From positions 1,472,001 through 1,536,000 of the forward strand of contig CBDDIJ010000005.1 of NCBI GenBank assembly GCA_965228855.1: a stretch of 64,000 nucleotides of DNA. The letters are read 5' to 3'. The stretch is from Candidatus Obscuribacterales bacterium (GTDB taxonomy: Bacteria > Cyanobacteriota > Vampirovibrionia > Obscuribacterales > Obscuribacteraceae). Position numbers and translations under genes: made by a program. The notes under the pieces are model-generated. The model was not told the origin of the DNA and made no database searches. It saw only the letters and a list, made by a program, of their open reading frames with translations. Shown one piece after another: positions 1 through 64,000 of the stretch; position 1 is the first letter of the stretch; each line of letters starts with the position of its first letter.

Positions 1-121
1 CTCATTCATGCAGGAATCCGATTGCGAAGGCGGGATATGTTCGCTCAACTGGACGCCGGGGACGCGGCATTAGACCGACGCCTGGAACGCAAGCACTGGA
101 ACGCTACCCTGAACCCCTGAG

Positions 122-3100
122 CTAGTCGTTATCGCCAGCTGGAAATTCATCATCACGGTTAAGCATCGTATAAATCGTCGGAACAACGATCAATGTAAGT
201 GCCGTCGCCGTCACCAATCCACCGAGAACAACTGTCGCAAGTGGTCTTTGCACCTCCGCACCGGTGCCGTTCGAAAAAATCTTCGGCAACAAACCCATAA
301 TCGCGACTAACGCGGTCATCGCAACCGGACGCAGTCGAACTTTCGCGCCTTCGATGGCCGCGTGCTTAACGCGAAGACCACGCTGTTGCAATTGCATAAT
401 GTAGCTCACCATAATCACACCGTTTTGAACGGCAACACCGAATAAAGCGATGAAACCGATAATCGCTGGAACCGACAAAGGTTGCCGCGAGAGGAACAAT
501 GCAACGATGCCACCGACCATGGCGAACGGCACGTTCAACATAATCAATCCAGCATTTTTCAGCGAGTTGAATGAAGCGAAAAGCAATATGAATATGAGCA
601 ATAAAACCACGGGAACAACGATGGCAAGCCGCTGCATAGCACGCTGTTGATTCTCGAATTGCCCCCCCCAAACAATCTGATAGCCCTTCGGAATTTTAAC
701 CTTACCCTTTATTTTCGCCTGACACTCCTCTACGAAACCGCCCAGGTCCCGTCCGCGTACATTAGCTAAAACAGCCGTTCTTCGTTGTCCATCTTCGCGG
801 TTGATCATAACGGTGCCTCGCGGTTTACTAATGGTCGCGAGACTCTTTAAGGGAATACGAGCACCATCGGAGGTTTCAATCGGAATAGATTCGATGTCGG
901 AAACTTCGTCGCGCAAACTGTACGGGAAGCGCACCAGAAGTCCGAAGCGCTTAGTGCCTTCAAGAACCTCTGTGACAATTTTTCCGGCAAGAGCGGTTTG
1001 CATAATGTCTTGAATATCGGCGACGTTTAAGCCATACCGCGAAATATTGTCGCGGTTAAGTTTGATATTTAACTGCGGCAGACCCAAAATCTGTTCTCGC
1101 TGAATATCTGCAGCTCCCGGTACTTCGGAAACGATTGCTTCGATTTCAGCAGCAATTTTGTCGATTGTCTCGAGATCTTCTCCAAAAATTTTGATTCCAA
1201 GGTCCGCTTTAATACCGGCAATCAGGTCATCGATCATGTCGCCGATAGGCTGCGAGAAAGAGTATTTCAAACCCGGGATTTCATCGAGTTCTTTAGCCAT
1301 TGAATTGACGAGCTCTTCCTTAGTTTTAGCTTTCCAGTGCTCTTTGGCTTTCAAACTAATGAAGATGTCTGCGTTATCAACGCCCTCGAGGTCACCGCCC
1401 ATACCGGATCTACCGATCTTGGTTACGACGGTATCAACTTCCGGAAATTTCACCATGGACTGTTCTACTATCGTGTTGATGCGCTGCGATTCAATGTGAG
1501 AAACACTCGGAGCTTGCTTGGTACGGAGCAAAATACTCCCTTCATCGAGCGTAGGAATAAATTCGGAACCCAGGAACGGAATCAGGCATAGGCTGGCAGC
1601 CAGACAGGCGACACAAATGCCGATAGTCCTCTTCGGATGCTTTAGCGCCAGGTAGAGACCGGGATTCGATACTTTCTTGAAAGCGGTAACAATCGGACTG
1701 TGCTTCTCGACGATTTGCCCGCGCATAAACCAGAAACAAAGCAGTGGTATCAATAGGAGTGCACAGAGCAGCGCACCAATCAATGCGTAAATGAACGTGA
1801 GAGCAAGCGGATGGAACATCTTGCCCTCCACGCCCTCAAGTGTGAATAGAGGAAGATACACTGCGATGATGATCGCAATTGCAAAAACGATCGGGCGCCC
1901 AACTTCTTGAGCAGCATTGAGAACAATATTCCATCGCTCTTTCGGAGGTTTGCCGTGAGCGGACGCTTCGGCAAGATGCCTGAAAATATTTTCGACCATA
2001 ACAACGCCGGCATCAACCACAACGCCGAAATCAACAGCCCCAAGCGTCATGAGGTTAGCGGACAAGCCGGTAAACTTCATCAACACGAAGCTGAATAGAA
2101 GAGAGAGCGGAATAATCACAGACACGATCAAAGCGCTGGGAATGTGCAGCAAAACCGCGAATAACACAACGATTACGAGCCCGCCGCTGAACAGCAGAAT
2201 TTCTTTTACGGTCTCAATCGTTTTATCTACTAACTCGGTCTGGTCATAGTAAGGATGAAGGGTGACGCCCTCCGGCAAGTCAGGCTGAATCTCGGCGATT
2301 CGCTTCTTAACTTCCTCAACTACCGCTTTGGTGTTGACGCCTTTTCGCGTAAGCACCATTCCGGTCACGACTTCGCCTTTGCCGTTCATCGAAGCGGAAC
2401 CACGCCTGAATGCAGGACCAATTTCGACTCGCGCGACCTTACCAACCTTTACCGGTATACCGTTTACTTCTTTGAGAACAATGTTCTCGATATCTTTGAT
2501 GCCTTCAATCAGCCCCAAACCGCGGATGATGACTTCTTCTCCGCCCTGCACTATGAAGTTGCCGCCCGCGTTGACGTTGTTATCCGCCAGTGACTTATTC
2601 ACATCAATAAGGCTCAAACCGTAGGATTTAAGCGCCTGCGGCGACACGTAGACCTGATACTGTTTTACGAAACCGCCATAACTGACAATGTTTCCAACTC
2701 CGTGTACGGCTCGCAAACGCCGCGCTACATACCAATCTTGAATGGTACGCAGTTCAGTAAAATCGTGACGGTCGCTGACCATGTAATAGTCGTAGACGTT
2801 GCTGAACGTTGATACCACCGGACCGAGAACCGGTCGCGGTGAGCCTGCCGGAAGTTCAATCGTCCCCAACCGTTCATTGACTACATTTCGAGCCCAATAA
2901 ACATCGGTGCTGTCTTCAAAAATAACCGTAACAACCGACAGCCCAAAACTAGAGTTGCTGCGAATCTTGGTGATGTTAGGCAAGCCGTTCATTCCCGTTT
3001 CGATTGGAAACGTGATCAGCTTCTCGACTTCTTCGGTCGCCATGCTCTCAGGCTCTGTGATGACTTGAACCTGAACGTTACTCACATCCGGAAACGAGTC

Positions 3101-3208
3101 GATGCGGATGTTCAGCATCGACCAGATGCCCAAACAAGCGATACCAACCACCGCTGCAGCGGTCAGGAGCCGGTTTGTCAAAGCGAATTTAATTAGCTTC
3201 TCAATCAT
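122..3208 (-). CDS. CusA/CzcA family heavy-metal efflux RND transporter
   Basis: 1028 aa, RND topology; N-terminal IDSFPDVSNVQVQV, TM4 motif GAVDFGVVVDAGVVMVEN, C-terminal RLRPVAMTA...EVQRPLATVVLGG. Confidence 0.93.
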   Translation of the reverse strand: MIEKLIKFALTNRLLTAAAVVGIACLGIWSMLNIRIDSFPDVSNVQVQVITEPESMATEEVEKLITFPIETGMNGLPNITKIRSNSSFGLSVVTVIFEDSTDVYWARNVVNERLGTIELPAGSPRPVLGPVVSTFSNVYDYYMVSDRHDFTELRTIQDWYVARRLRAVHGVGNIVSYGGFVKQYQVYVSPQALKSYGLSLIDVNKSLADNNVNAGGNFIVQGGEEVIIRGLGLIEGIKDIENIVLKEVNGIPVKVGKVARVEIGPAFRRGSASMNGKGEVVTGMVLTRKGVNTKAVVEEVKKRIAEIQPDLPEGVTLHPYYDQTELVDKTIETVKEILLFSGGLVIVVLFAVLLHIPSALIVSVIIPLSLLFSFVLMKFTGLSANLMTLGAVDFGVVVDAGVVMVENIFRHLAEASAHGKPPKERWNIVLNAAQEVGRPIVFAIAIIIAVYLPLFTLEGVEGKMFHPLALTFIYALIGALLCALLLIPLLCFWFMRGQIVEKHSPIVTAFKKVSNPGLYLALKHPKRTIGICVACLAASLCLIPFLGSEFIPTLDEGSILLRTKQAPSVSHIESQRINTIVEQSMVKFPEVDTVVTKIGRSGMGGDLEGVDNADIFISLKAKEHWKAKTKEELVNSMAKELDEIPGLKYSFSQPIGDMIDDLIAGIKADLGIKIFGEDLETIDKIAAEIEAIVSEVPGAADIQREQILGLPQLNIKLNRDNISRYGLNVADIQDIMQTALAGKIVTEVLEGTKRFGLLVRFPYSLRDEVSDIESIPIETSDGARIPLKSLATISKPRGTVMINREDGQRRTAVLANVRGRDLGGFVEECQAKIKGKVKIPKGYQIVWGGQFENQQRAMQRLAIVVPVVLLLIFILLFASFNSLKNAGLIMLNVPFAMVGGIVALFLSRQPLSVPAIIGFIALFGVAVQNGVIMVSYIMQLQQRGLRVKHAAIEGAKVRLRPVAMTALVAIMGLLPKIFSNGTGAEVQRPLATVVLGGLVTATALTLIVVPTIYTMLNRDDEFPAGDND

Positions 3209-3241
3209 AAGCTGCTAAAGCCTTTCAGGAGCGCGCCGTAT

Positions 3242-4681
3242 TTACTCGTTCGATGAAGCGAAAGTAATCTCGTTCTTGAGCATTAAGCTTCCCTGGGTGG
3301 CAACAACGTCACCGTCCTTAAGTCCGGAAACGATCTCAGTGAATTTGTCGCCCTCAATCCCCGTCTTGATCTGTCTTTCAACAAAACCATCGTTTGTTTT
3401 CACGAACACAATCTTTTGCTCGCCGTGTTGTTGAATTGCATCTTTCGGGCAGGCAAGAACCTTTTGCGGACTGCCTTCAAGGAAAATTTCGGCGAACATG
3501 AACTTTTTCAAGCGCCCGTGAGGATTGGCCAGACGCGCTCTGGTGGATATAGTGCGAGTCTCCGCGTGAACGCCCACTCCCATATAGTCGACCGTGCCGA
3601 GGAAGACTTCATCCGGATAGCTTGGAACCTTCACTCGGACCTGGTCTCCCAGCTTGACCTTCGGAAGGTCGATCTCAGGCAAATCCGCTTGAATCAAAAC
3701 AGTCGACATATCGGAAACAGTGAACAAAATCGTCGACGGCTGCACGACTTGTCCGACCGCAACATCGCGGAAGGAAACAATCCCGCCTATCGGGGCATGT
3801 ATATTGATAGTTCCGCTTATCTGACCATCATGAGTTACGTCATCAAGCATCTCTTTATCAACACCAAGGAACGTCAAACGCTGCATCAAAGTGTTGATAT
3901 GATTTCGTATCCGATCCGCTTCCGCCTGAGCGAGCTGATAGTCTCGCTTAAGCATTGAACGGTTTTGATAAAGATGTTCTTCGCGCTTCAAGTTTGATTG
4001 AGCTTCTTCAAATTGCGTGTTGGCTTGAGCCAGTTTCGCCTGCGCCGCCATGTAGTCTTTGGCGGCTACGATTTTCTCGGCATTGAGCTCCTTGGCGCGT
4101 TTGAATTCCGTTTCGTACAGATCCTTATTAACTCTGGCCTCATTGAAAAGCGCTCGGGCTCTAATCAATGTTGCTGGGCGCCGAATCAACTCCTCGTAAA
4201 TTTGACGCTCACGCTCTTCTTGCAATGCGGCAATTCTGAGCTTGGAGCGCGACTCTAAAAGATCAGACTCGAGGTCGCTGACTTCAGAGCTATCGAGCTC
4301 GGCTATCACAGCGCCTTTCGCGACGGTCTGCCCGGGTGAGACATTGATCAATGTGATTCTTCCGGCGATACGCGTCGAAATATTCACGTCCTTGTGCACG
4401 TCCGGTTCTATGCGTCCGGTTAGATGCAACGGCACGGTGACAGGCTTTTTAGAAACCGTTTCCGTCTTCAAATCAATCTTGGTCAATGCTTCGTCAGACA
4501 GCTTGAGCACACGCGGCCCCGCCGTCGGTGCCTTTGCATCGGCATCATCTGTTTTTGGAGCTTCACCGCAGCCGGTGAGGCTAAGGGCGATCGTGCCAAC
4601 GAGAAAAACCGTTGCGCACCTTGACACTAAACTACCGAAATTACGGCGTGCGTCGCTATGCTGTGTTGCGGCTATATTCAT
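3242..4681 (-). CDS. RND efflux periplasmic adaptor (CzcB/CusB-like MFP), probable lipoprotein
   Basis: Lipobox-like LSLTGC, lipoyl halves (ISTRIAGRI, IHAPIGGIV), long alpha-hairpin; directly upstream of the RND gene; start codon uncertain. Confidence 0.9.
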   Translation of the reverse strand: MNIAATQHSDARRNFGSLVSRCATVFLVGTIALSLTGCGEAPKTDDADAKAPTAGPRVLKLSDEALTKIDLKTETVSKKPVTVPLHLTGRIEPDVHKDVNISTRIAGRITLINVSPGQTVAKGAVIAELDSSEVSDLESDLLESRSKLRIAALQEERERQIYEELIRRPATLIRARALFNEARVNKDLYETEFKRAKELNAEKIVAAKDYMAAQAKLAQANTQFEEAQSNLKREEHLYQNRSMLKRDYQLAQAEADRIRNHINTLMQRLTFLGVDKEMLDDVTHDGQISGTINIHAPIGGIVSFRDVAVGQVVQPSTILFTVSDMSTVLIQADLPEIDLPKVKLGDQVRVKVPSYPDEVFLGTVDYMGVGVHAETRTISTRARLANPHGRLKKFMFAEIFLEGSPQKVLACPKDAIQQHGEQKIVFVKTNDGFVERQIKTGIEGDKFTEIVSGLKDGDVVATQGSLMLKNEITFASSNE

Positions 4682-4813
4682 TTTTTCGGCGAACTTCTGT
4701 TTCCGGGTTCTCTTAACTAAAGCTCAGAAAACCCCCTTCTCTCAAGTACAGAATACACGATCAGAATGCTCTGTCGCTCAACAGATCACACAATTATTAC
4801 GGCCGCGTGATCC

Positions 4814-7189
4814 CTACATCTGGGTCGCGATGCGGGTACGCCGCACCGTTTCCGGCATGGTGCGCTCTTCTAGCAGTATCGTATTGGATGCAGTCGCGTA
4901 CCTTGTGCTTGTATTAGAATCGCTTCCATTTTCAATAGCATCTTGCGCGGAACTGGCGATCATTGTGTTTCGCGCCTGATTAGAGGAAGGCGAAACCGTG
5001 CTGTAAGTTGTACGCTGATACGTGCGATTGTATCCGTTCTGATCATAACTATTTTGAATCGAATCATTTTTTGCGATCATACTTTCGCGCAGTCGCTTGA
5101 CCGCTTGAAGTTTCTGCAAATCGTAGGCGCGGGCGATGCCCTTCTGCTCTATGGTTACAAGGTCGCCGAGGTTGTTAACTTGTGCGGCCAAACGCGCGCT
5201 GTTGTACTGGAAACCGTCAACCGTTTGATCGATAGCCTCGTGGAACAACTGATTGTCAGCGTATTTTGTCACTTCACTCTGCAGTTCGGTGGCAGGTTTG
5301 GCAAACGCGACGCTTTCAGGTTTGCGGTTTTTCAATAGCGGTGACATGTAATCGTGCCAGATCTTCGCCATTACGACGCCGCCTGTGACGCGAGTTCCGC
5401 GAACGGCCTTGTGTTTGTCGTTACCAGCCCAGACCGCCGTGACGATATCAGGGGTGGTGCCGACGAACCAGATATCCTTGGAGTCGTTAGCGGTTCCTGT
5501 CTTGCCGGCAACAGCAACTCCCGGGATGCGAGCCCGAGTTCCAGTGCCGCACCGTACCACATCCTCGAGTGCGCCTAGCAACTGAAGTGTTGGCTCGGTC
5601 GGTAGATTCGCACTGGGAGTAGCTTTATAAACACGCGCTTCGAGTCCTTTTTCGGTTTCGATCTTGCGAATAAACTGCGGTGCCATGTATGTTCCGCCGC
5701 GAGCGATGGTTGCATAGGCGGTCGCCATGTCGAGCGGTGAGATAGCACAGCAGCCTAACGCAAGAGCGGGATACGCATCAAGCTGAGAACGCACACCGGC
5801 ATTTCTCGCCATTTCGATGACCTGAGGAAGACCGGCGGCTTGAGCTACTCTTACCGCACATATATTTCGTGAGGTTGCCAGCGCAGTCCTCGCAGGCAGC
5901 CAGCCTTTAAACCGTCCGTCGAAATTCTTGGGCTCGTATGGCTTCGATGGTGGCTGCTCAATCACAAGCGGCGCATCATTGATCAGGGTGTCAGGTTGAA
6001 TAATTCCCTGATTGAGGGCTGCGAGATAAACGAATGGTTTGAAAGAGGAACCGGCAGTGTGAGGTTTTATCGCTCGATTCCACTGAATGTCTTCATAATT
6101 GCCGGCACCGCCGACGATGGCAAATACCGAGCCGTCCTTCACGGACATAGAAACTAGAGCGCCCTGGTCGATGCCTTTAGGGGCAGTCTTTATGCCTTTA
6201 TTGATGGTCGCTTCAGCAAGTTTCTGAGCGTTGACATCCAGGTTGGTGTATACCCTCCAGCCCTTCTGCCACAGGTCCGAGCCCAGCTCACGCTTTAACT
6301 CTTGCTCGACGCATCCGATATAGTGGGGCCACGGGCGAGAGAGCGGACCGCGTGCAAAAGCCAACTTCTCGCTCATTGCGCGTCGTTTTGAGTCAGGTGT
6401 TAAATAGCCATACTCGGCCATTTTGGCTATCACATCCTGCTGCCTTTTTAGAGCAATTTTCTTGTTTTTCGACTTTGTCAAATCCGTCGGAGCTTTTACA
6501 AGTCCAGCAAGATAGGCTGACTCAGCGACGTCCAGCTGGCTCGCGTGCTTATCGAAGTAGTGCTGAGCGGCGCGCTCGACACCACATACGCCACCACCGA
6601 AGTAAGCGACGTTGAGATACGTCTCCAGGATTTTGTTCTTTGAATATCTTGAGTTAACATCCCAGGCTATGAATGCTTCCTTCACTTTCCTAGTATACGA
6701 GCGCTCCTTCGGGTCTAGAAACAAATTCTTTACAAGCTGCTGGGTAATAGTAGAGCCGCCTTCGACAATCCGACCTGCTGCATGGTTTCTCCAACAAGCA
6801 CGAGCGATGCCGATTGGGTCGACACCGTGGTGCTCGTAAAAGCGCCGATCCTCGGCGGAAATAATTGCATCACGCATGTTCTTAGAGATTTTGTCCAGCG
6901 GAACAGCCTGACGGTCAGCTTCGGCTCGCAGCGTACAGACGTATTTATCGTGGCAGTCGTAAATCGTCACTCCGCGATTCAACTCTGCCAGTGTCGGAAG
7001 CGTTCCATCAGGTAGATGAAGATTACTCCGCACCTGGAAAAAAGTGAGGACTGCGCCAGTGATAAGTGTCACTGCAAACAGTCCCCACCATAGTTGCGGC
7101 TGCGCCTTTCTCAGCGCGAAGCCAATAGTCGTGAGCTTTTCGTTGTTGTCTCGACTAGTTGAGGTCGAGCGCTGGGTCACGCCTTTCAA
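4814..7189 (-). CDS. Class A penicillin-binding protein (PBP1A family)
   Basis: Transglycosylase motifs AEDRRFYEHHGVD, GGSTITQQLVKN; transpeptidase SSFK, SRN, KTG; TTG start 7 nt after AAGGAG. Confidence 0.93.
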   Translation of the reverse strand: MKGVTQRSTSTSRDNNEKLTTIGFALRKAQPQLWWGLFAVTLITGAVLTFFQVRSNLHLPDGTLPTLAELNRGVTIYDCHDKYVCTLRAEADRQAVPLDKISKNMRDAIISAEDRRFYEHHGVDPIGIARACWRNHAAGRIVEGGSTITQQLVKNLFLDPKERSYTRKVKEAFIAWDVNSRYSKNKILETYLNVAYFGGGVCGVERAAQHYFDKHASQLDVAESAYLAGLVKAPTDLTKSKNKKIALKRQQDVIAKMAEYGYLTPDSKRRAMSEKLAFARGPLSRPWPHYIGCVEQELKRELGSDLWQKGWRVYTNLDVNAQKLAEATINKGIKTAPKGIDQGALVSMSVKDGSVFAIVGGAGNYEDIQWNRAIKPHTAGSSFKPFVYLAALNQGIIQPDTLINDAPLVIEQPPSKPYEPKNFDGRFKGWLPARTALATSRNICAVRVAQAAGLPQVIEMARNAGVRSQLDAYPALALGCCAISPLDMATAYATIARGGTYMAPQFIRKIETEKGLEARVYKATPSANLPTEPTLQLLGALEDVVRCGTGTRARIPGVAVAGKTGTANDSKDIWFVGTTPDIVTAVWAGNDKHKAVRGTRVTGGVVMAKIWHDYMSPLLKNRKPESVAFAKPATELQSEVTKYADNQLFHEAIDQTVDGFQYNSARLAAQVNNLGDLVTIEQKGIARAYDLQKLQAVKRLRESMIAKNDSIQNSYDQNGYNRTYQRTTYSTVSPSSNQARNTMIASSAQDAIENGSDSNTSTRYATASNTILLEERTMPETVRRTRIATQM

Positions 7190-7712
7190 TTAACGTCTCC
7201 TTATGAACGCTTTGTTCTGTCTGCTCGATAACGGTCGGTGGAGTCACAACCTTTTCTTCGACAACCTTCTTTGTTCTCTGGGCGACGTAGCGTTTCTTAG
7301 GCGCCTTTCGATGAGCAACGTGACGTGCCTTTGTCCGCTTTTTCGCTACGTATTTCTTCTTGGCCGGCGTCGACGCTTTGGTTGTTGCCTTATAGGTCTG
7401 CTTTTCAGTCCGCACCACCGCCGGTGGCGGCTGAACAACATTGGTGGTCGTTGTGGTTTCCGTGGTTGGGACAACTACCCGCTCGTGACGCTCCATGATG
7501 AGCGGTTCTTCAACTGTGTGGCTGACGTCTCCATCCGCATCCCTAATAGCACGAGAGCGCGTTACCGTTGGCTGCATCCAGCTGTCAACTACTTGTGCCG
7601 GTCCCTGCTCAACTGTTTTTTGCGTGTATGTCTCCGCATTCGCGACCTGGCAGGTAAAAGCTAGTCCAGATGCGAGGATCGCGAGCGAAAGGCCGGCAAT
7701 AATGTTTCTCAT
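7155..7712 (-). CDS. Hypothetical secreted protein with Lys/Arg-rich segment
   Basis: Signal peptide (..QVANA|ET), GGAG upstream, Thr/Val-rich then KKKYVAKKRTKARH..; overlaps the PBP start by 35 nt. Confidence 0.75.
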   Translation of the reverse strand: MRNIIAGLSLAILASGLAFTCQVANAETYTQKTVEQGPAQVVDSWMQPTVTRSRAIRDADGDVSHTVEEPLIMERHERVVVPTTETTTTTNVVQPPPAVVRTEKQTYKATTKASTPAKKKYVAKKRTKARHVAHRKAPKKRYVAQRTKKVVEEKVVTPPTVIEQTEQSVHKETLIERRDPALDLN

Positions 7713-7876
7713 CTCAACTTCTCCTATTACGTCGCATTCGCGACAATCTCAGCAATCTGATTTTCGTCTAGCACGAATTTGATGAATAAAAGTCGTAACA
7801 GTTCAAGTGACACGGGGATAGAACGTCTCATCTGGTGCTAATCTTGAGAGACTGCTTTCACCGTGAGAAAAAAAGT

Positions 7877-8176
7877 TTGCGTCTCGATAAGTGGTTAAAA
7901 GTTTCAAGATTGATCAAGCGGCGCACAGTCGCTCAAATGGCGTGCGAACAAGGTCGAGTGTTTATAAATGACCGTCCTGCCAAGTCTGCGGCGACAGTGA
8001 AAGTGGACGACGTAGTCCACCTGGAACTCGGGTCTCGCGCATTAACGATCAAAGTTCTTTTAGTGCCGGAAAAGGCGGTTCGCGCGCAAGAAGCATCCAG
8101 CACTTACGAAGTGATTGAGGAACTGAAACGCGCGCCTGAGATTCTGGAATGGCTACCGGCGGATGAGGGCTGGTGA
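7877..8176 (+). CDS. RNA-binding S4 domain protein (YabO/RqcP/Hsp15-like)
   Basis: MRLDKWLKVSRLIKRRTVAQMACEQGRVFIN..AKSA; start set at TTG 7877. Confidence 0.88.
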   Translation: MRLDKWLKVSRLIKRRTVAQMACEQGRVFINDRPAKSAATVKVDDVVHLELGSRALTIKVLLVPEKAVRAQEASSTYEVIEELKRAPEILEWLPADEGW

Positions 8177-8454
8177 CGTCCGTTCACCCAAAATATACAT
8201 ATAAGGATTAAGTTCTAAGTAGTTTGACGAAACAATCGATGGATCAAGCCCGTGATGGGGAACGATCCGATAGCAGGATCTTGAAGTCGGGAGGGAAGTC
8301 CGAATGTCAGATCTGGAGTCCAGAGCTTGTTCGTTCGCCACTCCGAGAACGCCCTAGACGGAAGGCGTGGCGAAAGAAAACCTATGCTACATAAAATTTG
8401 ACCCCTCTGATGGTCAGTTGTTTGGTTTGAACTAACTGCAGGCGAGATAAGAGC

Positions 8455-10611
8455 ATGGACAAGACAACAATCAAGTTGTTGCTGATAGAAGACAACCCAC
8501 TGGATGCGAAGCTATTCCAGAAACTTCTGGACAGGAGTTCCCGCGTGTCATACAAAGTCGAGTTTGCCGGCTCGCTTAAGGATGGGCTCGAATTTCTCGA
8601 TGAAAGTGACGAAATCGATGCAGTCGTTATAGACCTCAACTTGCCAGACTCGCAGGGTTTAGACACATTTCGAGCAGTACGCATTAATCATCCGTCAATG
8701 CCGCTTATCGTCCTGACCGCCGATGATGATGACCGCACCGCTCTCCAGGCTGTTCAAGCAGGCGCTCAGGACTACATCGTTAAAGGCGATCTGAGCCCGA
8801 TGTTCCTTGGGCGAGCGATTCGGTATGCGATTGAACGGCAAGCGAGCGAATCTCGCATTCATCAGCTCAACCAGGACCTAGAAAAGAGAGTGATAGATCT
8901 CGCAGCCGCCAACAAACGCCTGGACGCGCTGTCTCACACCCTGTCCCTCGCTCGCGACCAGGCCGTTCAAGCAGCGGCCTACAAATCCGAGTTTGTCGCG
9001 AAGATGAGCCACGAGATTAGAACACCGATTGCGGCAGTTCTTGGAACAATCGATTTGTTGAAAACAACCCCTCTTAATGAAGAGCAGAAGGATCTCGCCG
9101 ACATTATCAACGCGTCGGCGGAGAGCCTGCTCAGCTCGGTAACAGATGTCTTGGACTACTCGAAGCTGGAGTCCGGACAAATAGAGTTAGACATAAAAGA
9201 CTTTTCTCCGGTGAAACTGATTGAAGGCACCGCCGATTTAGTCCTGCCTGCTGCCACAAAGAAAGGCTTGAGCGTTATGTCGTTCATCGACCCGTACATC
9301 CCTGAGATGCTGCAGGGTGACCCGGTTCGCATCCGGCAGGTGTTGTTGAATCTGCTCGGCAATGCAATCAAGTTTACGAAGAAAGGCGAGATCAGCGTCC
9401 AAGCCAGCAAAGAATCTTACGATGACCTCTCGATGCTGGTGCGCTTCTCGGTCATCGACACCGGACCAGGCTTGAGCGAAACCGAAATGGCTTCTCTGTT
9501 TCAACCCTATTCGACCTCCGGAGTGCGCAGCGATTCCGGAGAAGCTACCGGTCTGGGACTGACAATTTCCAAACGACTGGTCGAACTCATGGGCGGGCAG
9601 ATGGGCGTCGAGAGTGACGAGGGCAGAGGATCTACCTTCTGGTTCTCAATACGTTTGCGGCGCTCGACAAACAAACGTTTTCTCGAAGCACTGCCACTAC
9701 CTTCGATGGCATCCGATTTGATTGGTCTGCGAGTGCTCGTCGCCGACGACACCAAGAGCACGCGTCAAATTATTCAGGGCTATTTGAAAGCCGCACGCTT
9801 CCACACGAGTGCGGCCGCCAATGCCGAAGAAGCCCTTGAAATGCTTCGCCACGCGCGCCAGAAAGACACACCTTATGACGTAGCGATAATCGGTTTATCC
9901 AAAAAAGATGGAAGCCTGAAACTCGCTACCGAAATTCAAGACGACCCCACAGTCTCGCGTACGAGACTTATCTATTTGACAGAGTACTCGCAGACTGTAG
10001 TCAACGAAGATCTCTGGAAAAAAGGTTTCTCTTCATATCTGACAAAGCCGATCCGCCAGGCCGCGCTCATAGCCAGCATCTTCGACGTCATGTACGGAAC
10101 TCTGGACAATGAAGTCGCCGTTTCGGAAGCTGAAGACGAAGACGCTGTAATCGAGTTAGACCTGCCAAAACCCGGTCGTGAAGCGTCAAAAGCCATGTCG
10201 ATTCTGGTAGCAGAGGACAACAAATTTCTCTTGCAGGTCATGAAGCGAACCCTCAAACATCTGGGCTACTCTGTCGACCTGGCTAGCAACGGCAAAGAGG
10301 CTGTGAAGAAGCATGCGTCCAACCACTACGACCTGATCCTGATGGACTGCCAGATGCCCATCATGAGCGGCTATGAAGCGACTGTCGCCATTCGCAAAGC
10401 AGAAGACGGTAGTAAGCACACGCCAATCGTCGCCATGACAGCCAGCATTCAGAAGAGTGTTCGCGACCAGTGCTTCGAATGCGGCATGGACGATTTCCTG
10501 AGCAAGCCGGTTACGATCGAGCAACTGCAAAAGGTTCTGACGGTGGTAGCTCGCGGCTCTGAAGCCGAGTCAATAATCAAAGACGAAAAGACACCGGACG
10601 ATCGCAAGTGA
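8455..10611 (+). CDS. Cytoplasmic hybrid histidine kinase (REC-HisKA-HATPase-pseudoREC-REC)
   Basis: REC VVIDLNLPD; H-box MSHEIRTP; NLLGNAIKFT, DTGPG, TGLGL; C-terminal REC LMDCQMP; middle REC has G at the acceptor Asp position. Confidence 0.92.
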   Translation: MDKTTIKLLLIEDNPLDAKLFQKLLDRSSRVSYKVEFAGSLKDGLEFLDESDEIDAVVIDLNLPDSQGLDTFRAVRINHPSMPLIVLTADDDDRTALQAVQAGAQDYIVKGDLSPMFLGRAIRYAIERQASESRIHQLNQDLEKRVIDLAAANKRLDALSHTLSLARDQAVQAAAYKSEFVAKMSHEIRTPIAAVLGTIDLLKTTPLNEEQKDLADIINASAESLLSSVTDVLDYSKLESGQIELDIKDFSPVKLIEGTADLVLPAATKKGLSVMSFIDPYIPEMLQGDPVRIRQVLLNLLGNAIKFTKKGEISVQASKESYDDLSMLVRFSVIDTGPGLSETEMASLFQPYSTSGVRSDSGEATGLGLTISKRLVELMGGQMGVESDEGRGSTFWFSIRLRRSTNKRFLEALPLPSMASDLIGLRVLVADDTKSTRQIIQGYLKAARFHTSAAANAEEALEMLRHARQKDTPYDVAIIGLSKKDGSLKLATEIQDDPTVSRTRLIYLTEYSQTVVNEDLWKKGFSSYLTKPIRQAALIASIFDVMYGTLDNEVAVSEAEDEDAVIELDLPKPGREASKAMSILVAEDNKFLLQVMKRTLKHLGYSVDLASNGKEAVKKHASNHYDLILMDCQMPIMSGYEATVAIRKAEDGSKHTPIVAMTASIQKSVRDQCFECGMDDFLSKPVTIEQLQKVLTVVARGSEAESIIKDEKTPDDRK

Positions 10612-10651
10612 GCGCGTCGAAAACTTGCTCTTACGAGCATCTCTGCCCGGT

Positions 10652-10695
10652 CGCATGATCTGGGAACGCATGATCTAGGAACGCACGATCTGAAA
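10652..10695. repeat. ~15-bp tandem repeat x3 between convergent genes
   Basis: cgcatgatctgggaa / cgcatgatctaggaa / cgcacgatctgaaa. Confidence 0.8.
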
Positions 10696-10733
10696 CGCGC
10701 GCGTGCCTCTAGTCAGAAGAACAGCATCGCTAG

Positions 10734-11798
10734 TTAGTCGTCGATGTACTCTCGCAGACGGCGACTGCGATTCGGATGTCTGAGTTTTCTAAGCGCCTTC
10801 GCTTCAATTTGACGAATCCGCTCTCTCGTGACGCCGAACAGCTGCCCGACTTCCTCGAGTGTGCGGGTTCTTCCATCGTCGAGTCCGAAGCGTAAACGCA
10901 ATACATCTCGCTCACGGGGCGATAATCCAGCCATGACTTCGATGATGTCTTCGCGCAAAAGATCTTGCGTTACACTGCTGGCAGGCGTCTCGGCTTCTTT
11001 GTCTTCGATGAAATCACCGAGCTTGCTGTCCTCTTCTTTGCCTATTGGCGTTTCTAAGGAAACCGGCTCCTGCGCGACCTTGACGATCTCACGCAGTTTG
11101 CTCACCGTGATCTCCATCGCTGCGGCAATCTCTTCCTCTGTTGGCTTACGACTCAGGTCCTGAGCAAGTTTTCGCGTTATCTTCTTGAGCTTGTTGATGG
11201 TCTCAACCATATGGACCGGAATACGAATTGTTCGCGCCTGGTCCGCAATTGCTCTGGTAATAGCCTGACGAATCCACCAGGTAGCGTAAGTGGAGAATTT
11301 GTAGCCGCGCTCGTAGTCGAATTTTTCAGCAGCCCGGATCAAGCCGAGGTTGCCTTCCTGAATCAGATCGAGGAACAGCATGCCGCGCCCAACGTACTTC
11401 TTCGCGATCGAAACGACCAGTCGCAAGTTGGCTTGGACCAGCTTTCTCTTCGCGATAGCGCCTTCGGAACCGCCTGATTCAATCCGGCGTGCCAGTTCAA
11501 TTTCCTGATCGGCTGTCAGCAACGGAATGCGACCGATTTCGCGAAGATACATTCTAACCGGATCGTCTGACGACAAGCCCTTCGACGCTGCTTCCTCGAA
11601 GTGTTCCGGGTCGCTATTATCGGTTTCATCAACCTCGTTGCGAATGGAAACGTCATCAGGCGTATCCATTTCATCGTCGCCTGAATCCAGAAGCTCATCC
11701 AGACCGGAGCGCTGCCGCTCTTTGCCCTGCTCCTCCAGCTTATCCAGCCGTTTTATAAAGCTTTCTTCTTTGTCCTTGGTACTCTTGCCTTTGGTCAC
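10734..11798 (-). CDS. rpoD: Primary RNA polymerase sigma factor (SigA/RpoD)
   Basis: [77 protein letters not shown]; follows dnaG. Confidence 0.97.
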
Positions 11799-11841
11799 AC
11801 CCTGGTCTCCAGAAGTATTTTCAGATTGTCACGCGTGCAGG

Positions 11842-13890
11842 TTAGAGATTGAACTCGACTTCGATTTGTTCGATTCTGCGTTTTAGCCCGTCCAATTCTT
11901 CGTCGGTCTTCGCTGAAACTAATTCTACCTTGATTAGCTGATTAAGCTCCTTAATACGCGTCATGATTTGCGTAGCCATCGCACTATCGTTAGACATACC
12001 CAACATCTGCGTTAATCTACTTAAGCAATTCTTCGCCAATGAAAGCAGGATGCGGCTTTTATAGTCACTAATCACCACCCGCACGGGTAGATTCTGCTTC
12101 CGAATCTGCTCAACTATTAATATTATTTCGGTGAGCGGTCCCCTCAATTCCTCCAACCCGGCCAGACGGTCCATCAGTTGATACTGAAGGTCGTCCATAG
12201 TGTTGAACTGCGTGCCGATTCCCTCCAGAGCCACCTTGATCTCTTGATGCTCGGGCGTCAGTAGTTGCCAGTCAGCAAGGGAGTTGGACACGATCTCAAG
12301 GTCGTCACGCGAGACCAGATAAAGCGCGAGTAGCTGCCGTTCCGCATTAGTTAAACCAACTGTGGCTATCTCTCTATGCTTGCGAGTTAGCGGTGCGCCC
12401 TCGTCCTCTTCCTTCTTCTGGAATTTGCCTTTGCCTTTGCCTTGAAACTTATTGCCGCCACCGCCGCCTTTTCCGCCTCCACCACCGCCGTTTTTACCCT
12501 GCCAACCGCTGCCGTTCTGCGGTTGAAACGGCGAGGCGCCCTTGGACGGCGCGTCTAAACGATTATCAGTACGATACTGCCTTACATCGACGAGAAGTTC
12601 TTCTTCTCGAATGTTCAAAAGCGATGCGCATTGACGCACGTACTCGACTCGAGCAGCAGCCGTTTTAATTTTACCGACAACGGCTATAACCCGCCTGGAC
12701 GCTTCGATACGACCGCTGTGGCTTTTCAAATCGATGCCGTTGATCGATTCTTCAATTTGCCAGTCGGTTATGTGCGGCGCCGTTTCCAGCGCTTTTTGAA
12801 ACCCTTCCACGCCGGCGGACGGTTCAGTGGAACGCAAACACTCGTCAGGGTCCTTGCCTCCCGGGATTCGAATGATGCGCAATTCGATACCAATGCCCTC
12901 GGCAATCTGAGACAGCGTTTCCACGCCACGTTCAATCGCCTTCTGCCCCGCAGCATCGGAATCGAACGAGAGATAGACGCGCTTGCTATCCGTGTATCGG
13001 ATCAATCGCTTCGCTTGAGCCTCAGTCATCGCCGTCCCAAGAGTGGCTACCGTGTTAGTGAAACCAAACTGGTGCGGTGTGATTGCGTCGAAATATCCTT
13101 CGACAACAATCACGGCATCATTCTTCTTGATCGAGTCCTTAGCCAGGTTTAGCGCATAAAGATGCTCACCTTTCTTGTAAATTGGACTTTCCGGCGAGTT
13201 GATGTATTTGACCTGGTCATCCCCCAAAGTCCGGCCACCAAAAGCGATTACACGACCTTCAACATCGCAGATCGGGACCATGAGTCGATGCCGAAACAAA
13301 TCGTAGTGCGAACCGCCACCTTGCTTTTCCCGCACCAGACCTGCCTCTGCAAGCAAGTGAGTGGAGACGTTCATGCTTCGAGTGAGATAAGTAAGCAGCC
13401 CATCCCATGCGTTAGGCGCATAACCCATGCGGAACTTCTCGATCGTCGCGGCATCCATCCCACGCTTTTTCAGGTACTCGCGACCGATGTATCCTTCTTC
13501 CGGATGCGCGAGGAGACTCTGAAAGTACTGACAAGACTCTTCGTAGAGCTTGTACATCATCGACTTCCTGTCGTGCTCCTGCCGATCCTCAACGGTCTCT
13601 ACGAGCGCAACTCCGTACCTGTCAGCAAGATCGCGCACCGAATCAATGAAACTGGCGCTTTTAATCTTTTGAATGAATGCGAAAACATCCCCGCCTTCAT
13701 TGCAGCCGTAGCACTTGAAAATTCCCTTCTCCGGCGTCACGTTGAACGACGGAGTCTTTTCTTTGTGAAACGGACAGAGCCCCTTGTACGAATTTCCAGC
13801 GCGCTTGAGAACCACGAATTCGGCAATCACATCTACGATGTTTGCTCGCGAACGAACCTCAGCGAGAACTTCCTTGGTTACAGCAGACAC
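11842..13890 (-). CDS. dnaG: DNA primase
   Basis: CHC2 zinc finger CPFHKEKTPSF..CYGC, FGGR..KYINSPES, TOPRIM VEGYFD and FDSDAAG. Confidence 0.97.
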   Translation of the reverse strand: MSAVTKEVLAEVRSRANIVDVIAEFVVLKRAGNSYKGLCPFHKEKTPSFNVTPEKGIFKCYGCNEGGDVFAFIQKIKSASFIDSVRDLADRYGVALVETVEDRQEHDRKSMMYKLYEESCQYFQSLLAHPEEGYIGREYLKKRGMDAATIEKFRMGYAPNAWDGLLTYLTRSMNVSTHLLAEAGLVREKQGGGSHYDLFRHRLMVPICDVEGRVIAFGGRTLGDDQVKYINSPESPIYKKGEHLYALNLAKDSIKKNDAVIVVEGYFDAITPHQFGFTNTVATLGTAMTEAQAKRLIRYTDSKRVYLSFDSDAAGQKAIERGVETLSQIAEGIGIELRIIRIPGGKDPDECLRSTEPSAGVEGFQKALETAPHITDWQIEESINGIDLKSHSGRIEASRRVIAVVGKIKTAAARVEYVRQCASLLNIREEELLVDVRQYRTDNRLDAPSKGASPFQPQNGSGWQGKNGGGGGGKGGGGGNKFQGKGKGKFQKKEEDEGAPLTRKHREIATVGLTNAERQLLALYLVSRDDLEIVSNSLADWQLLTPEHQEIKVALEGIGTQFNTMDDLQYQLMDRLAGLEELRGPLTEIILIVEQIRKQNLPVRVVISDYKSRILLSLAKNCLSRLTQMLGMSNDSAMATQIMTRIKELNQLIKVELVSAKTDEELDGLKRRIEQIEVEFNL

Positions 13891-14177
13891 GGCGGCTCCC
13901 AGATAGCGAAGATATATACACTCTCCCGCCAGGTCCGCGGGCTTCAGGTTTGGATCTTACAACACAATCCAGTCAGGCAGCGGCGCTCGCGCCGAGCCGA
14001 TCTTGCGCGTTTGTGTCGTCAGGCGAAAGTAGCACAGCATTATTAGCAAGTAGTAAATTCTTTCACACATCAAGCATATCTTCTGGGATACTATTCCGAA
14101 TTGCTGGTCCCGCGTTCCTCGCGACCGCCGACCGGCTCGGAAACCGTGTTGGCGTCAGAGAGCAAAGGTAAGTCCTC

Positions 14178-15611
14178 ATGAAAACACTGATTAAAAACGG
14201 ACGAGTCATTACGGCAGTCGACGATTACTACGGCGACATTTTGATCGATGGCGAGACCATCAGCATGATCGGCAAAGAACTCACCATGGAAGTGGACAAA
14301 ACCATCGACGCCAAAGGCAAGCTGGTGATTCCAGGCGGCATCGATGCACACACCCACATGGACATGCCTTTCGGTGGGACGACATCCGCCGACGACTTTC
14401 AAACGGGAACGCTTGCTGCAGCCCACGGTGGCACAACTACTATTGTAGACTTCGCAATTCAGCAGAAGGGCCAATCCATACTAGAGGCGCTCGACATCTG
14501 GCACCAGAAGGCCGCGGATAAAACCGCTATCGATTATTCGTTCCACATGATCGTCACGGATCTGCCCCACGAGCGCACGGGCGAACTTAAGCAGCTGATT
14601 AACAACGAAGGCGTTACCAGTTTCAAACTTTTCATGGCTTATCCCGGAGTGCTCCTGGTGGACGATGCCACGATCTATCGAGCTATGTCGCTCGCCTCCG
14701 ATCACGGAGCCATGGTTTGCATGCACGCTGAAAACGGCGTCGTCATCAACGAAATCATAGATCAAGCACTCAAGGCTGGTAAAACCGCTCCCAAGTATCA
14801 CGCTCTCACTCGTCCAACAAAGGCAGAAGCAGAGGGCGTCTTCCGCGCGATTGCACTTGCCGAAATGGCGGGCTCTCCCGTTTACATCGTCCACTTAAGC
14901 TGCTACGACGCCCTCAAACGAGTTCAGGAGGCGCGAGATCTCGGCGTTCCAGCATTTGCCGAAACATGCCCGCAGTACTTGTTCCTCGACTACACATGCT
15001 ACGAGAAGGAGGGTTTCGAGGGCGCCAAGTACGTCATGACTCCTGCTCTGCGCGACAAATGGAATCAGGATGAACTCTGGACAGGCTTGCGCATGAATGA
15101 TTTGCAAGTGGTTTCAACCGACCATTGTCCCTTCTGTTTCAAAGATCAAAAACAGCTGGGCAAGGATGATTTCAGCAAAATTCCAAACGGCGGACCTGGT
15201 GTTGAAAATCGAATGAGCCTGATCTACAACGGCGGTGTCGTTCAAAATCGAATCAGCATCAATCGTTTCGTAGAAATTACGTCGACGAACCCGGCCAAGC
15301 TATTCGGTTTATTTCCCAAAAAAGGCACGATTGCAGTAGGTTCAGACGCGGACATCGTGATCTTTGATCCGGAGAAGAAGGTTACAATTAGTGCAAAGAC
15401 GCACCATATGAACGTAGACTACAGTTGTTATGAAGGCTTTGAAGTACAGGGTGTTGCTGAAACGGTTTTGTCCCGAGGTAAGGTCGTCGTTGAAAATGGC
15501 AAATACACTGGCAAGGCTGGAGACGGCAGATATATAAAACGCTCTACAATCGACGTAAAGCATGGCCGTCCATCGGAGATAAGGCGGGAGACGGCACTTT
15601 CACGAAGTTAA
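14178..15611 (+). CDS. hydA: Dihydropyrimidinase / D-hydantoinase
   Basis: PGGIDAHTH, SFKLFMAY, HAENG, VHLS, STDHCPF, IPNGGPGVENR. Confidence 0.93.
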   Translation: MKTLIKNGRVITAVDDYYGDILIDGETISMIGKELTMEVDKTIDAKGKLVIPGGIDAHTHMDMPFGGTTSADDFQTGTLAAAHGGTTTIVDFAIQQKGQSILEALDIWHQKAADKTAIDYSFHMIVTDLPHERTGELKQLINNEGVTSFKLFMAYPGVLLVDDATIYRAMSLASDHGAMVCMHAENGVVINEIIDQALKAGKTAPKYHALTRPTKAEAEGVFRAIALAEMAGSPVYIVHLSCYDALKRVQEARDLGVPAFAETCPQYLFLDYTCYEKEGFEGAKYVMTPALRDKWNQDELWTGLRMNDLQVVSTDHCPFCFKDQKQLGKDDFSKIPNGGPGVENRMSLIYNGGVVQNRISINRFVEITSTNPAKLFGLFPKKGTIAVGSDADIVIFDPEKKVTISAKTHHMNVDYSCYEGFEVQGVAETVLSRGKVVVENGKYTGKAGDGRYIKRSTIDVKHGRPSEIRRETALSRS

Positions 15612-15701
15612 TTAAGGGATAAATTGCAATACATCCCGTTTCAAATTAAACGAATCCATAGGACAATCGTAAATTACAACGGAAGCTCTGGAGAATGGCA
15701 G

Positions 15702-16625
15702 ATGGGATACACAACGGAATTCACAAGACCGGTAACCGAAGAACGTAACGACCAAACAATGGATCTCGACTTGCTGAACACATCAGAGCTTGTCGAGCGC
15801 GTTCAAGCGGAGGACCTCATCGTGGCCCAGAAGGTCAAAGAGGTCGTGCCGGATATCGCGAAAGCAGTAGACATCGTTGTTGAGAAACTGAGAGCAGGCG
15901 GACGACTGATTTATTTCGGAGCGGGCACCTCGGGACGCATCGGGGTACTCGATGCGGCAGAATGCCCTCCTACCTTCGGTGCCACCGGCGAGCAAGTGAT
16001 TGCATACATCGCCGGCGGAAAAGAAGCGATGTTCAACGGATTCGAAGACGCTGAAGACGCGACGGAACTCGGCGCCAAAGATGCAGAAGCAGCAAAGGTC
16101 GGTCCCGGTGATGCCGTAATTGGTATCACAGCATCGGGTCGAACACCGTATGTTGTCGGCGCCTTGAACAAAGCTAAAGAGCTGGGTGCTGCGACAATCA
16201 TGCTCGTAAACAATCCAAATCCGGAACTCGCAGCAACCTGCGATATTTCAATTACAGTAATCGTCGGACCGGAAGCTCTGTCGGGCTGCACCCGCATGAA
16301 GGCAGGCACAGCGCAGAAGATGGTCTTGAACCTGATTTCGACATGCTCAATGGTGCGCCTCGGTAAGGTGTATGAAAACTTGATGGTCGACCTGCAGCCT
16401 ACCAATGAAAAGCTGAGAGAGCGTGCTGTTTCCATCATCTCTCTACTTGGTGGCGTGCCGCGTCATCTGGCAGAAGGCGCTCTGGTGGCATCGCACGAGA
16501 AGGCCAAAACAGCCATTCTAATGGTCAAGCGTAAAGTTGGTCGCGTCCAGGCAGAAGAGCTTCTCGATCGCTCCAAAGGCTCGCTTCGCAACGCTCTCAT
16601 CGCGGACGCCGAAGACAGCCAGTAA
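15702..16625 (+). CDS. murQ: N-acetylmuramic acid 6-phosphate etherase
   Basis: TEERN, GAGTSGRIGVLDAAECPPTFG, RMKAGTAQKMVLN, ENLMVDLQPTNEKL; ATG 15702 with GGAG RBS. Confidence 0.95.
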   Translation: MGYTTEFTRPVTEERNDQTMDLDLLNTSELVERVQAEDLIVAQKVKEVVPDIAKAVDIVVEKLRAGGRLIYFGAGTSGRIGVLDAAECPPTFGATGEQVIAYIAGGKEAMFNGFEDAEDATELGAKDAEAAKVGPGDAVIGITASGRTPYVVGALNKAKELGAATIMLVNNPNPELAATCDISITVIVGPEALSGCTRMKAGTAQKMVLNLISTCSMVRLGKVYENLMVDLQPTNEKLRERAVSIISLLGGVPRHLAEGALVASHEKAKTAILMVKRKVGRVQAEELLDRSKGSLRNALIADAEDSQ

Positions 16626-16662
16626 GGAAATTCCCTGAGCGAGTCGGCAAGGCAGTTCGCGA

Positions 16663-17529
16663 GTGAGCGACGACATAAAAATCGGAACTATCCTCGGATC
16701 GAAATTCGAACTCATGTCCGTTTTGGGCAAGGGGAAAAACTGCACTATCTATAAGGGCTACCAGAACTTCTCGAAGAAGACGGTAGCCCTTAAGGTTTTA
16801 AATCTATCAGCGCTCGCCGATATGAATGAACTTCAGCGATTCAAGCATGAGGCGAAAATCGGAGCGGAATTGGCAGCTCACACGGGAATTATAGACATTC
16901 TCGATTTCGGCGCAGCTGCGTCCGCAGGTCAGGTTTACATAGTGATGAACTTGCTCGAAGGCGCGTCGCTCAAAGAAGTACTGGCACAGAAAGGCAGATT
17001 GAATGCGGATCTCGCGTTAGCAGTCTTCAAACAGATTATCGACGCACTTGCATTTGCACACGAAATGAAAATTGTTTATCGCAGTCTTGATCCGAGCGAA
17101 ATCATGCTCACGCCACGGTCCGGGAAGGACGGCGACGGCTACATTGCAACGGTCATCGACTTTGGTTGCGCCATCAAACAAGGCGACAACTTTCAATTCG
17201 CATTACCAGGAAACGAAGTCGGCAAGCCTGGTTACATGAGTCCGGAACAATCCATTGGCGAAGAAGTCGACGCTCGTTCCGACATCTATGCCGTCGGTCG
17301 GATGATGTATGAAACCATCACAGGACAGCTACCAGAGGGTGTCCTGACCTTCGCTTCAGAACTGCAAATTCCGGAGAACGTTCAAACAGCGATTGTTAAA
17401 TCGACCGAACAGGATAAAAATAAACGATTCCAGTCAATGAAAGAATTCGCGCACGCGCTGCAGGGAAGCAGCGGTCAGGGCGACAAAAAGAATGACACCT
17501 GGGGTTGGACAAAGAAATTTTTCAAGTAA
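16663..17529 (+). CDS. Hanks-type Ser/Thr kinase homologue, probable pseudokinase
   Basis: VALK, DFG, YMSPEQ, RSDIYAVG present; catalytic loop reads YRSLDPSE instead of HRDLKPxN. Confidence 0.85.
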   Translation: MSDDIKIGTILGSKFELMSVLGKGKNCTIYKGYQNFSKKTVALKVLNLSALADMNELQRFKHEAKIGAELAAHTGIIDILDFGAAASAGQVYIVMNLLEGASLKEVLAQKGRLNADLALAVFKQIIDALAFAHEMKIVYRSLDPSEIMLTPRSGKDGDGYIATVIDFGCAIKQGDNFQFALPGNEVGKPGYMSPEQSIGEEVDARSDIYAVGRMMYETITGQLPEGVLTFASELQIPENVQTAIVKSTEQDKNKRFQSMKEFAHALQGSSGQGDKKNDTWGWTKKFFK

Positions 17530-17593
17530 ACCCCGCCACTACCCGCGGTGACCGAGTTTATAGCAAACGCCGCTCTAAATGCGGTGACAAACC

Positions 17594-17833
17594 TCACAGC
17601 AAGCGCCGCCGACAGTCCGCGCAGAAGACCTTCAAATTGTTCTGCCGAAAGAACTTCACTTCGTTCCAAGTTCTGGAATAAGCAACATATTGCTTGTCGT
17701 CACTCAGCCCTCTGTAAGCAATGTGAACTTGCCCTGCGCAACAAGTCTCATCCGCCTCGGCTTCTGGAACGGGCGGCAGCGCAGGTTTCTTACCCGAAAG
17801 TTTGTCAACCAGTTGCCGAAATTTCTCCAGCAT
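17594..17833 (-). CDS. Small hypothetical protein, possible Zn-binding (CC...CxxC)
   Basis: 79 aa, AAGGTG just before ATG, fills the intergenic space, ETCC..H and CADC. Confidence 0.65.
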   Translation of the reverse strand: MLEKFRQLVDKLSGKKPALPPVPEAEADETCCAGQVHIAYRGLSDDKQYVAYSRTWNEVKFFRQNNLKVFCADCRRRLL

Positions 17834-17985
17834 TCACCTTACCGCCGATACCACTCAAAGCGTAACACACGCACTTTAGCACTAAAGCCAGTTGCCAACG
17901 AAACGCGACAAAAAGGGCTAAATCGAACCTTTGGCGAACCGCGCTAGCTATTGCGGATTAGAACCGAAAAGCTGACCATACGGCG

Positions 17986-18001
17986 ATGGGAGTCTCCCCA
18001 T
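17986..18001. promoter_or_regulatory. Palindromic operator candidate ATGGG-N6-CCCAT
   Basis: ATGGGAGTCTCCCCAT in a divergent intergenic region; similar sites near 31.3 and 38.2-38.9 kb. Confidence 0.4.
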
Positions 18002-18117
18002 TGTTTGAAGCTGCCCGAGATCATAAAGTTGTCATATAGACCTAGAGGTGTCGTTCGTCACCTCACCTGCCAAATCATACGTAACTAGCTCATAGCCGTT
18101 TCAGCTGGTTGTTTTTA

Positions 18118-20373
18118 ATGACAGAATCCCTCGCCGCCGGCGACCAACATTTCGAATCAAGTATGCCTGTCGACAAACAGGCCGCGCTTAAGGACAACGT
18201 GTGGCTCAGACACGCGATGACCGAGGTTAATCTTACTAGAGCCCAGAAATTTGACAGGGACAACTCCGCCAGCGCCACCGACTTGTTGCTGGAGGCCGGT
18301 CACAGCCTCGTCTATCAAGGCGGGCAAGCTTGGGTCACCAGCCTTGCGCAGCTCGTCGACGACGCGACCGGGAGCGGGACGAAATACGCTGACATGGTTT
18401 CGATTGTGCAGCGACCACAGGAAGCGGAGTACCAATCGAGCCGTTGGTACGCGCAGCAAGTCGGTGCCGGCATCGGCTTCGCCGCGCCCTTTGCACTGGC
18501 GCACGGTGCGCTCAAGTCATCAGGTCTTTCGCTTGCAGCAAGAACGGAACAAACAATCGCATCCACCGGGAGATTATTCTCCTCGGCAAACGGTATCCGT
18601 CTCGCCGATGGAGCAATCACCGGATTCGTCGCAGATTTCGCCCTGCGACCGCTGGACGAGCACGAAGAAAATCACCTGATCGCGCGCACCAAAAATGGTA
18701 TCACCGGTGCCGCTGTACTGTCGACAATGACAGCAGGGTCTCTGGGATTGAGAACGGCGAGTCGCTCATTTGCAGCGGCTCTTGCAGGCGAAGGCGTAAC
18801 CAAACAAACCGGTCGCATGATTTACGACGGAAGCATAGGCGCGTTGTCTGGTATTCCCGGTGGTGCGGCAAGCGCTCATACTCATTCGCTTATAAACGAA
18901 GGACGACTGGCTTCCAGTGAGGAAGTTTCTCAGTCCATCTATGCAACCGCCTGGACCGGTGGAGTTCTCAGCGCCGGTCATGTAATCGGAAGAGATCCCA
19001 AAGTTCTCACACCCGCGGCACCGAAAGAGTTCGAACTGCGGGGCTTGAACAAGTATCGATTCAACAAACGCGAAACTGTTTTGGAAAAAACACTTGGCGC
19101 CATCGGTGATGCCCATGCGAACACAAAGTACGCAGTTCGCGATGGAGTCGAGTCGGCAAGAGGAACGACCTATTCGTTTCTAAACAAGTACGATTTGCGA
19201 CATCCCGTCCAACGGGCTCGCGAATTCCTCCGCACACCGGAGGTCGAGCAACCACGCGCCCCTCTCACGAAGGAGAACAATCCGGTAGAAGCCTTTGAAC
19301 GCGAGTTACCCAGGTACATCAAAGATATCGAAGCGAAAGAAATAGAGATGGAGAGCACGAAGGACCGCGGCGAATCCTATGAGCGCTTCAAAGAGATGCG
19401 AGACATTCGCACAAATTTCGCAGCCAGAATGCTCGACATGTGGAACGGAACCGAAACATCTCCAGGCATCCGCCAGCTCACCGATGCACAGCTAGCGACG
19501 ACGGACGTTCCCGTGCAACGCGTGGCTGAGATTCGAGCAGCATTCACTAAACCGGCTCGCGCAGAGAGTTATAGCAGCACAAGCCCACTCACAGAAGCAT
19601 TGTTGAAACTGTACGGCAAAGAAACCGACGTCGACTATCAACATCTTGATGTTCTAGGAGAAATCGAGTATGCCAAGCAAAAGCACTATGGATTCTCGGT
19701 AGATGAGATGGTCAAACGAATGCAAATGCCCCGAAATCACTCGATCAAAGATCATGAAGGTGACACGCCTGTAGATTGGATGCCTAACAAGAGAACTGCA
19801 GACAATGCAGACTTCTATCATGGAACCGTGTCCGGCAGCCTATCTTCGATCATGGTGGAGAGAACGCTTCTGCCTCCAGGCGAGTTACGCTTGCGCGGCA
19901 TCAAACAAACGACCGGCGAAAGCGCTAATGAAAGCCTGCACAGGAAGAACGTTTCCATAACTCGCGATTTCAACGAAGCATACGCCTATCATCGCCACAG
20001 TCCGGCGAGCCTCACGGATTTCCCTGTCATATACGGCATCTCCCGCGATGTCGCCCCGCGTTCGCGCCTGGCTGGAATGCTAGAACGAGGAGAACTTCTT
20101 GTTCCAAAGCTGGGGCTCGGCGAGAATACCGCAGTCAAACTCGGTTTAAAAACTCAAGACATCACTCACATGTTCGTTCCCGATACGGAAGTACCGACGG
20201 TGCAGCGGATGCTGCGCAATCACGCCATCGGCGGCATCGATGTCGTCGGTTTCGGCAACATGAAAAAGCCTGAGTGGATTCCAGAGGCCGCTCCGGTGTA
20301 CGACGAACACGGCTTTCGGGTAATCGACCAAACAGCGGATAAACTTGGTCAAACACCGGCGCACGCATTCTAA
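18118..20373 (+). CDS. Effector-like protein: Gly/Ala-rich hydrophobic N-terminal half and C-terminal ADP-ribosyltransferase-like domain
   Basis: FYHGT..SLSSI....LLP, VSITRDFNEAYAY, PVIYGI, GELLV pattern; ORF certain, function inferred. Confidence 0.6.
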   Translation: MTESLAAGDQHFESSMPVDKQAALKDNVWLRHAMTEVNLTRAQKFDRDNSASATDLLLEAGHSLVYQGGQAWVTSLAQLVDDATGSGTKYADMVSIVQRPQEAEYQSSRWYAQQVGAGIGFAAPFALAHGALKSSGLSLAARTEQTIASTGRLFSSANGIRLADGAITGFVADFALRPLDEHEENHLIARTKNGITGAAVLSTMTAGSLGLRTASRSFAAALAGEGVTKQTGRMIYDGSIGALSGIPGGAASAHTHSLINEGRLASSEEVSQSIYATAWTGGVLSAGHVIGRDPKVLTPAAPKEFELRGLNKYRFNKRETVLEKTLGAIGDAHANTKYAVRDGVESARGTTYSFLNKYDLRHPVQRAREFLRTPEVEQPRAPLTKENNPVEAFERELPRYIKDIEAKEIEMESTKDRGESYERFKEMRDIRTNFAARMLDMWNGTETSPGIRQLTDAQLATTDVPVQRVAEIRAAFTKPARAESYSSTSPLTEALLKLYGKETDVDYQHLDVLGEIEYAKQKHYGFSVDEMVKRMQMPRNHSIKDHEGDTPVDWMPNKRTADNADFYHGTVSGSLSSIMVERTLLPPGELRLRGIKQTTGESANESLHRKNVSITRDFNEAYAYHRHSPASLTDFPVIYGISRDVAPRSRLAGMLERGELLVPKLGLGENTAVKLGLKTQDITHMFVPDTEVPTVQRMLRNHAIGGIDVVGFGNMKKPEWIPEAAPVYDEHGFRVIDQTADKLGQTPAHAF

Positions 20374-20517
20374 GAAGGTCAGTATAGTCATGTGGGCTTT
20401 TCGAGCTTAGCTCTTACAGGCAACAGTGCTTCTTTACCGCGCTATTTAGTGAAAGAACTGTAAAACGAGATGCGCCATGCCGAATCAACCAGGCGCGGGT
20501 CTCAGGAGGTGGATAGC

Positions 20518-21276
20518 ATGACCACATTTGTAACCCCGAACTCGCACGACCTGGTTATTGCCAGCTCGCCATTAACATCGCCTGACTTGCTACGCGATTA
20601 TGGAGATTCGGAAGACGCTTCCCTTCGCCGGAAAGTCGCTGCCAATGTAGCCGTGCCGCATGACGTTTGCGTGAAACTAGCAAGCGACAAAAGCGTTACC
20701 GTGCGCTGCGAACTGGCTCGCAATCCAAGAGTTCCATACATTGTCTTAAAAGCGATGGCGAGTGACGAGAATTCAGCGGTTCGTTTCGCAGTCGCGGAAT
20801 GCGCATACACCCCAATTCCTTTGCTTCACCGCCTTGAAGTAGATCCTAATTCCAAAGTCCAGGCGCGAGCACGCAAGACACTGATGAACGTCACGAAGTG
20901 GCATGAAGACGAAAGCTCGTACGAAGATTTCGGTCCGGGTTCTCTTCAAGACGCAGAACTATCCCCTAGAGCAAAGTACGAAGAAAGCGCGGAACTAGTG
21001 CTTCACGACGTGCGCACCGAATTCTCGATCTTGAAAGAGCAATTGGAGAGAAGCGCAGCTGAAGCCAAAGAAAACTTGATGAACTCAGACCTATGGGAAG
21101 GCGTCCAGGCGAAGATTGGCAAGCTTGATGATGATCTCAGGAAGCTGAAAGCGTCTTCAGACGATACCTGGGGTGGTGTCAAAGACCACGTAGACAACGC
21201 CCGCACTGAATTGATCGCAGGTTGGAAACATCTGCAAGAATCACTTGAGAAAGCAGCATCTCGATTCAAAAGCTAG
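20518..21276 (+). CDS. LRV/HEAT-like repeat protein fused to an sll1863-like coiled-coil domain
   Basis: Four ~24-aa repeats (VRCELARNPRVP..L..LASD); C-terminal LKASSDDTW..WKHLQESLEKAASRFK; GGAGG RBS before ATG 20518. Confidence 0.7.
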   Translation: MTTFVTPNSHDLVIASSPLTSPDLLRDYGDSEDASLRRKVAANVAVPHDVCVKLASDKSVTVRCELARNPRVPYIVLKAMASDENSAVRFAVAECAYTPIPLLHRLEVDPNSKVQARARKTLMNVTKWHEDESSYEDFGPGSLQDAELSPRAKYEESAELVLHDVRTEFSILKEQLERSAAEAKENLMNSDLWEGVQAKIGKLDDDLRKLKASSDDTWGGVKDHVDNARTELIAGWKHLQESLEKAASRFKS

Positions 21277-21285
21277 CCAAGAAAA

Positions 21286-22815
21286 CTACGCGCTAGTCCT
21301 CTCGGTCGGAAAACGGCTTGCCGGAAGCGTTACCTTAAACGTCGATCCACGACCGACCGTCGATTCAACGTCAATCTTTCCGTAGTGCCTGGCAATAATT
21401 TCGTTCGTGATCGCCAGTCCAAGCCCGGAGCCACCGGCTTCCCGATTTCTCGATTTCTCGCCGCGATAGAACCGTTCAAAAATATGTGGCAGGTCATCCG
21501 CTGCGATTCCAGCACCAGTGTCCTGAATGATGACCTGAACACGCGAGTGATCAGACTCTTCCACCGTCATCGTCACTCGCCCACCAGACGGTGTGTAATT
21601 CACAGCGTTGCCGAGAAGATTGATGAATGCCCGCTGCAGCTGCTCTGAATTGCCTTTCAAGCGGAAACTATTTTGTGCAGTCGATTCCAACCACTCAGGC
21701 ACCACAAGCTCGATGTCCTTGTTTTGAGCCTGCGGTCGCACCTGATCGACAGCCTCGGCAAGAATATGGTCGAGCATTACTTCGTGCTGCCAATCGGTCA
21801 TGTCCATCGTCGACGAATCAAGTTTTGAAATATCCAGAAGATCTCTGATCAACAAAGTCTGGCGCTCCACCAGCTTTTCCAGAGACTTGAGAAACTTTGC
21901 TCTCAGTTCAGGATCTTCAGATGCGCCAGCGAGCATAGCGTCCACTACAGAGCCTATTGCCATCGTAGGTGTTTTCAACTCATGACTGGCGTTGGCGATA
22001 AACTCCTGCCGGAGCCGCTCTTGCTCACGCAGACGACCAATCATCTGGTTGAATGACAAACTCAATTCGCCGATCTCGTCCGATCTGTGAACGGGCAAGA
22101 AACTCGACAGATCGCCGGAAATCGAGATATTTTTCGCAAGCTTACTAATTTCCTTCACGGGACTATTAACTCTTGCTGCAAGCCAGAGACTGATGAGAAC
22201 CGTGATTACACCTGTCAGAAAGATCATCCCAAGGAACACAATCAGGTTGTACCGAAGACGTGTCTCAACTTCATTAGTCTGGACACCTACCCTGACTACC
22301 CCCGCAGTCATACCAGCAGATCTGATTGGAGAGGCGACGTAAAGCCAGTTCGTATTCGTCGAGCGAACATTTCTTCTGACGATCGCTGTGATGCCGGCGA
22401 GCGCGTCGTTGATTTCGGAATCGGAGGAGATGTTCTCTCCAGCGGGCGTTCCCTGCGACGAGCCAATCCCGTCCTCGTCAGGTCCGGAGTCAGCGAGAAC
22501 ATGTCCATCCTTATCTACAAGGGTAATTGCGAAACCATTTTTAGTGGCACGACGATCGACAGCTTCCTGAATGCGTTGACGCGAAGCCTTGGAATCAAGC
22601 GTCAGATCGCTGTCTATTTCAAGCGCGAGATTATTCCCCTCAACCTGAAGTTGGCGTTGCAACTCCGTTGTAGATTCAGCCTTGATTGTCAGTAGAGCCC
22701 AGAGACTTACGGCAAGAAGCGCAATAGTAATGATGAGCAAATACGTAAACAGAAGTTGGTTCGCCAGCGAGCTGAATAACCAACCTAAAACTCTGTTCTT
22801 TACTAGCGTTTTCAT
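21286..22815 (-). CDS. Membrane sensor histidine kinase (HAMP-HisKA-HATPase, PhoR/ResE-like)
   Basis: Two TMs, DEIGELSLSFNQM, ASHELKTP, NLLGNAVNY, FERFYRG, GSGLGL; start uncertain. Confidence 0.92.
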   Translation of the reverse strand: MKTLVKNRVLGWLFSSLANQLLFTYLLIITIALLAVSLWALLTIKAESTTELQRQLQVEGNNLALEIDSDLTLDSKASRQRIQEAVDRRATKNGFAITLVDKDGHVLADSGPDEDGIGSSQGTPAGENISSDSEINDALAGITAIVRRNVRSTNTNWLYVASPIRSAGMTAGVVRVGVQTNEVETRLRYNLIVFLGMIFLTGVITVLISLWLAARVNSPVKEISKLAKNISISGDLSSFLPVHRSDEIGELSLSFNQMIGRLREQERLRQEFIANASHELKTPTMAIGSVVDAMLAGASEDPELRAKFLKSLEKLVERQTLLIRDLLDISKLDSSTMDMTDWQHEVMLDHILAEAVDQVRPQAQNKDIELVVPEWLESTAQNSFRLKGNSEQLQRAFINLLGNAVNYTPSGGRVTMTVEESDHSRVQVIIQDTGAGIAADDLPHIFERFYRGEKSRNREAGGSGLGLAITNEIIARHYGKIDVESTVGRGSTFKVTLPASRFPTERTSA

Positions 22816-23135
22816 GCAGAATCGGTTTATGCCAGACGTTATTAGCGTGTGGAAACAAGTATCTTTTAGGAAACCAGTTTCTAAACGGAAACCGTTAACT
22901 ACTCCATCGTAACGTGAATTCACGCCGATTTATTTTTCTCACCAGATTTTTACGCTAGCCTGACATCGCCCACGTGACGGAGAATAGAGAGAGCTCGATA
23001 TTGTTTATCAGTCTTATGCACGAGAAAAACGATCCAGACGCTTAAGACAAAACGAGCTTTCTGTGGGAAACTGATGTTTTGTAACTATAATTCCGAAAAG
23101 GAAGGATAGTAGTAAGTTCTGGAGGTCTATACCGA

Positions 23136-23462
23136 ATGTCTACGGTGGCAAATGTAACCGATGCAACCTTCGAACAGGAAGTTCTGAAGGCTGATATCCC
23201 GGTTCTGGTAGACTTCTGGGCCCCTTGGTGTGGTCCTTGTAAGGCGGTAGCGCCTGTTGTAGAGGATTTGTCCAAGGATTTCGCAGGAAAGATCAAGGTA
23301 GTCAAATTGAATACCGATGAGAATCCTAAGACGGCTCAGGCGTATCACATAAGAGGCATTCCAAGCCTTTACCTGTTCAAATCCGGACAGGTTGTCGAAC
23401 AAGTGGTTGGAGCGGTTCCGAAGTCGACACTGGCTTCGGCGATCAACAAGCACGTAGGTTAA
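23136..23462 (+). CDS. trxA: Thioredoxin
   Basis: [27 protein letters not shown]. Confidence 0.96.
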
Positions 23463-23534
23463 GACGAAGGCTCCCTGAATCAATTCGAATCCGCGTATCG
23501 ACGCGGGTCTGTTTTGACTTGATTGAGAAAAAAG

Positions 23535-24038
23535 ATGCCGCGCATAATCACGCAAACACTCACGGCACTGGCGACTCTCGTAGTCGCCAGCGCTTCTGTA
23601 CCCGCGGACTTCTTGGGAACCGCAATCGCAGCGGAAACCGACGGCAAGCTCATAGCCGCGAAGTCTAAGAAGAAGAACAAGTCCGACGGAGATGCATCCA
23701 AAGGCGGTTCGAACCCAGGTGGCGTGCTGGACGTCACCGACAAGACCTTCTCAAAGGAAGTCTTGAAATCCAGCAAACCAGTTCTCGTAGACTTCTGGGC
23801 TCCCTGGTGCGGTCCCTGCCGCATTCAAGGTCCCATAGTCGAAGAGACGGCTGCAGAGCTCGGTGGGAAGATGAAGTTCGTCAAACTCGACACCCAAACC
23901 AACCCCGAGGTCGCGTCGAAGTACGGTATCACCGGCATTCCCGCCATTTATGTGTTCAAGAAGGGAAGAGTCGTTGAACAGGTTGTCGGTCTGAGACCAA
24001 AAGAACAACTTTTGGAGCTCGTGAAAAAGCACATCTAG
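23535..24038 (+). CDS. Thioredoxin with N-terminal signal/anchor and Lys-rich linker
   Basis: Hydrophobic N-terminus ending [20 protein letters not shown]. Confidence 0.9.
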   Translation: MPRIITQTLTALATLVVASASVPADFLGTAIAAETDGKLIAAKSKKKNKSDGDASKGGSNPGGVLDVTDKTFSKEVLKSSKPVLVDFWAPWCGPCRIQGPIVEETAAELGGKMKFVKLDTQTNPEVASKYGITGIPAIYVFKKGRVVEQVVGLRPKEQLLELVKKHI

Positions 24039-24092
24039 ATTGACGCTCGCAAGAGCAATTCACAAACATACTACACAAGGGGAACGAAGGTT

Positions 24093-24617
24093 ATGAACTC
24101 AAACAAGGTTTCGGCAGCAACGTTGCTGGCTTGTTCACTCCTGGTCACAGGATTTCTCGCTCCTGATGCCGCGCTCGCAAAGAAGAAAGCGAAACGCGCA
24201 GTTAGCCAAGGCAACGATATCGTTGAAACAGCTAAGAAAGACGGTTCATTCAAGAACTTGAGCGAAGGTCTTTCGTCCACCGGCCTGTCGAAAACCTTGA
24301 AGTCCAAAGGACCTTTCACTGTTTTCGCTCCTAACGATGAAGCATTCGGCAAGCTTCCCAAAGACAAGAGAGAAGCACTTCTCAAAGATCCTAACGTTCT
24401 CAAATACCACGTAGTCAAAGGTATCGTTCCTGCCGACGCGCTCAAAGAAAAGCGCTCAGTAGCCACGGTTCAAGGCGAGTCGTTGATGGTTGACACCAAA
24501 AACGACGGCGAAGTCATCGTCGTTGACGGCGCTATCGTCACGAAGCCCGACATCAAATGCAGCAATGGGGTTATCCACGTAGTTGACTTCGTGCTTGTAC
24601 CAGAGCGCGGTAAGTAA
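24093..24617 (+). CDS. Secreted fasciclin (FAS1) domain protein
   Basis: Signal peptide; GPFTVFAPNDEAF, LKYHVV, NGVIHVVDFVL. Confidence 0.94.
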   Translation: MNSNKVSAATLLACSLLVTGFLAPDAALAKKKAKRAVSQGNDIVETAKKDGSFKNLSEGLSSTGLSKTLKSKGPFTVFAPNDEAFGKLPKDKREALLKDPNVLKYHVVKGIVPADALKEKRSVATVQGESLMVDTKNDGEVIVVDGAIVTKPDIKCSNGVIHVVDFVLVPERGK

Positions 24618-24655
24618 ATAGAAGCGTGCACGGAAACACTGCATATGGGAATATT

Positions 24656-24686
24656 AAGGTAGGTCGCAAGACCTACCTTTGTTTTT
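24656..24686 (+). terminator. Rho-independent terminator after the fasciclin gene
   Basis: AAGGTAGGTC-GCAA-GACCTACCTT followed by TGTTTTT. Confidence 0.85.
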
Positions 24687-24700
24687 ATTGAGGGAAGTCC

Positions 24701-25240
24701 ATGAAAGAAATGTTCGTTGCCTTCATCATCGCGTTGGTGGCAGGTAGCGTTTGGAATGGCATGAGAGGCGACCAAAACCTCGGAGCTCTTGGTGACACCA
24801 TGAGCGGTGCCGCTGGCGGCATCGCTGGAGGAGGAGCGCCTGCAGCGTCCCCAAATTTAGAACCGAGCCCGCAATCGCTGGCTGGCCAACAGATAATTGC
24901 GGACGTGGATGAAGGCAGTTTTCAGGGAATTGTATTGGATTCAAACGAACCTGTGCTCGTGGAGTTCTACACAGACAATTGCCCGCACTGCAAAAAGATG
25001 GCGCCCGTGCTTGGTCAGCTTGCCTACAATGGTCAAGGTGTAGTGACTCTTTGCAAAATCAACGCAGCCAAGGCGACCTCAATAGCTGAAAGATACAATG
25101 TTTTGGGAGTACCAGCTTTCGCACTTTTCGTAGATGGTCACTTGATTGATTCGACTTCAGGTGCACGAACATTTGAAGATCTTCGAAGTTGGCTCAGCAT
25201 CAATAACGTATCGGTCCCGGCCGTTGCTCCACAATCATAA
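24701..25240 (+). CDS. Membrane-anchored thioredoxin-family protein, CPHC active site
   Basis: N-terminal TM, Gly/Ala/Pro linker, VLVEFYTDNCPHCKKM, VLGVP. Confidence 0.88.
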   Translation: MKEMFVAFIIALVAGSVWNGMRGDQNLGALGDTMSGAAGGIAGGGAPAASPNLEPSPQSLAGQQIIADVDEGSFQGIVLDSNEPVLVEFYTDNCPHCKKMAPVLGQLAYNGQGVVTLCKINAAKATSIAERYNVLGVPAFALFVDGHLIDSTSGARTFEDLRSWLSINNVSVPAVAPQS

Positions 25241-25343
25241 CGTCAAAGAAAAGTTCGAGATGACGGACAGAAGCGTCAAACGGAGTTACGATTAAGGGAA
25301 ACAGATAGGTCTACCGTCATAGAGACGCAGGAGCAGATAATCA

Positions 25344-25598
25344 ATGAGACGGGCGTTTATATTTGCATTCCTATTTGCCCTTGTGGTGTCGTGCGCGTTC
25401 GGACAGACGGCCCATTATAGTTACGGCGTACGCGTTTCTGATGTCATCAACAATCCAAACTACCCAGGGAAGATCGAAGAATGGCAAATTGGCGAAATCG
25501 ATATCAAGGATCAGAATGCACCGAATAGATTGATTACGGGAGTAGCGGAAAACGGCGACAGGGCACGCACACCATTTCCTTTCCGTATGAATAATTAG
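25344..25598 (+). CDS. Small exported/membrane protein, weakly like the FtsH periplasmic domain
   Basis: AGGAG RBS, signal-like MRRAFIFAFLFALVVSCAFG; GKIEEWQI..ITGVAENGDRARTPFP. Confidence 0.6.
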   Translation: MRRAFIFAFLFALVVSCAFGQTAHYSYGVRVSDVINNPNYPGKIEEWQIGEIDIKDQNAPNRLITGVAENGDRARTPFPFRMNN

Positions 25599-25628
25599 AG
25601 ACCCAGTCAGCAACAAGGAAAAACGCAA

Positions 25629-28600
25629 ATGAAAACGTGGGCTAGATGGACGCTGTTAGTACTATGGACGGTGCTGCTGATTGTAACGTCAGAGTACTGG
25701 AATCCGTTCACATCATTCCCTGCTCTGGCGAAATATTCCATCACGGCCGTAGTATCTTCAGCCATATTCGGCGTTTTAGTGATGATTGCGCAGTTCTTCA
25801 TACTGATAGCAGTCATTTTTCCGCTCCCTCCTCGGGCTGACTCGAAAGCAAAAAAAACAATTCTCAGAAAGATGTTTTCGTTCGTGTTCAAGGATCCACC
25901 GATTAGTCCAAAAGCGCCGAAACTACTCGACGAGTTGATTGGAAACGAGAAAGCGAAAACAGAAATTCGCGAAGTAATCGACATGCTTAAGAATCGGGAA
26001 CACTATGTCGCTTCAGGTGCCGAAGTTCCGAAAGGTATGCTTTTCATTGGTCAGCCTGGAGTCGGCAAAACCTTATTTGCAAGAGCTATTGCGAATGAGG
26101 CGGACATTCCATTCTATGTCGTCGAAGGGAGTGCATTTAGTGGCGTCATCTACGGCTTAGGTGTCTTCAAACTAAAAACCCTTTTTCGAAAACTCCGTGA
26201 GCACAAGCAAGCAATCCTGTTCATAGATGAAATTGAATCTATGGGTTCGAGAAGAAAAGAAGACCGAGGAATGGGTGCTCAAGCGGATCAAAACATCACG
26301 CTTAACACATTGCTTACGGAAATGGATGGTTTCCACGGAAGTCGTTTGCTGATTATCGGAGCCACCAACAATGACTCAATGCTCGATCCGGCTCTTATGC
26401 GTGCAGGACGGATGGAACGTCGCATTTACTTCCAACCCCCCACAGGTACGGAGCGAAAGCAACTTCTCAAATACTACATAGGAAAAGTCGCCCATGCGGA
26501 CGACATTGACTACGATGAAATCGTTGAGTTGACAGCGAATTACAGCCCCGCCGAAATCTCCAGTGTGGTTAACGAAGCCGCACTCGTTTCACGCAGACCG
26601 GGTGGCGAAAACAAGGTCACGACCACAGCTCTGAAATTGGCGCTGGAGAATGTTACCGTGGGCACTGAAAGGACCTTAACTTCCGGTGTTGAGCTCATTG
26701 CTCACGATCCGACTATAAGGTTTGACGACGTGATTGGTATCGATGACGTAAAACAAGACCTAGTTGAGATCGTTGATTTTCTAAAACGGGGAGATGACCT
26801 TAGAAAAATTGGCGCGAAGATTCCGAAAGGCGTCATCATGATCGGACCACCTGGAGTAGGAAAGACTCTTCTGGCCAAAGCCATCGCAAACGAGGCTGGC
26901 GTGCCATTTTATGGACTATCTGCAAGCTACTTCTCTAGCTTCCTCGCCGGGGAAGGCGCCGCACGTATTCGTGCTTTATACAACCAAGCCAGAAAGAACC
27001 CGGCATCAATTGTATTTATTGACGAGATTGACGCCGTCGGTGGAACAATGACCGAGACCGGGACCAAACGCACAACCGAACTAAATCAAATACTGGTTGA
27101 GCTCGATGGCATAGGACGCAGCAACGTAATAACCCTGGCCGCAACTAACGCTGAGCAAAATCTCGATCCTGCGTTCATGAGGTCCGGGCGATTCGATCGC
27201 AAAGTATACGTTGGACTTCCGGATTCAAAATCGAGAAAGGCTATGTTTACTCGGTATCTATCGAAAGTAAAAATGGCGGCAGAGGTCGATTTAGACAGAC
27301 TTGCTAAAGCCTCATTCAACTTCTCTGGAGCTGACGTGGCAGCGTGCGTGAACGAAGCAGCAATGCTCGCTGTGAGAAGCGGAAAAACTGAGGTTGATCA
27401 AGAGTCTCTGGAAGAAGCGGCGATAAAAGTTTCAGCGACCGCCGGCCATAAGCTGAATACAACTGGTATCAGTATGTCTAAAGTGCCTGACTTAGAAGTA
27501 AAGTTGGATGACTTGAAGGGCATCGACGAGGCGAAAGCAGAGGCTGCAGAAGTTGTTGCGCTCTTGAAAAACGCACATATCGTTGAAAAAAGCGGTCTTA
27601 AGTCGCCCAAGGGCATTCTCCTTTCAGGACCACCTGGAACCGGTAAGACCATGCTAGCCAAGGCAATCGCTAATGAGGCAGGCGTACCGATTTATGCTCT
27701 ATCCGGTACGGATTTCGTTCAAGTACTCGTCGGTCTAGGTGCTCAGCGTGTTCGGGCCGTGTACGAGATGGCAAGACGAAGTGGCAAACCAGCTATCGTT
27801 TTCATCGATGAGATTGATGCAATTGGAAGCAAACGAGCACATGACACTGGCGGTGGGGGACAAAACGAGGTAAACCGCACCCTTAATCAGTTATTGACGG
27901 AGATGGACGGCTTTGGAAAACATAAAGTGTTGACCATCGGTGCAACGAACGCTCCGGATATGCTCGATCCGGCTCTATTACGCGCGGGAAGGTTTGATCG
28001 AGTCATCGACGTACCTCTTCCCAACCTGGAAGGCCGTGAAGGAATTCTTCATCACTACTTGAAGAACCTTCAACTCGACGCGTCCGTCAACATTTTGGAA
28101 ATCGCCAGGATGACCGTATTTTCGGCAGGCGCAGAACTAGCGAGCATAGTGAACGAAGCTGGATTAATCGCAATTCGTCACGGTCGTTTGAAAATCACTC
28201 AACCAGATATGATTCAAGCAATTCAAAGGGTGCGCTTTGGATTAAATCGCAGCCAACATATCAGTCTTAGAGATCTTTGGGAAACCGCCTACCATGAAGC
28301 TGGACACACGATGGTGGCGTATTATCGAGACCAACTAGAACGCATTCAAGTCGTGACTATCATTCCCACGGGGCGAGCTTTGGGATACATGTGGTCGGTG
28401 GCTAAAGATGACCGTTTTCATCACTCACCGAATAAACACGAATTGCTAGTGGACATCGAAGTAAGTTTAGGCGGCTATGTCGCCGAGCACATGCGTATGG
28501 AGACTAACACCGCCGGAGTGAGCGCAGACCTGGACAACGTAGCTCGTGTCGCAGCTTCCATGATTCGGGAATACGGCATGGGTTCCTTCAAGTTCAACAC

Positions 28601-29006
28601 ATACACAGCGATTTCGAATCCATCAGCGGAAACTAGTAGAGAGATTGAGCTTGAAATTAAGTCTATCGTAGACGGTTGCCTGGAGAACGTAGAAAATCTG
28701 ATTCGCACAAAACGAGCGGAGCTAGATAGGCTCGCTACGGCTCTGGTCGAGAAAGAGACTCTGTATTATGCTGATATTGTGCAAATTCTCGAACCGACGA
28801 AGACAAACGAAGAAATTCAAAGAGAGGTCGAAGCTGTGTCAGAGCGAAAACTCGTCGGTAAGAGACCTGTGATTGACATGGACTTTCTAGCTGGAGTTTC
28901 GAGCATTGGACGAAACGGAAAAAACGGCTCCAACGGAACCGGGCTAAACCCACTTGGTCTACCGGACACAGATATCGACTTGAACAATCGGGATGGTAAT
29001 AGCTAG
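25629..29006 (+). CDS. FtsH-like ATP-dependent zinc metalloprotease with three tandem AAA+ modules
   Basis: N-terminal TMs; Walker A at aa 141, 406, 667, each with hhFIDE and an SRH (LDPAxxRxGR); M41 domain TAYHEAGH, LGGYVAE, GVSADL. Confidence 0.93.
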   Translation: MKTWARWTLLVLWTVLLIVTSEYWNPFTSFPALAKYSITAVVSSAIFGVLVMIAQFFILIAVIFPLPPRADSKAKKTILRKMFSFVFKDPPISPKAPKLLDELIGNEKAKTEIREVIDMLKNREHYVASGAEVPKGMLFIGQPGVGKTLFARAIANEADIPFYVVEGSAFSGVIYGLGVFKLKTLFRKLREHKQAILFIDEIESMGSRRKEDRGMGAQADQNITLNTLLTEMDGFHGSRLLIIGATNNDSMLDPALMRAGRMERRIYFQPPTGTERKQLLKYYIGKVAHADDIDYDEIVELTANYSPAEISSVVNEAALVSRRPGGENKVTTTALKLALENVTVGTERTLTSGVELIAHDPTIRFDDVIGIDDVKQDLVEIVDFLKRGDDLRKIGAKIPKGVIMIGPPGVGKTLLAKAIANEAGVPFYGLSASYFSSFLAGEGAARIRALYNQARKNPASIVFIDEIDAVGGTMTETGTKRTTELNQILVELDGIGRSNVITLAATNAEQNLDPAFMRSGRFDRKVYVGLPDSKSRKAMFTRYLSKVKMAAEVDLDRLAKASFNFSGADVAACVNEAAMLAVRSGKTEVDQESLEEAAIKVSATAGHKLNTTGISMSKVPDLEVKLDDLKGIDEAKAEAAEVVALLKNAHIVEKSGLKSPKGILLSGPPGTGKTMLAKAIANEAGVPIYALSGTDFVQVLVGLGAQRVRAVYEMARRSGKPAIVFIDEIDAIGSKRAHDTGGGGQNEVNRTLNQLLTEMDGFGKHKVLTIGATNAPDMLDPALLRAGRFDRVIDVPLPNLEGREGILHHYLKNLQLDASVNILEIARMTVFSAGAELASIVNEAGLIAIRHGRLKITQPDMIQAIQRVRFGLNRSQHISLRDLWETAYHEAGHTMVAYYRDQLERIQVVTIIPTGRALGYMWSVAKDDRFHHSPNKHELLVDIEVSLGGYVAEHMRMETNTAGVSADLDNVARVAASMIREYGMGSFKFNTYTAISNPSAETSREIELEIKSIVDGCLENVENLIRTKRAELDRLATALVEKETLYYADIVQILEPTKTNEEIQREVEAVSERKLVGKRPVIDMDFLAGVSSIGRNGKNGSNGTGLNPLGLPDTDIDLNNRDGNS

Positions 29007-30192
29007 CGTGGTGCGTCCAGCATCACTCAAGTTTGGCTATTTAGCTTTATGTTGGTTCGCCTCGTCCCTAAATTCACCTACGTTCGCGAATAGTCTGACC
29101 GTAGCGAAGGTAGAACCTTTCAACCTTACCAGCGCCTTTCGCTCCCACCCGGGACCCTGGAGCGGCGCTGACGGCGCCTATTCCATACGGTTGAACGACG
29201 GCACGGCGATATGGACGTTCGGCGACACCTTCATCGGCAAGGTAGAGAACAACAAGCGTTCCGCAGATACGAAGATGGTCAACAACACGGCTGCGATTCA
29301 ATCATCGCAATCGCTGGACCTGCAATTCATCTGGTCGGGAACGAAAGAAAAACCGTTCTCCCTCTGGCGACCGACGGAGCCGGACACCTATTACTGGCCG
29401 GGTGATGGTATCGCTTTTGATGGCAAACTGTTTTTGTTTTTACACAAGATAAAAACGGACAAGACTCGGCCGGAACCGTTTCAATTTAGAACGCTGACTG
29501 ACACAATTGTTCGCATCGATAATCCGCTCGACAAGCCTGATCAATGGCGGATGAAGTATACGGAACTGGGCAACGATGCCGAGAAGCTGCAGTTCGGCAC
29601 TGCCACTATCAGCGATGGCAACTACGTCATGGTATTTTGCAGCTACCCGACCCGGAGAGAAGGACTGAATATTCACCCGGTGATTCTTGCCAGAATTCCA
29701 AAAGACAGTCTGCAAGCGCTAAAGGTTTCAGACTTTGAGTATTATTGTTCGAAAAATGAAAACGATGAAGTAACGTTTTTCTGGTCCAAGCAGGCTAAGG
29801 ATCCGTTTATTCTATTCAGCGACGGCGCGCCAGAAATGTCAGTCACAAAACTGTCCGGTATCGGCGGAGAACCGCAGCATTCGACTAAGAACGATGGCAC
29901 CTTAGACCGTTATGTGATCGTATACATGCCGCCTTTGACTCGAGAAATTGCCATTCGCCAGGCACGAAAACTGACCGGGCCGTGGAGCGAAAAAATAAAA
30001 ATCTACGATTGCCCTGAGAAAGATCCGGAAATTTTTCAGTACAGCGCCAAGATGCACCAGGAGCTCGCGAAACAGCCTGGAGAGCTGATTATCACTTATT
30101 GCAGAAACGCTAAAAACTTCCAGACGCACTTCGACAACGCATCGGTTTATTACCCGCAAGCAATTCGCGTGCAGCTCAAAACTGGCGATTGA
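28993..30192 (+). CDS. Secreted DUF4185/DUF5005-like beta-propeller protein
   Basis: WSGADGAYSI, WTFGDTFIG, YYWPGDG, LTGPWS, YSAKMH; overlaps the protease stop by 14 nt. Confidence 0.75.
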   Translation: MVIASVVRPASLKFGYLALCWFASSLNSPTFANSLTVAKVEPFNLTSAFRSHPGPWSGADGAYSIRLNDGTAIWTFGDTFIGKVENNKRSADTKMVNNTAAIQSSQSLDLQFIWSGTKEKPFSLWRPTEPDTYYWPGDGIAFDGKLFLFLHKIKTDKTRPEPFQFRTLTDTIVRIDNPLDKPDQWRMKYTELGNDAEKLQFGTATISDGNYVMVFCSYPTRREGLNIHPVILARIPKDSLQALKVSDFEYYCSKNENDEVTFFWSKQAKDPFILFSDGAPEMSVTKLSGIGGEPQHSTKNDGTLDRYVIVYMPPLTREIAIRQARKLTGPWSEKIKIYDCPEKDPEIFQYSAKMHQELAKQPGELIITYCRNAKNFQTHFDNASVYYPQAIRVQLKTGD

Positions 30193-30231
30193 GCGCAACT
30201 GTTTTTCCCTGAAAGAACAGCAGTAGCTTCG

Positions 30232-31260
30232 TCAGGGGTTAAACGCGAACAAAAACGTTGTGATGAAATTGAAGCCGCAGTGCCCGATCATCGTAGTCGT
30301 CGTGTTGGTGAAACGCCTTGCGATACCAAAGACTATCGACCAGAGTGCTACCTGAATTATCAAAGTGGGCGCATGTGAAAACTGAGCGTGGAGCACTCCG
30401 TGCAGTAACGCGGCTGGAACGATTCCCAGTGCCGGCTGAAGGGCGCCGCGCGTCATGGTTTCCTCGCCGACACCCGCACAGATTGCCACGAAAAGCGCGA
30501 TCACAATTGACGCAGACAGATCGCCGCCGGTCGCGAATGTCCCGGAGTTGTATCCCGAGATCTTGGTCGCCATGTCCTGACCCGGCTGAGCGTGCGTGTA
30601 GAGCGACCAGACCAGATCGTAAACGAAGCTGAACACAATGAGCCCCACCCCAACTCCGACCTGCGGCCAGGTAGGTTTCTCCCATCCCAGGCGCTTTAGG
30701 GCGCTCTTCCAGTCACGGCTTACGAAGAGTCCAACCCCGCTGAAGCTCAACAGGACCAGACCCAGTCCGTTGTACGAAAAGATCTGAGACAGTTGAACGG
30801 GCATCGGCAATGGAATTGCAGGGAAGTCAAAGCCTCCGGGATTAATCGTTTGCATGAAGTAACCCAGCACGGTGATATATATGAACATGCCGGTCAAATG
30901 CGGAAAAGATGTTGGAATGAACATCACCCAGTCATTCAGGGCTTTGGTCCAGGACATCTTGTGACGGATTGGTCCGGTCAAGACACGCAGGGAAACCAGC
31001 CCGTCAAGAGGGGTCAGGACTGCCGAAATCGCCCTCCTTCCCCAGTAGAACAGAATGACAACGGTCGATACGACCATCGTGACCAGGACGTTGTTTGAAA
31101 ATGACGAATTGTTCGCACCAATGGTCACCAGCGACAGTTCGAACAAAATTACAAAAACGATAAGCGTTCTGATCAGCCACTTCAAACCGTTAACTTTCAC
31201 GGCGCCGTGACCAAGTAATGCTAAGACTGATACAAAGGTGACAAGAATGAAATCTGACAA
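30232..31260 (-). CDS. CPBP (Abi/CAAX type II) intramembrane protease
   Basis: Polytopic; GVGEETMTRG, HGVLH, GHCGFN. Confidence 0.85.
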   Translation of the reverse strand: MSDFILVTFVSVLALLGHGAVKVNGLKWLIRTLIVFVILFELSLVTIGANNSSFSNNVLVTMVVSTVVILFYWGRRAISAVLTPLDGLVSLRVLTGPIRHKMSWTKALNDWVMFIPTSFPHLTGMFIYITVLGYFMQTINPGGFDFPAIPLPMPVQLSQIFSYNGLGLVLLSFSGVGLFVSRDWKSALKRLGWEKPTWPQVGVGVGLIVFSFVYDLVWSLYTHAQPGQDMATKISGYNSGTFATGGDLSASIVIALFVAICAGVGEETMTRGALQPALGIVPAALLHGVLHAQFSHAPTLIIQVALWSIVFGIARRFTNTTTTMIGHCGFNFITTFLFAFNP

Positions 31261-31332
31261 GGGAAACTCCCGCAGAGGCTATGGTTACTAGGGTTCTTAC
31301 TATTTTTAATCTTGGATTGGCATGCTATTATA

Positions 31333-31361
31333 TTGTCAAGATGGACCAGTCCGGGTACATT
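31333..31361 (+). promoter_or_regulatory. Sigma70-type promoter candidate
   Basis: TTGTCA-N17-TACATT upstream of 31431. Confidence 0.55.
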
Positions 31362-31430
31362 CTATGATAGATAAAATAACTCAGGTTAGCCCGGCTAATA
31401 ACACCTGAAGTTCGGAGGTGAAAATACTAG

Positions 31431-31652
31431 ATGAAAAAACGGATTCTCGCATCAGCAATGTTGGCTAGTGTACTGGGACTCGGCGTATTTGCGACATCGT
31501 CGTTCGCAAGTGGACCGATAATTCTGGGACCGACAGTAGCTCCAGCAGTACCGGTAGCTCCAGTCGTTCAGACTGCACCGCTAAAAACGAAGATGCTTAT
31601 GACTTATCGGACAGTCAGAGCGTTCTGGCTCTCCAGAGCTATTGTTCGCTAA
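31431..31652 (+). CDS. Small secreted hypothetical protein (73 aa)
   Basis: GGAGG RBS, signal peptide ending SFA|S, Pro/Val-rich core, basic C-terminus; own promoter and terminator. Confidence 0.78.
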   Translation: MKKRILASAMLASVLGLGVFATSSFASGPIILGPTVAPAVPVAPVVQTAPLKTKMLMTYRTVRAFWLSRAIVR

Positions 31653-31689
31653 GACCAGACCGAGCTAAAAAACCTTCGGACTTGAGAAC

Positions 31690-31725
31690 AGGTCACCCAT
31701 TGATGCGTGGGTGGCCTTGTTGTTT
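31690..31725 (+). terminator. Terminator-like hairpin
   Basis: AGGTCACCCA-N8-TGGGTGGCCT then TGTTGTTT. Confidence 0.6.
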
Positions 31726-31872
31726 GATCAATTTTCACCCGTTAAAAGTCTTGGGAATGAATATGCCTTTTGGGAATCTCGCGACCCTAAGGCAAAACTT
31801 CAAGGTCAGCAAACTCGCAAAGAACTCGATTCGGGCGTCAAAGAAGCCGATTGCCACACCGAAACCTCAACG

Positions 31873-31909
31873 AAAAAGCGGCAGGTCGCATTTGCATACC
31901 CGCCGCTTT
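31873..31909 (-). terminator. Rho-independent terminator after the FtsB-like gene
   Basis: Minus strand AAAGCGGCGGGT..ACCTGCCGCTTTTT. Confidence 0.7.
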
Positions 31910-31929
31910 CATTCCGTTCTCAGACCGCG

Positions 31930-32223
31930 CTATTTGGCGATACGAATGATTACTTCGTCGGTCCCTGCCAGATTTAGCCTCTCGCGTGCAAGACGCTCTA
32001 TACCGGCGGAGGAGCGGTAGCTGGAAAGACCGTCGCGGAGCTCCTTATTGATCTCCTCGGCTTGCGCCTCGCCTGCTTTGAGCGCGAGCGTTTGTTTATG
32101 CAAGAAAATCTGTCTATCAACACTTGCGTGTATCGCCCTGCCGACCTGAAAGACCGCCAGCAACGTCACAGCCATGATACCGAGCTGTTTGAATAAACCG
32201 ATTTTGTTGTTCTTTTCGCTCAC
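31930..32223 (-). CDS. Septum formation initiator family protein (FtsB/DivIC-like)
   Basis: One TM, coiled coil, IERLARERLNLAGTDEV. Confidence 0.8.
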   Translation of the reverse strand: MSEKNNKIGLFKQLGIMAVTLLAVFQVGRAIHASVDRQIFLHKQTLALKAGEAQAEEINKELRDGLSSYRSSAGIERLARERLNLAGTDEVIIRIAK

Positions 32224-32324
32224 GCGTATTGCACCGCTCTTTGTTGAACCGTCTGCAATGAGTCTACCAGTATGAAAAAATTCGTCTACTGGAAACCCAA
32301 TCAGATGGAATTATTCTTCACTCA

Positions 32325-33806
32325 CTAAACTCCAGCTTTTAGCTTTTCACTTTTGGAGTCTACCTTTACGCTGCCCCCATCGAGTTCGTCGATTATTTTT
32401 TGAGACTGCACATTGAAGTCTTTAGCGATACGCTCGACTTGCTCCTGTGAAGTGCCCTCGAAGTAGAGGCGGACCAGCGGCTCGGTGCCGCTTGGACGAA
32501 TTAGCATCCAGTTGTAGTCGTCGAAGTACAGTTTTAAACCGTCCTTTTTGCCGACCTTTACGACTTTATGACCGCCAATCTCCTTCAGAGGATCGTTGAT
32601 TAAACGCTCCATGAGCCCTTTCTGAGTGCTCTTTGTCAGCATCAAGTCACCGCGCAGGAAGAAGAATTGCATCTCTACTTCTTTCTGGAGGTCTTCCCAG
32701 ATTTCGGAAAGGGGTTTACCTTCGTAAGCCATCATTTCGATGATAAGCAGGTTTGCGAGGATTCCGTCCTTCTCAGGAATGTGACCTTTGACCGACAAAC
32801 CACCGGATTCTTCACCACCGATCAGGATATCGCCTCTGCGCATCTCTTCGCCGATAAACTTGAAACCGACCGGCGTTTCGATGATCGGCAATCCGTATAA
32901 TTCACCGAGGCGATCAAGCAAATGAGTGGTGGCAACCGTGCGAACGATCGAGCCTTTTTGTCCACGGTTTTTGACCATGTGGCGCGTGAGCAAGCACAGA
33001 AGCTGGTTCGGTGAGAGATAGTTGCCTTGCTCGTCAATTACCGCGAATCGATCGGCATCACCATCGGTGGCACAACCGACATCGAGTTTTTCGGTTTTCA
33101 CCATTCCAATCAAATAGCGAAGATACTGTTTCTTGGGCTCAGGCATGCCTCCGCCGAACAATGGATCGCGCCAGTCATGAAGCGCTTTCACCGAGACGCC
33201 CCACTGTTTGAGGAGATGATCGAGGTAGCCACGGCTTGTGCTGTATAGCGCGTCATAGCCGACTTTCAAACCAGCCTGACCGATTTTTTTCATATTGATG
33301 AACTGACCAACTGCCGCCAGATATGGTGGCTGAGGATCGAAGTGGGGAACTTCCTCTTTTGAGTACGGAATAACTTCCGGAGTATGGGCCAAGTAAGACA
33401 GCATCTTCTCGGCAATCTCATCAGTAGCCGGTCCCGCGTACTCAGGAATGTATTTTATTCCGCAATACTCAGGAGGATTATGGCTAGCAGTCAAATGAAT
33501 CGCGCCTGCAGTTGGTTCGTGTTGCGTTGCCCAGGCGATACATGGAGTTGGAACGTCGCGACTGGAGACCTTTACAGGAACGCCCATTTCCATTAGAACC
33601 TGAGCGGCGCGCTCGGCGAATTTGTCAGCGAGAAATCTGGTGTCGTAACCGATTAAAACCGGAACTTTATAGTCGGCACCTTTGTGGTAGTTTTCCTTGA
33701 CGTACAGACCCACGGCATAAGCGATACGTTCAACGTTATGGAAGGTGAACTGATCTGCGATTAACGCTCGCCAGCCATCCGTGCCGAACTTAATTACCTC
33801 TGTCAT
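32325..33806 (-). CDS. Phosphoglucomutase/phosphomannomutase family protein
   Basis: IKFGTDGWR, TASHNP, DGDADR, GGEESGG, RPSGTEP; start reset to MTEVIKFG. Confidence 0.95.
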   Translation of the reverse strand: MTEVIKFGTDGWRALIADQFTFHNVERIAYAVGLYVKENYHKGADYKVPVLIGYDTRFLADKFAERAAQVLMEMGVPVKVSSRDVPTPCIAWATQHEPTAGAIHLTASHNPPEYCGIKYIPEYAGPATDEIAEKMLSYLAHTPEVIPYSKEEVPHFDPQPPYLAAVGQFINMKKIGQAGLKVGYDALYSTSRGYLDHLLKQWGVSVKALHDWRDPLFGGGMPEPKKQYLRYLIGMVKTEKLDVGCATDGDADRFAVIDEQGNYLSPNQLLCLLTRHMVKNRGQKGSIVRTVATTHLLDRLGELYGLPIIETPVGFKFIGEEMRRGDILIGGEESGGLSVKGHIPEKDGILANLLIIEMMAYEGKPLSEIWEDLQKEVEMQFFFLRGDLMLTKSTQKGLMERLINDPLKEIGGHKVVKVGKKDGLKLYFDDYNWMLIRPSGTEPLVRLYFEGTSQEQVERIAKDFNVQSQKIIDELDGGSVKVDSKSEKLKAGV

Positions 33807-33883
33807 TACGTTTCCAATCCCCCATAGTAATCTCGCACATTTTGTCATTGCGGCGCCCCCGACGGGGAGCCGGGCGTGGCTCG

Positions 33884-35749
33884 TTAGAGAGCCGATAAAT
33901 ACTGAGCTATATATCGATGAACAGCTTCCCAGGCGGTTCCTGCCTGCCGACGCCCCACCCATTCGCGCTCGACTTGTCGAGAACCAGCTGGCCAAATCCT
34001 GGACGGACGCAGGGTCGCCAGGTCTTCATCGTTGTTGAATTGAATCATAGAGCCGTCGCGACCGTAGAAGCGAAACTTACTAGCCTCGGTGCTCGCGAGC
34101 CAATCTCCAAACCGGCGGTATCCGGCCGGCTGACTCTCCTGAAGCTTTTGAAACCGCGTAACCATGCGGAAGCCATCGCTGGTGAGAAGGGCAGTCAAAC
34201 TGTTCCAAGCACCGCTTGCGTCCTCGAGAATTCGGCGCTCAATATGAATGCCGCGCAGTACATCAAGGCTCCAGAACTGTCCGTCGAACTTTCTGATACT
34301 CACACATCCATTCGCGTCGACTGTCATCGAATCGCCCTGTGCGCGCACCGCTCCATGCTCATCGCGCACCACGACACCATGCCGGTCCTTGATGCCGGTA
34401 GTGAAAATTTTTCCTCTTGCATCGGACCGCACAAACGATTTGAAGTGCCCCTTCTCATCGTAAGAGCAGCTCATCGTCGCGCCGTCGAAGGCGCGCACTT
34501 CGGTCACTCGACCAACTGCATCTTTGATGATGAAGGAACCGTCGCGGTAGACCTCGCGCCGCATGCCGGCAGCCATTGCGATAACGGTTACCGACTCTAT
34601 ACGACGAACCTCTTTTGTTCTTTTACGTGATTGCAGCTGTTTTTTCGCAACCGCCCCACGAAGATTGCGCGCGCCGAAGTCAGGCATGGTTTCTTGATTA
34701 GAAGAGAAAGCGAGATTTCCCTCACTGGTGAACTCAGCGGTTTGCTCAACGCTTTTTTTGTTGCGATAGTTGCGCACCAATTCTTCCCGCCGTTTAGCAT
34801 GGAAATCGGCATGCGGCAATTCATCAGCTTCTTCAACATGCTCGACGTGCTCTCTGTCGAACCACTCGTTGAGCAAAACCGCCAGATGCGAAATAAACTC
34901 GTCACCCTCTTTTTCGACTGCCGGATTATTGGCGAGCAGTTCCGCCGCGCGCTCGTTCATCGAGACTGGCTCGACATCAACCTTCGGAACGTGCGTGCCA
35001 CGATGAATGTTTTGGGCGATCTCGCTCACAACTACGCTATCAACTTCGTAAACCACAGCGGACTCGCTATGAGTCTCCAGGTCCTGGGGACTACTCACGA
35101 TCAGTTGATCGATAAACGCCTGACGCTGTCGCGAAGCTCTCGCCATCAACTCGGCGAGTTCCTCTTCGGGAGCCGTTTGGCAAGCCTCGGCAAGCGCCTG
35201 GATGTCATCGAGCACTTCGTTAGCATTTCCAAAGTCGAAATGCTGATGGGTTTGAACGTGCTGTACTGCTTCGACCGGACCGGCAACAGTCTCATCGATA
35301 GTGATGGCGAACGGAAGATCTTCCAGCGCCGACACAGGCGCATTCGGTTGCAGCCAGTCCCATTGATTCTTTGCCGCAGGATCGAAATTGTGTTGCGCAG
35401 GTGGATTGAAGTTCGTTTGACTCGCGTCAAAACCTCTGCTCAGATTTTCGGATAACGCCTGCGAGTGCGTTCCTCCAGCCTGACTGTTTTTTCGCTGAGC
35501 GCTATCTATAAGACGTCGATTGACTATCGAGGGAACCTGAGCAAACTTCGGAACCGGCGTGTTGTCCAGAAGTGCACGCTCACCTTGTGAGGCGCTTTTC
35601 GAAAGGAAGTTCAGCAGACGGCGATATTCGGCACCACCGGAAGACCGGACCGCGCGACCAGAGGCACGCAATTTGTGCCGTGGTAATTCAACGGGGAGAC
35701 ACAACCCATCGGGCTCCAAAGACATCGTCCGCTCATCCCCAAACCGCAT
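33884..35749 (-). CDS. Hypothetical protein; acidic low-complexity middle, beta-rich YD-repeat-like C-terminal domain
   Basis: 621-aa ORF; DAVGRVTEV..SYDEKGH..DEHGAV..DANG repeats; start uncertain. Confidence 0.7.
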   Translation of the reverse strand: MRFGDERTMSLEPDGLCLPVELPRHKLRASGRAVRSSGGAEYRRLLNFLSKSASQGERALLDNTPVPKFAQVPSIVNRRLIDSAQRKNSQAGGTHSQALSENLSRGFDASQTNFNPPAQHNFDPAAKNQWDWLQPNAPVSALEDLPFAITIDETVAGPVEAVQHVQTHQHFDFGNANEVLDDIQALAEACQTAPEEELAELMARASRQRQAFIDQLIVSSPQDLETHSESAVVYEVDSVVVSEIAQNIHRGTHVPKVDVEPVSMNERAAELLANNPAVEKEGDEFISHLAVLLNEWFDREHVEHVEEADELPHADFHAKRREELVRNYRNKKSVEQTAEFTSEGNLAFSSNQETMPDFGARNLRGAVAKKQLQSRKRTKEVRRIESVTVIAMAAGMRREVYRDGSFIIKDAVGRVTEVRAFDGATMSCSYDEKGHFKSFVRSDARGKIFTTGIKDRHGVVVRDEHGAVRAQGDSMTVDANGCVSIRKFDGQFWSLDVLRGIHIERRILEDASGAWNSLTALLTSDGFRMVTRFQKLQESQPAGYRRFGDWLASTEASKFRFYGRDGSMIQFNNDEDLATLRPSRIWPAGSRQVEREWVGRRQAGTAWEAVHRYIAQYLSAL

Positions 35750-35851
35750 GCCCCATTCGGAGCGCCTGCGTTAGCCATATTCGGCAATATATTAACATTC
35801 AACCCGCCGAAACGCAGCTGAGAATAACGTTACCGAAATTTCTACGAAAGT

Positions 35852-36268
35852 CTACTATATCCCAGCGTATCAGCCAAGTCCAGCAAGCTCGAAGCAGTGG
35901 GGCTTTCGAGGCATCTACTATATCCCGGCGTATCAGCCAAGTCCAGCAAGCTCGAAGCAGTGGGGCTTTCGAACGCATCGGCAACTCAAGCACCTCGCAA
36001 AGATGGACTTTGGCTATCCCACAGCGCCGGAATTCGCGAAAAGCGTCATTCCAGGATAGCCAAAACATTCCTACTATATCCCAGCATATCAGCCAAGCCC
36101 ATCAGACCCGACCAGTTGGGGCATTTGACAGTCTCGGCATTTCCAGCACCTCGCAAAGATGGACTTTGGCTATCCCACAGCGCCGGAATTCGCGAAAAGC
36201 GTCATTCCAGGATAGCCAAACATTCCTACTATATCCCGGCGTATCCGCCAAGTCCGACAGTCCGACAA
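35852..36268. repeat. Mosaic intergenic tandem repeat: 30-bp motif x4 (spacing 63/156/155) and an ~80-bp hairpin segment x2
   Basis: CTACTATATCCCRGCRTATCMGCCAAGYCC at 35852, 35915, 36071, 36226; TTTGGCTATCC..GGATAGCCAAA at 36009-36064 and 36165-36220. Confidence 0.92.
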
Positions 36269-36289
36269 GCTCGCGACAGGCTGACGCCG

Positions 36290-37114
36290 CTAATACTTGG
36301 GCGGCGGTGTTTCGGTCGAAAGCCAGCCACGGACCTGTAGCGACTCCGCCATCCGGATGCCGGTGGTGCGCTCGTCGAACATCGCGACGGCAAACTGCCC
36401 CATCGTGATTTTGTTCGCAGACAGCAAGTATTCTGCCAACTGCAAAGACTTCATTTCCGGATCGGTGACATAGCCGGCTTGCAGAACCAGGTCCACCAGC
36501 GGAATATCCGGATAGAGATTCATCTGGTTCTTCAACGCCTGAACTTCGGCTGGACCGATGAATTGCGCCTGCTTGAGCAGGTCGATGAGCATCGGAACAG
36601 ACTCTTGCAGCGGCTGCGTCGTAACCATTTGACGCTCGGCAATTTGCTCGACCACCGGCGCAACCGGCATCGGCGCCTCGATCATCTCGAGCGTTCCATC
36701 CTCAGGAATCACATGGCTCTCAACCAGTGCGCCCCGCGCCACGATCAGGTCGTGACTGAGCCTCAAACGCGGCTTTCTCAGAATGAAACCGGCGTTGAGC
36801 AAGCGATAATAATCTTCTTTCAGATCCTTCGGCGACGGATGCTCGCGAAGGAAACGCTTGATCGCCTTGAAATACGCAGCCAGCACCATGCTGGGATTCA
36901 CGTCACAAGCGATTTCCAGCAAGTCGTAGTAGTTGCTTGGGATGTCTACTTGCTCGCTCTTGGGCGGCGGCAACAAGTCAGGAAACAGCTGATACAGCTC
37001 CTGACACGCTTTGACCATGCCAGTTGCATCAGTGTCAGCCCAGCTTTGACGCAAGGCGGCACAGAGAATCTGGCTCTCGAGTTCTATCCGGTTTGCTCCA
37101 CCAGGACTAGCCAT
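36290..37114 (-). CDS. Degenerate J-domain fused to MshEN/T2SSE_N-like repeats
   Basis: NYYDLLEI..AAYFK..HPS..LRKPRLRLSHD; LIDLLKQAQFI, LVDLVLQAGYV, RMAESLQVRGWL. Confidence 0.65.
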   Translation of the reverse strand: MASPGGANRIELESQILCAALRQSWADTDATGMVKACQELYQLFPDLLPPPKSEQVDIPSNYYDLLEIACDVNPSMVLAAYFKAIKRFLREHPSPKDLKEDYYRLLNAGFILRKPRLRLSHDLIVARGALVESHVIPEDGTLEMIEAPMPVAPVVEQIAERQMVTTQPLQESVPMLIDLLKQAQFIGPAEVQALKNQMNLYPDIPLVDLVLQAGYVTDPEMKSLQLAEYLLSANKITMGQFAVAMFDERTTGIRMAESLQVRGWLSTETPPPKY

Positions 37115-37159
37115 TCTCTGCTTAAAGGCCTCCGCTAAAAACTACTGCCGCTCTAAAAC

Positions 37160-37612
37160 CTAGTGATTCTCTACTTCGAAGGTCAACTCCGTATGCCCAA
37201 CCCGGATTTTATCTCCGGCGGACAGCATCTGGCGTTTAACGACCGGATGACCATTGAGTAGACTACCATTTGTTGAACCCAAATCCTCTATCCAGAAGTC
37301 GCCTTCCTCATAGGTGATCCAGGCATGGTGCCGCGAAGTGAACGTGTCGTCCGGTATGACGACTTGATTGGAAGGGTCTCTACCAATCTTCACTTTCGTG
37401 CTTCGCAGCGGAATTTTCTGCCCCGTCTTTTGAACGATAACAGACACCGCTCTCGGCATACTAGTGTCTCGGTCGCCCTCGGCTTTCAAGTAGTCGCTCT
37501 GGAGACTCTTCAAATCGAGGTCCGTAACCGTCGCGCAGTACACGCAACGCTCTCCCTCGGGCGTTGGTCGCCCGCAACTAGGACATGGTTCGGTGGTTGT
37601 GTTCATAGTCAT
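37160..37612 (-). CDS. Zinc-ribbon plus FHA domain protein
   Basis: CPSC..CVYC; IGRD, SRHHA, DLGSTNGS. Confidence 0.92.
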   Translation of the reverse strand: MTMNTTTEPCPSCGRPTPEGERCVYCATVTDLDLKSLQSDYLKAEGDRDTSMPRAVSVIVQKTGQKIPLRSTKVKIGRDPSNQVVIPDDTFTSRHHAWITYEEGDFWIEDLGSTNGSLLNGHPVVKRQMLSAGDKIRVGHTELTFEVENH

Positions 37613-37810
37613 TTCGAAATCCTATACCCGCCCGACGGGCCAGTCCAAATCGCAAGGAAGGGACAAACTTCCGAATATTATACGGGACGGACAATTCAAA
37701 GTTGGCTTGGCATCCCAAGTCTCTACATACTAATATTCGTTCTTAGCAAATACACCCAATTAGAGCATGCCCCGCTCGGCGGCTCTGATATCAGGGTATC
37801 CGGATAGATT

Positions 37811-38110
37811 TTAGCTCCGCAGGTCAGAATCGGACAGGCTGGGCTTTTCAGCCTCTTCCCTGTGTATGCCGATAAGTTTGAGGACCTCGATATTCTCACC
37901 GTACATTTTTCGGATGATCGCAATGTCGTCAGCCGTCGCTGTTTTCAAAAACAGTTTCAAAGAATCCAATTTCTCCTGACTCATCTTGCGCTCGACAAAC
38001 TTAACCTCGCGACTTTGGTCTTCGTCGATTGCACGATTTCGACCGTCATCCGACGGGGGCGGTCCAGTGAAATTTGAAGGGGAAGAATTCCCGGCATTCT
38101 CGTCTGCCAC
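37811..38110 (-). CDS. Small hypothetical protein
   Basis: 99-aa ORF, AAGGA upstream, helical acidic sequence. Confidence 0.6.
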   Translation of the reverse strand: MADENAGNSSPSNFTGPPPSDDGRNRAIDEDQSREVKFVERKMSQEKLDSLKLFLKTATADDIAIIRKMYGENIEVLKLIGIHREEAEKPSLSDSDLRS

Positions 38111-38314
38111 GGCTTATACAATCCTTTCGTGTACGCGTAAGCCAATTTTACCCGCAAAATAGTAGTCGCACTCACTCTCATCATCAAGCCACTTAACAAC
38201 GGGTTTGCCGCCTACGCACTAGGGTTAACCCTTGCGACTTTTGATATGGAGGTTTTCCCTCGGCGAATCAAACAGTCGCAACTCCACGCACCCATGGAAA
38301 ACCCCATATGCAGA

Positions 38315-38341
38315 GACGCACCGTGCGGAACACGATGCGTC
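38315..38341 (-). terminator. Hairpin after the zinc-ribbon gene
   Basis: Minus strand GACGCATCGTG-TTCCG-CACGGTGCGTC; weak U tail. Confidence 0.5.
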
Positions 38342-38373
38342 ATTTGAAATCATTATTCAGTTGTTCGTTTCGC

Positions 38374-38718
38374 TTACGCTGTGGCTATTTCCACATCGGT
38401 CGTAACGTCCTCAGGACTTTCGACTTTATCGTCTTCCTCTAGCTTCTTGGTGCGGAAGCAGTAGCTACAGTAGACCGGTCTATAACCTTTCGGCTGAAAC
38501 GGCACTCTCGTGGGCGATCCGCACTCGGCACAACTGACTTCAGCAGTCTTTGTGGGGTCGTCTCCGTTTCTCATTACACGCATCAAAATCCGACAATTCG
38601 GACAGCGCTTGGGCTCATTAATCAGCCCTTTTTCGCTGAAAAATTCCTGCTCTCCAGCGGAGAAAACGAAGAATTTTCCGCAATCACGACACGTAAGCTG
38701 TTTGTCATCGAACACCAT
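38374..38718 (-). CDS. Zinc-ribbon (zf-trcl) plus CxxC-x17-CxxC protein
   Basis: DKQLTCRDCG..FSAGEQEFF..KG..NEPKRCPNCR; CAECG..VPFQP..RPVYCSYCF. Confidence 0.9.
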   Translation of the reverse strand: MVFDDKQLTCRDCGKFFVFSAGEQEFFSEKGLINEPKRCPNCRILMRVMRNGDDPTKTAEVSCAECGSPTRVPFQPKGYRPVYCSYCFRTKKLEEDDKVESPEDVTTDVEIATA

Positions 38719-39178
38719 ATTGGGCAACCTGTGAATCGATAGGGGTTCTCCTTAGCGCCGGAGAACTCAGATATCGAGATTCCGTCGCTATGACTGCATA
38801 TTTCGGCAGTCTAGCCCATGCTAACATGACTTATCCGAACCCGGACCACGAAACGGCGCGAGTATAGGGGAATTGCTATAGAAATATGGCAGTCCCCATA
38901 GGCATTATGACGACGGCATGTCGAAGTCGTGATCGCAAGATGGGCTACAAAAGCGCATCGGCATAAGATGTTTATCCGTCATGATTCAACAAGCTTTCGG
39001 ATCCTCGCAGACCATGCGCCTTAAGACTTTGCAGCTTCTTGCCAATTCGACGCAGACTTCTCGTAAACGACAAAACACGCGCATCACGCGCACATGCAAT
39101 TTTCTCTGAAGTGAAAAAACATCCGCACTATTGAAAGCTTGCGGAAATCGTTGCGGCAACTGGGTTTACGGGTCTACC

Positions 39179-40165
39179 CTATAACGAGGCAGTCGCCTGT
39201 CTTGAATAAGCAGTACAATCAAGCCCGGTTTCCACACCTGCAAAATACGCACAGGAAGCCACCATGGCCGCATTGTCGGTGCAGTATTGCAAGTCCGGCA
39301 TGAAAACTTTGATTGCACCTGCTGAATCAAGCTCGCTGAAGCGCCTGCGCAAATCCTTGTTGGCAGCCACTCCGCCGGCAAGCACAATCTTGTCAACATT
39401 CAAAGCCATCGCCGCCTGATGCGTTTTTCGAAACAGAACCCGATTTACCGCATCCTGAAAAGATGCTGCCAGGTCATTGACTGGCAGCGGTTTTTCAAGC
39501 TTCTCCACAGTTCTGAGGACGGCTGTTTTCAAACCGCTGAACGAAAAATCATAGCCCTTGACCGTCCCCTCCGGAAATTTGAACGCACGCGAATCCCCTT
39601 CCCGAGCCACTTTATCGATCATCGGTCCGCCGGGATATCCAAGCCCAAGCAGGCGGGCAACTTTGTCATAAGCTTCCCCCGCCGCATCATCAAGCGTCTG
39701 ACCGAGAATTTCCCAGTCTTTATGAGCTTTCACATGAATAACTTGCGAGTGCCCCCCACTCACGAGCAAGCATATGAAAGGCGGCTCCAACTCTGTGTTT
39801 ATGTAGTTGGCGCAGATGTGCGCATACAAGTGATCCACAGTCAGAAGCGGTTTTTGCAACACCCAACTCATCGCTTTTGCTGCAGATAAACCGACAAGCA
39901 ACGTCCCTATCAATCCAGGTCCCTGAGTGCACGCTATCGCAGTCAGCTCACTCGGCGCAATGCCGCTTTTGTCGAGAGCCTGCTGAATAACTTCATTAAC
40001 TGCTTCCAGGTGATATCGAGCCGCAACCTCAGGCACCACTCCGCCGAATTTCTTATGAATGCCGGTCTGCGAGTTGAGTTCGCTGGCGAGAACAATGCGA
40101 CCATCCCGAACGACTGCGGCTGCCGTCTCATCACAACTGGTTTCCAATCCAAGAATTATGCTCAC
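39179..40165 (-). CDS. tsaD: tRNA N6-adenosine threonylcarbamoyltransferase
   Basis: LGLETSCDET, GGVVPEVAAR, HLYAH, VSGGHS, DDAAGEAYDK, FSFSGLKT, TDNAAM; GTG start with AGGA. Confidence 0.96.
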   Translation of the reverse strand: MSIILGLETSCDETAAAVVRDGRIVLASELNSQTGIHKKFGGVVPEVAARYHLEAVNEVIQQALDKSGIAPSELTAIACTQGPGLIGTLLVGLSAAKAMSWVLQKPLLTVDHLYAHICANYINTELEPPFICLLVSGGHSQVIHVKAHKDWEILGQTLDDAAGEAYDKVARLLGLGYPGGPMIDKVAREGDSRAFKFPEGTVKGYDFSFSGLKTAVLRTVEKLEKPLPVNDLAASFQDAVNRVLFRKTHQAAMALNVDKIVLAGGVAANKDLRRRFSELDSAGAIKVFMPDLQYCTDNAAMVASCAYFAGVETGLDCTAYSRQATASL

Positions 40166-40358
40166 GTTTCCTACCTGAGAATCACGCTCACGCTCGCTCC
40201 GGCGGCTGCCAAACGAGCCGCATCTCAAGAGCTGCGTTCCGCATTATAACGGGTATATAGCTAATGAGCTTTTCCGGTCCCAAAACAAGCGGTATTTTGC
40301 AACATCAGAAAATCGCCGAAACCCGCAAGAATTAACCTTCTTCCGCATTAAATTCCTA

Positions 40359-40387
40359 TTGACAAGCAATATTATCCACATTACTAT
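40359..40387 (+). promoter_or_regulatory. Sigma70 promoter with a DnaA box in the spacer
   Basis: TTGACA-N17-TACTAT; TTATCCACA at 40372-40380. Confidence 0.7.
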
Positions 40388-40537
40388 TCACCTATTAAAT
40401 GCCTGTTTTGCGCCCCTTTTTCCGGGCGTAAGTTTGCGAAATTTTGAGCATACTGCGGGCAATCGAGCGCAAGCTCTCCTTACTAAAAAAATAGCCAATC
40501 CGTCCGTTACTTACGAACCATCCAGGTGCAAGCCGCT

Positions 40538-41245
40538 ATGAATCTATTCAAGTCGTCGCTTTCCGTACTTTTTGCCGCAGGTTTAGTTGCATCCACGGCA
40601 GCCGCAGCATCCGCTCAAAGCCTTGATGTTGGTGGCATTCGAATGGGCTCGAATGGTCCGCAAGGGACTTTCAGCACGGGTCTGGGAAATCTCAACGTGA
40701 GCGGCACTAACGCCTCCACGACGTTTACGACCGGCGGACTTAACGGACGCCTGGATGTCGGAACCAACGGAGTTTACGCCAACACCAGTGCCGGCAGCTT
40801 TGGTTTTTCGATGCCCGGAGGCGGTAACGGTGGCATTGTTTCCAGCCCCAGTCAGGGCGGAGTCAACTACGGTCAGGGCGGCGGATACGGTCCTCAAGGT
40901 CAAGCTGTCGGCGGTTTCGCCAACGGAATAGGCTCCGGTGGCAGCGCTTATTCTTCTCAAGGCGCGACTGGCGACCAGTATCACGAGTCCGATACCACCA
41001 ACACGAAATTCCAGGGAAATAGCCGCTACACTCGCAAAAACAACAACTCGATTTACGAGAGGCAGCAAACCAACCTGCTCAGCACCTTCAGCACCGATCC
41101 GTCATCGGTCCCGTCAGGTTCTTTCGACTACGGTTTTCAGACAGGCGCCGGTAGTTGGCTGGGCACCGCTCGTGGTGCACTTAGAGGATGGTATTTACCT
41201 CGTACGTCGACAGGTTCGTTCGACGGCAACATCGTGAGTCCTTAA
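40538..41245 (+). CDS. Secreted Gly/Ser/Asn-rich hypothetical protein
   Basis: Signal peptide ..AASA|Q; low-complexity, beta-prone sequence. Confidence 0.8.
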   Translation: MNLFKSSLSVLFAAGLVASTAAAASAQSLDVGGIRMGSNGPQGTFSTGLGNLNVSGTNASTTFTTGGLNGRLDVGTNGVYANTSAGSFGFSMPGGGNGGIVSSPSQGGVNYGQGGGYGPQGQAVGGFANGIGSGGSAYSSQGATGDQYHESDTTNTKFQGNSRYTRKNNNSIYERQQTNLLSTFSTDPSSVPSGSFDYGFQTGAGSWLGTARGALRGWYLPRTSTGSFDGNIVSP

Positions 41246-41304
41246 AGGGAATCAAGGCAAGCGTGGTTGGCTTGTGTTGGTTTATCAGTGTCAGGTGATG
41301 GTCG

Positions 41305-41946
41305 ATGCTAAATAAGAATCTCTTATCGTCAATGGTGTTGGTCGCAGGTGCGAGCCTGTTCCTCGTCTCACCTGCGACTGCGCAGGAATCCGAGGAAACA
41401 AATCCCAACGGCTACGATAAGTCTTTTATCAACAGACCAGATCACAAAAAACCGACCAATCCCTTCGCCGCGCGAGCAGCAGACTTTCCGAAAAACAGCT
41501 ACCGCAGAATGCTGTTGAGCAGTCCTTTTGCCAGTAGTAGTGTGGGTCTCGGCGTAAATTCCAGCAACCAGATGTACAATCAGAACGCCTATACGTATCT
41601 GAATCCTGATTCGTTCAAAGCCAACGACGCTACTCCCGAAGAGGTAAACCGATACATAGATCAGGTCTACAAGCCGGATTTGAACAAAAGTGGCAATCAG
41701 GGTTATGAAACCAATAAAGGTTTCGACCAGCCTAATCCTTTCACAGGAACTCGCTCGTCCTTGACCGAAGAAAATCCATTCGGCAGCACTTTCGATAATG
41801 GACCGAATAGCCCTTACATGCAGCCAGAGCAGGTTCGCAAAAAACAATACTACGGACAGAAAGATATTTCGGACAGTCCGAAGTCAGTTTCGACACCGGC
41901 TTCGGACCTCCAGAACAAGATTGATACCAGTCAGTCGAATTTCTAA
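41305..41946 (+). CDS. Secreted Asn/Pro/Ser-rich hypothetical protein
   Basis: Signal peptide ..PATA|Q; repeated NPF. Confidence 0.8.
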   Translation: MLNKNLLSSMVLVAGASLFLVSPATAQESEETNPNGYDKSFINRPDHKKPTNPFAARAADFPKNSYRRMLLSSPFASSSVGLGVNSSNQMYNQNAYTYLNPDSFKANDATPEEVNRYIDQVYKPDLNKSGNQGYETNKGFDQPNPFTGTRSSLTEENPFGSTFDNGPNSPYMQPEQVRKKQYYGQKDISDSPKSVSTPASDLQNKIDTSQSNF

Positions 41947-42033
41947 GCTTCTATTTTGGAAAGACCTTACTTAACCGGATTACCGCCGCGAACAAACGAA
42001 GCCCAACGCGCACTTAATAGGTACAAATCAATC

Positions 42034-42738
42034 ATGATTAAACAAGCAGCCGCCACGATTTCCTTACTAGCTCTTGCAGCCATTATCGCCCCACCGGCTA
42101 ACGCGCAAGCAGCGCTGCAGTCGCAAGGTCGAACGGGCACGTTCGGTAATTCGTCGTTCACCACCAATAACTACAGAATGCCTAACTCATTCTTCACGAC
42201 AAACCAGAGCCTGCCTCGCGTCAGACCGACAGGATTGGGCGGATTGGCAGAAATTCACGGCCCGACAGGTCGAAATGGACTTCCGGTCACCAGCCTGGAT
42301 AGTTTCGTTCTCAACGCCGGCGGTCACGCCGAGCATATTTATGGCGATGAAGGCGCAGACGGTCTGCCGCCATATTTCGAATTCACCAAAGTGCACCGCA
42401 TCAACACCGGTATCACAGGGCAGCGCGACACCGGCTTGACCACAGGTCACGGCAGCTACATGCCTGATGCCTGGGGCGGAGACGAATTCGTCGATGGACC
42501 AGAATGGAGCCAATCAGGTTCTAATGGTGGAAACGCCGGACACTGGTCGCAAGGCGTCTACACCGGAGGCAGCCCCGGCACGCCGGCTTACAGCCCAGAC
42601 GAAGCGCCGCAGTACGACAACGTAACTCCTAACCAGGACGGCGACATCGACAACATTCCTTACGACGTTGGCTCAGAAGGTCAGTACCGGACAGATCAGG
42701 GTCCGACTACTCCTGGAACGAACCCGATGTTCCCTTAA
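42034..42738 (+). CDS. Secreted hypothetical protein
   Basis: Signal peptide ..PANA|Q; His/Asp-containing core (HAEHIYGDEG, TTGHG), acidic tail. Confidence 0.8.
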   Translation: MIKQAAATISLLALAAIIAPPANAQAALQSQGRTGTFGNSSFTTNNYRMPNSFFTTNQSLPRVRPTGLGGLAEIHGPTGRNGLPVTSLDSFVLNAGGHAEHIYGDEGADGLPPYFEFTKVHRINTGITGQRDTGLTTGHGSYMPDAWGGDEFVDGPEWSQSGSNGGNAGHWSQGVYTGGSPGTPAYSPDEAPQYDNVTPNQDGDIDNIPYDVGSEGQYRTDQGPTTPGTNPMFP

Positions 42739-42916
42739 ATTGCCACCTTTTTCACGTGCATAGATTTCGACCGTCTAAAAACCGGCCGATGCTTCATGGA
42801 CTATGAAGCGAGGTTCGTTTGACTCGAAGTCGAAACGGCAGTTTTTGTAGCCAGACGACAACATAGTGCCTGTAAAATTAAGGGCGCATATCAATGCTGC
42901 TCGCGATAAATTTCGA

Positions 42917-44701
42917 ATGAAACTAACCCTGGTCCGGAAAGCTATCTTATTGATAGGCATTCCATTCGCGCTTCAAATCTCCATATTCTTCTGGTTCGGC
43001 CACCTTTTGGAAACGGCAAGTCAGGCGGCTCGACGCGAATATGACGCCAAACTTTTTTACGTTCACAGCAACTATGCCACAGCCATAGTCGCTATTCAAA
43101 CTTTGAGTGGACTCGGCTACCTTCTAACGCACGATTCAAAGTGCCTTGACGAATATGCAACCTTTGCAAAGGGCACATCAAAGGAATTCAAGACGCTGAG
43201 TGAATTACTGAAAGATGAACCGGACCAAGTTGCCCGACTTCAGCGCATCGAAAAATTGGTTAACGAGTCACGAGACCTGCTAGGCATCTCTACGGACAAG
43301 ACCCGGACCTACAAAGATCTCTCGATTGAAAAATTGAAGCAGACGCTTCGAGAAGCAATTAAGATCCGCCATGAAATTATGCTCGGCGAATACGGCGACT
43401 TGCGTCCTACCCGAGCCGACCTGCCCAACGAACGCGAATCACAACGTCAAATGATCGTCAGCACTCTCGCATTCGTCTCGGTTGTTATCTTCGTTTTGAC
43501 GCTCATCTTCGTTCGTGGTCTTCTTACACGGCTGACAATAATTCACAGCAATACAAAAGCACTAGCCGAGAATGAACCGCTAAAACCGCCCGTCAAGGGA
43601 AACGACGAGATCTCCGATGTAGACTCATCATTTCACGAGATGGCCAACTTGCTGATCGAGTCCAGCCGAAAGGAAAGGGCCCTGGTCGACAATGCCACGA
43701 GCGTGTTGGCCTCGTTGGATAAACAACAGCAATTCATTAAAGTGAGCCATGTGGCAAAAAAATCTTGGGGTTACACCGAATCGGAACTCGTAGGGAAAAA
43801 CATCTCGACCCTTTTCGAAAACTGGACAAGCGAGGATACTGCCAGGCTGAGTGAACTGATTGCATCCGGAGAAAATGAGACTTTCGACCGCACGCTGGTT
43901 CGCCCGGAAGAACAAGAGAGCATCGTGAGAATCGACATCCATTGGGCGTCTTCCGAAGAACAATTTTTCTGCGTCGCCACCGACGTTACGAAAGAGAAAG
44001 AGCTCGAACAGATGAAGCAGCAACTGCTGGACACGGTCGCCCATGATTTGCGCTCACCAATGACTTCAATTCGCACAACACTTCAGCTCGTGCGAACAGG
44101 AGCCATGGGCGAAATCCCGGATGCAGTCAACAAACGCTTAGAGCGCGTCGAAGATCAAACGAATCGACTTATACGCCTGATCAATGACTTACTGGACTTT
44201 GAACGACTGGAGGCTGGCAGCATAACGCTGTTTTTGCAACCGGAGTCAGCCGACAAAATCGTCTTGTCATCCATTGAAGCAGTCTCAGAATCTGCAGAAC
44301 AAGCGGCTGTTCGTATCGAATATAAAACAGCGGAGATTGAGGTTAACGGTGATTGCGATCGGCTGATCCAGGTTTTAGTAAATCTGATTTCGAATGCTAT
44401 TAAATTCTCACCAGCGGAAACAGCTGTAACTATCCGCATTTCGCAAGTGCGTCAGCCAAGAGATGGCTCAGCTGTGCGCTTTGAAGTCAGCGACAGCGGG
44501 CCGGGCGTACCGGAAGAATTTCAGAAGAAAATCTTTGAACGTTTCAAAATGATAGAAGGTTCAAAAGCCCATAAAAAAAGCGGTTCCGGTCTAGGCCTGG
44601 CGATATGCAAACAAATCGTCGACCTACACGGTGGCGAAATAGGTGTCCTCAACAACGAAAACGGCTCAGGTTGCACGTTTTGGTTTACTATCCCGCAGTA
44701 A
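42917..44701 (+). CDS. Membrane sensor histidine kinase (CHASE3-like, HAMP, PAS, HisKA, HATPase)
   Basis: VAHDLRSP, NLISNAIKF, DSGPG, GSGLGL. Confidence 0.92.
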   Translation: MKLTLVRKAILLIGIPFALQISIFFWFGHLLETASQAARREYDAKLFYVHSNYATAIVAIQTLSGLGYLLTHDSKCLDEYATFAKGTSKEFKTLSELLKDEPDQVARLQRIEKLVNESRDLLGISTDKTRTYKDLSIEKLKQTLREAIKIRHEIMLGEYGDLRPTRADLPNERESQRQMIVSTLAFVSVVIFVLTLIFVRGLLTRLTIIHSNTKALAENEPLKPPVKGNDEISDVDSSFHEMANLLIESSRKERALVDNATSVLASLDKQQQFIKVSHVAKKSWGYTESELVGKNISTLFENWTSEDTARLSELIASGENETFDRTLVRPEEQESIVRIDIHWASSEEQFFCVATDVTKEKELEQMKQQLLDTVAHDLRSPMTSIRTTLQLVRTGAMGEIPDAVNKRLERVEDQTNRLIRLINDLLDFERLEAGSITLFLQPESADKIVLSSIEAVSESAEQAAVRIEYKTAEIEVNGDCDRLIQVLVNLISNAIKFSPAETAVTIRISQVRQPRDGSAVRFEVSDSGPGVPEEFQKKIFERFKMIEGSKAHKKSGSGLGLAICKQIVDLHGGEIGVLNNENGSGCTFWFTIPQ

Positions 44702-44794
44702 TTATGCGGACAGAGAGTGAAGCAAGTAACTTCGCCGGGATGCGAAAAGCACAGCAACTGAAACCAATCGAGTACGCGACCAGGCGAAACCAAA

Positions 44795-45454
44795 TTACCA
44801 CGGCGAGGGCATGCTGGGCACAGTAGACCACTGCGGAGCCTGACCGTTACCTGACGCAGGACCGAGGTTCATGACAGGATTCGGATCGTCGGAATTTGCC
44901 AATCCCTCCGGATGCTCAGCCTGAGCACAGCAGGTGATCGATACCGGGAACGGCGAGGATAGCCCCGGCACATCGGCAATCAAACCGATCGGAAGTGGAA
45001 CAAGGGGACCAACGCGCTGCCGCGTGGTGACTCGATACTCATAGATGTATTGAAGAAGATCTGGTCCGTCCGACATTTTAGTGTCCGGTCCCAGAAACTC
45101 GGTCGTCATACTTGTCAGACCAGTTCGCACGAGCCAGATGTGTCCACCGGTATTGGCAAGACCGCCGATTGGGTCGATTCTAGCGAACTTTCCAAATCCA
45201 TCGTCTTGTATTTTCTTCAAATTTGAGATGGTGGAACTCTTTGCGCCGCTAAAACTTGTAGAAACGCCCGCTGCACTGGCCGCTTGCCTGGTCGCGAAGT
45301 AGCAAGTCACATAGCCTGTTGCCACTCCGATGAGATCGATCAGCGGAAACAAAATCACTAAAAAGAAGATGATTATAGCTGGAGCAAACTCAGCTATATT
45401 AGCGCCTTGGGCGCGGCGCGACGGTCCGAACTTTTTCCGCAAACGAACGTTCAT
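44795..45454 (-). CDS. TadE-like pseudopilin
   Basis: Basic leader, RRAQG|ANIAEFA prepilin motif then hydrophobic helix; end of the tad cluster. Confidence 0.78.
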   Translation of the reverse strand: MNVRLRKKFGPSRRAQGANIAEFAPAIIIFFLVILFPLIDLIGVATGYVTCYFATRQAASAAGVSTSFSGAKSSTISNLKKIQDDGFGKFARIDPIGGLANTGGHIWLVRTGLTSMTTEFLGPDTKMSDGPDLLQYIYEYRVTTRQRVGPLVPLPIGLIADVPGLSSPFPVSITCCAQAEHPEGLANSDDPNPVMNLGPASGNGQAPQWSTVPSMPSPW

Positions 45455-45517
45455 TGAAGCACCACCTGGACATATTATTCCCAGAACTTTCAATCAGCTG
45501 GTAGCGTTTTCCGTTCT

Positions 45518-45877
45518 TCACGACCTGGAAAAGGAGAGTTGATCGCCCACTTCAGTCGAAGTATCCTTCGCTCGGCCGGCAGGAAGCTCAAGGCAGGAAT
45601 GGGCGCGGGAATACAGTTTCGAGGCCTGTCCCGGTTGAATTGCGTGCAAAATTTCAACGACTACGAGCTGTTTATCGACAAAAATTGCATCGATCGCGTA
45701 CTTCATTCCGAACATGTGAATGCTGTTGCATGGCACGATGAACAAACCGCCTCCAGCCTCGAGTTCAGAGGTACCCAGCAAACCTTTGGCGCGAGCAAAG
45801 AAGGAATCGGCTATCAGCGCTTTGTCGGCGATGGTAGTTCCGCGAGTCTCGTTTCGAAAAGTATGAAGGTCTTTCAA
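45518..45877 (-). CDS. DUF192 domain protein
   Basis: ADSFFARAKGLLG, PCNSIHMFGMKYAIDAIFVD, LELPAG. Confidence 0.9.
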   Translation of the reverse strand: MKDLHTFRNETRGTTIADKALIADSFFARAKGLLGTSELEAGGGLFIVPCNSIHMFGMKYAIDAIFVDKQLVVVEILHAIQPGQASKLYSRAHSCLELPAGRAKDTSTEVGDQLSFSRS

Positions 45878-45926
45878 AACACGCTTACCATCTTTCTTTT
45901 CAAGACCTCATAGCCGTTTCTGAAAG

Positions 45927-46529
45927 CTAAAACCAATAGCCCACGAAGGACAGAATCATCGGCAAACCGAACAAAGTAGTGTCGTGAAAACCGAGCAGGT
46001 CCAGCGTCGGCTTCTGCAAAACAATCGCTAGAAAAGTGCCGACCGCGATCGAAGGACCGAGCGGAATTTTCGACTTGAGCGCAGATTGCAGTTTTTCATC
46101 CTGCAAGAAATCATCGGTTACCACGCCGGTTTTCATCGCCATGGACATTTTTTGCCAGGGAAAAACAGATGCCGTTTTCGTAACCGCGACAAGACCATAG
46201 ATAATCGAGAAAAATAGGAATGTGAGCAGCACTCCGCCGGGACCCACGAAGGCTCCGATCGCCGCCATCAGCTTTGCGTCGCCAAAATACATCTTCGGTT
46301 TCTTCATCAAAATGTGGTCAGGCACAATCATAATCGCGACAGCGATGATCCAACCTGCCACCGCCACTAGTGCCGCCTGCCAGCCGCCGGACATAAAGTT
46401 TAAAACGATTCCGAGGGCCGCCGCGGGAAAAGTGATGACATTGAAAATCTTCTTGGTTTTCCAGTCGATAATTCCAGCCACCGTAACGATGACCAGGAGG
46501 GCGATTTGAGCGATGCTAAAAGTGGGCAT
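45927..46529 (-). CDS. cpaA: A24 prepilin peptidase (CpaA/TadV)
   Basis: IIDWKTKKIFN, FGDAKLMAAIG, IPLGPSI. Confidence 0.87.
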   Translation of the reverse strand: MPTFSIAQIALLVIVTVAGIIDWKTKKIFNVITFPAAALGIVLNFMSGGWQAALVAVAGWIIAVAIMIVPDHILMKKPKMYFGDAKLMAAIGAFVGPGGVLLTFLFFSIIYGLVAVTKTASVFPWQKMSMAMKTGVVTDDFLQDEKLQSALKSKIPLGPSIAVGTFLAIVLQKPTLDLLGFHDTTLFGLPMILSFVGYWF

Positions 46530-46597
46530 TTATGACCTTCGATGAGACTCGCATCATTTCCTGCAGGTTGGACCGTTCAATTTGCCGGTTCTGAAAC

Positions 46598-46978
46598 CTA
46601 GGGGCAGACTGCGATTGCGTCAATTTCGACTTTCACATCTTTAGGAAGTCTGGCTACTTCAACTGTTGCGCGTGCCGGTTTGTGGTTCGGGAAGAACTCG
46701 GCGTAAGCAGCGTTGACCTCTTCGAAGTCGGACATATCCTTGAGATAAATCGTTGTTTTTACAACGTTATCGAGGGATGAGCCGGCTGTTTCGATGATGT
46801 TAGTAAGGTTGCGCATAACCTGCTTCGTGAGTTCAGCGACGCTGCCCTGAGCAAGTTGCGACGTCGCCGGATCGATCGGAATCTGTCCGGAGACAAAAAC
46901 AAAACCATTCGCCTTAACCGCTTGGGAGTAAGGTCCGATGGCTTTTGGTGCTTTGTCGGTTTGTATAGCTTGCAACAT
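46598..46978 (-). CDS. ridA: RidA family enamine/imine deaminase
   Basis: APKAIGPYSQA, SGQIP, KPARATVEVARLP, VEIDA; AGGAG RBS. Confidence 0.93.
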   Translation of the reverse strand: MLQAIQTDKAPKAIGPYSQAVKANGFVFVSGQIPIDPATSQLAQGSVAELTKQVMRNLTNIIETAGSSLDNVVKTTIYLKDMSDFEEVNAAYAEFFPNHKPARATVEVARLPKDVKVEIDAIAVCP

Positions 46979-47097
46979 TCTTCTCCTACCGCAAAAACAG
47001 CGTTTTCTAACCAAGAACCGCCTAATGCTAGCAGATTGTCACATGCGAGTTCAGCACTTGATGCTCGACCGTGGCGGAACAGGTGGCAGGCGGATAC

Positions 47098-47129
47098 AAA
47101 AACGGTCAGCCGTTGTCTGGCTGACCGTT
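47098..47129 (-). terminator. Rho-independent terminator after tadC
   Basis: 11-bp stem AACGGTCAGCC/GGCTGACCGTT with T-run on the minus strand. Confidence 0.8.
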
Positions 47130-47152
47130 CAAAATGGCTTGAATAGTCGATT

Positions 47153-48079
47153 TTATTTCATCGACGACATGATAGGACCGATTGCCGTGACGATCGTTAC
47201 GACAGCAGGACCAAGCATCGGAGCCAGGATGAGAGGCATAACGAAGATCATGATTACAGGAACCATCTTAACCGGAACCTTACCGGCTTCTTCTTCTTTC
47301 TTCCGCTTGAGGCGGTCTCTCAGGGCTGCGGCTTGTTGTTGCAACGGATAACTGATGTCGGCACCCTTCGCTTCTGCAGCGATTAGAGCTGATGCCATGT
47401 TGATCAATTCGTCCACTCCGCAGCGCTCGCCCATTTCGCGCAATGCGTAGGGAACTGACTTTGCGAAGATTTTGACGTCGTTGATGAGCTGTTTCAGCTC
47501 AGCTGAGAGTGTCGGACAGGAATCGTCGACCTCTTTTGAAATTTTGTCGAGACCTTGAAGCATACCGAGACCGGCTTGTGCGCATACAATCATCAAGTCG
47601 ATAACGATCGGAAGTTCTCTGAGAATCTGGGTTTGGCGCTTCTTCGCGCGACCTGCCAGGAAGAAGTTCGGGATCAACCAACCGAGAACGGCTGCCGGAA
47701 TTGCGAGAACAAGGTTGATCGGGTTACCGGCTGCAGCCAGGACACCCATGAACAAAATGCTGCCAGCAACCATTGAGCGAATACCGATGTAGATCGCCAA
47801 GTGCTGAGGGGTACGGTAGTTCGCCTGGGTCAGGAGTTCGACGGAGCGTTTGTCAGCCAGTGCCGGCATCACGCTCAGAACCAACTCACCGATTGTACGA
47901 GCAAGAAGCAACAGAGCCGAATCTTTCGGTTTTTCAGCGGTGGTTTCATCACCCTCTTTGCGAGGACGAACCCGAACGGCATACGAATCAACGTAGATGC
48001 CCATGACCGGCCTCAAAAACAGAAGCCCTGCGGCTAAACAGACGCAGAATGTGAGCAGGGCAACCATTGTGTTGTTCAT
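47153..48079 (-). CDS. tadC: Tad pilus assembly protein TadC
   Basis: T2SSF-type; ELPIVIDLMIVCAQAGLG, EEEAGKVPVKMVP. Confidence 0.9.
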   Translation of the reverse strand: MNNTMVALLTFCVCLAAGLLFLRPVMGIYVDSYAVRVRPRKEGDETTAEKPKDSALLLLARTIGELVLSVMPALADKRSVELLTQANYRTPQHLAIYIGIRSMVAGSILFMGVLAAAGNPINLVLAIPAAVLGWLIPNFFLAGRAKKRQTQILRELPIVIDLMIVCAQAGLGMLQGLDKISKEVDDSCPTLSAELKQLINDVKIFAKSVPYALREMGERCGVDELINMASALIAAEAKGADISYPLQQQAAALRDRLKRKKEEEAGKVPVKMVPVIMIFVMPLILAPMLGPAVVTIVTAIGPIMSSMK

Positions 48080-48085
48080 TGGGCT

Positions 48086-49015
48086 TTAAACCTCGAAAGT
48101 AGTCATCTTCATCAGGATCCAGAATCCGATCAATTCCCAGATAATGAGAAGAAGAAGGATGATTCTGGCGACCGGGTGATTCAAGAACGGAATGATGTAA
48201 CCAGGAGTCGCGCAATAAGTGATCAGTGTAATCCCGTAAGGCAGACAGCCGATGAAAGCTGCCGTCGCTTTACCTTGTGAAGTCAAAGCTGCGAGGAAGT
48301 CGCGAAGTTTGAATCGTTCACGGATGGCATCAGCGATGGTGGCAACAACGTCGGCGAGGTTTCCGCCTACCTCTTGCGAGATAAACACTGCTTGGGTCAG
48401 CAGTCTGAAGTCGGGAGCCTTGATACGAATACACATCTCTTTGAGTGTGTCTTTGAACGGCTTTCCGAGTTGGAGCGAAATCAGTCCACGCTTGAACTCA
48501 CCGCGAATCGGATCCGGGGAGGTGTCAGCGATAACCTTGAAGCACTCTAGAATCGGCGAACCGGCTCTGAGTGAGCTCACCATGGTTTCCAAAACTTGCG
48601 GTAGTTGCTCGGTCATCTTCGCTTGTCTCTTCTTCGCTACTTGCGAGAGGTAGAAAACGAAACCGGCTGCACCAACCGGAATACCGAGAATGAAACCGAC
48701 GATCGACAATTCAGGCACGCTGAGCGCCATAAACAAACCGATCGCAAGACCACCGCCGACTGCGCAGCAGATCCAGGTAGTCTTCATCTGATCGTATTTT
48801 GATTCGAGTCCGGCTAATGCGAGAAGATGGGCAAGATATCCAGTTTTTTGTTGAACGAAGATATCGTCTTCCTGGTCCTCTTGATTCTTCTCAGCCATTT
48901 TGCGCTTGTGCTTGTACAGCCGAGAAAGCTCATCGGCATGACCGCTCTTTAAAAGCGCCATGCCGAGCAACCCTACGGTCAGGGCTGCGATGAATGTCAT
49001 CATTCCAACTTCCAT
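48086..49015 (-). CDS. tadB: Tad pilus assembly protein TadB
   Basis: QLPQVLETMVSSLRAG, EVGGNLADV, IRERFKL..ALTSQGK. Confidence 0.9.
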   Translation of the reverse strand: MEVGMMTFIAALTVGLLGMALLKSGHADELSRLYKHKRKMAEKNQEDQEDDIFVQQKTGYLAHLLALAGLESKYDQMKTTWICCAVGGGLAIGLFMALSVPELSIVGFILGIPVGAAGFVFYLSQVAKKRQAKMTEQLPQVLETMVSSLRAGSPILECFKVIADTSPDPIRGEFKRGLISLQLGKPFKDTLKEMCIRIKAPDFRLLTQAVFISQEVGGNLADVVATIADAIRERFKLRDFLAALTSQGKATAAFIGCLPYGITLITYCATPGYIIPFLNHPVARIILLLLIIWELIGFWILMKMTTFEV

Positions 49016-49114
49016 TGTTAGCGTTCCTCGAAATCGCGAACCTGACTAAATCTGGTGGTGACCCTTTGTATCGAGCCTCCTCCAATTAATTGCAAGCAAC
49101 TGGAACGTAGCGGC

Positions 49115-50758
49115 TTAACGCAGCCACTCCAGTTTGAACGGTACAGCTTCCTGCTCGAGTTTCTCGAGGAATTTCGGAGGCAGACCTGAACCAACGTGTC
49201 GGCATTTGAAGAACCCTCTCGGGTCACGTCCTTCACGCTCGAGGTTGAAGAGCGTGGAGATAGCGATGGTTTCACCTTCCATACCGGTTATCTCTGCCAT
49301 TTCCGTACATCTTCTCGTACCGTCTTCTAGACGTCGGATCTGCAGAATAACCTCAATAGCTGACGCGATCAGTTCGCGCGCCGCTTTCTGAGGCATTTCC
49401 ATACCACCCATGAGGATCATGTTTTCCAAACGCTTGGTACAGTCCCGTGGATTGTTGGCGTGGATTGTAGTCATTGAGCCATCGTGACCGGTGTTCATGG
49501 CCTGCAACATGTCGAACGCTTCTTCTCCCCGACATTCCCCAAGGATGATTCTGTCGGGTCGCATACGTAGACAGTTGATAACGAGCATGCGCTGTGTGAT
49601 TTGACCACGTCCTTCTGTGTTCGGAGGACGAGTTTCCATCCGCACCCAGTGCTCGTGTTGCAATCTCAATTCAGCCGCGTCCTCAATGGTGATGATGCGT
49701 TCTCTCGGGTTGATGTGCGCCGAGAGTGCGTTCAACATTGTGGTTTTACCGGAACCTGTACCACCAGAGATGATCATGTTGATCCGCCCTTTGACACAGG
49801 CTTTGGCTACTTCAGCCATCTGTACGGAAAGCGCGCCTTTTTCAACGAGCTGACCGAGTGAAAGAATTGTTGTACCAAAGCATCGGATCGTGATTGTCGG
49901 TCCGTCGATGGTTACTGGAGGAATCGTTGCGTTTACCCGTGAACCGTTTGGAAGACGGGCGTCAACCATGGGGCTGTTGTCATCGAGACGTCTGCCCAGG
50001 GGCTGAATGATTTTGTCGATTGTCTGACGGAGGTGTCTGTCGTTTTCGAACGCTACGTTCGTTTTTTCCAGACGTCCGTGACGTTCCACGTACACGCTAG
50101 CTACTCCGTTGACGCAAATATCGCCGACGGACGGGTCGCGCAGTAGCGGACCGAGAGGACCGAATCCGAACACTTCGTCCAACACGTTCTGAAGAAGAAT
50201 ACCTTTCTCCATCATGGTGAGCGGCGCCGGATCAGAGTTTACGATTTCACGGATACGAGCGCGGACTTGCGCTTGCGTATCTTCGGAGATGTTGGTCAAA
50301 CGCGAAGTATCCAGCTCTCGTCTGAGCTGGTCGATGATGAACTTCTCGCGTTCACGAATCAATTGCTGGTTAGCAGAAAACTTACCAGAGTCGCCGCCGA
50401 CATCGACCGGCTCTTCGTGGTAAGCACTGTAATCATCTTTAGCGTCGATACGCTCGATTTCTTGTCGGCTTGGACCGTCGCCACCTTGAACAACTTGTCC
50501 GCCCTGCGCTCCACCTGGACGTCCACCGGCTACACCGGTCTGTGGTCCGCCGCCGCCTGGTCTGGCAATGCCGCCTTGACCTGGTGCCGGACCGCCTGGG
50601 CGTCCGCCCACTCCGGTTTGAGGACCTTGTCCTTGCACGCCTGTAGCTTTTTGCTGAGCTGGTGCAATTTGTGCGCTCTCACGCTGTTGACGTACCAGCT
50701 GTCCCATCAAAGACGAGGATGGTCGCGCTGGCAAATTCTCCTTTTTCTCTTCAGACAT
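49115..50758 (-). CDS. cpaF: Tad pilus ATPase CpaF/TadA
   Basis: [57 protein letters not shown]. Confidence 0.95.
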
Positions 50759-50775
50759 TTAGAACCACCTTGTAT

Positions 50776-51963
50776 CTATTTCTTTCCGCCACCGAACATA
50801 GCCGGCAAGCTGAAAGCGGCTTTCTTACCTTCTTTCTTTTCCGTGATGAGGAGCTGCTCTCCACCGGCGATACGGCGTGCGAGGGAGTCCAGCGATTTAC
50901 CTAAAGCGGTATGTCCGGGAGCGATTTGGCCCTGGTTGTTGACCCATTTAGCTGTCTTCGTGTCGTTCGGAATTTCATGGAAGACAGGGTAGTTCAAGTT
51001 GGCACGGCACTCAGACAGTACGTCTTGAGGAAGCCACTCTGAACGGTTGACCACGAGCAACAGTTTTTCCTGGTTATAGTGAGCCTTGAATGTGTCCAAG
51101 CACTTTCTGGCGTTCAGGATAGCTGCCCAGTTGTATTCCGTGATGACCAGCACGTGGTCAGCAAGGTCTAGTGTCGCAATTGCCCGCTCGTCAAGAAGGT
51201 TCTTCGGCAGGTCAACTACAGTGAAACGAAATTCTTGTTTTGACGTATATAGGATCTCTTGAACTTGAGCGGCATAGATATCGCCGATGTCTTCCAGTTC
51301 AGGAGGTGCAGCCAGGATGCTGAGCTTGTCGTCATATCTGGTCATGAGGTTACGCAGATATGTGGCATCGAAGTTGGTGTGCGAGAAGTCGATAGTACTC
51401 AAACTGAATGAAGGTTCGAGGTTCAAATAGTGAGAAACCATGCCGAACTGCAAGTCGAGGTCTACGATGCAGGTCTCACCATACTTGCCGAGGTAGCCAC
51501 CAAGGTTGGTGACCAGAGTGGTGGCACCGATACCGCCTGTCGGCGAGAAGATGGCGACCACTTTACCCGCAGCGGTTGATACCGATTCGGACTGGTGCTT
51601 CAACTGGATAGATTGAACGGCAGCCGGCAAGTCCGTCCGCCAACGTTCAGCATCCAGGAAGTCGGACGCCCCGAGTCGATACGCGGTGCGGATCAACTCG
51701 GGGTCCGGTACTTCGTAGCTTACAAAGAAATAGAGTTGAGGGAATGTTTCTCTCAATTCGGCCAACAGTGAAAGTCCGCGCACGGGGGCGGGGCTTAATT
51801 CAATCCACACCAACTTCGGGTGCAAACTACCGATCTGTTCTCGAGCCATACTGCCTGACACCGTGCTCACCAGAGCGAGCGACGGCTGGCTGTGGATCAG
51901 ATCCTCAATGGTTTGTCTCTTATCCAAACCGGCGTCACAGACAAGAAGTGTGGTTAGTTTCAT
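50776..51963 (-). CDS. cpaE: Tad pilus localisation protein CpaE/TadZ
   Basis: Pseudo-receiver plus MinD-like domain, degenerate Walker A SPTGGIGATT, DLDLQFG. Confidence 0.9.
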   Translation of the reverse strand: MKLTTLLVCDAGLDKRQTIEDLIHSQPSLALVSTVSGSMAREQIGSLHPKLVWIELSPAPVRGLSLLAELRETFPQLYFFVSYEVPDPELIRTAYRLGASDFLDAERWRTDLPAAVQSIQLKHQSESVSTAAGKVVAIFSPTGGIGATTLVTNLGGYLGKYGETCIVDLDLQFGMVSHYLNLEPSFSLSTIDFSHTNFDATYLRNLMTRYDDKLSILAAPPELEDIGDIYAAQVQEILYTSKQEFRFTVVDLPKNLLDERAIATLDLADHVLVITEYNWAAILNARKCLDTFKAHYNQEKLLLVVNRSEWLPQDVLSECRANLNYPVFHEIPNDTKTAKWVNNQGQIAPGHTALGKSLDSLARRIAGGEQLLITEKKEGKKAAFSLPAMFGGGKK

Positions 51964-52049
51964 GACTTTAAGCGTTCTCCCCCATTGCCGACAGCCCTTA
52001 GAGTGTTGTACCCACTAAAAGGCAATTGTTCACTTGATTCCAATAAGTT

Positions 52050-53024
52050 CTAGCTTTTTGGAACCGAGAGTACATCTTTCTTACTGCCGGACCAAATCTC
52101 TATTTCGTGTAGTGGTGGCGGCGGTGGTGCTGCCGATGGAAGCTCTCCACCCATTCCGCCGTCCGGTAGTGCTGGCAGATCGCCACCGTCCGGAGCGCCT
52201 GGAACAGGCGGCGGAGGTAGTGCCGACGGAGGAGGCAGTGCGGACAGATCGTCAGCTTGCTTCTCCGGTGCTTTCGCGAAGAGCGAAATCACATCTACTG
52301 TAGCTACCGGGGTGTGGTCCTTTTCGTTTCTCAAGGTCAAATAGAGCTTGGAAGCGCTGATTGACTTGATCAACTTGCCTGCATCTTCAGGAGATACAAG
52401 GACTGTAACCGAGTTAGCAGGTACTGCTGCTGTGCCGCCTGGCTGCTTTTGGTACATTTGACCAACTGCAATTACTTCGACATCCGACAATACTGGTGCA
52501 ACTTTTGTCTCTGCTCCGGAACCGACCATGGCATACGCATCCACGCGGCTTTCAGGAGTGACAAATCCAGCAACACCGGAGTTGTTGTCGACGGCAAATG
52601 TTACCGCGCGCATACCTTCACGGAGTCTGGATTCAAATCCGAGCGAAATGCCCTGTGGAGCAAGGTCGTGTTGCGAAACAATTTGACCTTGAGAGATTCC
52701 GTACTTGGCGACACGACCAGCGGCGAGTGAGCCGGAGGTCAAGGCGTCTTGAGGAATCTTCGATTGCTCGATCTCTTTTTCTTCGAGAGCATCGCTAGGA
52801 ATTGTTTGTCCTTCAGGAATATCTTTAATCGCATACACGACTTTCCCTTTGGCACTCATTTTTGCTTCAAGGTCTTTCTTTTTCGCTTCGAGCTCTTGCT
52901 CTTGCTGACTCATACGGCCTGTAACCATCATGGTAACCAAGACAGCCAAACCGATGATGATCAGCAACATAAGTGCTGGAGGCATCCGGGAAAGACTCAA
53001 GAATAACGCTCGTAATGGGTTCAT
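52050..53024 (-). CDS. cpaB: Flp pilus assembly protein CpaB/RcpC
   Basis: SAF domain VVYAIKDIPEG; GMRAVT..GVAGFVTPESRVD; VLSDVEVIAVGQ. Confidence 0.92.
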   Translation of the reverse strand: MNPLRALFLSLSRMPPALMLLIIIGLAVLVTMMVTGRMSQQEQELEAKKKDLEAKMSAKGKVVYAIKDIPEGQTIPSDALEEKEIEQSKIPQDALTSGSLAAGRVAKYGISQGQIVSQHDLAPQGISLGFESRLREGMRAVTFAVDNNSGVAGFVTPESRVDAYAMVGSGAETKVAPVLSDVEVIAVGQMYQKQPGGTAAVPANSVTVLVSPEDAGKLIKSISASKLYLTLRNEKDHTPVATVDVISLFAKAPEKQADDLSALPPPSALPPPPVPGAPDGGDLPALPDGGMGGELPSAAPPPPPLHEIEIWSGSKKDVLSVPKS

Positions 53025-54122
53025 TACGGTTCCCCCTTCTTTCTAGTAGAGAAAGATTAACCAATTACTATTAACGCACATCGGCGATACAAGGACAACA
53101 AGGGTCGTCCCGCCCGCGCCCAAAAATCTTTTACCCTTTCCGGACACAGGTACTAACAGTTACGGATCTTACAAGCAAACGGCGGGGTTCGCACACGGCA
53201 AAGTCGCGCTTGAGATCTAGGTTTTACGAAAGTATGCATTTACAAGGTCGCAGCCGAATGCCAAGAATTACCAGTCACCTGACAATTCTTTTCTGGACAT
53301 AAACCCTTTCAGTCAAAAAAACCAATTCACCCAATGCCTGATAACATCCGGTTTCCAACAACCTCCAACGCCAACGCAGTCAATCGGCTCGTTGTCACGC
53401 GGCTAGCTCCTCACGGCTGTCAAGCCGCTTGTGCAGACGCTTTTCGCTTGACTAGTGGAAACAAAAAACAACAAGCGCCGTCTCACTCAGCATCGCGAGC
53501 AAGAAATCATCCCTTGATTTCTTGTGCGCTAACCTGCCACTGAGGGAGAAAATCCTGGCAAATACAAATCCGGTTAAAGACGCGAATCCCCCCGCTCACT
53601 GGATCTGGAAGCAAAACAAAACGCTTGACTTCATGCGGGTTTTGTACGACCCTCAATGACGAAATTGCACGCGATCAACGACCGCAATTTTTCGCTTGAA
53701 GCCATCAAATAAATTTTTACGCCAACGCAAAATATTTTGCGCTGAGCCTCAACAACGCTTCACAATCATCTCAAGCGGAAACCGGTCCAACGACCAGCGT
53801 TGGGAAATCTGGTCGGACATTTCGGATCGGGCCATCTGGTCCGACTCCGTCTACAAACTGATTTTCTATACTCAATTCTTGTCGAAGAAAACCTGCGAAA
53901 TCACGATGATTGCTGGTTTTCGCGCAGATAGGAAGCGGACTAGCAACTAGCGACACGAATCGTTCGACACTCTAAGCGAGCATGTGAGCTCCGGCGACCC
54001 TAGTCGTCACCGAATACGCAGGTCCCACGACGATCGCCCACGACAATCGTTTTCGCGAGCGTACCACATGGCTGAAACCCTGCCTCTGCTACATCAACGC
54101 GCTATGCATCCCGACAACGCGA

Positions 54123-54148
54123 AAGGGGAAGGCTCTCGCCTTCCCCTT
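54123..54148 (-). terminator. Stable hairpin/terminator after flp
   Basis: AAGGGGAAGGC-GAGA-GCCTTCCCCTT on the minus strand. Confidence 0.75.
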
Positions 54149-54175
54149 CCTTGATCTTGAACTTGAAACGGACGC

Positions 54176-54373
54176 TTAGGACGAAGATGCCGCAGCAGCC
54201 GACAGGTCATTGAGCTTCTGAACAACCGACGAGAATGCTCTCGAGATTGCAGCTGCCAATGCGCCTTGGGTGATAGCAAACACCAGAGCCACAAGGATAG
54301 CTACGAACGCCAAGATAGCGCCGTATTCTGTAATACCTTGTCCAGACTCGTCCTTAATAAAACGATCGATCAT
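54176..54373 (-). CDS. flp: Flp family type IVb pilin
   Basis: FIKDESG|QGITEYG then hydrophobic helix; AGGAGG RBS. Confidence 0.95.
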   Translation of the reverse strand: MIDRFIKDESGQGITEYGAILAFVAILVALVFAITQGALAAAISRAFSSVVQKLNDLSAAAASSS

Positions 54374-54640
54374 AGAAAAACCTCCTAAATGCTGCCCGCT
54401 ATCATAACGTCACTCCAACGGAGCGAAACAAGACAACATTTCCTTTTGTAAATTTTTTAGTAACAATACCACTGTACAAAACCGAAGTTAAACACCACTT
54501 TTTTCGGACTATCACCTCCTACTTCGATGTACCTTCTCGTTATGCCCTTGCGGAAGAAAAATCAACGTCGCAGTTGCATCTCGTTAAAACCATCTTATCC
54601 CGCACCTTCGATCTCGCCTAGTCCCCCTCCAAACTTTTTC

Positions 54641-54668
54641 TTGACAATCCCGTCAAAAAGTCTAGAAT
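54641..54668 (+). promoter_or_regulatory. Sigma70 promoter overlapped by palindrome TTGAC-N6-GTCAA
   Basis: TTGACA-N16-TAGAAT; inverted repeat 54641-54656. Confidence 0.6.
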
Positions 54669-54869
54669 TCGGAAAGCGCAGGCACGAATGAGGCATTTTT
54701 CGGGACGTCGATGCTCGACGTCGCCCGTTACACATTGCAACAATTCGTCCCGTAAACTCTTTTCAGTCTCTAGACTCGATCATAGGTACTTCTGTCAGAA
54801 GTGGCTCTATATAAGCATTTGAGCCGGTCCAGAAGACGCAGTTTCTATTCCGAATTGGAGAGCCCTGGG

Positions 54870-55850
54870 ATGTCAGAATCCGGCATAAAACAAGAACGCA
54901 TTTATGCCGCGATCGAAAAAGTCAGAGCTTACCTCAAAACGCAGCAATTACCAGACGGATCATGGTCCTTTAAACCCGGTCTGACTGAGCCTTCGCTGGA
55001 AGCAACGGCATGGGTGAGTCTTGCCCTTCAGGGCGAATCTGATCTTATAGAGAAGGTTTTTTCCTTCTACATCTCCGCACAGAATGCTGACGGCGGTTTC
55101 GCAACGGCGCCTAACATGGGCAATTCAAGCTGGATCACCGGTCCAGTGGTGCTTTCGATGCGCAACCTCAAAGACGAAATAAAGCAGCCCCTTCTATCTA
55201 AAGAGATCGAAAAATCTCTGGACCGAGCCCTTACATATATGTGCGATTCACGGGTCGAGTTTTATCCTGCCGTTGCCCGGCTCTTACTACTGATTTCCAA
55301 AGGCCCTGAGAGTTTGCGGTATTCGCGGGGATGGCCTTGGGACAAGCAATGTTTTCACTGGGTGGAACCGACTACATACAATCTGCTAGCGCTGAAGACA
55401 CTCGGCATGCCACCGGCTCATAAAGGCTACTTCCAGGAAATTACTGATATCGCAGAGAAGTTCATCCTTGAACATTCCTGCAAAGCTGGTGGCTGGAACC
55501 ACGGCAACAATATAACTCTTGGTTCCGACCTTCCGCCGTATAGGGTGACTACTGCTGAAGCACTGCTTGCTGTTCAGGAATATAAAAACAAAAAACAGGT
55601 CGCCGATGCGCTGGCTTATCTAGAATCGCTGAGCAACGAAGATACATCCTCAATGGCATTGGCCTGGTCCAGCCTCGCACTCAATGCCTACGGAAAAGAC
55701 AATACGAAGGAAAACGAGTTTCTCCTGCAACGCCAACGAGATGATGGTAGTTTCGGTGACAACCTGATGGTCGATGCTTTGGCTTGCCTCGCGCTGAAAT
55801 CGGTCAACAAAAATATCTTGAAGTATCAGGAGGCGCCGAGCAAAACATGA
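54870..55850 (+). CDS. Prenyltransferase/squalene-cyclase (QW) repeat protein
   Basis: QQLPDGSW, AQNADGGF, GGWNHGN, RQRDDGSF; GGAG RBS before ATG 54870. Confidence 0.8.
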   Translation: MSESGIKQERIYAAIEKVRAYLKTQQLPDGSWSFKPGLTEPSLEATAWVSLALQGESDLIEKVFSFYISAQNADGGFATAPNMGNSSWITGPVVLSMRNLKDEIKQPLLSKEIEKSLDRALTYMCDSRVEFYPAVARLLLLISKGPESLRYSRGWPWDKQCFHWVEPTTYNLLALKTLGMPPAHKGYFQEITDIAEKFILEHSCKAGGWNHGNNITLGSDLPPYRVTTAEALLAVQEYKNKKQVADALAYLESLSNEDTSSMALAWSSLALNAYGKDNTKENEFLLQRQRDDGSFGDNLMVDALACLALKSVNKNILKYQEAPSKT

Positions 55851-56896
55851 AGAGACGCGACTTTCTAAAAACCGCGGCCGGAGCTGTCGCCGCAACATCA
55901 CTCGGCGCATCCTGCGACAATGAAACTGAATCGCGCCACGTTCCCAAACAAATCAAAGTCACTGACGAGCAGATGCAGTTGAGGCGCAAAGAGCGTTCGA
56001 CCGTGGTGCTGATGCCATGCGATTCATACGAACAGGACATTCTGCAGTTACTTATCGCAAACGCAGATAAAGTCAAAATGCCTGATGTGAAGGGCAAGCG
56101 TGTAGTTTTGAAACCGAATATGGTCGAGTACCGCGACGAGAAAACTCCGGTAACAACAAATCCGGCCGTTTTAAAAGCAGCTATTCAACTGTGCAAACAC
56201 TTTGGTGCCGGCGAAATCATTGTCGCCGAAGGACCAGGACACATGCGGGATACGGAGTTCCTGCTCAACGCCACCGGACTTGGTGCAGCGGTGAAGGAGA
56301 TGGATGTTCCCTTTGTCGATCTAAACCTGGACGATATCGTCAAAGTGAAAAACATCACGGCATTCAATAAACTGGAAGACTTCTATCTTCCGAAAACCAT
56401 TGTGGGAGCCGATGTCGTAATCTCGGTTCCAAAACTGAAAACGCATCACTGGGTAGGTGTGACCTGCTCAATGAAAAACCTTTTTGGAGTGGTGCCCGGA
56501 CGTAAATACGGCTGGCCTAAAAATATTTTGCATAAGAAAGGAATTCCGAATTCGATCATCGACCTTCAACACATGGTCAAACCAGCGTTTGCAATCGTCG
56601 ATGCTATAGTGGCAATGGAAGGCGACGGTCCTATCAATGGCACCGCTATCAATACCAATTTCATCGCCATGAGCGACGACCTTGCCGCTCTCGACTCTAC
56701 GCTTGTGCGCATCACAGAGATCGATCCCTACGAGCTTTCATACATAGTGCTCGCCGGAAAAGTCGTGGGCAACATCGATCCCGCTGAAATCGACGTCGTC
56801 GGTGCCACGATCGACGAGCTCAAGAAACCGTTCAAGCGACCCATTACGCTAGACAAACCAGAATTACTGGTACAAGCCGCCGACGCAGGAAGTTAG
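55847..56896 (+). CDS. DUF362 domain protein with Tat (lipoprotein) signal
   Basis: KRRDFLK..LGASC; VLKPN, VPKLKTH, SMKNLFG, MEGDGP; ATGA overlap with the upstream stop. Confidence 0.88.
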   Translation: MKRRDFLKTAAGAVAATSLGASCDNETESRHVPKQIKVTDEQMQLRRKERSTVVLMPCDSYEQDILQLLIANADKVKMPDVKGKRVVLKPNMVEYRDEKTPVTTNPAVLKAAIQLCKHFGAGEIIVAEGPGHMRDTEFLLNATGLGAAVKEMDVPFVDLNLDDIVKVKNITAFNKLEDFYLPKTIVGADVVISVPKLKTHHWVGVTCSMKNLFGVVPGRKYGWPKNILHKKGIPNSIIDLQHMVKPAFAIVDAIVAMEGDGPINGTAINTNFIAMSDDLAALDSTLVRITEIDPYELSYIVLAGKVVGNIDPAEIDVVGATIDELKKPFKRPITLDKPELLVQAADAGS

Positions 56897-56981
56897 TCAT
56901 AAGACGGAAGACTGAGTCGACTTCACACGACGGTCCCGGTGACGATACCGTGAGGCGGCGGCCGTAACTCGGGAGGAGGCG

Positions 56982-57407
56982 TCAGGCAGACGGCAAGTAA
57001 TTTGGCTCGATATCGAGGCGTTTAAAAACGGCGTTCACTGCCGCCCAGGTCCTTTTTCTGTATTCGCGGACTCCTGGCGACGAGCTTGCAACACCGCATT
57101 CCATGAGTGAAACCATACGTCCTTCAGGCCAGGCAGAGACCGGCAAATCTAGAAGAAATTTTTCCAATTCATCAACCTTGATTTTACGGTTCTTGCGCGG
57201 TTTTCCATAAGCAATGATCATCTCGTTATCATAAATGGTGATAGAGGGATTGATGCCTTTTCCCCGCGATTGATTGGGTTTCACTGTCTTGATTCTCGGA
57301 TCGAGTTTTCTTCCATTACCGTCAGCGGCACTAACAGACATGATTGGTGGCACTGAGAGCAACATAAGAAACGCCAGCCATGACGCTAAGACCGTGGGTT
57401 TTCGCAT
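56982..57407 (-). CDS. Secreted hypothetical protein
   Basis: Signal-peptide-like N-terminus; lies at the end of the glycosylation gene run. Confidence 0.65.
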   Translation of the reverse strand: MRKPTVLASWLAFLMLLSVPPIMSVSAADGNGRKLDPRIKTVKPNQSRGKGINPSITIYDNEMIIAYGKPRKNRKIKVDELEKFLLDLPVSAWPEGRMVSLMECGVASSSPGVREYRKRTWAAVNAVFKRLDIEPNYLPSA

Positions 57408-57478
57408 ATAGCAATTCTGCATTCACGCCCCCTTCTACTGGAACTTTCCAGGCCCTGATATCAGATTCTCAACCTCCG

Positions 57479-58087
57479 CTATGGAAAGGCTTCCCGCCAT
57501 CTCGGAATATTGTAATGCTTCGTACAAATCGCATCGAAGATGATGCCTTCTTCTTTCAACCTGTCTCGATAGACAGGTACGTCATCGGGGCGCCCCTGCA
57601 GCTCGGGCGATACCAGACAGAGCTTAAACCCGCAATTCTTCAAATGCGAATACACATCCTTCGAAATCGGTAGAAATGAAAAGCAGTCGACCCAGACCCA
57701 ATCGACCAGACCTTCCAGTTTCATTACTGTATCGATGGATTCGTATTCTGAGAAACGAACCGCCGAGCGCGTTTCACCTCGCTGCACAAGTTGATAAATC
57801 ATTGGGAACGACGAGTCGAGAAAGAAATAGTTTTCTATCTTGTACTTCTGCAGCAATTCCAAAATCTTGAACTCGATGCGCTCACTCTTAACGTTCAAAA
57901 TCAACGTACCATGTTTATAACCTGCAAAAAACGGCTCTGCGTCCTCGCCGTCAGTAAACGGATCATGCTGCAGAATCAAACGTTCGCCGCGATCACGCAA
58001 ATCTATTTCCACACCAAACTCGTGCGGAATTTCTGCGAGACCGCTCACGGTGTTTATTCGGTGAGCAATATAATGAACATTCGACAT
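57479..58087 (-). CDS. GDPD/PI-PLC-like phosphodiesterase
   Basis: IAHRIN, GVEIDLR, HDP, LNVK, WVWVD, AICT. Confidence 0.8.
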   Translation of the reverse strand: MSNVHYIAHRINTVSGLAEIPHEFGVEIDLRDRGERLILQHDPFTDGEDAEPFFAGYKHGTLILNVKSERIEFKILELLQKYKIENYFFLDSSFPMIYQLVQRGETRSAVRFSEYESIDTVMKLEGLVDWVWVDCFSFLPISKDVYSHLKNCGFKLCLVSPELQGRPDDVPVYRDRLKEEGIIFDAICTKHYNIPRWREAFP

Positions 58088-58091
58088 CCTA

Positions 58092-58802
58092 TTATTGCTC
58101 CTTCAGAGCGCGTTTCAGCTTAACGCTGAACTCTAGTGTTCGTTTAATAAATTTCCATTTGGCACCAAGACTGGTGTTCCACTTAGAGGTTCCATGAAGG
58201 CGCTCGGTGAACTCGACGTCAAATCTGTGAATGCGAAGATTGCGTTTCTGAGCCAAGTACAGCGCATATAGGTCAAGAGAGAAATCGTCCGGTGGATTCG
58301 TCCATTGTTCTAAAAAAGAACGATGAAAAATATTAGGCTGCGCATTTATATCCCAAAGCGCACCACCAAGATATGCAGATTCAAAAATGCTCATGCCGCA
58401 CGTGAAAACATTGTCCACAAGCGGCCGCCCGCGGCGCTGCCCTTTAACATACATATTTTGAGGATCGGAATTGAACTCCAGAATGTCGAGCGCTTTAATT
58501 ATGTCGTGCGGATCGGTTTGCATGTCCGCATGCGTCCAGCCGACGTAATCTGACGTCAGAGCCCTTAGCCCATGCACAATTCCATAGCCGTAACCTTTGT
58601 TGACCGGCACGCGAGCCGTTTTCGCAAAGGGGTACTGCGGCAGCAATTCAGCAATGACCTGCGGCGAATTATCCGTAGAACCATTGTCGAGCAAAAGCAA
58701 CTCAACATCCGGACGAGTACATACGGACTTGAAGCGCTCCAAAATCAGCGGAATATTTTTCTCCTCGTTGTAGCAAGGAATTACGACGCTTAGCTTGCTC
58801 AC
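58092..58802 (-). CDS. GT2 glycosyltransferase (polyprenol-phosphate sugar synthase-like)
   Basis: SVVIPCYNEE, DNGSTD, NKGYG, HADMQTDP, ERLHGTSKW. Confidence 0.9.
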   Translation of the reverse strand: MSKLSVVIPCYNEEKNIPLILERFKSVCTRPDVELLLLDNGSTDNSPQVIAELLPQYPFAKTARVPVNKGYGYGIVHGLRALTSDYVGWTHADMQTDPHDIIKALDILEFNSDPQNMYVKGQRRGRPLVDNVFTCGMSIFESAYLGGALWDINAQPNIFHRSFLEQWTNPPDDFSLDLYALYLAQKRNLRIHRFDVEFTERLHGTSKWNTSLGAKWKFIKRTLEFSVKLKRALKEQ

Positions 58803-59224
58803 TCGGTTTGCGCCTCCTCTGTCGATTTAAACACCCAAAATTTTTGACCGAGAAAGTTTAGAACGGTGCTTGTTCCAGTCGCAGCAAGGAACGCAAATTG
58901 CGCCTCGTACGGTTTCAACATCGGTATCAATGTTGGCGCCACATCAAGCGTCACGCGGTTTACAGCCACATTAGCGCCAAGAGTGGATAAATAAAGGCAG
59001 ATGAATTTAACGATTTCAATGTGCGAGCGCTTCGGTTTCTTGAAAGTCCAAAATTTGTTCAGTAAAAACGCAACGATCGTTCCGGCAATGAAAGAGATCG
59101 CTTTTGAGATCGAAGGCGGCAAAAACGGTAGCAGCAGGAAGTAAACAGCCGTGTCGCAAGCGACTGCACTACCTCCAGCGACGAGGAAACGCTTTATTTC
59201 ACCTGGATTTGCTTTTTCTGGCAT
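58799..59224 (-). CDS. GtrA family flippase
   Basis: Four TMs; RFLVAG, LNKFWTF, NFLGQKFWVF. Confidence 0.9.
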   Translation of the reverse strand: MPEKANPGEIKRFLVAGGSAVACDTAVYFLLLPFLPPSISKAISFIAGTIVAFLLNKFWTFKKPKRSHIEIVKFICLYLSTLGANVAVNRVTLDVAPTLIPMLKPYEAQFAFLAATGTSTVLNFLGQKFWVFKSTEEAQTE

Positions 59225-60897
59225 GCCTCTGCTTCGCCGAAAGTAGGGTCAAGTTCAATTCGATAAGGGTGCCAGGAGCACTCATTGAAGAACTCTTGCC
59301 AGTATTGGAACACCTTCAAATCGTCCGGCGTCCCCCAACAAACGTAGTAATCGATCTCAAAGACGCGGCAATCAAGCCCCATCTCAGCCAGTTCACCAAT
59401 TAAGCTATCAACGTAAAACTCATTATTGACGCGCACATTTTTCTCCTGGAGGCGGTTGAGTCCTTCAAGAAGATACTGCGCTTTGCGGAACCAGAAACTG
59501 CCGACAATCGCGTGATCGTTTCCAGGTGTATCCGAAATCGGCACCTTGACTGAAACACCGACGATGCTATCCACGCCCGAAGGTGGAAAGCTGGAACTCT
59601 TCGCGCTCGCGCTGGAACCGTGCGCGGACGAGTTCGAACTCTGCTCGGTCTTGATCCAGCCGTATGCCTTCGGGTTTCGCTTGCTGGCAGGGTGATTTCG
59701 AAAGGTGAATGCCACCGCGTCCACTCTCTGATTATCAATCAACGTCTGAAATCTTTCTCGGTCATAGAGCATACCGTTATCACAAGCCCCGATGATAAGC
59801 GGCTTTTCGAGATCTACCGGAGGAGAAGCGTTTTCCACACCGAAGGCACATGTACACGCTTGCCCTTCTGTCACACGGTCCAGCGCAACGATGCTACATC
59901 CCGGATAGGCGCGGCCAAGCGCATCTTCAATGTTTGAACTTTCCAGATGTTCTTTCAGCGCGACGAACACATATCGTCCCGCCTGAGGCAAGCTATCCGT
60001 TGCTTGAACAACCATCGGCTTTCCACTCACTTCAATCAGCGGCTTCGGCGTTGAATAGCCAGCTGCGCTGAAGCGAGAACCATGACCAGCCATCGGCAAC
60101 AAGACCGTCGTATCAGGCGCGTCTGCCGCTCGTTTGTTTTCGAGCGCGCTTCGAAAGTAATCAGACCACTTCTGATACTCCTCCAAATCCTTGGGAGTTC
60201 CCCACTGCAACATGTGCGGGACCTCGTAAACACTCACAGGCAGACCATCGCGCACCATCAAGTTATAAATCATACTGACGTAGAATTCGCCATTGACTTG
60301 AACATCCTGCGCCATCAGCTCCGTAAAATACTTCTTCACGTGCCGACCGTGCCGGAAGTAATACGTCCCATTCGAGGCATACTCAGCCATTCGGTCATCG
60401 GTAAATGGCTGTTTCTCCTGAATAGCTTGCAGCCAGCGATCGTCATCCTTGATGAAGGCGTAATTGTCAGTACCCAACATGTGTGGGTGAAATCCGCGGT
60501 AAGACGGCACGCAGCCCTCAGCTTCGCGAGTGTGCGTGTCATTCAAAAAATCCGAATAATCCCAATCGGAATAGAAATCGCAGTAATTGACGATGACCTC
60601 ATCCTCATCATCAATCTGGTCTAAACACTGACTAACCGCATAGACCGGACCTTTCTTGTGCGGCTCAATCGCTACGATTCGACCGCTAGGCTTATACTGT
60701 TGAAGCACCGAACGTAGTGGCGTCGTTTCCAAATGCTCGCGATTGCAGATGAACAAAAAATTGGTTTCACCCGGAAACATATCAATGACATACGAAATAA
60801 TCGGTCTACCGTCGACGACGATGAGCGGCTTCGGCACTGTGTATCCAGCGTCGCCGAAACGTTTCCCGATTCCGGACATGGGAATTACTACTTGCAT
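59194..60897 (-). CDS. Tandem two-domain sugar-phosphate nucleotidyltransferase
   Basis: IPMSGIGKRF..PKPLI and LPMAGHGSRF..PKPLI; VNGEFYVS/VNNEFYVD; WGTP twice. Confidence 0.88.
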   Translation of the reverse strand: MQVVIPMSGIGKRFGDAGYTVPKPLIVVDGRPIISYVIDMFPGETNFLFICNREHLETTPLRSVLQQYKPSGRIVAIEPHKKGPVYAVSQCLDQIDDEDEVIVNYCDFYSDWDYSDFLNDTHTREAEGCVPSYRGFHPHMLGTDNYAFIKDDDRWLQAIQEKQPFTDDRMAEYASNGTYYFRHGRHVKKYFTELMAQDVQVNGEFYVSMIYNLMVRDGLPVSVYEVPHMLQWGTPKDLEEYQKWSDYFRSALENKRAADAPDTTVLLPMAGHGSRFSAAGYSTPKPLIEVSGKPMVVQATDSLPQAGRYVFVALKEHLESSNIEDALGRAYPGCSIVALDRVTEGQACTCAFGVENASPPVDLEKPLIIGACDNGMLYDRERFQTLIDNQRVDAVAFTFRNHPASKRNPKAYGWIKTEQSSNSSAHGSSASAKSSSFPPSGVDSIVGVSVKVPISDTPGNDHAIVGSFWFRKAQYLLEGLNRLQEKNVRVNNEFYVDSLIGELAEMGLDCRVFEIDYYVCWGTPDDLKVFQYWQEFFNECSWHPYRIELDPTFGEAEACQKKQIQVK

Positions 60898-60899
60898 GA

Positions 60900-62030
60900 T
60901 TACATCCGCTGCCGTGCTTTTTCCGCTTCCCAATTGAGCAGATATTGCTGCTCGTCATTGCTTAAAAACTGCACCTCATCCATGTCAGCATTGCTGAGCA
61001 TCATCACGTGCGCTTTCAGCACTTCTTCCAAACGCCTGCAGTGCTTGATTGTGCGATCGACTATAAACAGATGATCGTCAACGACGATAACCTTCGGCAG
61101 ATGCTGATACTTTTCGATGAAGTCTTTGATGGAACGTGCGTCGCCGAGCGACTTCAATCGCAGCCCCGCAGAACCGCAATAGACGAGCTGATCCGGCCAA
61201 CTCGGTCGCTCAATGATCAAATCCTCATTGCTCTTCAGTGCGTCAAGCAAAACCTTATCTTCGCAATAATATGAGCAAACCGACTCAGTCGAAACGGTTC
61301 GCATCAAGCTTGTAATCTGGTTGGTTAGCCGATAATGCGCCAGGTTTAACCCAAGATGCTCGCCGACTTTCGCAACCACTTCATTAGTCGAATCAATCAC
61401 TTCTTCGACCGTGGGAGCGGAAATTATGACACCATGATTCTCAAGGAAAACCTTCTTCGCTTTCGACTTCGTTTTCTTCGAAAGAGCAGAGCCATTGCCG
61501 CCGGTGTCCACAACTTTGTTCTCAGCCTCGGAAATCTCGTCCAGTTTGTCCATCAGCGCCAGCGCTAGCCGCACACCTGGAGTCTCATAATCAACGCAAA
61601 TCGCCTCCGGATAGAGCGACTGGATGACCGACTTCCAGTTCTTCCGGCACAAAAGTGCGGTCACCGCGATGGGATGAGTATGCAGCGTAAACGGCCCTAG
61701 CAGACAGTGCATCAGCGTCTCAATCGAGGGGCGTACGTCCGGAGTCTTCGAGCATTGCGCGACCGCCTTACCCGCTACCCTTTCCAGCTCGGTCTTCTCC
61801 AGCTTGGACTGCTTGCCTTTGAGGTTGCGCATGGTTTCAACCAATGCTGCGTGGTCCAGGCGACACGTCCCCGACGCATCCTTCACATCACTCAACGGCC
61901 AACCGGAAGCAGTAATCCAGAGTTCACCGTCGCGCACAAAGGAAGCGTTACCACCGCCGGCCTGACTCAAATCAAAGCGCTCGCCCGCAAACGAACAGAT
62001 ATTCACAAGCTCGTTTACTTCGACTGCCAC
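60900..62030 (-). CDS. Class II aldolase/epimerase family protein
   Basis: QAGGGNAS, ITASG, RPSIETLMH, LHTHP, LENHG. Confidence 0.88.
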   Translation of the reverse strand: MAVEVNELVNICSFAGERFDLSQAGGGNASFVRDGELWITASGWPLSDVKDASGTCRLDHAALVETMRNLKGKQSKLEKTELERVAGKAVAQCSKTPDVRPSIETLMHCLLGPFTLHTHPIAVTALLCRKNWKSVIQSLYPEAICVDYETPGVRLALALMDKLDEISEAENKVVDTGGNGSALSKKTKSKAKKVFLENHGVIISAPTVEEVIDSTNEVVAKVGEHLGLNLAHYRLTNQITSLMRTVSTESVCSYYCEDKVLLDALKSNEDLIIERPSWPDQLVYCGSAGLRLKSLGDARSIKDFIEKYQHLPKVIVVDDHLFIVDRTIKHCRRLEEVLKAHVMMLSNADMDEVQFLSNDEQQYLLNWEAEKARQRM

Positions 62031-62087
62031 AGTTTTCTCCTCAGAATGCGTACTAATTATATCCCTGTCCGTTCGCCGAAAAACAAC

Positions 62088-62780
62088 TTAGAAACTGCGA
62101 ATCAAAGTTTTCAACTGCTCGAAAGTTTCAAACTCGACAGCCAGTTCCGAAGACACGCTCGGTTTTTCCTGCTCCAGCCGCATCCAGAAGGAACGCATGC
62201 CAAGGTTTACACCACCCACGATATCCTTCTTCCAATTGTCACCAACGACGCAGGCGTCGGCGGCGTCGCATCCCAGTTTATTCAACGCCAGATTGAAAAT
62301 ACGCGCATCCGGCTTCTCGATACCAGCCTCTTCGCTGGTTACAATTGCCTGAAATCGGTTTTGAAAATTCAAGTGTCGCAGTTTTTGAAATTGAATCTGC
62401 GCGGTCAAATCAGTCACTATGGCAATCTGCATATACTTTATCGAATCGAGGAATTCAATCGCCCCGGGGCGCAATTCCATTTTTGAAATAAACCGCTCCC
62501 AATAAACGCGCTCCGCTTCCAGGCTGTGCAAGCACGGATCGAAGCCGAGCAGCTCGGAGACTCTCTGAAAGTAGAGCAGCCGGCTGTGCGATGATCCTTG
62601 GCCGGACAGTTCGCGATTTATTTGCGAGCGCCCTTCTTTGTACGCACCACCAACGGTGTCAACACCAAAACCGGAAGCATCGCTTAAAAACGTGATTGCC
62701 GCCTCGAGAGCCGGTCGATGAGCTGTTTCGTAGTCATAGAGCGTGTTATCAAGATCCAGGAGGACCGCTTTAAACGGCAT
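62088..62780 (-). CDS. HAD-superfamily phosphatase
   Basis: DLDNTLY, VTD, EKPD, VGDNWKKD. Confidence 0.92.
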   Translation of the reverse strand: MPFKAVLLDLDNTLYDYETAHRPALEAAITFLSDASGFGVDTVGGAYKEGRSQINRELSGQGSSHSRLLYFQRVSELLGFDPCLHSLEAERVYWERFISKMELRPGAIEFLDSIKYMQIAIVTDLTAQIQFQKLRHLNFQNRFQAIVTSEEAGIEKPDARIFNLALNKLGCDAADACVVGDNWKKDIVGGVNLGMRSFWMRLEQEKPSVSSELAVEFETFEQLKTLIRSF

Positions 62781-63999
62781 TAGCGTCCTCTCTTTCTTGC
62801 ATCAGTTCACTCAGCACAACCAGAACGAGCAACTGAACGAAACCTCTGTAGCCCTCGCGCCAGGCGATTTCTCCGGCGAAGATTTCCGCCCTGTTCACGA
62901 TGATCTCGTCTGCGAGCGTCGTCAACAAATCAGCAGTAACCGGTCGATACAGCGTGATCTCCTGGCGGGTCAAATCCTCGCTATAATCCCAGTAGACGGG
63001 AACACCTTGCGATGTCAACGCTTCGACTAAAAGCTCCAGCTGAATGCTTGAAGACAAACTCATGTGCAGGGTCAGCCGGTCTTCAAACATAGTAGCATCA
63101 GACACATTCGCGCCGGTAATCGCAGCAACCGAGGTCGACGAAGCCGATGGTTGCAACATCACGGAATTGTCCGCCGCAGAGGTCTCAGCTGCGGAACTCG
63201 ACACGGCGCTGCCGTTCTCGGTAGTTCGACCAACAGACATCTCGAATTCATCTCGCAAATAATACCGAATGTTTAAATCGGCAAATTCTCTTTGCGGCGC
63301 GATAAACCTGTCGGAGTCAGGTCTGCGACTTTCGATCTGTTTGATAATTTCGTCTTCGGTATAGCCGCGTTCCGTCTGATCGCGCAGCATTTTCCAACGA
63401 GCATTCAGCGCATAATCAGTATCCATGAAGATTTTGAAGTCGATGAGCTTTCGCATCTTCGGCAAATAAAAAGTGTGCAGACCTGAAATGATCACAAATT
63501 CATTGGGCTCCACTCTTCGAGGAGTCGTGAATTGCCCGGTAGAATGGTCGTATTCAACGCGTTGAGCTGCGCGACCGCGCTTTAAACTCAAGATAGTTTC
63601 TGCCTGCCGGTGCAAGAAGTTGGCCTTCGGGTCCAGGTGAGTAAGCTGCTTCCAATGCTCATCTCCACGTTCCCACTTATGATCACCGTCACCTTCGAGT
63701 TCAACCACTCTACCTGTCAACAGGTCTTTCACATCACCAAGCAAGGTGCTCTTACCGGCACCACTATCGCCACCAATACCGACAACTACGGCATGGTCGC
63801 GTTTATAAATCGAATTGCTTCGAACGCCGGCCCGATAGCACAAAACTATATTGCTCAACACGCCAACTTCGAGCAGAGTGAAGAAGCATGAGCGTAGAGT
63901 ATCTGAGCCGATTTTGAACTCCAGTGGTTGGCTGAGATAAACCAAACCGACGTAATCAGGGATATCGAACCAAACAAAATACAGGAGATAGAAAACGTT
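62770..63999 (-). CDS. Phosphoribulokinase-like kinase with hydrophobic N-terminal extension (5'-truncated by the window edge)
   Basis: GIGGDSGAGKST, LDPKAN, YDHSTG, SGLH, WKMLRD..ERGY, RRPD..FIAPQREFAD; frame stays open to the window end (NVFYLLYFVWFDIPDYVGL..). Confidence 0.85.
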   Translation of the reverse strand, partial: NVFYLLYFVWFDIPDYVGLVYLSQPLEFKIGSDTLRSCFFTLLEVGVLSNIVLCYRAGVRSNSIYKRDHAVVVGIGGDSGAGKSTLLGDVKDLLTGRVVELEGDGDHKWERGDEHWKQLTHLDPKANFLHRQAETILSLKRGRAAQRVEYDHSTGQFTTPRRVEPNEFVIISGLHTFYLPKMRKLIDFKIFMDTDYALNARWKMLRDQTERGYTEDEIIKQIESRRPDSDRFIAPQREFADLNIRYYLRDEFEMSVGRTTENGSAVSSSAAETSAADNSVMLQPSASSTSVAAITGANVSDATMFEDRLTLHMSLSSSIQLELLVEALTSQGVPVYWDYSEDLTRQEITLYRPVTADLLTTLADEIIVNRAEIFAGEIAWREGYRGFVQLLVLVVLSELMQEREDANAV

Positions 64000-64000
64000 C

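Follow-up and report, generated by a model that had tools for sequence, protein, structure and literature searches.

A near-universal FtsH-family protein of the Obscuribacterales with three AAA modules and its possible assembly as a three-tier hexamer

To our knowledge, every characterised FtsH protease has a single ATPase ring, and no characterised ring unfoldase has more than two. The canonical FtsH and YME1/AFG3L2 proteases (M41; TIGR01241; PDB 3kds, 2dhr, 7zbh, 6az0 and 6nyy) have hydrophobic helices, classic-clade AAA and HExxH with an Asp in common with the protein described here, which differs from them in its three AAA modules, the lack of a periplasmic domain, a shortened central loop of the protease and modules that form separate groups. 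Tandem classic-clade AAA modules are likewise found in the type II proteins p97/Cdc48, VAT, Rix7/NVL, Drg1, Yta7/Abo1, Pex1/6 and NSF/Sec18, but here there are three modules, membrane helices replace the N-domain and a protease is fused in the chain. ClpA/ClpAP, in which stacked ATPase rings feed a protease, served as a working analogy, although the two modules of ClpA differ in clade and ClpA is soluble, with the protease in a chain of its own. The Ycf2-FtsHi chloroplast import motor joins separate single-AAA chains into a heteromer, in contrast to a covalent repeat. In Omnitrophota and Thermoleophilaceae, uncharacterised multi-AAA FtsHs also place tandem AAA modules (two to six) before one M41 domain, but their module number varies, whereas it is always three in the Obscuribacterales family. 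According to the accessible part of PMC7159879, MoxR-vWA ternary systems include a tandem FtsH-type AAA protein with two AAA copies, the first inactive; it differs from the triple-AAA FtsH in its gene context, and no M41 domain is mentioned in that part. FtsH is described only as a single-AAA protein in the accessible text of PMC2674469 and 10.1101/2020.02.28.969766. A search of titles and abstract openings found no multi-AAA M41 protease, in agreement with the initial annotation, which knew of no characterised triple-AAA FtsH; subscription journals and bioRxiv supplements lay beyond this search and may hold a mention.

Domain layout and gene neighbourhood

The window, which is the whole stretch of 64,000 nucleotides that was analysed, contains the features listed in Table 1. 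Pfam assigned three PF00004, three AAA_lid_3 and one Peptidase_M41 match (PF01434, E 3.4e-38) to the 1125-aa protein. The initial annotation had proposed N-terminal transmembrane helices followed by three AAA modules and then a single M41 domain, and this layout was recovered. The Walker A motifs lay exactly where it had placed them, with spacings of 265 and 261 aa for its estimate of about 263; the Walker B, sensor-1 and arginine-finger motifs of every module were located, as were HEAGH and the third zinc ligand in GVSADL. The score against TIGR01241 (FtsH) was 993.8, a total over three separate stretches of the protein, and exceeded the cut-off of 600, and the score against TIGR01243 (CDC48 family) was 546, below the cut-off of 802.65. 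For the FtsH/M41 class, the N-terminal anchor, the classic AAA motifs and HExxH with Asp were all present, but the chain carries three AAA modules where the class has one, and no periplasmic domain. Of the traits of type II AAA proteins, exactly two modules, a soluble N-domain and the CDC48 score were absent.

Table 1. Features of the triple-AAA FtsH locus (positions within the window)
Feature	Positions	Strand	Remarks
Terminator-like hairpin, 10 pairs + T run, 3' of fasciclin gene	24656..24679	+	consensus match only
Thioredoxin-fold protein, hydrophobic N-terminus, CPHC	24701..25240	+	
Conserved 84-aa ORF, hydrophobic N-terminus	25344..25598	+	ends 30 nt before FtsH start
Triple-AAA FtsH-family gene	25629..29006	+	open frame, 1125 aa
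Hydrophobic helix 1, likely transmembrane (aa 3-24)	25635..25700	+	AF2 helix
Hydrophobic helix 2, likely transmembrane (aa 34-63), basic stretch after	25728..25817	+	AF2, hydropathy
AAA module D1 (aa 97-345)	25917..26663	+	K147, D200/E201, DGF 233-235, N247, R258/R261; Walker A 26049, Walker B FIDE 26220, sensor-1 ATN 26361, RxGR arginine finger from 26397
AAA module D2 (aa 362-603)	26712..27437	+	K412, D465/E466, N507, R518/R521; Walker A 26844, Walker B FIDE 27015, sensor-1 ATN 27141, RxGR arginine finger from 27177
AAA module D3 (aa 624-870)	27498..28238	+	K673, D727/E728, DGF 760-762, N774, R785/R788; Walker A 27627, Walker B FIDE 27801, sensor-1 ATN 27942, RxGR arginine finger from 27978
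Peptidase M41 domain (aa 878-1056)	28260..28796	+	H889, E890, H893, D967; ring-contact positions M984, E1009, K1011; HEAGH 28293, GVSADL 28515
DUF4185 gene	28993..30192	+	overlaps FtsH stop by 14 nt; at 19/51 loci

The protein is likely anchored in the inner membrane. The hydropathy peak of the N-terminus was 2.92, over aa 32-70; helix 1 was above the threshold in two of the six family members tested and below it in this protein. The two helices are only about 10 aa apart, which leaves no room for a periplasmic domain. Upstream, the thioredoxin-fold gene is likely the first gene of the FtsH transcription unit; terminator-like sites (10 found, 9.2 expected) and promoter matches (6 found, 6.8 expected) occurred at about the numbers expected by chance. 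The 84-aa protein is a possible partner of the FtsH; Pfam assigned it to none of its families (best E 0.045, for one of 23 sequences), and it had no usable Atlas match. From the genes nearby, for a thioredoxin, a fasciclin and small exported proteins, we would guess that the locus serves envelope protein quality control.

Distribution, conservation and module phylogeny

The three-AAA FtsH was confirmed as a real gene, near-universal in one order. An orthologue was present in 46 of the 49 genomes of the same order and in none of 151 genomes of other orders, and the named relatives that carry it are Obscuribacterales. Some family loci bear odd organism names (e.g. L012, L022, L034, L048 and L050), which may be mislabelled bins. 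The gene occurs beside ordinary FtsH genes across the order, and the module number was three in all 121 family sequences. That it is an assembly artefact or a duplication in decay is hardly conceivable: all 120 of the matches listed were near full length, 42 of 46 orthologues lay in open frames of 1099-1184 aa, and two family loci came from closed or chromosome-scale records (L008 and L030). What speaks for decay is a broken frame in five of 51 family loci (L010, L015, L041, L048 and L055), which may reflect either sequencing error or a pseudogene, and a TGA inside one genome match (G088). Contigs of two runs covered positions 25000-29400 unbroken, with no differences and flat depth, although these runs may be the window's own source; run X4 covered the region only in fragments and run X5 not at all. 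The initial annotation had argued from the divergence of the copies against an assembly duplication. The modules were indeed only 37-44% identical in protein sequence, with a common DNA repeat of only 23 nt at 70-78% identity, and misassembly was excluded by the full-length relatives. With the invariant residues and the grouping of the modules described below, the artefact reading was refuted for the family.

Residue conservation was counted over the 121 family sequences. The K, D/E, N and both Arg residues were invariant (121/121) in each of D1, D2 and D3, as were H889, E890, H893 and D967 of M41, of which D967 aligns with the zinc-ligand Asp of Thermotoga FtsH. Of the three modules, D1 had the largest number of invariant columns (70/249), and its DGF motif was kept in 121/121 sequences; in the DGF motif of D2, the Phe was mostly replaced (F in 16/121). 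Columns conserved in at least 90% of sequences made up 47-55% of the AAA modules versus 33% of M41, the least conserved catalytic domain. A 4-aa loop of M41 is deleted before the Gly that matches AFG3L2 G671, and the central protrusion is shortened. The linkers were fixed in length, with 55-56 aa between anchor residues in 121/121 and 120/121 sequences. The pore-loop-1 aromatic was found at its canonical position in 39 (D1), 83 (D2) and 119 (D3) of the 121 sequences. The present protein lacks it in all three modules (I174, L439 and L700), a point that the initial annotation had missed, and P0002, a 97% relative, likewise lacks it even in D3.

According to the accessible text of 10.1101/551085, M666 and E700/R702 of AFG3L2 are protease-ring contacts, and a change of M666 to Arg abolished hexamer recovery. 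By their spacing in the Thermotoga alignment, M666, E700 and R702 would map to M984, E1009 and K1011. M984 was kept in 121/121 sequences, position 1009 was E in 96 and Q in 19, and position 1011 was K in 104 and R in 6; M984 may be conserved for folding alone. According to the accessible parts of 10.1101/189316 and 10.1101/551085, an arginine finger works on the subunit next to its own; since the fingers are kept in every sequence, every module is likely to take part in a ring.

A phylogeny of the modules against FtsH, which had been proposed with the initial annotation, placed D1, D2 and D3 each in a separate group, apart from the ordinary single-AAA FtsHs of the same genome. The stem branch of D1 was the longest (0.82). 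Modules of Omnitrophota and Thermoleophilaceae fell in other tree groups, so the multiplications were likely independent, and FtsHs with two, three, four and six modules would have arisen separately in other lineages. Among 111 A(n)-M41 chains of the related Omnitrophota family, 67 had two modules, 37 three, 6 four and 1 six; thus 105 of the 111 carried two, three or six, and none had five. Among the 120 Omnitrophota proteins listed, six had four modules, of which two kept every motif set and four had a decayed second module, and six were whole-FtsH tandem fusions (AAA-M41-AAA-M41). In a weak test of proteins longer than 1970 aa (25 matches), no many-module bacterial FtsH was recognised by names and Pfam lists. 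It had been asked at the outset whether the architecture might prove common or already characterised; it is common in part, being near-universal in one order with multi-module forms elsewhere, and no characterisation of it turned up in the literature searched.

Predicted structure and assembly

The full-length AlphaFold2 model was built from 115 alignment rows (pLDDT 81.6, pTM 0.65). In this model, D2-D3 superposed on Rix7 7t0v_F (Z 32.1, 4.6 A, 498 aligned) and p97 9ox9_A (Z 28.4, 4.7 A, 488 aligned), and D1-D2 superposed on Yta7 7uqi_A (Z 23.3, 4.1 A, 478 aligned) and Abo1 6jpq_A (Z 18.3, 5.1 A, 487 aligned). D3-M41 superposed on FtsH 3kds_F (Z 30.6, 3.5 A, 420 aligned) and was matched by the FtsH-derived chains of Ycf2-FtsHi (8xks, 8xku and 8xkv). 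D1 is thus predicted to stack on D2, and D2 on D3, in a type II-like manner, and D3 to pack on M41 as in FtsH. AF2 may have learned p97-like structures that resurface in the full model, and the match of adjacent modules to stacked type II chains came from a model-based search that has no power to exclude a side-by-side ring. A model of D1-D2 alone (36 rows) had a pTM of 0.48, a linker pLDDT under 50 and low confidence for orientation, and could not be superposed on chains of type II proteins (rmsd 18-20 A). The best 50 rows of a wide structure search contained no dynein, midasin or RNF213 chain, which is compatible with a single-ring layout as well. When four copies of M41 (aa 872-1080) were predicted as a complex together with zinc, the score was 0.03 and the mark 0.42, and the result counts for neither assembly.

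The initial annotation had offered two assemblies, a three-tier hexamer and a dimer forming a six-AAA ring, and these proved to be the right two to weigh. We lean towards the hexamer, and rate it slightly above even that three stacked ATPase rings (18 sites) stand above one protease ring. Six chains would form these rings; a membrane substrate would be pulled in and threaded through D1, D2 and D3 to the protease chamber, where D3, which adjoins the protease, would likely do most of the pulling, with D1 and D2 as auxiliary rings, by analogy with ClpA. The accessible text of PMC7568338 describes the D2 ring of ClpA as its principal motor and D1 as auxiliary, and the graded pore aromatic of the family, which rises towards the protease, may reflect a similar division. 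The invariant ATPase and protease residues, with arginine fingers in each module, likely point to stacking, as do the predicted superpositions on type II chains and FtsH and the apparent conservation of the protease-ring contacts. The reading of two chains that tile one six-module ring (D1-D2-D3-D1'-D2'-D3'), a natural covalent pseudo-hexamer that would have only two protease domains and lack a closed six-fold chamber, appears doubtful but deserves serious weight. Most chains of the Omnitrophota family carry a module number that divides six, and four of the six four-module chains have a decayed second module, a pattern that would fit ring tiling; the tandem fusions, the fixed linker, the shortened ring loop of M41 and the unstacked D1-D2 model may point the same way. 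Against it stand the stacking of both module pairs in the full-length model, the conserved M41 ring-contact positions and the uneven pore aromatic, since the six positions of a single ring would be expected to grip in turn; for the hexamer, the absence of that aromatic even from D3 of this protein and P0002 is a difficulty, as are the shorter central protrusion and the lower conservation of M41. Four modules cannot tile a six-slot ring, so the two intact four-module Omnitrophota proteins count for stacking.

We consider it unlikely that only D3, or D2 and D3, of a hexamer translocate, with D1 serving as a scaffold or adaptor, loosely tethered and gated by nucleotide, in place of the lost periplasmic assembly domain. 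The long stem branch of D1, its few canonical pore aromatics, the absent periplasmic domain and the low-confidence D1-D2 orientation in the separate model would suit such a role, but D1 has the most invariant columns, and its invariant arginine fingers and DGF signalling motif point to ring-type ATP hydrolysis. 

For the three-tier hexamer, the chances are a little better than balanced that the protein is a triple-ring machine between the membrane and the protease ring, fixed across the order, and that it belongs to several FtsH lineages which each gained tiers independently (two, three, four and six modules).

Whichever of the two assemblies holds, it would be a novelty in structural biology: a three-tier motor in one case and, in the other, a natural half-ring, covalently joined, that bears two protease sites. 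The modules are distinct and lie in one chain, so each could be switched off separately. The questions opened by the family would thus be directly testable, namely how stacked rings are coordinated, whether extra rings increase the pull on membrane proteins, and whether a ring needs six equal subunits.

Domain architecture and catalytic residues

The triple-AAA FtsH was encoded by an open ORF with a product of 1125 aa, and every motif coordinate in the initial annotation proved exact. Pfam detected three AAA, three AAA_lid_3 and one Peptidase_M41 domain, the same count as the three modules (D1, D2 and D3) and single M41 protease domain already proposed, and the TIGR01241 FtsH score of 993.8 was spread over three stretches. 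The copies had also been described as diverged, and this held: pairwise identities among D1, D2 and D3 were 37%, 42% and 44%, and the only DNA repeat common to the modules was 23 nt long (70-78%). Contigs of runs X1 and X3, which are possibly the window's own source, spanned 25000-29400 in one piece with 0 differences. At the N-terminus, two hydrophobic helices were separated by about 10 residues; thus, the protein lacks the periplasmic domain that ordinary FtsH has.

Conservation was evaluated in an alignment of the window's protein and 120 listed matches (n = 121). The Walker A Lys, the Walker B Asp and Glu, the sensor-1 Asn and both arginine fingers were present in 121/121 sequences in each module, as were the M41 residues H889, E890, H893 and D967. 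From this invariance, we infer that the protein would be an active ATP-dependent protease. The DGF motif, reported to act in inter-subunit signalling (10.1101/189316), was invariant in D1 and nearly invariant in D3, and its Phe was found in only 16/121 sequences in D2. The pore-loop-1 aromatic occupied the canonical position in 39 (D1), 83 (D2) and 119 (D3) of the 121 sequences, and in 78, 88 and 119 when the next position was also counted. Only two members lacked the D3 aromatic and had Leu instead: the window's protein and P0002, a relative at 97% identity. Here L700 (codon CTC, 27726-27728) replaced the pore Trp present in 118/121 members, and the substitution is likely real because P0002 has it too.

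The standard FtsH is a one-AAA hexamer (PMC12994072; 10.1101/2020.02.28.969766). With the catalytic residues in place, the triple-AAA protein would work like FtsH, but it has three modules instead of one and lacks the periplasmic domain. The initial annotation knew of no characterised triple-AAA FtsH, and our literature search, with subscription journals and bioRxiv supplements outside its coverage, likewise found no published account of a multi-AAA M41 protease. The nearest mention was an FtsH-type ATPase of MoxR-vWA systems with two copies of the AAA domain in one chain, the first inactive (PMC7159879).

Origin of the modules and related architectures

The proposed per-module phylogeny against FtsH was built from 62 selected sequences: the three modules of four family members, six of the genome's eight single-AAA FtsHs, plus 44 further modules drawn from 25 representatives. 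In this unrooted tree, D1, D2 and D3 formed three distinct groups (support 100/100, 100/100 and 100/99), all three inside a 20-row group (98/85) that excluded the genome's own FtsHs and otherwise contained a small number of unnamed proteins with one, two or three modules. A 172-row FastTree agreed. Since each module formed a single group across members, the triplication is likely older than the spread of the Obscuribacterales.

Among the best 150 representatives at 50% identity, a set that includes fragments and proteins whose first module has decayed, two AAA matches preceded M41 in 41, three in 9 and four in 2. In six other cases (Omnitrophota, Thermoleophilaceae, P0125, P0135, P0137 and P0144), modules of one protein or family clustered together on starred branches, which points to repeated and independent multiplication of AAA modules in FtsHs. 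The 120 listed proteins of the Omnitrophota family comprised 67 with two modules, 37 with three, 6 with four, 1 with six, 6 tandem whole FtsHs and 3 without M41, a ranking biased to long forms because the query was a four-module protein. Pfam confirmed 4, 4 and 6 modules in three of this family's proteins. P0307, of the Omnitrophota type, had six AAA modules and one M41 in 1861 aa. Other proteins of 1400-2300 aa (P0136, P0147, P0150, P0154 and P0283-P0293), some named SpoVK/Ycf46/Vps4-family ATPases, had five or six AAA matches without M41; these are possible single-chain rings.

Structure models and assembly

We consider it somewhat probable that the protein assembles as a hexamer, anchored in the membrane, with three ATPase rings stacked above a single protease ring. 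Substrates would pass from D1 through D2 and D3 into the protease chamber. By analogy with ClpA, in which D2 is reported to do most of the work with D1 assisting (PMC7568338), most of the pulling would fall to D3. In the full-length AlphaFold2 model (115 rows, pLDDT 81.6, pTM 0.65), successive modules adopted the arrangement of type II double-ring ATPases. D2-D3 matched Rix7 (Z 32.1, 4.6 A, 498 residues) and also Cdc48/p97; D1-D2 matched Yta7 (Z 23.3, 4.1 A, 478 residues) and Abo1 (Z 18.3, 5.1 A, 487 residues); and D3-M41 matched FtsH (Z 30.6, 3.5 A, 420 residues). AlphaFold may favour learned geometries in this model. A D1-D2-only model (36 rows, pTM 0.48) did not fix the orientation (rmsd 18-20 A against type II chains). 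A third reading, in which D1 is loosely tethered, seems improbable.

The main rival, a dimer tiling one six-module ring, is possible but doubtful. Chains of two, three and six modules dominated the Omnitrophota set (105/111), and the second module had decayed in 4/6 four-module chains, both in favour of ring tiling; however, the other two retained every motif and favour stacking. The AFG3L2 protease ring is reportedly held together by M666, G671, E700 and R702, and M666R abolished hexamer recovery (10.1101/551085). In equivalents placed by spacing on a Thermotoga alignment, M984 was invariant, G985 was conserved in 119/121, E1009 was Glu/Gln in 115/121 and K1011 was Lys/Arg in 110/121, but a four-residue deletion ahead of G985 and a shortened central protrusion count against a hexameric protease ring.

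Genomic neighbourhood and distribution

Features of the window
Feature	Position	Strand	Remark
Long ORF, 754 aa	18109-20373	+	No Pfam match
Three thioredoxin-fold genes around the fasciclin gene	23136-25240	+	
Conserved 84-aa protein, hydrophobic N-terminus	25344-25598	+	Directly before the triple-AAA gene; also seen just upstream of the match among GTDB contig loci L001-L055
Triple-AAA FtsH	25629-29006	+	
CAAX/Rce1-like membrane protease gene	30232-31260	-	Convergent with DUF4185; in 10/51 loci
Long ORF, 621 aa	33884-35749	-	No Pfam match

Upstream context was counted in the 38 loci with at least 3 kb upstream. All 38 had a divergently oriented gene for a histidine kinase and one or more thioredoxin-fold genes (thioredoxin queries cross-match, so these genes were not counted apart), and 32/38 had a fasciclin gene. 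The DUF4185 gene, counted in all 51 loci, was present in 19. The membrane-anchored thioredoxin has CPHC in the window, but several relatives (e.g. L017, L021-L023, L030) have a single Cys there. A short ORF ended just upstream of the triple-AAA gene in 41/46 sequences (45 loci and the window); by eye, 40 of these resembled one another, mostly beginning with hydrophobic residues, and one did not. No known family was found for the 84-aa protein, a candidate that could be a dedicated partner replacing the missing periplasmic domain. A terminator-like hairpin after the fasciclin gene suggests that the membrane thioredoxin, small protein, triple-AAA FtsH and DUF4185 genes form one unit, and our guess from this context is that the protease serves quality control of envelope proteins. 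Elsewhere, overlapping ORFs with repeated peptide blocks at about 35750-36300 suggest that two genes are separated by a degenerate DNA repeat.

The best 120 of 8000 scored candidates were all 1043-1206 aa long (identity 63-97%, query coverage 92-100%), and the named organisms were mostly Obscuribacterales. GTDB contigs yielded 55 loci, 51 of the triple-AAA family and 4 ordinary FtsHs. D1-D2 was whole in one frame in 41/51 family loci; contig ends truncated it in 6 and frame breaks interrupted it in 4, and one further locus, L015, had a frame break near the N-terminus. Against 200 genomes of the class, a D2 query matched 46/49 of the same order (identity 61-77%), with one partial match (G027) and two without a match. 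Outside the order, no match in the 151 remaining genomes rose above the ordinary FtsH level (143 with best E 5.7e-72 or weaker, 8 without a match), and a D1 query matched 0/300 other genomes drawn from the phylum at 1e-75. The window's own genome encoded eight single-AAA FtsH homologues (contigs C2, C3 and C5), six on C2 and several with long N-terminal regions. Given its order-wide presence beside these eight homologues, the triple-AAA FtsH is an additional, order-wide paralogue and not a substitute for the housekeeping enzyme.
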